Shown: positions 1-34,539 of the stretch, piece by piece
Layout: every line of letters starts with the position of its first letter
Position numbering within the stretch: the stretch's first letter is position 1
Assembly (NCBI GenBank): GCA_046861385.1
Contig: JBHHTW010000024.1
Location: 1-34,539, forward strand
DNA from: Fidelibacterota bacterium
GTDB taxonomy: Bacteria; Fidelibacterota; Marinisomatia; Marinisomatales; TCS55
Direction: 5' to 3'
Length of the DNA stretch: 34,539 nt
Program-made: the position numbers and the translations under genes
The notes under the pieces: generated by a model
What the model saw: the letters and a program-made list of their open reading frames with translations, nothing else
Told to the model about the DNA's origin: nothing
Databases searched by the model: none

Positions 1-13
1 ATATATATTTCTA

Positions 14-1582
14 TCAAAAAGGAAGGATATAATTAACACCCAGATTTACTGAAATATAACCAGTCGTTTGCCTATTTCCATCAATGTTGTTAGCAATGAC
101 TGCGCTGGTTCCTATTGTAATATCTACACCCATATGAAATTTTGTTTCAATACCTCCTTTAATCCCAAAACCGGGACCAACGGTTCCTACTGCCCCATGG
201 AGAATAAGTGGAAACTTTAAAGGAATAAAATCCGGTGATTCCAAATTTATCCAAGTTGCGGAAGTTTGTTCGCTTCCAAGAAATCGTATTTGTCCATAGT
301 TCAACGTGGGGACTAAAGAGAACCAGAAAATGTCAAAAGATATGGGCAGCCCGAGACCTAATCCAGCGCTAAATATATTATCTGCTCCAAGGTACTGGCC
401 AGCCAATATGTCATTACTAACATTAAACTCTAAAACAAAAGGTTGATTTTGTTTTTTTCTTTTTCGCTTTTGAGATACCTTATGTTCCGGTATTGAATCC
501 GGTTCAATTTTTTGATACCCATATTTTACCTCTGAAATATTTTTTTTAATTACCGTATCCAATTCAACCGTCACATTAAATTTTCCCTCTATTGATTGAA
601 CTAACTTCCTCAAATCTTCTTCTGTTGTTTCATTTAAAAACGACATAACATCTGCGAGGCCTGTTTTGTCTTTTGGTGATTCTAATCGCCGTTTATATTT
701 TTTCGAGAACGGAATGATTCTTTTTTCTAACAAAATTCCCATTCCGTCTTTTAGAGTCAACAAAATTTCCTTAGGAGCATTCATGTAATTAAATAATTGC
801 GTGGATAAAAGGCTATCTTTTTCATTGTAATACTTAGCCTTAAACAAATAATCTTTTTTATTATAGTACAGTTTGTGCATGCCGACTTTAGAGGAATCAT
901 CTCGAAAATATTCGGAAATTATTAATTCTTTCTCAGGGGATTTTTTCTTACCCCCTATATATTGAAACTGATAGAAATAGTATATTTGGCCTAACTCATC
1001 TTTTATAGTAACAGTCTGAGGGCGACCATCTTCTCTTTCTTTTATTTCCAGCCGCCAATTCTGACGCATTTCACTCAAATTATCGGCATATAAAAATTCG
1101 TCATAGCGCGTTAACGGTTCCCGAATATGAAATATTACTTCATATTTAGATCGCGTTCCTGCTTTATTCCACACTAAATAATATGACCATATTTTTTCCT
1201 TCTGTCTATTAAAGAGAGTTACTGTTTTAATCCGACCTTTTTGATTAAACGTGACTTGATAAAATTCTCTACCATCCAATTGGTTTCTATTTAGACCATC
1301 CGCGAGCTCCCGTTTCTCCGGGTTCCAATAGCCATAGTATAGTTTCATCCCGGATAGCTGACTCTGTTTCGCTTTATCAGGGAAATATTCTACATTAATT
1401 AATTTGCCTTGAGGTGTGTAGGTCGATTTAAAATGTGCTTTCCCTCTAATTTCTTCCTTAGAAGATTCTTCCCCCAATATTTCTGATCTTATAATATCTG
1501 TTGGAAAATATTTAACAAGAGTATCCTGTTCCTGTCCACATAATATTGTTAAGAAAAGGGCTATTTTCGTATTTCTAAACAT
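14..1582 (-). CDS. Hypothetical exported protein with repeated beta-hairpin (YD/MORN-like) N-terminal region and probable C-terminal outer-membrane beta-barrel
   Basis: 522-aa ORF with a short N-terminal hydrophobic segment. Repeated units resemble each other (FKSTYTPQGKLINVEYF, YQVTFNQKGRIKTVTLF, HKLYYNKKDYLFKAKYY). The last ~140 aa have alternating beta-strand character and end VNLGVNYILPF. Start overlaps the upstream stop. Confidence 0.6.
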   Translation of the reverse strand: MFRNTKIALFLTILCGQEQDTLVKYFPTDIIRSEILGEESSKEEIRGKAHFKSTYTPQGKLINVEYFPDKAKQSQLSGMKLYYGYWNPEKRELADGLNRNQLDGREFYQVTFNQKGRIKTVTLFNRQKEKIWSYYLVWNKAGTRSKYEVIFHIREPLTRYDEFLYADNLSEMRQNWRLEIKEREDGRPQTVTIKDELGQIYYFYQFQYIGGKKKSPEKELIISEYFRDDSSKVGMHKLYYNKKDYLFKAKYYNEKDSLLSTQLFNYMNAPKEILLTLKDGMGILLEKRIIPFSKKYKRRLESPKDKTGLADVMSFLNETTEEDLRKLVQSIEGKFNVTVELDTVIKKNISEVKYGYQKIEPDSIPEHKVSQKRKRKKQNQPFVLEFNVSNDILAGQYLGADNIFSAGLGLGLPISFDIFWFSLVPTLNYGQIRFLGSEQTSATWINLESPDFIPLKFPLILHGAVGTVGPGFGIKGGIETKFHMGVDITIGTSAVIANNIDGNRQTTGYISVNLGVNYILPF

Positions 1583-2003
1583 AGGCCCATACGATTACAA
1601 ACAGGAGGGCCACTACCATACTAAAACCCAATAGCGTTCCGGAATGAATACTTTGGTAATAGGCATCGACATTCTGATTAATATTTTTATAAGACATCGT
1701 AACCTTAATAATTTCCCCTTTTCCAACTAAAACATCCTGCATCCCCAATCGTAAAATGTCTTTAGTTAATTTCCGTATATTTTGGTCTGTCTCACTCATC
1801 TCCGGGAAAAAACTGACTTTATGCCATCCGGGAAGGACGTCTACGTTATCCGATAAAGGTGTATAACCAATCAGGTAATTATCTATATATATTGGAATGT
1901 CTTCTGTATCACACGTAATATGGATTGCCGTTCTATTTTGAGCGGCTAAAAATGAAGTTAGCGTTATTAAAATTAACAGCCGAATTAAAATAATTTTCTT
2001 CAG
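1575..2003 (-). CDS. PEGA-like domain membrane-anchored protein (142 aa, CTG start)
   Basis: The 74-aa ORF stays open upstream to CTG at 2003, 8 nt after AGGAG (2012-2016). This adds a signal peptide (MKKIILIRLLILITLTSFLAAQ) and a PEGA-like IYIDNYLIGYTPL...VLPGWHKV segment. C-terminal TM helix. Confidence 0.7.
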   Translation of the reverse strand: MKKIILIRLLILITLTSFLAAQNRTAIHITCDTEDIPIYIDNYLIGYTPLSDNVDVLPGWHKVSFFPEMSETDQNIRKLTKDILRLGMQDVLVGKGEIIKVTMSYKNINQNVDAYYQSIHSGTLLGFSMVVALLFVIVWAYV

Positions 2004-2185
2004 TTTATATACTCCTATAGTCGTTTAAACACTACAAATTTATTCAGACCAATCATTAAAAGTGGATTATTATTATGTTAGAGAACTATCTTTGGTAGTC
2101 GGTCTTTCACCCGGCCTTGGCAGGACAACCGTTTTATATCCTTCAATTAAAAAGCATTGCTTTTAGTCAAGTTGGAAGCTTGGAC

Positions 2186-2194
2186 TGTGGATAA
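2186..2194 (-). promoter_or_regulatory. Perfect DnaA box (TTATCCACA)
   Basis: TGTGGATAA on + strand, intergenic, 3 nt after the dnaG stop and just upstream of a TTGACT -35-like hexamer (2165-2170). Confidence 0.4.
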
Positions 2195-2197
2195 CAA

Positions 2198-3967
2198 TCA
2201 TTCTATTTTATCGGTATGGTCATTTTGAGAAATTGATAGTAGTTGTTTTTGGAGCTCGCCCACTTCCAGAATAAGGTTACTACTATCTTGTCCTGCTGCT
2301 TCCTGCTCCTTGATTTTCAGTCTCGTCTGTTCAATTTTTTCTTTAATCGGCTGTGTTTTTAGCGTATTCAGACATTCCATAACTACCGATCGAGGATTCT
2401 CTACTTTATTATCATCGACTAATATTGATGCTATTTTTTCCCTCTCAATTTTATCATCAAATTGTTCCAAAATAACGGCAGTGCTATCACCCCCATTATT
2501 TAGTATTAATGAGGCTGCTTTATATAACAAAGGTTCCGAAATTAAATCCAGATAATTTTTTACAATTTTATTTACCTCTGTAAAAGATACTGCCAGTGTT
2601 TTTAATATTTCAACCTGGGCTTTTTGTGAAACGGTTGTAAATAGAGTTGTTTGGATTGATGCTAATTCTTCCTGAGGCGGAAGCTGTTTCCGGCTTGCGG
2701 ATTTTTTCAGTTGAACAATCAATTCTCTCTCGTTTATCTTCAGATCATTCGCAAGTGTCTGTAACAAATCATCTCTGATAATACTATCCCTAACTCCAGC
2801 CAGTTCTGTTAATATTTCTTTCACCAGACTTGATCGCTCTACTGCGGATAAGTTCTCTGCGTCTGTAATCTGTAAATGATATTTCAATAATGGTAACGCA
2901 GTAGATATTCCATTCTTTATGGCTTCGATGCCTTCCGCCCTCATCCAATCATCCGGATCTAAATTTTTTGGAACTTTGATCACCATTGCTTCAATACCAT
3001 TTTGCAGTAAAGAATACCCGGCGCGCAAGGCCGCTTTTCTTCCTGCTTCATCGCCATCATAAGCTAAATATACTTTTTGGGTAATTTTTCCTATCTGTAA
3101 TGCGTGGCGTTCGGTAAACGCCGTCCCCGATACCGCCAATACATTTTGGATTCCTCCTTGATACAGTTGTAAAAAATCCATATAACCTTCAACGAGCACC
3201 GCTGCATTTTCACTGCGAATATCCGGAGCTGTTTTATGATACCCGTAAAAAATTTCACTTTTATGGTACAAAGGTGTTTCCGGTGAATTCATATACTTAG
3301 CCGGATCATCACTCTCAAATACCCTGCCTCCAAAGGCTATCACTTTTTCCGATCGATTCATTATTGGGAACAAAATTCGAGAACGAAAACGATCAACAGG
3401 TCCCTGCTTTCCTTTCCCAAATAATCCAGATTTATCAATAGATTCTCTGGTAAATCCTTTTCCCCGAACTGTTTCTGTTAAGTAATCCCATGAATCATGA
3501 ACAAATCCGACTTTGAATATTTTAATTGTATTTTTTGTCAGGCCTCTATTTATTAAATATTCCAATGCGGTTTCCCCTCTTTTAGAAAAGAGGTTTTTAT
3601 GAAAGAGATTTGCCGCTAATTCATGTATCTCGTATAGTTGAGTAAATAAGCGTTTTGTTCCCGTATCCCCTGTTAATTCAACATCGATACCATATCGACG
3701 ACCCAATTGCTGAACGGCTTCCACAAAGGATAAATTGTCATGTTCCATGATGAAATTGAATACACTTCCACCAGCGCTGCAGCCAAAGCAGTGATAAATT
3801 TCTTTATCCGGCGCTACGCTGAATGAAGGTGTTCGCTCATGATGAAAAGGGCATAAGCCAAAATAATTTCGCCCTCTCTTTTTAAGGTTTACATATTGAG
3901 ACACGACATCTAATATATCTGCTGCTTGTCGAATTCGGTCTATGGTCTCCTGGCTAATGCGAGCCAT
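2198..3967 (-). CDS. dnaG: DNA primase
   Basis: CHC2 zinc finger CPFHHERTPSF...CFGC, AKYMNSPET, TOPRIM EGYMD and YDGDEAG, DPD. Confidence 0.98.
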   Translation of the reverse strand: MARISQETIDRIRQAADILDVVSQYVNLKKRGRNYFGLCPFHHERTPSFSVAPDKEIYHCFGCSAGGSVFNFIMEHDNLSFVEAVQQLGRRYGIDVELTGDTGTKRLFTQLYEIHELAANLFHKNLFSKRGETALEYLINRGLTKNTIKIFKVGFVHDSWDYLTETVRGKGFTRESIDKSGLFGKGKQGPVDRFRSRILFPIMNRSEKVIAFGGRVFESDDPAKYMNSPETPLYHKSEIFYGYHKTAPDIRSENAAVLVEGYMDFLQLYQGGIQNVLAVSGTAFTERHALQIGKITQKVYLAYDGDEAGRKAALRAGYSLLQNGIEAMVIKVPKNLDPDDWMRAEGIEAIKNGISTALPLLKYHLQITDAENLSAVERSSLVKEILTELAGVRDSIIRDDLLQTLANDLKINERELIVQLKKSASRKQLPPQEELASIQTTLFTTVSQKAQVEILKTLAVSFTEVNKIVKNYLDLISEPLLYKAASLILNNGGDSTAVILEQFDDKIEREKIASILVDDNKVENPRSVVMECLNTLKTQPIKEKIEQTRLKIKEQEAAGQDSSNLILEVGELQKQLLSISQNDHTDKIE

Positions 3968-4503
3968 TATTCATCCTCATTTTCCATTAATTCTTGAATA
4001 TATTGTTCGCTTTTTTGAATCGGATCTTGAATGTTAAATATATTAATCAGTTTTTGACGGGTACTCCTGAGTGATGAGGCAATCTTAGATTGCTCATGAA
4101 TAATGTTTGACCAATTGTCCAATGGGGCTATATCAACTATCCATAAAAATATTGTAACTAACAATGCTGCTTTGAATATACCAAATATAAAGCCCATTCC
4201 CCTATTCAACAATTTGGTGCTTTTGGCTAATAAGAGTAAATGGGTGAATTTTGTCAGAATACGTACAATTAATAGAACAACACTGAAAATAATGAAATAG
4301 TCTAATATCATAACAACCCAAGGGTTAATATTAATTGCGTTTAATACAACATCGGATAATTTGATATAATAACTCCATGCGAAAGAAGAAGCGACGATAA
4401 GTCCAATCAACCGTCCAAGTTCCTCTACCAATCCGCGCTTAAATCCGATAGCGCCCATAGCCACAATGAACATCATGGTTAAAATATCGAGGAAGAGAAT
4501 CAT
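3967..4503 (-). CDS. cvpA: CvpA family (colicin V production) membrane protein
   Basis: LD...GFKRGLVEE motif, LNRGMGFIFGIFK motif, 4 TM segments; TAATG overlap with dnaG. Confidence 0.85.
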   Translation of the reverse strand: MILFLDILTMMFIVAMGAIGFKRGLVEELGRLIGLIVASSFAWSYYIKLSDVVLNAININPWVVMILDYFIIFSVVLLIVRILTKFTHLLLLAKSTKLLNRGMGFIFGIFKAALLVTIFLWIVDIAPLDNWSNIIHEQSKIASSLRSTRQKLINIFNIQDPIQKSEQYIQELMENEDE

Positions 4504-4508
4504 AATTT

Positions 4509-4707
4509 GTTATGCGTTATGCGGTGATAAATATCTTTTATATTTGCTATCCCTGAATTATTTCCATGTTTTAGCAAAAATGTAACTCTAACGAGAAATT
4601 TTGTCATAACCACCAGGTAAACTTTCCAAATCTCGAAATGATTTAATGCTCATAATTCTTTGTTTTAATTAAGCAGTAACAAAACTCGTTTATCGAGCAT
4701 CATAACC
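4509..4707 (-). pseudogene. Remnant of a four-helix-bundle (23S rRNA IVS-type) gene flanked by imperfect inverted repeats
   Basis: ATG at 4653 reads MSIKSFRDLE; removing one A gives ...DLEVY, the typical N-terminus of this family; similarity is then lost. Flanks GTTATGCGTTATGCGGTGATAAA (4509-4531) and TTTATCGAGCATCATAACC (4689-4707) are imperfectly complementary. Confidence 0.55.
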
Positions 4708-4740
4708 CCAACCGTTACCGTAATCTTAATCGATTAATGC

Positions 4741-5184
4741 TTAACCAAGCCTTTTCCTCAACAAAACCTGGGCGAGTTTTCCATCCGCCCTTCCGGCTGA
4801 ACGCTTCATAATTTCCGGCATTACTTTGCCAATATCAGACATTGATGAAGCACCGGTTTCAGAAATAATTTTATCCAACATTGTTCCCAGCTCTTCAGCG
4901 CTCATCATTTGGGGTAAATATGCTTCTAAAATTTTCTTTTCTTTTTTTTCCTTTTCTATCAAATCATCACGTCCCGCTTTCTCAAACATTTCGATAGATT
5001 CATTACGCTGTTTTACCATTGTTTTCAAAACACGCATCTCTTCCTGTCCGCTTAATTCTTCCCGTTTTTCAATTTTTTTATCTTTCAATTTGGATAAGGC
5101 AGTGCGCAATGTAACGACTTTTTCTCTATCACTATTTTTCATGGCTGCATACATGTCTTTTTGTATTGTATCAAATAAATTCAT
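4741..5184 (-). CDS. yqeY: GatB/YqeY domain protein
   Basis: DMYAAMK, KQRNESIEMFEKAGRDDL, YLPQMMS, DIGKVM, GRADGK motifs; AGGAG RBS. Confidence 0.95.
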   Translation of the reverse strand: MNLFDTIQKDMYAAMKNSDREKVVTLRTALSKLKDKKIEKREELSGQEEMRVLKTMVKQRNESIEMFEKAGRDDLIEKEKKEKKILEAYLPQMMSAEELGTMLDKIISETGASSMSDIGKVMPEIMKRSAGRADGKLAQVLLRKRLG

Positions 5185-5207
5185 CCTAACTCCTGATTTG
5201 TGAATGA

Positions 5208-5282
5208 TAAATATTTAAAAAGTAAAAAATTATTCCGATAAATTAATAACTGGTTATACTATAATTACGTTTTAAATATTTA
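5208..5282. repeat. 75-bp AT-rich element with 18-bp inverted repeats
   Basis: TAAATATTTAAAAAGTAA (5208-5225) matches the reverse complement of 5265-5282 at 17/18 positions. Confidence 0.5.
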
Positions 5283-5288
5283 CGTTGT

Positions 5289-6119
5289 TTACGCATTATC
5301 TATTCGTTTCATGGCCAATAATAAACTGTCTTTATCCGTTTCAAAACCAATGAATCGCCTTCCTAAATTTTTCACAGCTACACCGACGCTGCCCTGTCGC
5401 ATAAATGGATCAACAACCCAACTAAGTTTGTAGCTACTTACGTCCATAATTTTTCTGAGAAGCAAATTGGGTATCTCATACCTATATTTTTTATCAGGTG
5501 AATGATAATATTCCATCCACAAATTAGACATATTTCTCACTTCCTTAAAATTTTCGGAGATTGACTCATTTTCACTTATTTCATTATTAAAAATAAATGC
5601 ATTTGTTTTGGTTGCAAACCAAATATCACCTAACTCATTTTCCCATGATTTTAGTTTTTCTCTTCCTTTTATCTTCTTGTTTCGCCATGTAATTCTAGTT
5701 TGTACTTTGAAATAGTCACTTAAAATCGAATGATACATTCCGGAAAAACGCCAACCGCACAACAAATACATAGAGCCTGTTTTCTTTAATACCCGATGAC
5801 TTTCTCTTAACCAGCGATTGCTCCACTGAAAATACTCCTGGATAGTCATTCGCTTACCCTGTGTTCCTATATCCCTCCACGGACTTTCCGGCGGCGCCGT
5901 CAGAATAAGGTCAATCGATTCATCAGGAAGCCTCTTTAGACCATCAAGGGCATCTCCGAGAAAAACGCCTTCTTCCAATATTTCAATTTCTGATGATAAT
6001 TCATGTGTTTTTCGAATTGCCGATAAATATCGGTTTAAATCATCTACCGTCAGCCCGGGAGATGTTTCCAACGGATTCGTAAATAGTGGGTTTAATGATG
6101 TTTTGTCTGTTCCAACCAT
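5289..6119 (-). CDS. Beta-class N4/N6 DNA methyltransferase homolog with degenerate catalytic motifs
   Basis: GDALDGLKRLPDESIDLILT, RVLKKTGS, DPF..G and LGRRFIGFE give the beta-class order, but motif IV is APPE and motif I is FMRQG. Confidence 0.85.
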   Translation of the reverse strand: MVGTDKTSLNPLFTNPLETSPGLTVDDLNRYLSAIRKTHELSSEIEILEEGVFLGDALDGLKRLPDESIDLILTAPPESPWRDIGTQGKRMTIQEYFQWSNRWLRESHRVLKKTGSMYLLCGWRFSGMYHSILSDYFKVQTRITWRNKKIKGREKLKSWENELGDIWFATKTNAFIFNNEISENESISENFKEVRNMSNLWMEYYHSPDKKYRYEIPNLLLRKIMDVSSYKLSWVVDPFMRQGSVGVAVKNLGRRFIGFETDKDSLLLAMKRIDNA

Positions 6120-6227
6120 AGGAAAATTTACGTGCTTCTGCGCTCAAATAAACGGCGATTCTATAATGAGAGCTTTGAAAAATATTTCATAATACTTTAT
6201 AGTATGGTATAATTCTGATAGTGAATC

Positions 6228-7262
6228 TTATTGAATAATGAGTTCAAACAACCGCTCTTCATCTTCAGCCTTGAAGGATACATGCACAGGCAAGGCGAAT
6301 AACGGTAGGTCATTTAACGATTCCAGTTTGACTAAATCCTTTTCTGTGGTAATAATAGCTTCCGCTTCAGCAGACAAATACACCTCCTGAATTACTTCAA
6401 AATCTATATCAGAATAATCCGCATGATCATCATGACGAAAATGGTGGATATAATCCAATCCCGCTTCCTCTAAAATAACTTCAAAACTGTCTGGATCACC
6501 CACACCGGATACCGCTACCACCGAGCCGCTGATTTCTTTTAATGGTTTGATTGATCCGTCAAGACCGATTAAATGAGCTTCCGGTAAAAGTTCAGATTGA
6601 ATGGTAAAATCACAGTATTTGGAAATAATATTTATCAGCTTTTCACTCGGTGGCGTCAGATTTGTTTTCGTAAAAATCACAGTATTCGCCCGTCGTACAT
6701 TTTTTATTGGCTCTCTGAGGAAACCATATGGAAGGAGTTTTGGCTGACGGTTCGAGCTATTAATCAGGACAATATCTATGTCCCGGTAAACACGGCGATG
6801 CTGAAAAGCATCATCCATGAGAATAATATCCGGTTTGAATTCGCTGCAAATAAATAACCCGCCTCTGTAGCGATTTTCATCCACGACGACAGGTACGCCA
6901 CCAAGTTTTTCAGCCATCATAAAAGGTTCATCTCCGCTCTGCTGTAAATTTGACTGAATGGTTTTCCCATCACTGACAACAATGGTTCCGGAGGATTTAC
7001 GTTTATATCCCCTGCTTAATATCGCCACTTTCACCCCCTTGGTTTTTAAGGCCTTAGCAAGGTAGAGAACAAAGGGGGTTTTACCCGTACCTCCAACAGA
7101 AAGATTCCCCACACTGATCATTTTACATGGGAGTTTCCGTGAAACAAAGAATCCGATATTGTAATACAAATTTCGCCAGAAAACCAATAATCGATAGAAA
7201 AGCCCCAAGGGCCAAAGTAGTAAACGGTATTTTTTAATGGATTTCTGATCAAATTTCGGCAC
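6228..7262 (-). CDS. lpxK: Tetraacyldisaccharide 4'-kinase
   Basis: SVGNLSVGGTGKTP, LSRGYKR, GDEP, DDAFQH, LLPYGFLREP, TTEKD; GTG start overlapping upstream gene. Confidence 0.97.
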   Translation of the reverse strand: MPKFDQKSIKKYRLLLWPLGLFYRLLVFWRNLYYNIGFFVSRKLPCKMISVGNLSVGGTGKTPFVLYLAKALKTKGVKVAILSRGYKRKSSGTIVVSDGKTIQSNLQQSGDEPFMMAEKLGGVPVVVDENRYRGGLFICSEFKPDIILMDDAFQHRRVYRDIDIVLINSSNRQPKLLPYGFLREPIKNVRRANTVIFTKTNLTPPSEKLINIISKYCDFTIQSELLPEAHLIGLDGSIKPLKEISGSVVAVSGVGDPDSFEVILEEAGLDYIHHFRHDDHADYSDIDFEVIQEVYLSAEAEAIITTEKDLVKLESLNDLPLFALPVHVSFKAEDEERLFELIIQ

Positions 7263-7896
7263 GGCGTTTAGCCTCCTCTTCCAATAAATCCAATTGTTCT
7301 TTCAATTGGCGGGAACATTCTTCGAAATCATCCTCTTTGGAGAAAACCAGTGGTTCTCCCATAAGCAAAAATGTCTTACCAAAAGGCTTTGCAACATAGA
7401 ACGTATCCCAATTGGTGGAAGACCAATAGCGAGAAACAAAGCTTCCAGTTGGAAGAATGACTGCGCCGGTGCGAATGGCCGCTTTGACAGCTCCGGGCTT
7501 CGGCTCTTTTGCTGGTCCTTTTGGTCCATCCGGGGTTATGAAAATCAGTGATCCTTTTTCGTTTTCTAATACATCAACGATTTTTCTATATGCTTCCCGT
7601 CCTCCTTCAGTACTGGATCCCCGAATGGTTGTATATCCAATTTTTTCTGCAATCCGGGATATGATTTCAGCATCTCCATGGTGACCGGCCAGCCCGTAGG
7701 GCTGCTTATCCGCTATATATAAATATCCCGGTAAAAGGTTGCCGTGCCAAGTAGCAAAAATAATAGATTTCCCCTCATTACGTAATTGTTTGATCTTATT
7801 TTCTCCTTCAACATACCAGCGGTTAGTTCCGTATAGGAATTTCAATATCCATTTGCCGAATAAAACGCCCAGAAAGAATAGAAACTTTTTTTTCAT
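7249..7896 (-). CDS. DUF374 family acyltransferase (LpxJ-like lipid A late acyltransferase candidate)
   Basis: WHG, IRGSS, ITPDGPKGP and WD...KPFG motifs; lies between lpxB and lpxK. Confidence 0.85.
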   Translation of the reverse strand: MKKKFLFFLGVLFGKWILKFLYGTNRWYVEGENKIKQLRNEGKSIIFATWHGNLLPGYLYIADKQPYGLAGHHGDAEIISRIAEKIGYTTIRGSSTEGGREAYRKIVDVLENEKGSLIFITPDGPKGPAKEPKPGAVKAAIRTGAVILPTGSFVSRYWSSTNWDTFYVAKPFGKTFLLMGEPLVFSKEDDFEECSRQLKEQLDLLEEEAKRRAEI

Positions 7897-7930
7897 AAAA
7901 TATTATTTTTTTGTTTCCTTAACAAAAGTT

Positions 7931-9052
7931 TCATTGAAACATCCGGCTTATTATGGCTTCAGCGGCTCGTTCGTACACTCCCGGTAATCCAAGGGTGCGC
8001 CGTACTTCTTCATAACCCAGCAGCATTTCTTTTCGCTGTGGAGTTTGTTTCAGCAGGGGATTAATCGCATCTGCTAAATGCTTGGGAGTCATTTCTTGCT
8101 GGAGAAATTCAGGTACAATTTTCCTTTCAGCAATGAGGTTGGTCATAGCCGCGTAAGGAGCATGAGACAATTTTTTTGCCAGAAACCAACTCCCTACGGA
8201 CATTTTATAACACACAACCGCCGGGATATCCTGAACGGCAGATTGAAGAGTCGCAGTTCCGGATGAAGTAATTACAGCTGTTCCATATTCCAAACATAGA
8301 CGGGTGTCATCAGTTTCCACCTTCCAGCCCTTAGGCAGCTCACCCAATTTAATTTGAGGCGCTTTGCCGATGATGATTTGAAGATGGTTATCATTTATCA
8401 GAGAAACGGCTTTGATAAAAACAGGCAAATGACGATCAACCTCCTGTTGTCGGCTTCCCGGGAAAAGAACCAAAATAGATTTGTTGTTATCCATATTATG
8501 TTTTTTAAAAAAAGTAGATTTATCCATGGAAGGTTTTTGAAATTCTGCAAAAGGATGACCTACAAAGTCCGCATCGATACCCCGTTTTTGAAACCAGGCC
8601 TGTTCAAATGGAAAAATACATAACGCCTGATCCACACATTCCCGAATAGTATTCACACGATTTTCTTTCCATGCCCAAACCTGAGGTAAAATAAAATAGG
8701 TAATGGGGAGTCCTAAAAGATGAACTTTTTTTGCCAATCGAAGATTAAAGCCGGGATAATCTATTAAAATAAGTCGGTGTGGTTTAAACTCCAAAATTTC
8801 ATTGAGAGTTTTGCCCATGACTTTCATCATAAAAGGTATATGTTTGATCACTTCTGTAAATCCCATCATGGCCAGATTATTTACATGTTCCAGAATCTCC
8901 ATCCCGGCAGACTTCATTTTCTCACCTCCATGCCCAATAAATTCTGCAGAAGGAGATTTTTTCTTTATGGCGTTGATTAGCTTTGCGCCATGGAGGTCTC
9001 CGGACTCCTCGCCGGCGACCATGAAAAAACGAAGGTTCTGATCAATCAGCAT
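7931..9052 (-). CDS. lpxB: Lipid A disaccharide synthase
   Basis: AGEESGDLHGA, IDYPGFNL, PQVWAW, FPFE, FVGHP, PGSR, SGTATL. Confidence 0.98.
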   Translation of the reverse strand: MLIDQNLRFFMVAGEESGDLHGAKLINAIKKKSPSAEFIGHGGEKMKSAGMEILEHVNNLAMMGFTEVIKHIPFMMKVMGKTLNEILEFKPHRLILIDYPGFNLRLAKKVHLLGLPITYFILPQVWAWKENRVNTIRECVDQALCIFPFEQAWFQKRGIDADFVGHPFAEFQKPSMDKSTFFKKHNMDNNKSILVLFPGSRQQEVDRHLPVFIKAVSLINDNHLQIIIGKAPQIKLGELPKGWKVETDDTRLCLEYGTAVITSSGTATLQSAVQDIPAVVCYKMSVGSWFLAKKLSHAPYAAMTNLIAERKIVPEFLQQEMTPKHLADAINPLLKQTPQRKEMLLGYEEVRRTLGLPGVYERAAEAIISRMFQ

Positions 9053-9176
9053 GATCTAACATTTAGGAATGGATTGATTGTGTCAACCCGCGCATCAACA
9101 CAACTGATGCAATCAAAATAAAAACTGTAATGTATGCTTACAATACATTGCATATATCCATTCACATACATTGGTA

Positions 9177-9752
9177 TCAAACAAATTGCCACCGGATTAC
9201 AATAAATATAATGATGAGAACAATATTTTGCAATGTGCGCTTTTCTGTTTTCAATGTTTTCTTCCAGGTCATGGGAGAGCGATGATCTTCACTTTTCCAT
9301 GGAGAGAGCCTGGGAATCAGTTTTGGAACATTCTCTTTATACAGATCATAATCACTGCCGAATAATCCCGCCAGGGTTTCTTCTTCAAGGTCAACAATGA
9401 GGGCGTATTGGATAATGAGAAATGCCCAGACCACCGCCAGCATAAGCCAAATATTGGGAGCCCCTGCAACAAGGGTCACTCCAGTAAAAATCAAAAGATT
9501 CCCAATATAGAGGGGATTCCGGACACGGGCAAAAGGTCCGGAAGAACACAATGCCGGCGCACCAACTTTTGTGGTTCTGGTAATGCCTCCGGCATATCGT
9601 ACTGCCCAAAAGCGGATGGATTCTCCGAGAAAAAGACAACCGGCACCATAATATAAATAAGGGAAGGCAGGCCTGGAGAAATAAATAATTAATAAAGCCA
9701 AAGGAATGGGTGTAAAACTTCTGTTTTTGAAAAAGAAATTGCGTATATCCAT
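9177..9752 (-). CDS. ICMT/PEMT-family membrane methyltransferase (LmtA-like lipid A phosphate methyltransferase candidate)
   Basis: GPFARVRNPLYIG and EE..L...FG..Y..Y...VP..IP family motifs, several TM helices; sits in the lipid A cluster and is TAATG-coupled to the upstream gene. Confidence 0.8.
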   Translation of the reverse strand: MDIRNFFFKNRSFTPIPLALLIIYFSRPAFPYLYYGAGCLFLGESIRFWAVRYAGGITRTTKVGAPALCSSGPFARVRNPLYIGNLLIFTGVTLVAGAPNIWLMLAVVWAFLIIQYALIVDLEEETLAGLFGSDYDLYKENVPKLIPRLSPWKSEDHRSPMTWKKTLKTEKRTLQNIVLIIIFIVIRWQFV

Positions 9753-10741
9753 TAGTGTATATCTTCCAATATCAAATCGTGAATTTTTACGGCAACATCC
9801 AAAGCTTCTCGTCCCGCATGACCGTTTACAATTGGTGTTTCTTTACCTTGAATTGAAGCAATAAAATTGGTTAACTCCAATTCCAAAGCATCTATTTTAC
9901 TCACTTCCGGTTTCTCATAAACAATCTTTCGGGGAATCCCATAAGAATCCAATGGAGCGGTTTGAATCGCCGCCGGATTGTCTATGTTTTCATCAAGGAC
10001 GCGGTATATTTCTGTAAGCCCCAATAGAAAATCAATCGTCACATACATGTCTTTTTGAAAGATCTTAATTTTTCGGACTTTATCCCTGGCAATTCGGCTT
10101 GATGTTATGCTGGCAACGGTTCCATTTTCAAAACGAATTCTGGCATTTGCGATATCCACAGAATCTGATAAAATAGAGACACCGCTGGCTCGAATATTTT
10201 TCACGGAGGACTGCACCAATGACAGGATAATATCAATATCATGAATCATGAGATCCAAAATAACAGGAACATCGGTACCGCGGGCTGTGTAAGGAGCCAG
10301 CCGCTGAACTTCAATATATTTTGGTTGTAAATCAAAATTCTTTAGAGGAATTAATGCGGGGTTCAGCCGCTCTATGTGCCCCACTTGAATGATAACATTG
10401 TTTTCTTCAGCCAATTGTAAAAGATGGTCAGCTTCATCTACTGTCTTGGTAATGGGTTTTTCAATAAACACATGTTTTCCGGCTCTGATACATTCTTCCG
10501 CAACAGCGGCATGAGCGCGAGTGGGTGTTACAATAGAAATGCCGTCACAGTTTTCAACCAACTGACTTATGGAATCAAAAACAAATGTTCCATATTCTTT
10601 GGCTATGATATTACTACGATCCTTATCAATATCATATATGCCCATGAACCGACATTCGTTGTGATTAGTTAAATGTTTTACATGGTGGTTGCCAAGGTGA
10701 CCGACACCAATGATACCGATTTTTGGAAGATTGTTTTTCAT
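9752..10741 (-). CDS. Gfo/Idh/MocA oxidoreductase, GnnA-like UDP-GlcNAc 3-dehydrogenase
   Basis: GVGHLG, IVTPT, EKP, GHIERLNPA, RLAP...R..D...DLMIHD, SR motifs; upstream of lpxB. Confidence 0.85.
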   Translation of the reverse strand: MKNNLPKIGIIGVGHLGNHHVKHLTNHNECRFMGIYDIDKDRSNIIAKEYGTFVFDSISQLVENCDGISIVTPTRAHAAVAEECIRAGKHVFIEKPITKTVDEADHLLQLAEENNVIIQVGHIERLNPALIPLKNFDLQPKYIEVQRLAPYTARGTDVPVILDLMIHDIDIILSLVQSSVKNIRASGVSILSDSVDIANARIRFENGTVASITSSRIARDKVRKIKIFQKDMYVTIDFLLGLTEIYRVLDENIDNPAAIQTAPLDSYGIPRKIVYEKPEVSKIDALELELTNFIASIQGKETPIVNGHAGREALDVAVKIHDLILEDIH

Positions 10742-10963
10742 TTATAACTGGAAATTACACTGATTTCTACAATGGTAACCAATGTAATGCCTCACAGATC
10801 CTACTGACAGGCTGAAAGTAAACTGCTCTTACGAATTCTATAGAACCTCCGCCAATTACCGGGAACAGTTTTTTCTTGCATTTCCTCTCTAAAACGACCA
10901 ACTTTCGCCTTGTCAATCGAGGTAAGACGGACAACATGAACCATAGAAACAAATATTTTTCTC

Positions 10964-11569
10964 ATGCCTGCTAACGTCAAATCAGGGATTGGGTTTATTA
11001 TTCCCTTCGGAGCCGTTATCGGTTTTGTTCTTTCTGTGATAGCGGAAAATTATGTGTTGGGTATATTTTTGGCAATGGCCGGTATATTGGTCTGGCTTTT
11101 ATATTTGGCTGTTATGGATACTGATGCGCCGGATACCATGGGTAATTTCATTATTCTGTTTGGTGTTTTGCTTTCTCTTGCAGTATTTATGAACTTTGGC
11201 TGGGATCAAAATATGTGGGGAGGGTTTGAGTTTAAACCCGAGGGATCTGTGATGGCACTAATGGTTCTTTTCTTTTCCACCATAAGCGGTGTGTTGTATC
11301 GTCAACATGTGAGCAGTGTAAAAGGCGATCTAACAGACGCTGAACAAGAATTGGTGGATAAAGCGCTGCAGGGACAGGACAGCCCCAGAGTGATTGTGGT
11401 TAAACAGGAAGCTGAAAGTAAAGAAAAAGGTAAGGAAGAGAAGGAAGATGAGGACAATGAGGAATATGAGGAAGATTATGAATACCCTTACCCATATTAT
11501 TATGACGACGACGATGATGAAGATGATGAATATGAATACGAATATGAGGATGACGAAGAAGAAGACTGA
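10964..11569 (+). CDS. Hypothetical 4-TM membrane protein with extremely acidic Tyr-rich C-terminal tail
   Basis: 201-aa ORF with four hydrophobic segments, tail EEYEEDYEYPYPYYYDDDDDEDDEYEYEYEDDEEED, and a terminator immediately downstream. Confidence 0.8.
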   Translation: MPANVKSGIGFIIPFGAVIGFVLSVIAENYVLGIFLAMAGILVWLLYLAVMDTDAPDTMGNFIILFGVLLSLAVFMNFGWDQNMWGGFEFKPEGSVMALMVLFFSTISGVLYRQHVSSVKGDLTDAEQELVDKALQGQDSPRVIVVKQEAESKEKGKEEKEDEDNEEYEEDYEYPYPYYYDDDDDEDDEYEYEYEDDEEED

Positions 11570-11596
11570 TCGTCATATCTAAAAAATGAATTTTAT

Positions 11597-11619
11597 AGGG
11601 CAGGAAACTGCCCTTTTTT
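11597..11619 (+). terminator. Intrinsic terminator
   Basis: AGGGCAG-GAAA-CTGCCCT followed by a T run, between convergent genes. Confidence 0.85.
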
Positions 11620-12094
11620 ACTTTCGATCCACTCCCGTCATCGCCAGCACAATATTTGTACTACCCACAAAAGACCGGTGCTGAACGATGGTTGCTTTGA
11701 CATAATAATAAAATGTCAGTACATAAAAAATGTGAAACCACCATTCATTTACTTTTCCTAAAAAGAATGCACCGTCCAGGATCACCGCCACCATAAACAA
11801 AATGGTAACCATCAATGTTGGGGGGTATAGTTTACGTTTGATGCCCAAAATGCCTTTATAAAATTTATCCCCAGATTCGGGGTGATTTTGTGTGTATTCC
11901 TTAATATTCACTCCGGTTCCTACAAAGAAAAACATGACAAGCGTCTGGGTGGCAATAAAAATAATACTAACCAGTAAATCCAAAGTAATATGGTTTGTTG
12001 GCCAGAGGTTACCATAATGATTAATACCAATAATGAACAACCCTGCACCCGACAAAGCGATCATTATATAAGAAGTAATCATGAAAAACCACAT
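11618..12094 (-). CDS. Hypothetical 4-TM membrane protein
   Basis: 158-aa ORF with four hydrophobic segments and FFFVGTG..IKE motif; downstream of ychF. Confidence 0.75.
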   Translation of the reverse strand: MWFFMITSYIMIALSGAGLFIIGINHYGNLWPTNHITLDLLVSIIFIATQTLVMFFFVGTGVNIKEYTQNHPESGDKFYKGILGIKRKLYPPTLMVTILFMVAVILDGAFFLGKVNEWWFHIFYVLTFYYYVKATIVQHRSFVGSTNIVLAMTGVDRK

Positions 12095-12177
12095 GGAATC
12101 AAAAACCCTGATTGGATGAGTGGGTGATTACCTGCTTTTTCCGCCAATCAGCTGGGTACAACGGACAATCAACTTTG

Positions 12178-13278
12178 CTATACATTAAAATGGAAATAAA
12201 TACAGTCCCCATCTTCAACAACATATTCCTTTCCTTGCAATTTAGCAAGTCCGGCGTCCTTCACTGCTTTTTCAGAACCCAATCGAATTAAATCATTATA
12301 ACGAATCACCTCAGCCTTTATAAATCCTCGCTGAAAATCAGTATGAATTTCTCCCGCCGCTTCCGGAGCTGTCGCGCCCTGCCTGATGGTCCAGGCTCGT
12401 ACTTCTGTCGGTCCACCGGTAAAAAATGTTTCCAGTTCAAGGAGTTTAAATCCGGCGTGAATGAGTTTGTCAAGTCCGGGTTCAGGGAGATGATACTCCT
12501 CCAGGAAAAAGCCTTTTTCATCATCGGGCAGCATGGCAATTTCCTGTTCCAGTTTCCCGCAGAGACGAATGGCAAGATTGCCTTCTTTTTCAGCAAAGTC
12601 CACCAATTGCTGTTCCAGATTCCCCCGTTGATTATGGATAATTTCTGTTTCGTCCACATTGGCAACATAAAGGATAGGTTTGCTGGTGAGTAAATGCAAT
12701 GTACTGAGAATCTTGTTTTCATCATCATTGGTTTGAATCGTTCGCGCCCGGCGGCCGTTGTTGCAATGTGCCAATAATCGTGAAAGGAAATCAAATTCTT
12801 TCTTCGCTTCTTTGTTTCCGGACCGTGCAGTTTTTTCTGTTTTAAACAGACGCTTCTCAAGTGTTTCTATATCCGCCAGGAGTAATTCCGTCTCGATGAG
12901 TTCTGCATCCCGAACGGGGTCTGTTGTGCCTTCTATGTGGGTAACATTTTTATCATTAAAACAACGAATCACATGAATGATGGCAGCCACTTGCCGAATT
13001 TGTCCCAGAAACTGATTTCCCAACCCCTCCCCTTTGCTGGCGCCTCTGACTAATCCTGCTATATCAATAAATTCCACTGCGGCAGGTGTAATTTTCTCCG
13101 GCTTGAAAATAACACTCAAATTCTTGAGGCGCGGATCCGGGAGCTCTACAATACCTACATGAGGATCAATGGTACAAAAAGGGTAGTTTTCGGCAGGGAC
13201 GGACGATTTCGTCAGAGCGTTAAAAATAGTTGATTTACCGACATTGGGTAAGCCGACAATACCACACCGTAAAGCCAT
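12178..13278 (-). CDS. ychF: Ribosome-binding ATPase YchF
   Basis: GIVGLPNVGKST, NYPFCTIDP, DIAGLVRGASKGEGLGNQFL, TGS-region YVVEDGD. Confidence 0.98.
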   Translation of the reverse strand: MALRCGIVGLPNVGKSTIFNALTKSSVPAENYPFCTIDPHVGIVELPDPRLKNLSVIFKPEKITPAAVEFIDIAGLVRGASKGEGLGNQFLGQIRQVAAIIHVIRCFNDKNVTHIEGTTDPVRDAELIETELLLADIETLEKRLFKTEKTARSGNKEAKKEFDFLSRLLAHCNNGRRARTIQTNDDENKILSTLHLLTSKPILYVANVDETEIIHNQRGNLEQQLVDFAEKEGNLAIRLCGKLEQEIAMLPDDEKGFFLEEYHLPEPGLDKLIHAGFKLLELETFFTGGPTEVRAWTIRQGATAPEAAGEIHTDFQRGFIKAEVIRYNDLIRLGSEKAVKDAGLAKLQGKEYVVEDGDCIYFHFNV

Positions 13279-13300
13279 GTGTATTTAGAATCTTTGTTGC

Positions 13301-13858
13301 TTAAAATGTATCGAGGGCAGGATCGCCGCCAAAATCATAGGTCAGATTATCAAATAAGCCGACTTGGAGGTTTTTGGCAAAATAAATAATCCTATCTTTC
13401 ACTTTTAGTTCAGCGTCACCCCACGCCATATAAACCGGCCGTGTGATGAATTTTTTAATATCAATTTTATAATATATTTTATCATGATATGGACGAACCT
13501 GACCTTTAAATTTCATATCCTGGACACCTAGTGCGCGTCCCCGCCCCTTGCCGCCGGCCCAAGAAAGAAAGAAACCGATAAGCTGCCAAAAACCATCTAA
13601 ACCCAGACAACCGGGCATAACAGGGTCATCTTTAAAATGACATTGAAAAAACCAGTCAGATGGATCGATATCCATTTCAGCTTTGATTTCTCCTTTATCA
13701 TATTTTCCACCTGTATCTGAAATATGCAAAATTCGGTCAAGCATCAGCATGGGAGGTAACGGAAGCTTCCCGTTTTTTTTTCCAAACATTTTGCCGGATC
13801 CGATATCAAGTAATTCTTGTTTTGTATATGAAGACTTTCTGTCCATTATATTTCCCAT
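13301..13858 (-). CDS. fabA: 3-hydroxyacyl-ACP dehydratase/isomerase FabA
   Basis: LPLPPMLMLDRI, WFFQCHFKDDPVMPGCLGLD (His/Asp dyad), GRALG, FKGQV; start may be the second ATG at 13846. Confidence 0.95.
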   Translation of the reverse strand: MGNIMDRKSSYTKQELLDIGSGKMFGKKNGKLPLPPMLMLDRILHISDTGGKYDKGEIKAEMDIDPSDWFFQCHFKDDPVMPGCLGLDGFWQLIGFFLSWAGGKGRGRALGVQDMKFKGQVRPYHDKIYYKIDIKKFITRPVYMAWGDAELKVKDRIIYFAKNLQVGLFDNLTYDFGGDPALDTF

Positions 13859-13869
13859 TTATGGTATGC

Positions 13870-13947
13870 AATTTACTGATTATTCAAGGTTCGCACATTG
13901 CAATTTTAAGCTTCTTGGTTTGCGGTAGAGCATGTCTTGTCTAAATT
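13870..13947. promoter_or_regulatory. Putative divergent promoters for fabA and the SDR reductase
   Basis: TAAATT on - strand at 13870-13875; TTGCGG-N16-TAAATT on + strand at 13920-13947. Confidence 0.4.
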
Positions 13948-13970
13948 CACGCCACAAAAATGGAGAAAAA

Positions 13971-14756
13971 ATGTCTGAATGGGTATTGATACTTGGATGT
14001 TCAGCCGGCCATGGAGGCGCAACTGCAAAACGCCTTGCAGAGGACGGTTATGGCATTATCGGGTATCATTTTGATCGTGGAGAAGTTCGTCGTCAAGGCG
14101 AAAAACTGAGAGATGAAATTGCTGAAATCAACGGCGGTAGAGTTCATTTCTTCAACAAAAACGCTGCTGATATTGATATTATGAATGAAGCTGTGGTGAT
14201 TATTAAAGAAATTACAGGTGGTGAACCGGTAAAACTTCTGCTTCATTCCATTGCCTTCGGTACGACAATGGATTTACTTGGTGAAACGCATGTTACAAGA
14301 AAACAAATGGACATGACCGTTCATGTAATGGGAACATCCCTGCTTTACTGGACACAACGATTGCACGATGCCGGATTGCTGGCTAAAGGATCTCGTGTTA
14401 TGGGATTTACAAGTGAAGGGAATTATGTTGCAATGGCGGGGTATGGTCCTGTAAGTGTGGCAAAAGTTGCCATGGAAGCCATTATTCGTCAAATTGGATG
14501 GGAATTAGGTCGTTTTGGTATTACAGCAAATGCCATACAGGCTGGCGTCACGCCAACCAGGGCATTAACAAAAATTTCCGATCGATGGGAAGATTGGATA
14601 AAACGTACGGAATACCGTAACCCTATGCGACGCACGACCACTCCTGAAGACGTAGCTGGAGCAGTTTCCATGTTATTACAATCGGAAGCGGATTTTATCA
14701 ATTGTTCCACTATTTATGTGGATGGCGGAGAGCATCGTTCGGGACGAATTTACTAA
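13971..14756 (+). CDS. SDR family enoyl-ACP reductase, FabL-like
   Basis: GCSAGHG nucleotide-binding motif, Y-x6-K (YGPVSVAK) enoyl-reductase spacing, VDGG; ATG at 13971 follows GGAG. Confidence 0.75.
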   Translation: MSEWVLILGCSAGHGGATAKRLAEDGYGIIGYHFDRGEVRRQGEKLRDEIAEINGGRVHFFNKNAADIDIMNEAVVIIKEITGGEPVKLLLHSIAFGTTMDLLGETHVTRKQMDMTVHVMGTSLLYWTQRLHDAGLLAKGSRVMGFTSEGNYVAMAGYGPVSVAKVAMEAIIRQIGWELGRFGITANAIQAGVTPTRALTKISDRWEDWIKRTEYRNPMRRTTTPEDVAGAVSMLLQSEADFINCSTIYVDGGEHRSGRIY

Positions 14757-14781
14757 ATAGTTATATTTTCTATAATAAGAG

Positions 14782-14808
14782 AAAAGCCCTGAGGAATCAG
14801 GGCTTTTT
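14782..14808. terminator. Bidirectional intrinsic terminator
   Basis: AAAAGCCCTGA-GGAA-TCAGGGCTTTTT between convergent SDR and ACAD genes. Confidence 0.9.
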
Positions 14809-14841
14809 AATTTTTATCTTAACCGTAATGTTGAAACGATT

Positions 14842-16578
14842 TTAATCCAATATTTCTTTATGTAAATCAATCACTTCATGTCTATCTTCTAAAATAAAAT
14901 TATGATTGAATGAAACGCGAAGATTTGCTTCTCGAACCCATACGGCGGCAACATGTTCTTTCCGCTCGTTGGTTTCAGCGCATTCCAGGAACATAATGGA
15001 TTGATAAATATCCAAACACATATCGACGATACGTTTTGCCACATAATCGGTGTATTCTGAATTTTTCTTTTCTTTTACAAAAGTAATTGCTTCATGTAAT
15101 AGCGGAACCATGGCTTTGGCGACGCGGACAATGGGGTTCAGCCGCCGGGGAAAATCATAATCTAGAAAATCCTGAAAAATTTTATCCATAACACCGGACA
15201 ATATACCGCCAATGGCGCCAATAACTTGTAATTGGGAAGTCCCCTCATAAATATTGGTAATTCGCGCATCGCGGTAATAACGTTCCATGTTATAATCTTT
15301 CATGAAACCGCTGCCGCCCATAATCTGGATACCTTTATAAGCAACGTCGTTACACATTTCTGAATTATAGTATTTAGATAAAGGTGTGAGCACAGACGCC
15401 AGACGCTCGAATGTTTTGATCTGTTTTTTCAATTCAAGATCTGGGGTTTCGCCTTTTTCTTTGGCTTCTTCCATGCGAGCAGTACGAATTTTGAACATAT
15501 CTACAACACGACCGGCTTCGTAAAGAAGTAATCGACCCGCTTCAATTTTCAAACGAATATTGGTAAGCATATCGTAAACTGCCGGAAATTTGATAATGGG
15601 TTTCCCAAATTGAATACGTTTTTCGGCGTATTCAGAAGCTTCTTTATATGCGGCTTCGGCAATTCCAATTGCTTGAGCAGAAACACCCATCCTTGCACCA
15701 TTCATCAACGACATCACATATTTGATTAATCCCCGTTTTCTCTGACCCACCAAATAGGCTGGTGTATTATTAAATGTCATGTCACAGGTAGGCGATCCGT
15801 GAATACCCAGCTTATTTTCTAAACGACGAATATAAACCGTATCATCCCGTGAACACACAAACATGGAAAGGCCGCGACCGTCGCGAGTTCCTTCTTCTGA
15901 TCGGGCTAAAACTAACAGTGTATCGCCATTCCCATTGGTAATAAATCGTTTTACGCCATTCAAATGCCACACATTAGGATCTTCATCCGGTTTAGGCGGA
16001 ATCGCAGCAAGGCGGACAGACTGTAAATCAGAACCGGAATCCGGTTCAGTTAAAATCATTGCACCGGTAGTATCTCCATTGGCCAACCCTGTAATGAATT
16101 GGTGTTTTTGCTCATTCGTTCCAAATTCGTTGATCGTTTCGCCGATATCCTGCAAACCAACAAGATTCATGAGTGAAGCATCAGCCCGAGAGACCATTTC
16201 CAATACAGCCAATTTTACGACTTGAGGCATATTCAGGCCGCCGTAGGCGCGAGGAAGGGAAATCCCCATCAACTGGGTACGTTTAAAATCGCGAAGATTA
16301 TCCTGAACTAATTTGTGATAAGTTACTTTTCCATCAGTTACGGTATTACCCTCACGATCAATTTGACGGGCTCTTTCGGCGATAGGGCCTGCACAGAGTT
16401 CTCCGGCCAAATCACAAATATCAAAATAATTTTCAATAGCTTCTTCGGCCGTTTCAGGCGCAAAATCAAATTCATTTGCATCTGAATAGTCGTTTTCCAT
16501 GAGATCTGCCAAGGCTTTGAGTCCGACGCGTTCAAGGTTAAATCGAATATCCGGTGTATCTTTAAAATAGTTTCCCAT
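14842..16578 (-). CDS. Acyl-CoA dehydrogenase (long form with C-terminal extension)
   Basis: LTEPDSGSDL, LNGVKRFIT, KLGIHGSPT, RIQFGKPI, IQIMGGSG, YRDARITNIYEGTSQ (catalytic Glu). Confidence 0.96.
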   Translation of the reverse strand: MGNYFKDTPDIRFNLERVGLKALADLMENDYSDANEFDFAPETAEEAIENYFDICDLAGELCAGPIAERARQIDREGNTVTDGKVTYHKLVQDNLRDFKRTQLMGISLPRAYGGLNMPQVVKLAVLEMVSRADASLMNLVGLQDIGETINEFGTNEQKHQFITGLANGDTTGAMILTEPDSGSDLQSVRLAAIPPKPDEDPNVWHLNGVKRFITNGNGDTLLVLARSEEGTRDGRGLSMFVCSRDDTVYIRRLENKLGIHGSPTCDMTFNNTPAYLVGQRKRGLIKYVMSLMNGARMGVSAQAIGIAEAAYKEASEYAEKRIQFGKPIIKFPAVYDMLTNIRLKIEAGRLLLYEAGRVVDMFKIRTARMEEAKEKGETPDLELKKQIKTFERLASVLTPLSKYYNSEMCNDVAYKGIQIMGGSGFMKDYNMERYYRDARITNIYEGTSQLQVIGAIGGILSGVMDKIFQDFLDYDFPRRLNPIVRVAKAMVPLLHEAITFVKEKKNSEYTDYVAKRIVDMCLDIYQSIMFLECAETNERKEHVAAVWVREANLRVSFNHNFILEDRHEVIDLHKEILD

Positions 16579-16580
16579 GA

Positions 16581-17609
16581 CTAACTCTTCCCTTTATAGG
16601 CTTTAATCATCATAGGCAGAACTTTGTGAAGATCACCAACGATACCGTAGTGTGCAACATTAAAAATTGGCGCTTCGGGATCAGTATTTATTGCAATAAT
16701 TTTACCCGACTGGTCCATCCCTGCCCTATGTTGGATCGCCCCGGAGATACCGCAGGCAATATAAAGTTTTGGTCGAATAGTCGTTCCAGTTTGCCCGACT
16801 TGATGTTCTTTGCCAATATAACCATTGTCCACCGCAGCGCGGGATGCGCCTACCACACCGCCAAGTGTCGCAGCCAATTGTTTGATTAAATCAAAATCTT
16901 CCTTGCTGGCAACACCGCCGCCGCCGGATACCACAATACTTGCACCTTTCAGATTGATTTTCTTTTCATGAATCGTGCGCTCAAGGACATGATTAATAAA
17001 CGGAATATCTACCCACGATATATTTTCAAATGGTTTGATTGTCCCCTTTCGTTTTTTGTTTTGAACCCCGAGGTTAATAACGCCTTCGCGAACAGTTGCC
17101 ATCTGGGGCTTATGCTCCGGGGCAATAATAGTGGCAATAATATTTCCACCAAAAGCCGGGCGAATTTGATATAAAATATCTTTAAATATTTTTTTCTGTT
17201 TTTTATCTTCATGTTCGCCGATTTGAAGGTCAGTACAATCGGCCGTGAGCCCTGTTCTTAAGTCACTTGCAACCCGCGGAGCAATATCGCGACCAATGGC
17301 CGTTGCTCCAAATAAAACAATTTGTGGTTTAGATTCGCGGACAAATTCACTTACTATTTTTGCATATGGCAGTGTTTCATAAAACTCCAAGCGGTCATCA
17401 TATACAGTATGAACCGTATCACAACCGTAAGAAATAATATTTTTACAATCTTTGTCTGCATTCGTCCCGGATAAGAGAATAGCATCAACATTAACGTCCA
17501 ATGTATCCGCAAGCTCCCGAGCCTTACATACAAGCTCAAGACTTACTTCTGCTGCGTTTCCGTGGTCCATTTCAATGAAGACCAATACATTTTCAGTTTG
17601 TTTAGCCAA
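16581..17609 (-). CDS. etfA: Electron transfer flavoprotein alpha subunit
   Basis: GLTADCT, RPAFGGN, ASRAAVD, QVGQTG, GISGAIQH; likely TTG start at 17609 after GAGGA, overlapping the etfB stop. Confidence 0.95.
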   Translation of the reverse strand: MAKQTENVLVFIEMDHGNAAEVSLELVCKARELADTLDVNVDAILLSGTNADKDCKNIISYGCDTVHTVYDDRLEFYETLPYAKIVSEFVRESKPQIVLFGATAIGRDIAPRVASDLRTGLTADCTDLQIGEHEDKKQKKIFKDILYQIRPAFGGNIIATIIAPEHKPQMATVREGVINLGVQNKKRKGTIKPFENISWVDIPFINHVLERTIHEKKINLKGASIVVSGGGGVASKEDFDLIKQLAATLGGVVGASRAAVDNGYIGKEHQVGQTGTTIRPKLYIACGISGAIQHRAGMDQSGKIIAINTDPEAPIFNVAHYGIVGDLHKVLPMMIKAYKGKS

Positions 17610-18522
17610 AAGTACGATCCTCAATGAGTTCTATAAACATGTTGCGAATACCTTCCGCAGTTGGCTCAATCGTTTTTAGTTCCGAAGCCGCAAACACCAC
17701 ACTCCGCACTTTTTTAACTTTGGTTGGACTACCCGGCAAACCGATTTGTTCATGATCAGCGCCCACATCATCTGCGGACCATGTCTTAATAAACAGACCT
17801 TTTGATTTTAAATCTTTAATCTTTTGTTGAATTTCATCCATAAGGATTTCCATGCCGTATTCACCCGTCATTGAGCTCCTCTTCACTTCCTGTTCTGCCT
17901 CAATAGATGTTCGGGATTTTTTATATTTCATCAACCGTTTGGCACCAAATGTTCGCGGTTGATTGGCCGAGGATGTAACGGTGATGAGTAGGGGCAAAGA
18001 TGTCTCAACGGTTTCGCTGACACGCCCAAGGGTTCGATTTAAAGTAATAGAATTTTTATCCACTGCGATTACATTTTCAACGTATGTCAGTTGGTTGATA
18101 CCCAGTTTCCCTGCAACCTGAGGTCCGATTTGTGCCGTATCGCCATCGATGGCTTGCCGACCGCATAAAATAAGATCGACATTCCCGACTTTTTCAATAC
18201 CAAGGGCAAGTGTGTAAGATGTGGCAAGTGTATCGGCGCCGGCAAAATGACGGTCGGTTATGAGAATTCCGTCATCAGCACCCATATACATAGCTTCTCG
18301 AAGAATGTTGGCGGCGCGGGGCGGTCCCATCGTCATAACAGTAACTGTGGCATCGGTTTGGTCTTTAATCTCCAATGCCATTTCTAATGCATTTAAATCT
18401 TCAGGATTAAAAATGGCCGGCAGGGCTCCACGATTCACTGTACCATCGGCTTTCATGGCATCGGCTGTCACGTTGTGCGTGTCGGGGACTTGTTTTGCTA
18501 ATACAATAAGATTTAATGGCAT
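17602..18522 (-). CDS. etfB: Electron transfer flavoprotein beta subunit
   Basis: KQVPD, NPEDLNALE, MGPP, GADTLATS, GRQAIDGDTAQIGP, GSPT. Confidence 0.96.
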   Translation of the reverse strand: MPLNLIVLAKQVPDTHNVTADAMKADGTVNRGALPAIFNPEDLNALEMALEIKDQTDATVTVMTMGPPRAANILREAMYMGADDGILITDRHFAGADTLATSYTLALGIEKVGNVDLILCGRQAIDGDTAQIGPQVAGKLGINQLTYVENVIAVDKNSITLNRTLGRVSETVETSLPLLITVTSSANQPRTFGAKRLMKYKKSRTSIEAEQEVKRSSMTGEYGMEILMDEIQQKIKDLKSKGLFIKTWSADDVGADHEQIGLPGSPTKVKKVRSVVFAASELKTIEPTAEGIRNMFIELIEDRTFG

Positions 18523-18681
18523 AATAAACGGAAAAGGTATTAGCGCCGATTCATATTGTCCAACTCATTTTTAGGACAAAAGGTTGAAATATCAAATATC
18601 ATCTTGGGTATGGAAAATATATGATGCGTCGGCTATTAAGATCGAGTAGGAACTTATAAATACTCAATTAAAAAATTGGGA

Positions 18682-19059
18682 TCAAGAACCCGGTTCTGTC
18701 TCCTGCAGTTGGATTCGTTTCTTTAATAGTGTAAGCATTTCAAAATACTCACGGGTCGGTAGAAGTTCAAAACATGTTTCTGCTTCCTTTAATGCGTAAT
18801 CCCACCAGTCTTTTTTTGTATACATCAACGCCAGGCTGTAATGGGCTCTGGCTAATAACTCGTACTCCTCACGGTTCATGGCTTTTGTGTCGCTGGGCAG
18901 GAGTCTGGTGGCTTCCCGGTATTCCAGGATTGCCTCATCAACCAGCCCCTTTTCAGCATACCAGCGAGCCAGCTTAATATGGCGTTGAGGATCATCCTTG
19001 CAGCCGGTCACAGCTAATAGAATAAGCAGTAATAATATGAATTTCAGGTGTTTAAACAT
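18682..19059 (-). CDS. TPR-containing lipoprotein
   Basis: Lipobox AVTG-C; TPR-like helices HIKLARWY...A..EY..A..L.P and AHYSLALMY. Confidence 0.8.
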   Translation of the reverse strand: MFKHLKFILLLLILLAVTGCKDDPQRHIKLARWYAEKGLVDEAILEYREATRLLPSDTKAMNREEYELLARAHYSLALMYTKKDWWDYALKEAETCFELLPTREYFEMLTLLKKRIQLQETEPGS

Positions 19060-19112
19060 CTTTGGATACCCGGCGGAATTTCAAGTGTCGCCTTCACTAA
19101 AACAAGGAAAAA

Positions 19113-19245
19113 GTTGGTTGATTGGTATTTGATGAATGGTAACTGGAAGAGCAGTTATTGGTAGCGTTGGATAGTTATAAAAAAAGTGAATACACAAGAT
19201 ACCCTTCTTACGAGTCATTCACCACTCAAAAGTTACCCTTCACCG
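19113..19245. repeat. Degenerate inverted heptamer arrays
   Basis: ATTGGTA/AATGGTA/ACTGGAA units on the left and TTCACCA/GTTACCC/TTCACCG units on the right; resembles 28721-28838. Confidence 0.4.
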
Positions 19246-19246
19246 T

Positions 19247-20503
19247 TTAACTCTTAACCGCGTGGGGATGGCGACGAGGTTCTTTTACCCAAAAAGTGAG
19301 GAGCATTAGTCCGATAAACACCAGGCAGCCAAGGGTCATTAGCAAATTTCGGGTTCCAATGATAGGATTCATGACACCGGCCGTAACAATCATTATTAAA
19401 ATAAATGGCGCCAGAAACGTGTCTATTAATGCCATGTAAATTTTACTATCTCTTGTTTCGGCTAATTCATAAATCATATTCATTGCTGAAGGCATAAATC
19501 CACCCTGACCTAAACCTAAGAAAATAAAGATCGCATATACATCAAACATTGAGTTTGCAAATATAGTAGAAATGATTGCCAAAAGATATCCGGTGAAAGA
19601 AAGGGTAATGGCAATCTTGTGTCCCCAACGGTCTCCAATTTTTCCTGCAGAGACGCTGCCAATCCCAAAGGCAATTACTTGCAGCACAGTAAAGACACCT
19701 GCTTCACTAATGTCAAAGCCAAAAAGGTCTTGAGTATAAACAGCATATAAGCTCATGGCGGGGAAATGGGCTGTGATAAAAATGCGGCTGAACAAATAAT
19801 ATCTAAAATTCTTGTGGGTCTGAACGATGGTTTTTATCTCACTTAAAAATTCAGCAATTGTTTTGTGGGGAGTATCGGCGGATTTGTGGTCGATATTGAA
19901 AAACAAAAATACCACTATTCCGATCAAAATGGAACCTCCCATGATCATAAAACCCCATCCGAAATTATTTGGAAATGCGATGGAACTATTGAGCAATAGT
20001 TTTATTAGAATACCCCCAACAAATCCACCAATACTGTTAAAAGCAAAAGAGATTCCGAGATAGTGACCTCGATTTTTTCGAGGAAATACACGAGAAAGAA
20101 ATTCTGTCCAGATGGGTATAATAACACCCAGAGCCAAGCCATAGAAAATAAAACATATGTAATAATACACCCAAGCATAAGGCCCCGTTGGGGCAAAGAA
20201 TGCAAAAATAAATCCAGCAGTAAAAATGGGGGGTAAAACTACAGAATGTGATAAAATAACCGTCTTTTTAATATTTCGAATATTTCTTCCCATTGCAGCG
20301 GAAAACAGCATGGGAAATGCAACCAAAATGCTAAATAGGCCGGCGATAGATATGATGACCATATCCGGTGCCCCAAGGGTTTTTAAAAAGAGAGGTATTA
20401 CAGCATAAGTAGAATGAAATGCGACGCCAAACCCCCAGCTGAATTCATGAATGCAATTGTAAAAAAGATTCTGTTTTAGTTTCTGGGCCGTTAGGTTAAC
20501 CAA
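19247..20503 (-). CDS. MFS transporter
   Basis: About 12 TM segments, GKIGDRWGHK motif A-like, FPRKNRG loop; TTG start overlapping upstream gene. Confidence 0.9.
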   Translation of the reverse strand: MVNLTAQKLKQNLFYNCIHEFSWGFGVAFHSTYAVIPLFLKTLGAPDMVIISIAGLFSILVAFPMLFSAAMGRNIRNIKKTVILSHSVVLPPIFTAGFIFAFFAPTGPYAWVYYYICFIFYGLALGVIIPIWTEFLSRVFPRKNRGHYLGISFAFNSIGGFVGGILIKLLLNSSIAFPNNFGWGFMIMGGSILIGIVVFLFFNIDHKSADTPHKTIAEFLSEIKTIVQTHKNFRYYLFSRIFITAHFPAMSLYAVYTQDLFGFDISEAGVFTVLQVIAFGIGSVSAGKIGDRWGHKIAITLSFTGYLLAIISTIFANSMFDVYAIFIFLGLGQGGFMPSAMNMIYELAETRDSKIYMALIDTFLAPFILIMIVTAGVMNPIIGTRNLLMTLGCLVFIGLMLLTFWVKEPRRHPHAVKS

Positions 20504-21398
20504 GGTTTTTTTCTCGTTCCTGGGTCAACATTACAATGGCTGTAAGTAAAATAATGGACCCCGCTGCCTGTGCCGGAGACATAGATCGTCCACGGATAAA
20601 CCAATCAATACAAATGGCGGACAAGGGCCAGAACAATTCATAAATAGTTGCGTGAGAGGCCGGTAAGCGGTTGAGACCATAATAATAAATGAACAATGCC
20701 ACAGCCCCCGTGGACACAACGATCAAAATCAATGCCCGCCATTGAAGCCCGGTCATTTCTATCATTGGCGCTAGTTCCTGTGTGGCCAATAAAACGATTC
20801 CCGCCAATATAGCGGTTGTTGTCAGTCGAAGAGACGTCACTACCTGGAACGGTAGTTTTGTTAAAGCATGTTTACCTAACACCGTGGAACTCCCCCAGGC
20901 AAAGGCTGCCAGTAAAGCCAATAAGGAAGCGATAGTTGTCCGGTCATCCCAGGAAGCCATGGGCGTTACGCCGAACGTGACAAGATATCCTCCCACCAGG
21001 GCCACTCCAGCCAGAATAAGAAAGCGGCTGTTCAGTTTTTCTTTTAAAATAACTGAAGCGAGAATGATTGCAAAAATCGGTTGAAATTTCTGTAACAGCA
21101 CCACCACAGATAAATCAATGTAGTTTACATAACTCAATGCTTTTGTGTAGAAAAATGTCCCAAGAACGCCGCCACAAATGCTTATCCACAGTACGGAACC
21201 CCAACCGCGCTGGTTCAGTGTTTTAATTTGTTCCCGACCCTTGATCAAAAATGGTAAAAAAAGCAATGCCCCAAAAGCATGTTCCAGTGTTATGATCAGA
21301 AAAGATGGAATATTATATAATTGCTGCCTCAATATACCATCGAGGCTCCAGAGAAATGCGGCTGTGATGACAGCCAGGGGTGGAATGTACTTTTTCAC
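20496..21398 (-). CDS. EamA/DMT family transporter
   Basis: About 10 TM segments in two repeats, QPIFAIILASVILKE, AAFAWG. Confidence 0.92.
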   Translation of the reverse strand: MKKYIPPLAVITAAFLWSLDGILRQQLYNIPSFLIITLEHAFGALLFLPFLIKGREQIKTLNQRGWGSVLWISICGGVLGTFFYTKALSYVNYIDLSVVVLLQKFQPIFAIILASVILKEKLNSRFLILAGVALVGGYLVTFGVTPMASWDDRTTIASLLALLAAFAWGSSTVLGKHALTKLPFQVVTSLRLTTTAILAGIVLLATQELAPMIEMTGLQWRALILIVVSTGAVALFIYYYGLNRLPASHATIYELFWPLSAICIDWFIRGRSMSPAQAAGSIILLTAIVMLTQEREKNLG

Positions 21399-21632
21399 GG
21401 ACGGGAAATTAAGTCATCTTTGGCTTCATGAAACAGTTGAATTGGACAATTTCAACAAAAGAATCTCTCCGGTCTGGACATTTCTCCGTTCCCGGCAGGC
21501 CGTTTGAGAAAAGGATAATTGAGATTATATTCTGGTTGTTTTGTACGAACAAAAAAGAGGTTCAATTGAATAAAATGTAAAATAATGATGAAATTCCTGA
21601 CCAGGATTCACCGCTAAGAAAAGGAGGCAGTT

Positions 21633-23429
21633 ATGTCTTTCAAACATGTAACAATCTTTTTAATCTGCATCATCGGCTTATTCTCTCAGGTTTTATCCGA
21701 TGTTCCTTCTCCCAGAATACACCAACCGAATATTCCCTATTTTCTGGAATCAATGGAATTCCAGACTGAACAGATGAATATTTTCACCCAACGTGTTTCA
21801 GGTATGGTCATGGACGGTTACTCTGATCTTCAGTGGAATCCGGCTTATATATTAAGACAAACAGGAAAATCAGTTTATTTTGATTTTAATTCACAAAGAG
21901 GAACCCCCCTTTATACGATTCCCTTTGTGACTCTTTATCAGAATTACAGTGAGTATTCCAACAATCTAATGGTGCTGCCCGATTGGTATTCACGCTCGTC
22001 TGTAAGCACATTACAGACGACTCCTCTATATAATTTTTCCGCTTTATTGGCTGTAAATCCTAGATTATCCATTGGTTTTATTAATCGTTCGTTGTTCGAT
22101 TATGGACCTTTCCGTTTAAGTTCAAATCAAAATATCCTTTTAGGTGATTCTTATTACGGCGCCTGGTCAGCGTCTCCGGAGCCAGAGCTTAAAAGAATGG
22201 AAGTAGATGAAAACCAGCAAATGGTATCCGGGAATCAATCAGAGGTAATTCTGGGATATAAACTGACCCCTTCTCTTGATTTAGGCTTTCGGCTAGGTCA
22301 TTATATATTTAACCGTGAGGGAAATCTATATGATTCCCGGTGGGCTATCGATCCCCATTTTTCTTTTGCAGACTTGAATGATGAAACACTGAATATTGAC
22401 GGCGATCAGTTGGAGCTGGGCGTTGGCCTTCTGTACAAATTGGGGAATAAAACTCAGCTTGGTGTTTATGCCGGCATTAATAATGGGAATGGCACCGAAA
22501 AAATAACATCATTGGATACGTCAGATACTTGGTCAGAAAGAGACACGGATTCTACTTACTATAATATCGGGGAAGGCTATTTAGACAGTAAGGATACCTA
22601 TACTTCTGCAGGGAAAAAGCCAACGATCACTTTGACCTTGGAAAGAAAATTGTCGGATGATCTTGTATTAAGATCCTTTTTATATAATTCAAAAACTAAT
22701 GTGGATATTAACGGGGCAGTATCCGCCTCTGATACGACTTATGGTGATCGAACCTACGATAAATGGAATAACCAGTCTAACCGATACTCTTTCCAAAGAT
22801 TGGAACGCCATGGCAGTACGGCAAGCGGAATGAAAGGTTCCGGCGAGGAGAAGAAAAATCAATGGAAATGGTTTATATCATTGATTTATGCTCCCGGAGG
22901 GAGTTGGTCAGCCTTCGGAGGGATTCAAATACAACGGTACACATTCAGTCAGACATTCGAAGAAAATTCTGATTACTCTAATCATAATTGGTATAATTTT
23001 ACAGGTTTTATTACCGAGAAAGATCGATGGTATAATAAACAAGTTAAAGATTACTCGGTTAAGAGGAATTACGAAGAATATTCATTGTTAATACCCGTAG
23101 GTATAAAAGCAAAGGTGCTACCGGGATTCAATATTTTATTGGGTACGAATATCAATATGAATTTGGTGGATCAAAATGCAGAGGGGAAAATGATTTATGC
23201 AGAAAAAATCACCCGCAAATGGGAAGATGGAACATTAACAGTTGACGATGAAGAATACAATCGTCTGGAAACATACAATTCCAATCCTGAAAAAGTTTTT
23301 AACCGTTCCGTTGGTTACAGCTTCGGACTGACCTATGATCATCCATCGGGAGCAAGATTATTTCTCAGATCCGGAGGAGATATTTTCAACACGGCGAATT
23401 GGGGACTGGGTTTTGAGATGAACTTTTAA
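21633..23429 (+). CDS. Putative outer-membrane beta-barrel protein with N-terminal NPA motif
   Basis: AGGAGG RBS, signal peptide, DGYSDLQWNPA, amphipathic beta-strands, C-terminal WGLGFEMNF beta-signal. Confidence 0.75.
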   Translation: MSFKHVTIFLICIIGLFSQVLSDVPSPRIHQPNIPYFLESMEFQTEQMNIFTQRVSGMVMDGYSDLQWNPAYILRQTGKSVYFDFNSQRGTPLYTIPFVTLYQNYSEYSNNLMVLPDWYSRSSVSTLQTTPLYNFSALLAVNPRLSIGFINRSLFDYGPFRLSSNQNILLGDSYYGAWSASPEPELKRMEVDENQQMVSGNQSEVILGYKLTPSLDLGFRLGHYIFNREGNLYDSRWAIDPHFSFADLNDETLNIDGDQLELGVGLLYKLGNKTQLGVYAGINNGNGTEKITSLDTSDTWSERDTDSTYYNIGEGYLDSKDTYTSAGKKPTITLTLERKLSDDLVLRSFLYNSKTNVDINGAVSASDTTYGDRTYDKWNNQSNRYSFQRLERHGSTASGMKGSGEEKKNQWKWFISLIYAPGGSWSAFGGIQIQRYTFSQTFEENSDYSNHNWYNFTGFITEKDRWYNKQVKDYSVKRNYEEYSLLIPVGIKAKVLPGFNILLGTNINMNLVDQNAEGKMIYAEKITRKWEDGTLTVDDEEYNRLETYNSNPEKVFNRSVGYSFGLTYDHPSGARLFLRSGGDIFNTANWGLGFEMNF

Positions 23430-23483
23430 AATTCCACGGAAGGAGGCAAAATCTTATAAAAAAGTACGTCGTTCTGCATTTAA

Positions 23484-23564
23484 AACCTTCGGAAGGCTCT
23501 GGATAAATAAATGAATAAAGAATATAACCCTGAACCGGATACTTTCAAGAACCTTCCGAAGATT
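23484..23564. repeat. Inverted pair of REP-like palindromes
   Basis: AACCTTCGGAAGGCT (23484-23498) and AACCTTCCGAAGATT (23550-23564) are each hairpins and near reverse complements of each other; lie between convergent genes. Confidence 0.55.
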
Positions 23565-23568
23565 GGAA

Positions 23569-26346
23569 TTATTTCAACACTACTAACTTTTTTGTTAACT
23601 GCTTCCCGGGTGTCTCCAACCGATAGAAATAAATTCCACTTGGTATACTGCCGGCATTCCAAATTACCTCATGTTCACCAGCTATAAGTTCACCATTCAC
23701 CAATACCACTACTTCCTGCCCCATCACATTATAAATTGTCAGTCGTACTTTTGACTGAACAGGTAGTTCATAGCGGATGGTGGTGGTTGGATTGAAGGGG
23801 TTGGGATAATTTTGGTGAAGAATAAATGAACTTGGTATCATATTATGATCATTTTCCGTCCCCAGTGAATGCACTACCTTTAAATAGATGTCATCTATGA
23901 TAAAGGGTGTCGTAGCTACAGGCGCTTCAGCTGAAATTCGGATAAACACCGGTGTATCAAAACCGGAAAGGCTCACCTCCTGTTCTACAAAATCACCGCT
24001 GACACCCGGACCGCCAACTGATACCAGTGAATCCACTAACGTCCAATCCAACACATGCAGAATCGATGAATCCAGAATGTCGTAAGAGGTTCCTTGAATG
24101 TCATTAGAAGCAGCTTCAACACGCGCCGTAATATTTTCAATGCTGCAAGCAAAGCGAAACGCCAAACCGGCTTCTTTAAAAGGAGTAATATCGAATGTCG
24201 TTCCTGATATAACTGTGTCCGGTTGAACGCCGGCAACAGGAGCGATAATAATCCAGCCAGCATCTACCCCGAAAGTTTCCAGATTATTCCCTACCCATCG
24301 GCCGTGATGTGGAGCGTACCAGCGTGAGGAATCCAGCCACTTATTCTGATCTAAATTATATGGGTAAACAGAATGATTTTGCCAAGCTTCCCAATCACCA
24401 ATAGCGAGTGAATCATTGATTACAAATGTATGTGTATCAGAGACAGTCGTATTCGCTGCATTTGAGCCATCTACAGCCATAACCCAATAATCAATTTGAT
24501 CCCCGAGAAAAAGATTAGACCAAGTCAACCTTGTTTTAAAACGTTCTGTTTCAGGTATCCGGTTCATTGTCTGGTTTTGAATACTACCATTATTAATCTG
24601 AAAATTGAGGCTTACATCCGGAGAAAAACGATCGCTGGCAGTAATGCTCACTATTTCGTTTCCGTTTGGATAAATTGTATTGGACAGTTCGGTAAAGTTT
24701 TCCAGAACCGGATGGGACTGATCAGGACCAACTTCAAATTTGAAATAGCCTGTTGGCGCTCCCGGAGGATAATAAACACCATTTCCATTTGCGTCCTTTG
24801 CATAAAAATAATACATAAATATACCCGAAGAACCGTTGCTGTAAACGTCGGCGCTATATGTATTGCTGCTGCCATCGTTGGTCATTGATGCAAATGAAGA
24901 TATATTGTTTACTCCAAAAAACATTTTTGGAGAGAAAGTATCAAGCTCAAATCCTATATTTGCGTCAATGTCGACTTCCAGGTGATAGGGTCCGACAGCA
25001 TCCTCAATAGTGGTCGGCACTATATGACCTCCAAATTCCAGGGGTGGACCTATGACATCAAAATCGGTATCATACGCCAGCTGAATCCAGGGAACCAGCT
25101 GTCTTAAGTAGGTTATGGAGCTTATATTGTCCGTTCCCTGGGCAATAACAATAGCGACGGCCACTTCCTGGGTATCACTCGGTGCCATGGAAAACGGTCC
25201 GGCTGTTATCAAAAATCGACGATCACCGCTCGGGTAGTAATTATAATCCACCCATCCGTCACCTGTCACAGGGTCACCATTAAAGACATATGTCGTTGGT
25301 TGACCTGTAACTGGGTCAATGTATTGTTCTCCTGTCTCTCCAATAAGTCCATTCATATAATTATATAATATTTCAGCTCCGTCAGGGTCAATATAGGTGT
25401 CATATCCCAAACTAAACATCGAAAAAGCATTCATTGGTATATTTTTATAATCAAAGATCGGATCTCCGGAAACCAAAGCTGTATCTCCCAGAGAAGGTTT
25501 TATTGGTGTCTGCAAATAAACATATCCTACCGTCGGAGGATTGCTCCCATACCTAATATCCCCAATAAAATCATTATAACTATAGCCCAGATTTAATTCA
25601 GGGTCACAACCGACAAAATCATTATTGGCATCCCCAATGTCCGGGTCGCTCCAAAAAGCGGCATACATAGAATCGAGTTGATTACCGCCTGTATTTACAA
25701 TTTCCCATTTAACAAACATCACATCTTTCAATGGTGAATCGGGGCCCTCACCAAATAACGAAACGCGAACTTCGACCCCCAAAGGCGGTGTGTTCCATAA
25801 TAAGAAGTGTGGAGTATGGCCACCATCGTTCATCACATACCAATGAAACAGGTCGCCTCTAACATCAGGGTGGTCTACATTTGGATCGTATACGCCATCC
25901 CCATCCACGTCCGCCCAGGGGGCGCCTTGATCCACAGGCCAGTTTTGCCAATCAGGATTAGAAGCATCGTCTCCTGCATGGATCGTGTAGATATGAACAT
26001 CCTCTGCATTGGGATTGGACCCATAGGGGCCAGGAGTATATTCCCTTGTATATTCAGACACCGCCGTTCGGATTTCCTCTACACCATTAATTCTTCCAGC
26101 GGCTAACCAAAGTCCTGATGCAAAAACCGCTGTTTTCCCGCTGCCGATTGGCCATTCAAGGCCGGCATCTCCGGTTGCATTATGATCAACCACGGCGCCG
26201 TTATTGCGGTGATAAGTGGAAATTTGATTTCCGTCCCAGATTTTGTATTCTAAAGATTGGATGGCATTCGGCCCCATCCGAACTCCCGGCAGATTACCGT
26301 ATCCAAATGAAACTATAAAAATTAATAATAATATCGATCTCTTCAT
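23569..26346 (-). CDS. Secreted protein with T9SS type A/FlgD-Ig-like C-terminal domain
   Basis: Signal peptide MKRSILLL (ATG 26346 after GAGG); C-terminal QNYPNPFNPTTTI...SGIYFYRL...KKLVVLK; DVDGDGVYD Ca-binding-type loop. Confidence 0.88.
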   Translation of the reverse strand: MKRSILLLIFIVSFGYGNLPGVRMGPNAIQSLEYKIWDGNQISTYHRNNGAVVDHNATGDAGLEWPIGSGKTAVFASGLWLAAGRINGVEEIRTAVSEYTREYTPGPYGSNPNAEDVHIYTIHAGDDASNPDWQNWPVDQGAPWADVDGDGVYDPNVDHPDVRGDLFHWYVMNDGGHTPHFLLWNTPPLGVEVRVSLFGEGPDSPLKDVMFVKWEIVNTGGNQLDSMYAAFWSDPDIGDANNDFVGCDPELNLGYSYNDFIGDIRYGSNPPTVGYVYLQTPIKPSLGDTALVSGDPIFDYKNIPMNAFSMFSLGYDTYIDPDGAEILYNYMNGLIGETGEQYIDPVTGQPTTYVFNGDPVTGDGWVDYNYYPSGDRRFLITAGPFSMAPSDTQEVAVAIVIAQGTDNISSITYLRQLVPWIQLAYDTDFDVIGPPLEFGGHIVPTTIEDAVGPYHLEVDIDANIGFELDTFSPKMFFGVNNISSFASMTNDGSSNTYSADVYSNGSSGIFMYYFYAKDANGNGVYYPPGAPTGYFKFEVGPDQSHPVLENFTELSNTIYPNGNEIVSITASDRFSPDVSLNFQINNGSIQNQTMNRIPETERFKTRLTWSNLFLGDQIDYWVMAVDGSNAANTTVSDTHTFVINDSLAIGDWEAWQNHSVYPYNLDQNKWLDSSRWYAPHHGRWVGNNLETFGVDAGWIIIAPVAGVQPDTVISGTTFDITPFKEAGLAFRFACSIENITARVEAASNDIQGTSYDILDSSILHVLDWTLVDSLVSVGGPGVSGDFVEQEVSLSGFDTPVFIRISAEAPVATTPFIIDDIYLKVVHSLGTENDHNMIPSSFILHQNYPNPFNPTTTIRYELPVQSKVRLTIYNVMGQEVVVLVNGELIAGEHEVIWNAGSIPSGIYFYRLETPGKQLTKKLVVLK

Positions 26347-26380
26347 TTTAACCTCGCGACCCATTGTTATTAAAATTCAT

Positions 26381-26734
26381 TTATTCTAACTGAAATCCTG
26401 ATTCAAGTAAAAAATCCACATCACCAGCATCTACTGTACAATAGTATCGTTCACCTGTTGGACAGAAACATGCGTCACAAACAGCATTGTATACCCACTC
26501 GCTGTAAACATCATACATCGTAATGCCCTGTTTGTTATAATAATCTTCAAAAATCTGCAATCTGCCGCTTTCTGTTTGCGGGTATTCGTTGTATTTGTGG
26601 GATTCCAGCCAATCAGCATCCCAAGGGTTGCCAAGACATTGAATCGGATCTATAAAGACTATTTCCTTTTTCGGTCCTTTATTGCAAGAAGCCGAAAATA
26701 TTAAGATTACGAAAATCACAAATGTGTATTTCAT
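26381..26734 (-). CDS. Small Cys-rich lipoprotein
   Basis: Lipobox SAS-C; PIQCLGNPW and VCDACFCPTG motifs; ATG 26734 after GAGGGG. Confidence 0.8.
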   Translation of the reverse strand: MKYTFVIFVILIFSASCNKGPKKEIVFIDPIQCLGNPWDADWLESHKYNEYPQTESGRLQIFEDYYNKQGITMYDVYSEWVYNAVCDACFCPTGERYYCTVDAGDVDFLLESGFQLE

Positions 26735-26740
26735 TTTATT

Positions 26741-26790
26741 ACCCCTCATTTCTGCCTACAGGCAGAAAGTCTCCCCTATGACAGGGGAGA
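26741..26790. repeat. Double-hairpin repeat element
   Basis: TTTCTGCCT-AC-AGGCAGAAA (26749-26768) followed by TCTCCCCT-ATGAC-AGGGGAGA (26770-26790). Confidence 0.6.
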
Positions 26791-26839
26791 AAATAGCGGT
26801 GGCAATAGGTTTTTCGGTTTAATACTTTGTGGCCCGACA

Positions 26840-28057
26840 TTACAATTTCATCACCTTACCCATAAACATGATTGTACCAATATGGTTCTCCCGAATGGCA
26901 AGGATAAAGGGGCGGTCTGCAACGATTGACGGCGGTGCGGAAGTGACACCAGCCCCTACGCTGGTTACGGCAGCAGCCACAGCACCCTCTTCGTCCACAG
27001 TTAAGTATGTTTTATGTTTTACTTCGCTAATGTATATATTTCCGTTATCCAAGGGCATAATTCGTGAAAAATCTGCTGCAGATGGATTAAATGCGATTTC
27101 CATTCCCAATATTTTAAGAATATCATTCAGAGATTTTTCCCAAGCCAGGTCAAACCGTGGCAGGCCGATATGCGCCGTACCGGAGCGGAGATTATTGATA
27201 TAATGGTTCCATTTATCCAACGTTAAAGAATCGGCAATTGTGTTAATATCCTCAGGGATAATGACCGTAAATGAAAAGAGGGAGTCACCGAAAGGGATAT
27301 CTGCCATTGAAAAACCTTCCTGCCAATTGCTATAATACGCTACATTCATTTCCCGACCCATCATTGGAATAGTTGTTTCTGTTCCGTCATAATTATAGAA
27401 TGGTTTGTCTCGAGTGTTCTCTACATCGAATTGAGACCGCCAGCCGCCTTTGAAATAGAGCGCATTGATCAGGTACATGATTATTTCATCAGGAATTTTC
27501 TCCAAAATCGTTTCTATGACACCATTGGTGGCAGTATCCACCCAATCATTAATCACATTCACAGAATTCGGATCATTAAAATTCAGTTCCGCTACCTCTG
27601 CGTCAAAGTAGGTCTGGTTTGTTTGGATAAAATTATCGTAAACGGGCAGACCTTCACGATACCAGATGGAATTGGCAATGGATATCAAGACCTCCGGGTC
27701 CATAGAAGTAAGAAGCTCAATAGTTGTTTGGTAAGATGAATTAATATCTTCTTCTTCTAAACCAGCCAATGATAGTGTTCGACGCATGGCATCGTATGTT
27801 TCGTTTGCAGCCCCGTTCAGTGTCATACCGAGAGCCATGGAAATGGATAGGGGAGAAATCAGCATATTGCTATCGGGGTCTGCCTTATGAAGGGCTTTAA
27901 AAATATTCATTCCAAATACATTTCCGGAATGGACAACGGCCTTTTCGTTGGCGGTGGGCTCTCTTGGAGGCTGGCGGTTTCCGGAGCCCTCTTCTTCAAA
28001 TATTGAACAAGATAAAAAGAATATAGCCAAAACTGTTAATAATATTAACCTTTGCAT
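26840..28057 (-). CDS. Serpin (serine protease inhibitor), lipoprotein
   Basis: NMLISPLSI, INDWV..T.G.I, LINALYFKGGW, EEGAVAAAVT hinge, ADRPF, FMGKV; lipobox FLS-C; AGGAGG RBS. Confidence 0.96.
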   Translation of the reverse strand: MQRLILLTVLAIFFLSCSIFEEEGSGNRQPPREPTANEKAVVHSGNVFGMNIFKALHKADPDSNMLISPLSISMALGMTLNGAANETYDAMRRTLSLAGLEEEDINSSYQTTIELLTSMDPEVLISIANSIWYREGLPVYDNFIQTNQTYFDAEVAELNFNDPNSVNVINDWVDTATNGVIETILEKIPDEIIMYLINALYFKGGWRSQFDVENTRDKPFYNYDGTETTIPMMGREMNVAYYSNWQEGFSMADIPFGDSLFSFTVIIPEDINTIADSLTLDKWNHYINNLRSGTAHIGLPRFDLAWEKSLNDILKILGMEIAFNPSAADFSRIMPLDNGNIYISEVKHKTYLTVDEEGAVAAAVTSVGAGVTSAPPSIVADRPFILAIRENHIGTIMFMGKVMKL

Positions 28058-28086
28058 AATCGCCTCCTGTTTCTGCGATTGACTTA

Positions 28087-28114
28087 AAATTACAGAGAAA
28101 AACTAACTAATCAA
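28087..28114 (-). promoter_or_regulatory. Putative sigma70-type promoter of the serpin operon
   Basis: TTGATT-N16-TAATTT, upstream of AGGAGG. Confidence 0.45.
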
Positions 28115-28123
28115 AATTTCTGA

Positions 28124-28681
28124 CTATGCTGAACCCCCAAAACCAGAAAAGTTGGAAATATCGATGCCAAATGATTTGGCCGCCAAATCCCACATAAACT
28201 TCTCATCTGTGTTGAAAACAAAATCCAGATTTGTTTGTTGTAGAAGCCAGTCCCCATTTTCAATTTCTGATTCCAGCTGGTGCTGCGTCCAGCCGGCATG
28301 GCCTAACATTAACTTATAATGATTTGGCCCTTTGTCGTCGGCAATATCGTGAATAACCGTTTTATTGCTAGTGAGGGAAAAATCATCTCCGACTTTCATG
28401 GTTCCTTCCGTTTCATAATCGGAAGAGTGTAAAACGATGCCACGCTCAACCAAAACAGGTCCTCCAAAATAAACAGTGGGTACTAACTTAAGGATGTCTT
28501 CTTTTTCAGGGAAAATACCCGCAAATAACTCCTTAAGTTCAGGTGTTTCAAACGGTTTATTAATCACAAAGCCCAATGCGCCATCTTTATTGTGTTCACA
28601 GATAAAGACCACAGACCGACCGAAATAGAGATCATTCATGTGGGGCATAGAAATAATGATATGGTTTTTTAGAGATGACAT
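28124..28681 (-). CDS. YqgE/AlgH (DUF179) family protein
   Basis: MPHMND.YF.RSVVFICEH...GALGFVINKP, GGPV, GHAGW...QLESEI. Confidence 0.95.
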   Translation of the reverse strand: MSSLKNHIIISMPHMNDLYFGRSVVFICEHNKDGALGFVINKPFETPELKELFAGIFPEKEDILKLVPTVYFGGPVLVERGIVLHSSDYETEGTMKVGDDFSLTSNKTVIHDIADDKGPNHYKLMLGHAGWTQHQLESEIENGDWLLQQTNLDFVFNTDEKFMWDLAAKSFGIDISNFSGFGGSA

Positions 28682-28687
28682 GGATTA

Positions 28688-28716
28688 AATGTACCCTATT
28701 TGAAACTTTGAATCAA
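28688..28716 (-). promoter_or_regulatory. Putative promoter giving a leaderless algH-like transcript
   Basis: TTGATT-N17-TACATT-N6-ATG with no Shine-Dalgarno. Confidence 0.55.
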
Positions 28717-28720
28717 GCCG

Positions 28721-28838
28721 ATTGGTGGATTGGTTATTGGTAACTGGTAAACCGTAAACGGTAGGACTGAAGCTTGTGGAATTGTTTATACATTCGTGTT
28801 TATTACCACTAACCAGTTACCATTCTACCAGTAACCAA
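28721..28838. repeat. Inverted arrays of ~7-nt tandem repeats (ANTGGTA)
   Basis: Left arm ATTGGTG GATTGGTT ATTGGTA ACTGGTA; right arm is the reverse complement of TTGGTT ACTGGTA GAATGGTA ACTGGTT AGTGGTA. Confidence 0.6.
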
Positions 28839-28930
28839 AAGTCAGTAAGATAAATGTAAATGCTTTTATGAATCAGGTGTAATAATTCGTAAATTCAAGG
28901 ATGTCTTGTGGAATTGAATAATTGGGTCAA

Positions 28931-31780
28931 ATGCAGTCAGAAAAAATCATTATAAGAGGTGCCCGTCAACACAACTTAAAAAATATTGACCTGGAAATAC
29001 CGCGGAATAAACTAGTGGTTATTACTGGGCTTTCCGGCTCTGGAAAATCCTCATTAGCGTTCGACACTATCTATGCTGAAGGTCAACGCCGGTATGTAGA
29101 AAGCCTGTCCTCATACGCAAGGCAGTTTTTGGGTTTGATGGAAAAACCGGACATGGATACCATCGAGGGTTTGTCTCCAGCCATATCTATCGAGCAAAAA
29201 TCCACTGCAAGAAACCCGCGATCCACCGTTGGGACGGTGACGGAAATACACGATTATTTCCGATTATTATTTGCACACATCGGTAAACCCCATTGCTGGA
29301 TATGCGGCCGCCCCATCCAAAAACAAACCGTACAACAAATTGTTGATGCGGTGTGCAAATTTGAGGAATCGTCGAAAATTTACATATTGGCGCCGGTGGT
29401 TCGAGGGCGAAAAGGTGAGCATAAAGGTGTTTTTGCAGAAATAAAAAAAGAAGGATTTCTCAGGACACGAGTAGATGGGAAAGTCTACGGTATTGATGAT
29501 AAAATTTCACTGGTAAAAAATAAGAAACATACGATTGAAGTCGTGGTAGATCGTTTAGTCATCGAAGATGATTATAAAGACCGTCTGACAGAGTCTATTG
29601 AACTGGCTTTGAAAATTGGCAGCGGACTGGTAATTGTTCATGAACTACCCAAAAAAGACCATTTATTCAGCGAACATTTTGCATGTCCTCATTGTGAGGT
29701 GTCCTTAGAGGAAATGTCTCCTAGGATGTTTTCATTCAATTCTCCTTATGGTGCATGTCCCCATTGTGACGGATTGGGTTCCCACATGGAAATTGATCCT
29801 GAACTGCTTGTGCCGGATAAAACAAAATCCCTTATTCAAGGCGCCGTCGTCCCTCTGGGGGAACAGCCAAGGGGAAACTGGTACGGGAGTATTCTGAAAA
29901 GCCTGGCGAAACATTACAATTTTCATTTTACAACTCCCTGGATAAAACTGAACCCAAGGGTGCGGGAAATGCTCCTTTACGGATCGGGAAATGAGAAAAT
30001 GGAAATGACCTATTCGTCTGACCGCTGGACCGGTACGTATACTGGTGGCTGGGAAGGGACCGTTCACAATTTAATGCGCCGCTATAAACAAACCAAATCA
30101 GGACATATACGAAATTGGATTGAGCAATTCATGAGTATGAAACCCTGCCCACAATGCAAGGGCGCCCGGCTAAGGATTGAAAGTCGATCTGTTTTAATTA
30201 ATAACAAGAGCTTGGGAGAAATCTCATCCATGTCCATCAGAACAGCCTTCGATTTTTTTGAAAATATCGAATTGACTAACACAGAAAAACAGATTGCAGA
30301 ACAAATTCTCAAAGAAGTAAAAAACAGGTTAAACTTTTTAGTGAATGTTGGCTTGAGCTATCTGACGCTGGACAGGTCTGCAGTAACCTTATCCGGCGGT
30401 GAAGCGCAGCGTATTCGTTTAGCGACCCAAATTGGGTCTCAACTGGTGGGTGTTCTTTATGTATTGGATGAACCTTCTATTGGTTTACATCCCAGGGACA
30501 ACGAGCGGCTACTCAATACCTTGCAGATACTTCGAGATCAGGGGAATACAATTTTGGTGGTTGAACATGATCATGAAACAATGTTATTTGCTGATCAAAT
30601 TGTTGATCTGGGCCCTGGAGCCGGAGAACATGGCGGTGAAGTGATTTTTTCCGGAAAACCAAAAGATATTTTAACATGTAAAAATTCTATTACCGGGATG
30701 TACCTATCAGGGAAAAAATCCATTCCCGTACCGAAAATGCGCAGAGCCGGGAATGGGAAAATATTATCTCTTCGGGGCAACAGGGGAAATAACCTGAAAA
30801 AAATTGATGTTGAATTTCCATTGGGAAAAATGATTGTTGTCACCGGCGTTTCCGGAAGCGGGAAAAGCACATTAGTGAATGAAACGCTCTACCCTATTCT
30901 TCATAAAGAATTGCACTCCGCCCGCGCCTATCCTTTGCCCTACGATTTGGTTGACGGATTGCAATACCTGGATAAAGTGGTTGAAATTGATCAAAAACCT
31001 ATTGGACGGACACCTCGTTCCAATCCGGCTACCTATACGGGAGTTTTTACATTCGTTCGAGATTTATTTGCGAAATTACCTGAATCAAAAATCCGAGGGT
31101 ATAAACCGGGACGTTTTTCTTTCAATGTAAAAGGCGGACGCTGCGAATCCTGCGAAGGAGATGGAATTATCAAAATTGAAATGAATTTCCTGCCGGATGT
31201 TTACATTACCTGCGAGGTGTGCAAAGGGGCTCGATATAACCGTGAAACATTGGAAATTCTGTACAAAAATAAAAATATTGCAGATGTGCTAAGTATGTCC
31301 GTTGAGGATGCGCAGACTTTTTTTGAAAATATCCCCTCTATTAAGAAAAAATTAACGACCCTTAATGAAGTTGGACTTGGGTATATCAGATTGGGACAGC
31401 AGGCAACAACCTTATCCGGAGGAGAAGCACAGAGGGTCAAATTAGCAACAGAATTATCGCGAGTCAGCAAAGACCGCACACTGTATATACTGGACGAACC
31501 CACAACCGGTCTTCATTTCGAAGATGTCAGTATGCTTTTAGGTGTTCTTCGGCGATTAGTGGAGCGAGGGAATACGGTCATTGTTATTGAACACAATTTG
31601 GATGTGATCAAATCCGCAGATTGGATTATTGATCTGGGACCGGAAGGCGGGGACGAAGGCGGGGAGCTGCTCTTTGCAGGTACACCCGAAGCATTAAGCA
31701 ATGAGAAGTCTTCTTATACGGGATCATTTATTAAGAAAATGCTAAATCATCAGAAAAACGGGAAAATGAACTCAAAATGA
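28931..31780 (+). CDS. uvrA: Excinuclease ABC subunit A
   Basis: GARQHNLK, two Walker A motifs ([16 protein letters not shown]), two LSGGEAQR signatures, CxxC zinc fingers. Confidence 0.99.
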
Positions 31781-34098
31781 AATCACCACAAGAATTAAAA
31801 CAGTATTACCCCTTTTGGGAAATAACGAAAGACCTGATTGATCAGAGCATTGATATTATGCTTAATTTGAGTCAAAGCGGCCACCCCGGCGGTTCCCGCT
31901 CAAAAGTGCATGGAATGGTAGCTACGCTGCTTTCCGGAGCCATGCGCTGGGATATTCGGGAAGCCGGCAAGCGGTTTGCGGATCGTTATGTGTTGGTGGC
32001 GGGTCATGCGAATCCGGTAGTGTATGCAACATTAGCGGTGCTAAACGAAGCAATGAGAATTAAGTACAAACAAACTGGGGACGTTAAGTATCAACACAGA
32101 AAAGGCGAGAATTTTCAACTCGTATGGGAAGATTTATTGACGTTGCGCCGCAACGGCGGTTTGCCGGGACACGCGGAAATGGAGGGAAAAACATTGTTTT
32201 TCAAATTCAATACGGGTCCAAGCGGACATGGTTCACCTGCCGCCGCAGGAGAAGCTCTGGCGCTTAAATTGGCCGGCTCTCCAGATGTAAAAGTTTTTGC
32301 CTTTGAAGGAGAAGGCGGCTTTACTACCGGAGCCTCCCACGAAACAATGAATTCCGCCTGGGGACTCGGACTGGGAAATCTGGTTTATTTCCTGGACTGG
32401 AATGATTACGGAATTGATAACAGACCGTTTAGTTCAATCATGTACGGAACGCCGGAAGACTGGTTTGGATCACACGGCTGGCACGTTGAAGGCACCATGG
32501 ATGGGGAAGACTGGGAATCCCTAATCCATGGTTATTACCGACTGCTTGTGGAAAATGCGAAATCTGACCAACCGAAAGTTTTATATTCAAAAATGCGAAA
32601 AGGACGCGGCTATTATAAATATGACAATGCCAGTCATGGCGCGGCACACAAAAGAAACTCTGAATTATTCTGGAAGACAAAAGAAGAATTTGCCCAAAAA
32701 TACAATGTGGATTTTGAAGACTTTGGCGGGAAAGCCCATGATACATTGGATGCCCAAACAGATCAAGCTGCATCCTATTTTAATACGGTGTTTTCGGTTT
32801 TGAAAAATAATCAAAAATTGGTGGATTATTTATCAGATACAATGGTGACGCTTGGAGACAACGTTGCGGACAATCATGATTCATGTCGTATTACCGATGA
32901 TAATCCATGCAATGATAAATCCATATTTAATCTAAAGAAATTACCAAAAGAACTATTCGGAAAATCTGGCGAGAAAGCTCCCAACCGAGTGGGGTTTTCA
33001 AAATATGCTAGTTATATCAATACGGTATCAGAAAAGAAATATGGACGTCCACTCGTAATTGCTATGAGCGCTGATTTAGCCGATTCTACAAATATCTCCG
33101 GATTTGCCAAAGAGTGGAACGGCGACGGCAACCACGGTTTATTTGATAAAGACACAAATCCGGACAGCCCCTTGATGCCCCAGGGAATTACCGAATTTAC
33201 TAACGCAGGTATGATGGCCGGACTTGCAACAGTGAACTTTAATCGCAATGTTTATGATGACTTTAATGGATTTTATGGAGCCATGAGCACGTACGGATCG
33301 TTCAGCTATCTCAAATATGGCCCTCTGCGTTTATTCAGCCAGATTGCCCAGGATTCAGATTTTAAAGTGGGTAAAATATTATGGGTGGTTGGCCATTCGG
33401 GCCCGGAAACGGCTGAAGACAGCCGTACCCATTTTGGCATTTTTTCTCCCGGAGTAACGCAATTATTTCCGGAAGGACAGATTGTCAATATCCATCCATG
33501 GGAACATAATGAAGTGGCTCCGGCAATGGCGGCAGCATTTAACACGGATATTCCAATTGTTGCACTGCACTTAACTCGTCCAGCCATTGAAATTCCAGAC
33601 AGGAAAGCGTTAGGCATGGCTTCGTATATGGATGCAGCCAAAGGAGCTTATCTCATAAAAGATTATAATCCGAATAAGAAAAAAGAAGGTGTGATTATTG
33701 TTCGTGGAACCAGTTCTACAAATTCAATCGTACAATTACTGCCCAGAATCAAGGAAGAAGGCCCGAATGTAAAAATTGTAGCTGCCATTTCCTGGGAGTT
33801 GTTTCAAAGACAAAATGAAAAATACCGCAAAAGCATTATTGCTCCCGCAGAGTGGCATGATGCCATGGTCATCACCAATGGAGCGCGAAGATTAATGCAT
33901 AAATGGATCGCAAACAAAATAGTGGAAGAATATTCACTTTCATCTGATTGGGATAATCGCTGGCGTACCGGCGGGTCTGTAGACGAAATTGTAGACGAAG
34001 CCCATCTATCCCCACGATGGATATGGGATGGAATTGTGAAGTTCGCTAATGAGCAAACACAACGTTTAAAATGGTTAAAAGCTCATATTCCAACTTAG
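31777..34098 (+). CDS. Divergent transketolase-family ThDP enzyme
   Basis: [34 protein letters not shown]; ThDP motif reads GEG...N; ATGA overlap with uvrA. Confidence 0.85.
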
Positions 34099-34208
34099 AA
34101 TCCAAAAGGTAAAACCGCTTTCATTTTAGCTACCAACTTTTTTATTGCCGGCTTAGTTCTAAGATCTACAGCAATATTTTGTAATGTATCTTATGAAAAA
34201 TTGTTTTG

Positions 34209-34340
34209 CACTCCGTAGGAGTGGTATGTCTATAAATTATAATCATATCTTACCACCAACGCTGTTAGGTGTTGAACACCCTACGGGGTTCGTGCTTATT
34301 GATTTTTCTGTTTTATAGATATAAAATCCCTACGGGATTT
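34209..34340. repeat. Cluster of three REP-like CCGTAGG hairpins forming a REPIN-like inverted pair
   Basis: CACTCCGTAGGAGTG (34209), GAACACCCTACGGGGTTC (34274), AAATCCCTACGGGATTT (34324); the outer two share a TATRTCTATAAA tail in inverted orientation. Confidence 0.7.
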
Positions 34341-34414
34341 CTCTACCATTTTTACCAGCTGATCATGCCTGTACGATAGTATGTTATTTTCAATTGAATT
34401 AATACACGAAATGA

Positions 34415-34539
34415 TTATTTTTCATATTCTAATTCGGACACAAAGATTTTCCCTGTACTCGCGTCAAAATAAGTTATTTTCTGACAACCATTAGAACACT
34501 GCCCTTTTCTTTCAATTATATTTTCTGTGTCTGTTAATT
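34415..34539 (-). CDS. Possible 3' end of a gene running off the window
   Basis: 40 open codons (...KGQCSNGCQKITYFDASTGKIFVSELEYEK*) from the window edge; no family recognised. Confidence 0.3.
   Translation of the reverse strand, partial: LTDTENIIERKGQCSNGCQKITYFDASTGKIFVSELEYEK

Follow-up and report, generated by a model that had tools for sequence, protein, structure and literature searches.

A degenerate beta-class methyltransferase homologue at the head of a primase gene cluster in one bacterial order

Dnmt3L is one of the non-catalytic methyltransferase paralogues of eukaryotes, and to our knowledge such paralogues always serve an active partner. Non-catalytic paralogues are also established in the case of METTL14, which is paired with METTL3, and of the ciliate MTA9, which is paired with MTA1; these beta-class proteins have an eroded motif IV (EPPL in METTL14) and a non-catalytic role, according to the accessible part of the source (PMC7544214). 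As regards Bacteria, a search of the literature for inactive, degenerate or pseudoenzyme DNA methyltransferases, within which few subscription journals fell, disclosed no such protein, and the accessible part of a preprint (10.1101/2023.12.13.571470) does not treat inactive beta-class homologues.

The bacterial enzyme of known structure that is closest by sequence to the protein described here is M.BceJIV, an orphan N6-adenine methyltransferase of Burkholderia cenocepacia (PDB 8URK/9C3S-U). In the sections available of its description (PMC11380664), the flipped adenine touches the DPPY residues Asp59, Pro60 and Tyr62, as well as Tyr68 and Lys218, and is sandwiched between Tyr62 and Thr216. The adenine of the cofactor lies between Phe241 and Ile263, with Glu262 holding the ribose; Ser244, Lys218 and Thr246 bind the carboxyl end of the cofactor, the amino/sulfonium end being bound by Asp59 and Tyr68 (PMC11380664, same sections).

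The window analysed in this work, i.e., the whole stretch of 34,539 nucleotides, harbors a gene, referred to as pMT, whose product belongs to the same class. No description was found in that literature of a bacterial beta-class methyltransferase homologue that, like this one, stands alone, is order-wide and single-copy, is strongly selected and is fixed at the head of a primase cluster.

The gene, its fold and its altered motifs

pMT is an open reading frame for 276 aa with an ATG start (Table 1), and this start codon is considered correct because the N-terminus lines up with those of the orthologues. The protein is recognised by the Pfam profile PF01555 (N6_N4_Mtase), of which it covers positions 1-219 of 221 with an E of 3.7e-29 and 102.7 bits (cut-off 26.7), in agreement with the first-pass annotation, which had described an intact, full-length homologue of beta-class methyltransferases. 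The beta-class motif order is also kept, since the motif IV place (residues 75-78) is N-terminal, the target recognition domain (TRD) lies in the middle and the motif X and I-III regions are C-terminal, with residues 212-217 at the HPxQKP place and residues 239-243 at that of motif I.

Table 1. Positions of pMT, of its segments and of the neighbouring genes in the window.
Feature	Position	Strand	Remarks
pMT	5289..6119	(-)	degenerate beta-class (PF01555) methyltransferase homologue; ORF, Pfam, fold matches, orthologue family
C-terminal helix, residues 263-276	5292..5333	(-)	modelled helix 263-275
Motif I remnant FMRQG, residues 239-243	5391..5405	(-)	Phe and second Gly kept, first Gly replaced by Arg
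YRYEIP, residues 212-217	5469..5486	(-)	occupies the HPTQKP place (motif X region); conservation 0.40
Motif IV remnant APPE, residues 75-78	5886..5897	(-)	faces D59-P-P-Y62 of M.BceJIV (phmmer alignment)
Family-specific N-terminal helix, residues 23-34, LTVDDLNRYLSA	6018..6053	(-)	top conservation, 0.82; modelled helix 25-32
522-aa ORF after dnaG	14..1582	(-)	no Pfam or NCBIfam match; not recognisably rpoD
dnaG (DNA primase)	2198..3967	(-)	last gene of the conserved cluster; Zn-ribbon, DNAG_N and Toprim domains
cvpA (Colicin V production membrane protein family)	3967..4503	(-)	PF02674 3.1e-22
yqeY (GatB/YqeY-domain protein)	4741..5184	(-)	PF09424 9.7e-45; directly downstream of pMT
lpxK	6228..7262	(-)	PF02606 3e-83; upstream neighbour of pMT in this window, outside the conserved cluster

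The solved structures closest by sequence (phmmer) are 8urk/9c3u, with E about 4e-18 (8urk 4.6e-18), followed by M1.HpyAVI, CcrM and M.RsrI. An AlphaFold2 model built from 25 orthologues is of moderate quality (mean pLDDT 70.5, pTM 0.71), and its top Foldseek matches are CcrM (6pbd, E 1.4e-15) and M.BceJIV (8urk, E 2.1e-15); other fold matches are M.MboIIA, M.RsrI and M.PvuII. Among the NCBIfam models, the best ones are YhdJ (PRK11524; 87.8 versus a cut-off of 292) and CcrM (58.5 versus 830), so that pMT falls below both equivalog cut-offs, and PADLOC assigned it generic MTase_II/oMTase profiles only. When proteins of 484-2000 aa were searched, no fused or longer form appeared at E <= 1e-20, a result that constitutes weak evidence.

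The three altered signatures that had been reported for this gene, i.e., APPE, YRYEIP and FMRQG, were read in the DNA and aligned to M.BceJIV, where FMRQG faces FMGSG (phmmer alignment). APPE departs from the motif IV signature of active enzymes, (D/N/S)PP(Y/F/W), and FMRQG from the SAM-binding FxGxG of motif I. When the contact residues of M.BceJIV are mapped onto pMT, D59 is replaced by A75, Y62 by E78, Y68 by I84, T216 by Y214, K218 by I216, G243 by R241 and S244 by Q242; two further sites are Ile263, where pMT has T261, and Thr246, where it has S244, and the kept residues are F241 (F239 in pMT) and E262 (E260). Therefore, the contacts with the target base and with the reactive end of SAM are all changed, and the Phe and Glu holding the adenosine remain.

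Orthologue family, distribution and selection

A word-indexed search with pMT yielded 593 matches; the 120 listed share 51-100% identity with it, are nearly all 273-283 aa long and all belong to PF01555, the few labelled ones being named Candidatus Marinimicrobia or "site-specific DNA-methyltransferase (adenine-specific)". A set of 25 orthologues (51-84% identity) has 72 invariant columns. An exhaustive search of 1.84 billion representatives disclosed only 19 proteins at E <= 1e-30, and below about 37% identity the matches turn canonical (DPPY/DPPF/SPPY, HPTQKP, GSGTT). In the next-best representatives (P0121-P0269, 149 rows), motif IV reads DPPY in 65, DPPF in 18 and SPPY in 6; the remainder comprises 26 fragments without the motif IV columns and 34 other readings, mostly fragments of the pMT family itself. 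Since these representatives mostly read DPPY, DPPF or SPPY, the altered motif alignment of pMT is not due to chance.

In a phylogenetic tree obtained by a quick ML search only, the degenerate family forms one clade (SH-aLRT 100); four rows tallied as degenerate are actually canonical, because their aromatic residue sits in an insert of the profile alignment. The family has a single origin, from YhdJ/M.BceJIV-like adenine methyltransferases, and a YhdJ-type ancestor is likely. Among canonical proteins, the nearest clade (P0141, P0147, P0149; 30% identity over residues 23-276) resembles YhdJ/PRK11524, matches the same NCBIfam models as pMT below cut-off, and has the WRxSG and RITW features in common with it.

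The distribution of pMT was assessed with a family-profile search of 201 genomes of the phylum (64 from the order of the window and 137 others), in which matches at E <= 1e-76 were regarded as strong. Strong matches are present in 52/64 genomes of the order and in 0/137 outside it, where the best match (9.1e-27) is a generic methyltransferase, and each positive genome has one. By family, they were retrieved in 18/19 genomes of f1 plus the genome of the window, 4/4 of f2, 12/13 of f3, 6/6 of f4, 3/3 of f6, 4/4 of f7, 2/2 of f12, 1/1 of f13 and 1/1 of f14; the same search gave no strong match in f5 (0/4), f8 (0/3), f9, f10, f11 or one f1 genome (G187), and a weaker, two-piece match in another genome (G140). 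Hence pMT is a single-copy gene restricted to one order of the phylum, relatives of which bear the label Candidatus Marinimicrobia. Family f3, which has genomes of 0.8-1.1 Mb (92-99% complete), retains it in 12 of the 13 sampled, although its proteins lack the first ~21 residues.

Selection was estimated as NG86 (Nei-Gojobori) dN/dS on codon alignments of 20 loci, in 16 pairs, 3 of which are saturated. The ratio is 0.029-0.13 for pMT (13/16 pairs with estimable dS), 0.032-0.144 for yqeY and 0.064-0.177 for cvpA in the same pairs; the pMT ratios are rough, many dS values being above 1, and the two pairs of lowest divergence have ratios of 0.061 (dS 0.79) and 0.047 (dS 0.73). Purifying selection on pMT is as strong as on its housekeeping neighbours, and simple decay is excluded by the low dN/dS. 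The first-pass annotation had reasoned that close orthologues keeping DPPY, together with a dN/dS near 1, would speak for decay; none of the 120 listed orthologues has DPPY and dN/dS is low (0.03-0.13), so the opposite was found. That pMT is the relic of an orphan methyltransferase gene, decaying neutrally with its frame open by chance, appears therefore extremely improbable: the catalytic motifs are indeed eroded, and differently by lineage, as a relic might be, but the ratios just given, the 72 invariant columns, the frame without stops in all the strong matches listed, the retention in 0.8-1.1 Mb genomes and the fixed gene order all argue against it.

The variation of the motifs within the family bears on a second explanation, namely that pMT is an active SAM-dependent methyltransferase with an unconventional site, e.g., with Trp81 replacing the stacking Tyr, and perhaps with RNA, a protein or a small molecule as substrate. 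Among the 120 listed of the 593 matches, position 1 of motif IV is A in 86, D in 15, N in 10, V in 4 and another residue in 5, and position 4 is V in 79, E in 38, and Q, M or K in one each; the site equivalent to Lys218 is L in 87, K in 25 and another residue in 8. The idea that the altered motifs are conserved as such thus held in part: an aromatic residue at position 4 of motif IV is absent in 120/120 listed, but FMRQG is not family-wide, the first Gly of FxGxG being Arg in 106 and Gly in 14. On the other hand, PP, W81, D237, F239, G243, G246 and E260 are present in all 120, and in the clade of the window the part of the SAM site that holds the adenosine appears to be intact. The invariance of W81 and of the adenosine-contact residues in the 120 listed thus implies that a ligand pocket or an unconventional active site could persist there.

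In 12 further loci, from nine families, position 4 of motif IV is aromatic in none, PP is lost in 3, W81 is present in 6, the place of the motif II acid is taken by E in 9, by D in 2 and by G in 1, two loci keep the first Gly and one has Ala instead of the second. In view of this variation of W81, PP and the motif II acid, a conserved former pocket is a feature of the clade of the window and not of the whole family. A deep sub-clade retains D/N at position 1 of motif IV, Lys at the K218 site and FMGSG, and loses only the aromatic residue and HP.

An active enzyme would be in line with the invariance of F239, D237, G243, G246, E260 and W81 among the listed relatives, with FMGSG kept in 14 and Lys in 25 of them, and with the migration of catalytic residues in some predicted pseudoenzymes, as stated in the accessible text of PMC10211241. 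Nevertheless, the residues replacing the lost contacts differ between orthologues, and the equivalents of D59, Y62, Y68 and K218 vary in a way that would not be expected of a relocated active site; moreover, Arg occupies the first Gly of the SAM loop in most listed relatives, the wider family keeps W81 in only half of the loci and has lost the ribose-binding acid in one, and the motif IV loop, like the HPxQKP place, ranks near the bottom in conservation (see below). Activity is accordingly held to be unlikely, though it deserves some weight.

Conserved segments, gene cluster and paralogues

The conservation of the single segments was expressed as the mean top-residue frequency in 33 diverse family members. 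It is highest in the N-terminal helix 23-34 (0.82), followed by 0.79 in the strand 137-146, 0.77 in motif I and 0.76 in motif II; the lowest values are those of the TRD-like segment (0.28), of the loop-45 equivalent and the HPxQKP place (0.40 each) and of the motif IV loop (0.54). Residues 23-34 have no aligned residue in 46-48 of 48 canonical relatives, and the invariant positions specific to the family in this helix are L23, D27, L28, N29, Y31, L32 and A34. Others are P80, M128-Y129, W167, L232, W234 and, in the C-terminal helix, L267/M270/D274; L267 and M270 both have a frequency of 1.00 in the family, versus 0.02 and 0.00 for the same residue in the canonical relatives, which have K/E there. 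These family-specific residues might form a new hydrophobic contact, either internal, with the N-terminal helix packed on the C-terminal one, or with a partner. The N-terminal "NPLF" tail, which may resemble a sliding-clamp motif, has a poor conservation (0.47) and is absent in the f3 genomes.

The same data bear on the proposal, put forward in the first pass, of a nucleic-acid-binding regulator, taken here as a non-catalytic protein recognizing specific DNA or RNA sequences through the old TRD and loops, and perhaps controlling replication or the primase cluster. The descent from DNA adenine methyltransferases, the position at the head of a cluster ending in dnaG and the basic character of the pMT of the window (pI 8.75) would fit it. 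However, conservation is lowest in the equivalents of loop-45 and the TRD, which are modelled at pLDDT < 50, and the members of the family are predominantly acidic (median pI 5.25, with a range of 4.91-9.33, and net charge -6.1), as opposed to a median pI of 8.74 and a net charge of +4.7 in the 48 canonical relatives. For these two reasons, conserved sequence-specific DNA recognition by pMT appears unlikely, and the proposal, which the data do not bear out, is regarded as rather improbable.

The minus-strand order in the window is lpxB, DUF374, lpxK, pMT, yqeY, cvpA, dnaG and the 522-aa ORF. The genes within about 5 kb code for DnaG, CvpA, YqeY, LpxK, DUF374, LpxB, a PEMT-like protein and a GFO/IDH/MocA oxidoreductase, with no restriction gene among them, in accordance with the housekeeping setting noted at first. 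The gene yqeY lies downstream of pMT and co-directional with it in 20/20 short loci and 12/12 long loci; in the short ones, 14 gaps measure <=30 bp and 3 measure 49 bp, and those of the genus of the window 104-188 bp. cvpA is present in 19/20 short and 11/12 long loci, and in the long ones, which represent nine families, dnaG is downstream in 12/12 and the 522-aa ORF in 6/12. lpxK has a tblastn match only in the loci of the window itself (L002, L006) and not in the short loci of 19 other genomes. pMT is always the first gene of the pMT-yqeY-cvpA-dnaG cluster, a variant of the macromolecular-synthesis (MMS) operon. In five sampled genomes from sister families without pMT, the order, taken from translations and not from a formal search, is yqeY-cvpA-dnaG (four) or yqeY-dnaG (one), with unrelated genes upstream; since these genomes retain the cluster, pMT joined the head of an older cluster, which works without it.

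Judging from the gene spacing, pMT is probably co-expressed with YqeY, CvpA and the primase. The promoter-like site previously assigned to the gene was not confirmed: a sigma-70 scan of the spacer (6120-6227) gave no site on the coding (minus) strand, the sites at 6166-6213 being on the plus strand, and the region overall is not enriched (16 sites versus 12.0 +/- 4.2 in shuffles), in a host that may use another promoter type. The public sequencing runs fully covering pMT are DNA runs of one sample only, which may be the source, with no RNA runs listed. A prediction of the pMT-YqeY complex (alignments A1, A2) gave a score of 0.01, with the mark at 0.32, and speaks neither for nor against it.

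The main suggestion of the first-pass annotation had been a scaffold that forms a heterodimer with an active paralogue, as METTL14 does; an inactive subunit of the METTL14/MTA9 kind would supply substrate binding to an active beta-class protein. Motif IV is indeed eroded in pMT and its beta-class fold is intact in other respects, and on contig 16 the genome of the window carries another PF01555 gene, of 385 aa, with canonical SPPY, HPAMFP and FNGVG. This paralogue, however, is encoded on a different contig from pMT; its neighbour is a 185-aa ORF without Pfam or PADLOC match, and the two look like a variable restriction-modification (R-M) pair. Furthermore, in the 36 genomes shared by the strong-pMT set and a PF01555 search of 81 genomes of the order, a beta-class paralogue is not always there: pMT is the sole PF01555 match (by matching coordinates) in 17/36, including G071, a single contig of about 1.0 Mb, 96% complete. 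In the PF01555 search the paralogues number from 0 to 9 per genome, while pMT is constant. An obligate active beta-class partner is thus not a general feature, since 17/36 genomes have no other PF01555 match, and such a subunit is considered very unlikely.

Proposed role and comparison with known systems

The residues for methylation are lost and yet the gene is under strong selection, which makes a non-enzymatic job probable. The reading preferred here, which the sequence evidence makes reasonably probable, is that of a selected, stand-alone pseudo-methyltransferase that would act by binding, co-located and probably co-expressed with yqeY, cvpA and dnaG. According to this proposal, pMT would work through binding and not through methyl transfer, and would probably be dimeric, as suggested by beta-class proteins in general (PMC7544214, accessible part); binding might occur via the Rossmann core, which is well conserved, and the surroundings of helix aC, and the lineage-specific N- and C-terminal helices may also serve it.

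A more specific version, quite doubtful at present, is a bacterial housekeeping pseudoenzyme whose SAM/adenine pocket might have been repurposed, coupling a signal to YqeY, CvpA and DnaG through the N- and C-terminal helices. In such a case, Phe239, Glu260, Asp237 and Gly243, together with Trp81, all invariant in the clade of the window, could bind an adenine-containing ligand or the end of a protein or RNA, and pMT, if this were true, would sense the methyl cycle or nucleotides and act on replication or translation initiation. Should the pseudo-methyltransferase bind a partner or a ligand, it would offer a simple bacterial model of the repurposing of the methyltransferase fold.

The host lineage is among the most abundant bacterial lineages of the deep ocean. 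Because databases label the pMT proteins as adenine-specific DNA-methyltransferases, marine methylome and R-M surveys probably over-count active methyltransferases in this lineage. In a marine metaepigenome, as far as the accessible part of the study goes, Marinimicrobia bins occur both with and without methylated motifs (PMC8919816), which speaks neither for nor against the proposed role of pMT.

As for the known systems, a linked restriction gene and a patchy, mobile distribution, which mark Type II R-M methyltransferases, are not found for pMT; the housekeeping neighbours and the gene order fixed throughout the order indicate that it is not of this type. The YhdJ-type enzymes (PRK11524) and CcrM provide the best family models, and their catalytic motifs are lost in pMT. 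M.BceJIV resembles pMT in its size class (283 aa), in the beta motif order, in having no restriction partner and in the adenosine contacts of the F241/E262 type; unlike pMT, it has DPPY, Tyr68, HPTQKP and FMGSG and methylates GTWWAC (PMC11380664, sections available), whereas at those places pMT has A, E, I, YRYEIP and FMRQG, and the loop-45 and TRD equivalents vary among its orthologues.

With regard to the gene cluster, the MMS operon is rpsU-(yqeY)-dnaG-rpoD, and the order yqeY-...-dnaG is shared by Francisella tularensis and the pMT cluster, pMT occupying at the head the place that rpsU has in F. tularensis, on the basis of the accessible part of PMC13374519. Unlike the MMS operon, the pMT cluster has cvpA between yqeY and dnaG, and rpsU is on contig 75; the idea of pMT as a replacement of rpsU was rejected, rpsU being present elsewhere in the genome. 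Finally, pMT resembles METTL3-14 and MTA1c only weakly in structure (E 5e-5 to 1e-4, TM 0.33-0.39), and METTL14 and MTA9 are subunits of the eukaryotic MT-A70 family that require an active paralogue, whereas pMT is bacterial and stands alone.

Divergent and canonical homologues of pMT

In two small genomes of family f3 (loci L024 and L032, from G071 and G186, both about 1 Mb), pMT, the degenerate beta-class methyltransferase homologue, is shortened to 240-247 aa and its N-terminal tail is absent. EPS is all that remains of motif IV and an Asn takes the place of the first Gly of motif I; the LTVKDL(D/N)(R/K)YLPA helix is retained. Among the sampled f3 genomes, only G140 gave no strong match to pMT; it carries a frame of 228 aa (see table) that represents a pMT copy either more diverged or rearranged.

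The window's own genome harbors a canonical beta-class enzyme with a long N-terminal extension and the motifs SPPY, HPAMFP and DPFNGVGTT. The adjacent ORF matched nothing in Pfam or PADLOC, and the two genes are a candidate type II restriction-modification pair with an unclassified nuclease. In the protein-representative search, seven separate stretches of P0137 (1598 aa) matched the pMT query (E 3.5e-36, 30% identity); this protein may comprise several methyltransferase-like repeats.

Features other than the window's pMT gene
Feature	Locus	Position	Strand	Remarks
Gene 5' of yqeY-cvpA-dnaG, pMT-less family	L035	722-1177	+
Gene 5' of yqeY-cvpA-dnaG, second pMT-less family	L037	656-1102	+
DUF374 gene	window	7249-7896	-	after lpxB
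lpxK	window	6228-7262	-	start overlapped 14 bases by DUF374 gene
PEMT-like gene	window	9177-9752		upstream of lipid A cluster
GFO/IDH/MocA oxidoreductase gene	window	9752-10741		upstream of lipid A cluster
Canonical beta-class methyltransferase, 385 aa	L001 (G000 contig 16)	1468-2625	-	PF01555 at 2.2e-41
185-aa ORF	L001 (G000 contig 16)	614-1171	-	directly downstream of 385-aa methyltransferase gene
228-aa frame	G140 contig 47	5087-5731	-	two adjacent weaker pMT matches (1.0e-20, 2.7e-13)
522-aa ORF	window	14-1582	-	immediately 3' of dnaG

Genes flanking the yqeY-cvpA-dnaG cluster

Where pMT is absent, the genes preceding yqeY in L035 and L037 share the protein start MxFS(K/R)SxEYxIQA and, judged by eye only, look like an Rrf2-type regulator. 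Upstream of pMT in the window, lpxB, the DUF374 gene and lpxK form a compact lipid A cluster. At the other end, the 522-aa ORF has no match in Pfam or NCBIfam, and dnaG is followed by its homologue in six of the 12 long loci; in the window, this ORF takes the place held by rpoD in classical macromolecular-synthesis operons.

Follow-up and report, generated by a model that had tools for sequence, protein, structure and literature searches.

Methylation of a lipid A phosphate is, to our knowledge, known solely from Leptospira, and LmtA of Leptospira interrogans is reportedly a lipid A Kdo2 1-phosphate O-methyltransferase, as Hinckley et al. are said to have described in 2005. A literature search on LmtA, lipid A and methyltransferase returned Leptospira only, a search pairing lpxB with isoprenylcysteine found nothing, and none of the matches listed for Marinimicrobia lipid A, as far as their accessible text goes, dealt with the structure of this phylum's lipid A. 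For the amino sugar of the backbone, the closest described enzyme is represented by the structures 7bvj and 7bvk, which we take to be GnnA of Acidithiobacillus ferrooxidans, a UDP-GlcNAc 3-dehydrogenase, and the paper behind them is reportedly that of Manissorn et al. from 2020; the structure database labels 7bvj merely "Oxidoreductase, NAD-binding". SAR406 (Marinimicrobia) is a major deep-ocean lineage which, like Bacteroidota, belongs to the FCB group. GlcN3N has been shown chemically in the lipid A of Capnocytophaga canimorsus (Bacteroidota), for which the accessible part of the report also gives gnnA and gnnB homologs and LpxK (PMC3342949). The late acyltransferase LpxJ, a DUF374 protein, is present in Helicobacter, Campylobacter, Wolinella and Rickettsia according to the accessible part of a further report (PMC6148475).

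The late lipid A operon of SAR406

The window analyzed here is a stretch of 34,539 nucleotides from a Marinimicrobia (SAR406/Fidelibacterota) assembly that is 97.85% complete. Five co-directional open reading frames on its minus strand (6228-10741) encode a GnnA-like protein, a methyltransferase with the ICMT/PEMT fold, LpxB, a DUF374 (LpxJ-like) protein and LpxK, and make up one operon for the late half of the SAR406 lipid A (Raetz) pathway. An earlier note on this DNA had described a five-gene lipid A cluster with TAATG coupling, and reading frames, families and junction were all found where it had placed them.

The operon opens with the gnnA ortholog (9752..10741, minus strand), which codes for a predicted UDP-GlcNAc 3-dehydrogenase of 329 aa in the Gfo/Idh/MocA family. 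A family scan gave PF01408 (GFO_IDH_MocA, 106.7 bits) and PF22725 (35.9 bits), corresponding to the NAD-binding and C-terminal domains, and the best solved structure was 7bvj with 205 bits (residues 7-321 against 5-304), the next chain reaching 67 bits. The gene is single-copy in 183 of the 201 sampled genomes of the phylum, and in 137 of the 141 high-quality ones, and in 20/20 deeper loci the next gene downstream is either lpxB or the methyltransferase gene, then followed by lpxB. This score and this phylum-wide position within the Raetz-pathway operon bear out the gnnA-like assignment made earlier, and by sequence the window oxidoreductase is a GnnA ortholog, with strong orthology. It resembles A. 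ferrooxidans GnnA in its full-length alignment, its Gfo/Idh/MocA fold and its lipid A gene neighbors, but the SAR406 gene opens the lpxB-lpxK operon across the whole phylum and has no gnnB next to it.

The junction between gnnA and the following gene reads CAC TAA TGG, so that the stop codon and the ATG have one base in common at 9752. This second gene (9177..9752, minus strand; "type A") encodes an ICMT-fold, LmtA-related membrane methyltransferase of 191 aa. It is separated from lpxB by a spacer of 124 nt (9053..9176, minus strand), the sequence of which was read: an Rfam search gave no match at E <= 0.1, and a scan for sigma-70 promoters and terminators showed nothing conspicuous in it. The lpxB gene, for the lipid A disaccharide synthase (7931..9052, minus strand, 373 aa), matches PF02684 with 285.6 bits and TIGR00215 with 269.2 bits, over a cut-off of 190.25. 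After a gap of 34 nt comes the DUF374/LpxJ-like late acyltransferase gene (7249..7896, minus strand, 215 aa; PF04028 at 69.5 bits over a cut-off of 26.8), which overlaps by 14 nt with lpxK, for the tetraacyldisaccharide 4'-kinase (6228..7262, minus strand, 344 aa, GTG start; PF02606 280.1 bits, TIGR00682 233.4 bits over a cut-off of 91.95).

The order gnnA-methyltransferase-lpxB-DUF374 was the same in all 30 loci examined (the window locus and 29 relatives), so the arrangement is not due to chance. A one-base T[AG]ATG overlap was present in 20 of these 30 loci and a gap of at most 9 nt in 28, the spacer between the methyltransferase gene and lpxB ranging from -6 to 158 nt. Each of 20 deeper phylum loci followed the order gnnA-[methyltransferase]-lpxB-[DUF374]-lpxK, where the genes in brackets are optional and the DUF374 gene is present at its place in 13. 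Phylum-wide, gnnA-lpxB-lpxK forms the core operon.

With respect to the DUF374 protein, a pattern search, made without alignment to a reference LpxJ, located W50-H51, D75, D123 and W163-D164, at intervals of 24, 48 and 40 residues. The essential residues of Rickettsia typhi LpxJ given in the accessible text are W60, H61, D86, D132, W172 and D173, with spacings of 25, 46 and 40 (PMC6148475). Membership of PF04028 and the similar spacing of the W-H, D, D and W-D motifs agree with the earlier assignment to the LpxJ family, as far as that text allows the comparison; a difference from LpxJ may be that the acceptor of the window protein carries amide-linked primary chains.

The methyltransferase family and its linkage to lpxB

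The only Pfam match of the 191-aa methyltransferase is PF04191 (PEMT, "Phospholipid methyltransferase", 40.3 bits), and its best NCBIfam model is TIGR04571 (LmtA), with 59 bits against a cut-off of 325 over profile positions 12-198 of 252. When full-length representatives of the ~190-aa family were scanned, the LmtA model matched 109/109 (best E-value 1.5e-32) and the ICMT model 107/109 (best E-value 5.3e-16). The AF2 model of the window protein (pLDDT 90.9) retrieved Ma-ICMT 4a2n (TMq 0.56) and 5v7p (TMq 0.52) in Foldseek, both with probability 1.00, and in the SAM-motif region its RNPLY...EEE..L...FG..Y..Y aligns with RHPMY...EEE..L...FG..Y..Y of Ma-ICMT. Across the 109 members, which are 31-51% identical to the window protein, R78-N79-P80-x-Y82 and E123-E124 show little or no variation, with R47, R59, G72, R78, P80, Y82, N85 and E123 strictly invariant.

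A second, more LmtA-like type of ~245 aa is found in 17 of the 201 sampled phylum genomes. It also matches PF04191, scores 190-271 bits with the LmtA model (eight proteins scanned), has ~50 additional C-terminal residues and reads R-N-P-L-Y in three of those eight. Profile-profile alignment of both types gave a probability of 99.9% (E 2e-31, 181 columns), the aligned region taking in the N-terminal F-x-x-R-S-Y-x-P motif, so that N-terminal and SAM-region motifs are common to the two. The operon type was found in none of the 17 long-type genomes and the long type in none of 83 operon-type genomes, although this exclusion largely follows families and is therefore weakly independent as evidence. 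In a tree that contained neither characterised LmtA nor ICMT or PEMT sequences, the window protein fell outside the clade of the ~245-aa proteins, with a weak backbone (80/60).

An ICMT-like enzyme related to LmtA had been proposed. The ICMT fold and LmtA as the nearest curated family were confirmed, but the protein was rejected as an LmtA equivalog, its score being 59 bits against 325 and its position lying outside the LmtA-like clade. LmtA, itself an ICMT-fold integral membrane protein, is thus the best-matching curated family for a large, uncharacterised ~190-aa family, whose window member differs from it in length (191 aa against a 252-position profile, so that the full ~250 aa are not reached), in lacking the ~50-residue C-terminal extension of long-type proteins and in its separate clade.

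Of the sampled phylum genomes, 83 have a match scoring 120 bits or more, and in 82 of these the methyltransferase gene comes immediately after gnnA. In a wider comparison, 80 named loci were drawn from Marinimicrobia, Calditrichota, Bacteroidota, Ignavibacteriota, KSB1, Latescibacterota and Gemmatimonadota; 36 of them have gnnA upstream and lpxB downstream, 29 lpxB only, 12 gnnA only and three neither, so the family adjoins lpxB and/or gnnA in 77/80 loci of seven FCB-type lineages. In addition, at least 10 clusters of proteins of 607-638 aa, the named ones labelled Armatimonadota (MAGs), are fusions in which an LpxB-like protein is followed by the methyltransferase domain. Gene order and gene fusion both connect the methyltransferase with lpxB, and the fusions suggest that the disaccharide step, at the cytoplasmic face, is where the modification would take place. 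This placement in the operon or in fusions is not shared by the long type of Marinimicrobia. In roughly half of the phylum genomes that were sampled, gnnA occurs without either methyltransferase type, so the modification is not bound to GlcN3N. We propose tentatively, and with slightly less than even confidence, that the ~190-aa proteins make up a family of lipid A methyltransferases that is coupled to LpxB and has so far gone undescribed, that it is spread over seven lineages plus the Armatimonadota fusions, and that in Marinimicrobia it is interchangeable with the LmtA-like type.

Lipid A genes outside the window

As the earlier note had pointed out, gnnB, lpxA and waaA lie outside the window: lpxA shares contig C1 with lpxC, lpxD and the gene for a second late acyltransferase, of the LpxL family, waaA is found on C80, and DegT aminotransferases are encoded on C57 and C41. 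The description of one compact locus thus applies to the late genes, but not to the early steps, waaA, the LpxL-family enzyme or any gnnB.

The genome has two strong DegT genes. The one on C41 is LegC-like (390 bits against 420) and located within a polysaccharide cluster. The other (C57:11060-12289, DegT57) stands alone, remains below every NCBIfam equivalog cut-off and has AHBA synthase and inosose aminotransferases as its closest solved relatives. Its clear orthologs (>=56% identity) are confined to the order to which the window belongs, with weaker matches of 44-47% in one further family, and it was never near gnnA in the loci examined. Streamlined relatives with gnnA have a different single DegT, 31% identical to DegT57, and in five FCB genomes with gnnA the matches reach 36-40% only. 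DegT57, the sole candidate and picked by exclusion only, may be gnnB. The earlier note had named the lack of a gnnB in a complete genome as a finding that would speak against it; since a candidate exists, the genome does not supply that counter-evidence, though this putative gnnB falls below all equivalog cut-offs and its clear orthologs are confined to one order.

Two further expectations found no support. A Leptospira-like character is not seen in LpxA, since the Leptospira structure (3hsq, 183 bits) ranks behind six other distinct LpxA chain sequences, and the comparison showed no hint of selectivity for GlcNAc3N. Nor can a 4'-phosphorylated lipid A be deduced from lpxK, because the genome has five PAP2 matches, four of them over the family cut-off, and Capnocytophaga canimorsus, according to the accessible part of the report, has LpxK yet is missing the 4'-phosphate (PMC3342949). 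That bacterium resembles the SAR406 genome as an FCB lineage with a gnnA homolog and LpxK. In the same accessible text, however, it has two lpxA genes, against one over the family cut-off here, and its lipid A combines GlcN3N and GlcN in a hybrid backbone that bears 1-phosphoethanolamine and lacks the 4'-phosphate (PMC3342949); a methyltransferase is not described in that part of the report, in contrast with the operon methyltransferase of SAR406.

Proposed pathway and alternative explanations

The best explanation for the whole, to which we assign a probability of around 0.55, is a late Raetz-pathway operon that would build a predicted GlcN3N, methylated lipid A. GnnA would oxidise UDP-GlcNAc at C3, and a DegT-type aminotransferase from elsewhere in the genome (the C57 candidate) would then make UDP-GlcNAc3N. 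The single LpxA, with LpxC and LpxD, would build amide-linked precursors, so that GlcN3N would make up the lipid A backbone at least in part, a prediction that we regard as probable. The 191-aa enzyme, acting on the inner face of the inner membrane, would draw its SAM from the cytoplasm and methylate an LpxB-made lipid A intermediate, most likely at the 1-phosphate, as LmtA does in Leptospira. Action on lipid A or its precursors is also a probable prediction, whereas by analogy with LmtA the chances that the target is a phosphate seem about even. The DUF374 protein would add a secondary acyl chain like LpxJ, beside the LpxL-family enzyme from C1, which we consider reasonably likely.

The enzyme could be a SAM-dependent lipid A methyltransferase, as predicted, and still modify the 4'-phosphate, the carboxylate of Kdo or a uronic acid, or a hydroxyl or amine of GlcN3N. 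Gene linkage and fusion indicate LpxB and its product, not a specific atom; the family branches separately from the LmtA-like long type, and an ICMT equivalog model matches nearly all of its members, ICMT chemistry being carboxyl methylation. We see this as unlikely, since LmtA, the sole characterised relative that acts on lipid A and the closest curated family end to end, methylates the 1-phosphate; for Kdo in particular, the 12 of 80 loci with gnnA that are not adjoined by lpxB or lpxK mean that no link to Kdo genes is seen. A target outside lipid A, for instance the head group of a phospholipid or a protein modified with a prenyl group or a lipid, with the adjacency to lpxB reflecting shared regulation of envelope genes, would fit the Pfam name and the many gnnA-bearing genomes devoid of a methyltransferase. 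The LmtA-like long type has the same Pfam match, however, so the name does not discriminate, and co-regulation alone explains poorly a gene order kept across seven lineage labels plus independent fusions to LpxB-like proteins, which makes such a target quite improbable. That the domain is a non-catalytic membrane anchor or scaffold for the peripheral LpxB appears very improbable: its position C-terminal to the LpxB-like protein in the fusions would suit an anchor, as would R-N-P-x-Y in place of the R-H-P-x-Y carried by ICMT enzymes, but the eight invariant residues suggest an active site instead, and R-N-P-L-Y recurs in long-type proteins.

A different doubt concerns the sugar, as the GnnA-like enzyme might supply a 3-amino sugar to a surface polysaccharide or core while lipid A kept an ordinary GlcN disaccharide. 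In keeping with this, gnnB is linked to gnnA nowhere in the loci examined, LpxA has no special likeness to the Leptospira enzyme, and other FCB genomes contain WbpB/WbpE-type pairs of Gfo/Idh/MocA and DegT genes. Variability is the rule among polysaccharide genes, though, whereas gnnA is single-copy, near-universal and always first in the lpxB-lpxK operon of the phylum; its product is far nearer to 7bvj than to other solved Gfo/Idh/MocA enzymes, and the WbpB-like paralogs are weak (45-58 bits). We therefore judge a polysaccharide role distinctly unlikely.

Should the GlcN3N, methylated lipid A prove right, the outer-membrane anchor of SAR406 would be both amide-linked and methylated, which would be relevant to envelope permeability, to resistance to phages and antimicrobial peptides and to the sensing of marine LPS by animal TLR4/MD-2, and possibly to the lifetime of LPS-derived material in seawater. 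An ICMT-fold gene adjoining or fused to lpxB would then serve, across many uncultured phyla, as a genomic marker of a lipid A modification that reduces charge, and methylated, charge-reduced lipid A on amide-linked GlcN3N would be common, beyond Leptospira, among some of the most abundant bacteria that inhabit the deep ocean and sediments and have yet to be cultured.

Genes and conservation of the lipid A operon

Between positions 6228 and 10741 the minus strand carries five open reading frames, arranged head to tail. They correspond to a Gfo/Idh/MocA oxidoreductase (10741..9752, 329 aa) and a PEMT/ICMT-type membrane protein (9752..9177, 191 aa), both assigned with Pfam and NCBIfam, followed by LpxB (9052..7931, 373 aa), a DUF374 protein (7896..7249, 215 aa, Pfam) and LpxK (7262..6228, 344 aa), with LpxB and LpxK above their NCBIfam equivalog cut-offs. 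The first two genes have one base in common at their junction (CAC-TAA-TGG). The five-gene cluster described in the earlier note, with its reading frames, family assignments and overlap, was thus borne out, and it is a conserved, modified lipid A operon. Scans of the operon for promoters and terminators and against Rfam gave nothing specific.

When the dehydrogenase was compared with solved structures, 7bvj/7bvk alone were close (205 bits, residues 7-321 on 5-304), the next chain reaching 67 bits. We take 7bvj/7bvk, whose entry title is merely 'Oxidoreductase, NAD-binding', to be GnnA of A. ferrooxidans, and the protein encoded in the window is a GnnA ortholog. The genome belongs to Marinimicrobia (SAR406, Neomarinimicrobiota, Fidelibacterota) according to the names borne by close homologs of the methyltransferase. 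One strong gnnA match was found in 183 of 201 genomes evenly sampled from the Marinimicrobia phylum, and in 137 of the 141 high-quality ones. In all of 20 deeper loci of the phylum gnnA directly preceded either lpxB or the methyltransferase gene and lpxB, and lpxK was always found downstream, with DUF374 in between in 13 cases. These gene orders indicate that gnnA-lpxB-lpxK is the core arrangement of the phylum, while the methyltransferase and DUF374 genes are optional inserts.

Several other genes in the window were recorded. Directly downstream of lpxK there is an N6/N4 DNA methyltransferase (5289-6119, minus strand; PF01555, 102.7 bits), for which the reading frames scanned showed no restriction partner. 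Divergent from the operon, 10964-11569 (plus strand) encodes a predicted membrane protein of 201 aa that matches no Pfam or NCBIfam family and has an extremely acidic, tyrosine-rich C-terminal tail with runs of D, E and Y. A FabA-type dehydratase/isomerase gene (13301-13858, minus strand) is back to back with one resembling SDR enoyl-ACP reductases (13932-14756, plus strand), a pair that suggests anaerobic synthesis of unsaturated fatty acids at a short distance from the lipid A operon. Finally, a full-length bacterial serpin (26840-28057, minus strand; PF00079, 338 bits) is found not far from a protein of 931 aa (23569-26364) that matches Pfam only in a type IX secretion sorting tail.

The predicted backbone sugar and the phosphate groups

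In Capnocytophaga canimorsus (Bacteroidota), as described in PMC3342949, the diamino-glucose sugar GlcN3N has been shown chemically, and homologs of gnnA and gnnB are reported. There are good grounds to predict a GlcN3N backbone here as well, GnnB being a candidate gene at most. The genome (a 2.43-Mb assembly in 104 contigs, 97.85% complete, with the window as contig C25) has two strong DegT aminotransferases, on contigs C41 and C57. The C41 gene, which is LegC-like at 390 bits (cut-off 420), belongs to a cluster (locus L008:168-6861) with a PglD-like acetyltransferase, a glycosyltransferase-alcohol dehydrogenase fusion and a CoA-transferase-like gene, which is probably a polysaccharide cluster for a nonulosonic-acid-type sugar. 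The second one, DegT57 (409 aa), stands alone, with hsp20 on one side and tldD/pmbA genes on the other, and reached the cut-off of no NCBIfam equivalog model. Among solved structures, AHBA synthase and inosose aminotransferases ranked first. Of the chains labelled 'aminotransferase', those that are presumably the 3-aminotransferases QdtB (190 bits) and WbpE (175 bits) scored above those we take to be the 4-aminotransferases PseC (about 136 bits) and PglE (122-124 bits).

Neither linkage nor phyletic profile singled out a gnnB. No DegT gene was found near the operon in 105 loci, namely the 20 from the phylum (about 7 kb around gnnA), 80 named loci from a wider survey (5 kb around the methyltransferase gene) and five unlinked FCB loci (about 6 kb around gnnA), and the orthologs of DegT57 have a narrow spread. 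Those with at least 56% identity were limited to the order to which the window belongs, and matches of 44-47% appeared in one further family. Streamlined relatives of about 1 Mb that keep gnnA have just one DegT, not DegT57 but a protein 31% identical to it, and in five Ignavibacteriota/Bacteroidota genomes with gnnA the matches to DegT57 were of only 36-40%. Naming DegT57 as GnnB would be a guess by exclusion. The earlier note had held that a complete genome devoid of gnnB would speak against its reading; with DegT57, a candidate does exist. In two other FCB genomes (G205, C116:3519-6038, and G203, C8:2557309-2561092), a DegT gene and a weak Gfo/Idh/MocA paralog, at 53-58 bits to GnnA, are no more than about 2 kb apart; the pairs look like WbpB/WbpE-type genes, distinct from the true gnnA ortholog.

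With respect to the remaining lipid A genes, DUF374 corresponds to the LpxJ family as presented in PMC6148475, and a pattern search located W50-H51, D75, D123 and W163-D164 in the window protein, spaced much like the residues essential in Rickettsia LpxJ. Elsewhere in the genome there are one LpxL-family gene near lpxA, an LpxH-like gene (84 bits, under its cut-off), waaA and a single LpxA above the cut-off, which showed no sign of sugar selectivity when set against solved LpxA chains. Five PAP2 matches are also present, four of them above the cut-off, and Capnocytophaga, according to the description in PMC3342949, has LpxK and lacks the 4'-phosphate, so that retention of this group is not readable from lpxK. 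The interpretation initially proposed is partly supported: the modified lipid A operon and GnnA stand, whereas describing the product as 4'-phosphorylated, or as Leptospira-like, is not justified.

The methyltransferase family and its association with LpxB

The AlphaFold model of the 191-aa methyltransferase was confident, with a pLDDT of 90.9, and its best solved matches were chains with the ICMT fold (among them Ma-ICMT, TMq 0.56; eukaryotic ICMT, TMq 0.52; both with probability 1.00), its C-terminal region aligning with the SAM-binding part of Ma-ICMT. Leptospira LmtA was the best NCBIfam family, at 59 bits, far under the cut-off of 325, and the protein is not an LmtA equivalog. An exhaustive search identified 8857 relatives at E <= 0.001. 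The top 150 included 108 full-length representatives (175-235 aa), which with the window protein made up a family set of 109 members. The LmtA model matched all of them (best E 1.5e-32) and the ICMT model 107 (best E 5.3e-16). Residues R47, R59, G72, R78, P80, Y82, N85 and E123 are invariant in this set. A literature search found no study of any member of this family of about 190 aa.

Within the phylum, a match to the window methyltransferase of at least 120 bits was present in 83 of the 201 sampled genomes, and in 82 of these it came next after gnnA, in the same orientation, a count based on match coordinates for 81 genomes and the fetched locus for G050, with G149 outside the lists. Three further genomes had partial matches at the position after gnnA. 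The order gnnA-methyltransferase-lpxB-DUF374 was conserved in 30 of 30 loci, including that of the window. The wider survey, a pattern scan from an 8-row alignment with one genome per species, yielded the 80 named loci, labelled as Marinimicrobia, Calditrichota, Bacteroidota (including Chitinophagales and Cytophagia), Ignavibacteriota, KSB1, Latescibacterota and Gemmatimonadota. The gene stood directly between gnnA (upstream) and lpxB (downstream) in 36 of them, next to lpxB only in 29, next to gnnA only in 12 and next to neither in three; in the five 'lpxB only' genomes checked, a gnnA ortholog was found elsewhere (291-318 bits).

Two family representatives turned out to be LpxB-like proteins fused to a methyltransferase domain. 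A homolog search with the window protein limited to longer proteins gave no matches; the search with one of the fusion proteins retrieved at least 10 clusters of 607-638 aa, along with three more distant proteins of 590 aa. Proteins P0235, P0272-P0281, P0340, P0342 and P0344 belong to this group. All the named fusions of this kind are labelled Armatimonadota, and unfused LpxB-like relatives of about 415 aa come from MAGs labelled Xenobia, Firmicutes or Chloroflexi. The family is thus tied to LpxB by two separate lines of evidence, gene order in multiple phyla and fusion in another one.

The long LmtA-like proteins and the possible site of methylation

In other Marinimicrobia families, weak matches of about 250 aa cover the whole LmtA model (190-271 bits in eight scanned, cut-off 325), as in the gene at L149:5325-6065 (minus strand), one of loci L147-L154. 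Of the 201 sampled genomes, 17 had this long type of about 245 aa. It is located away from lipid A operons, its neighbours being mutL, DUF502, a GGDEF protein, a rhomboid and others. None of these 17 genomes had the operon type, and none of the 83 operon-type genomes, including that of the window, had the long type. In family f26 the operon type was present in 29 of 30 genomes (in two as a partial match next to gnnA); the remaining one, G057, had the long type. Profile-profile comparison aligned both types end to end (probability 99.9%, E 2e-31, 181 columns), and they share N-terminal motifs outside the generic ICMT domain. A 51-sequence tree, with a weak backbone and without a characterised outgroup, showed separate clades for the long type (92/95), the FCB operon type (86/92) and the fusion domains (93/90). 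The complementary distribution of the long and operon types is consistent with their being functionally equivalent; it follows taxonomy too and is for that reason statistically slight. The Pfam name 'phospholipid methyltransferase' was discarded as a clue to the substrate, since the LmtA-like long type matches the same Pfam family.

Given that SAM is cytoplasmic and that in the fusions the domain follows a cytoplasmic glycosyltransferase, the methyltransferase should act on the cytoplasmic side of the inner membrane. Its substrate would be the disaccharide-1-phosphate made by LpxB, or an intermediate further along the pathway that has yet to be exported, and by analogy with LmtA the likeliest target is the 1-phosphate. 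Comparative genomics and distant homology make methylation of lipid A plausible in these bacteria.
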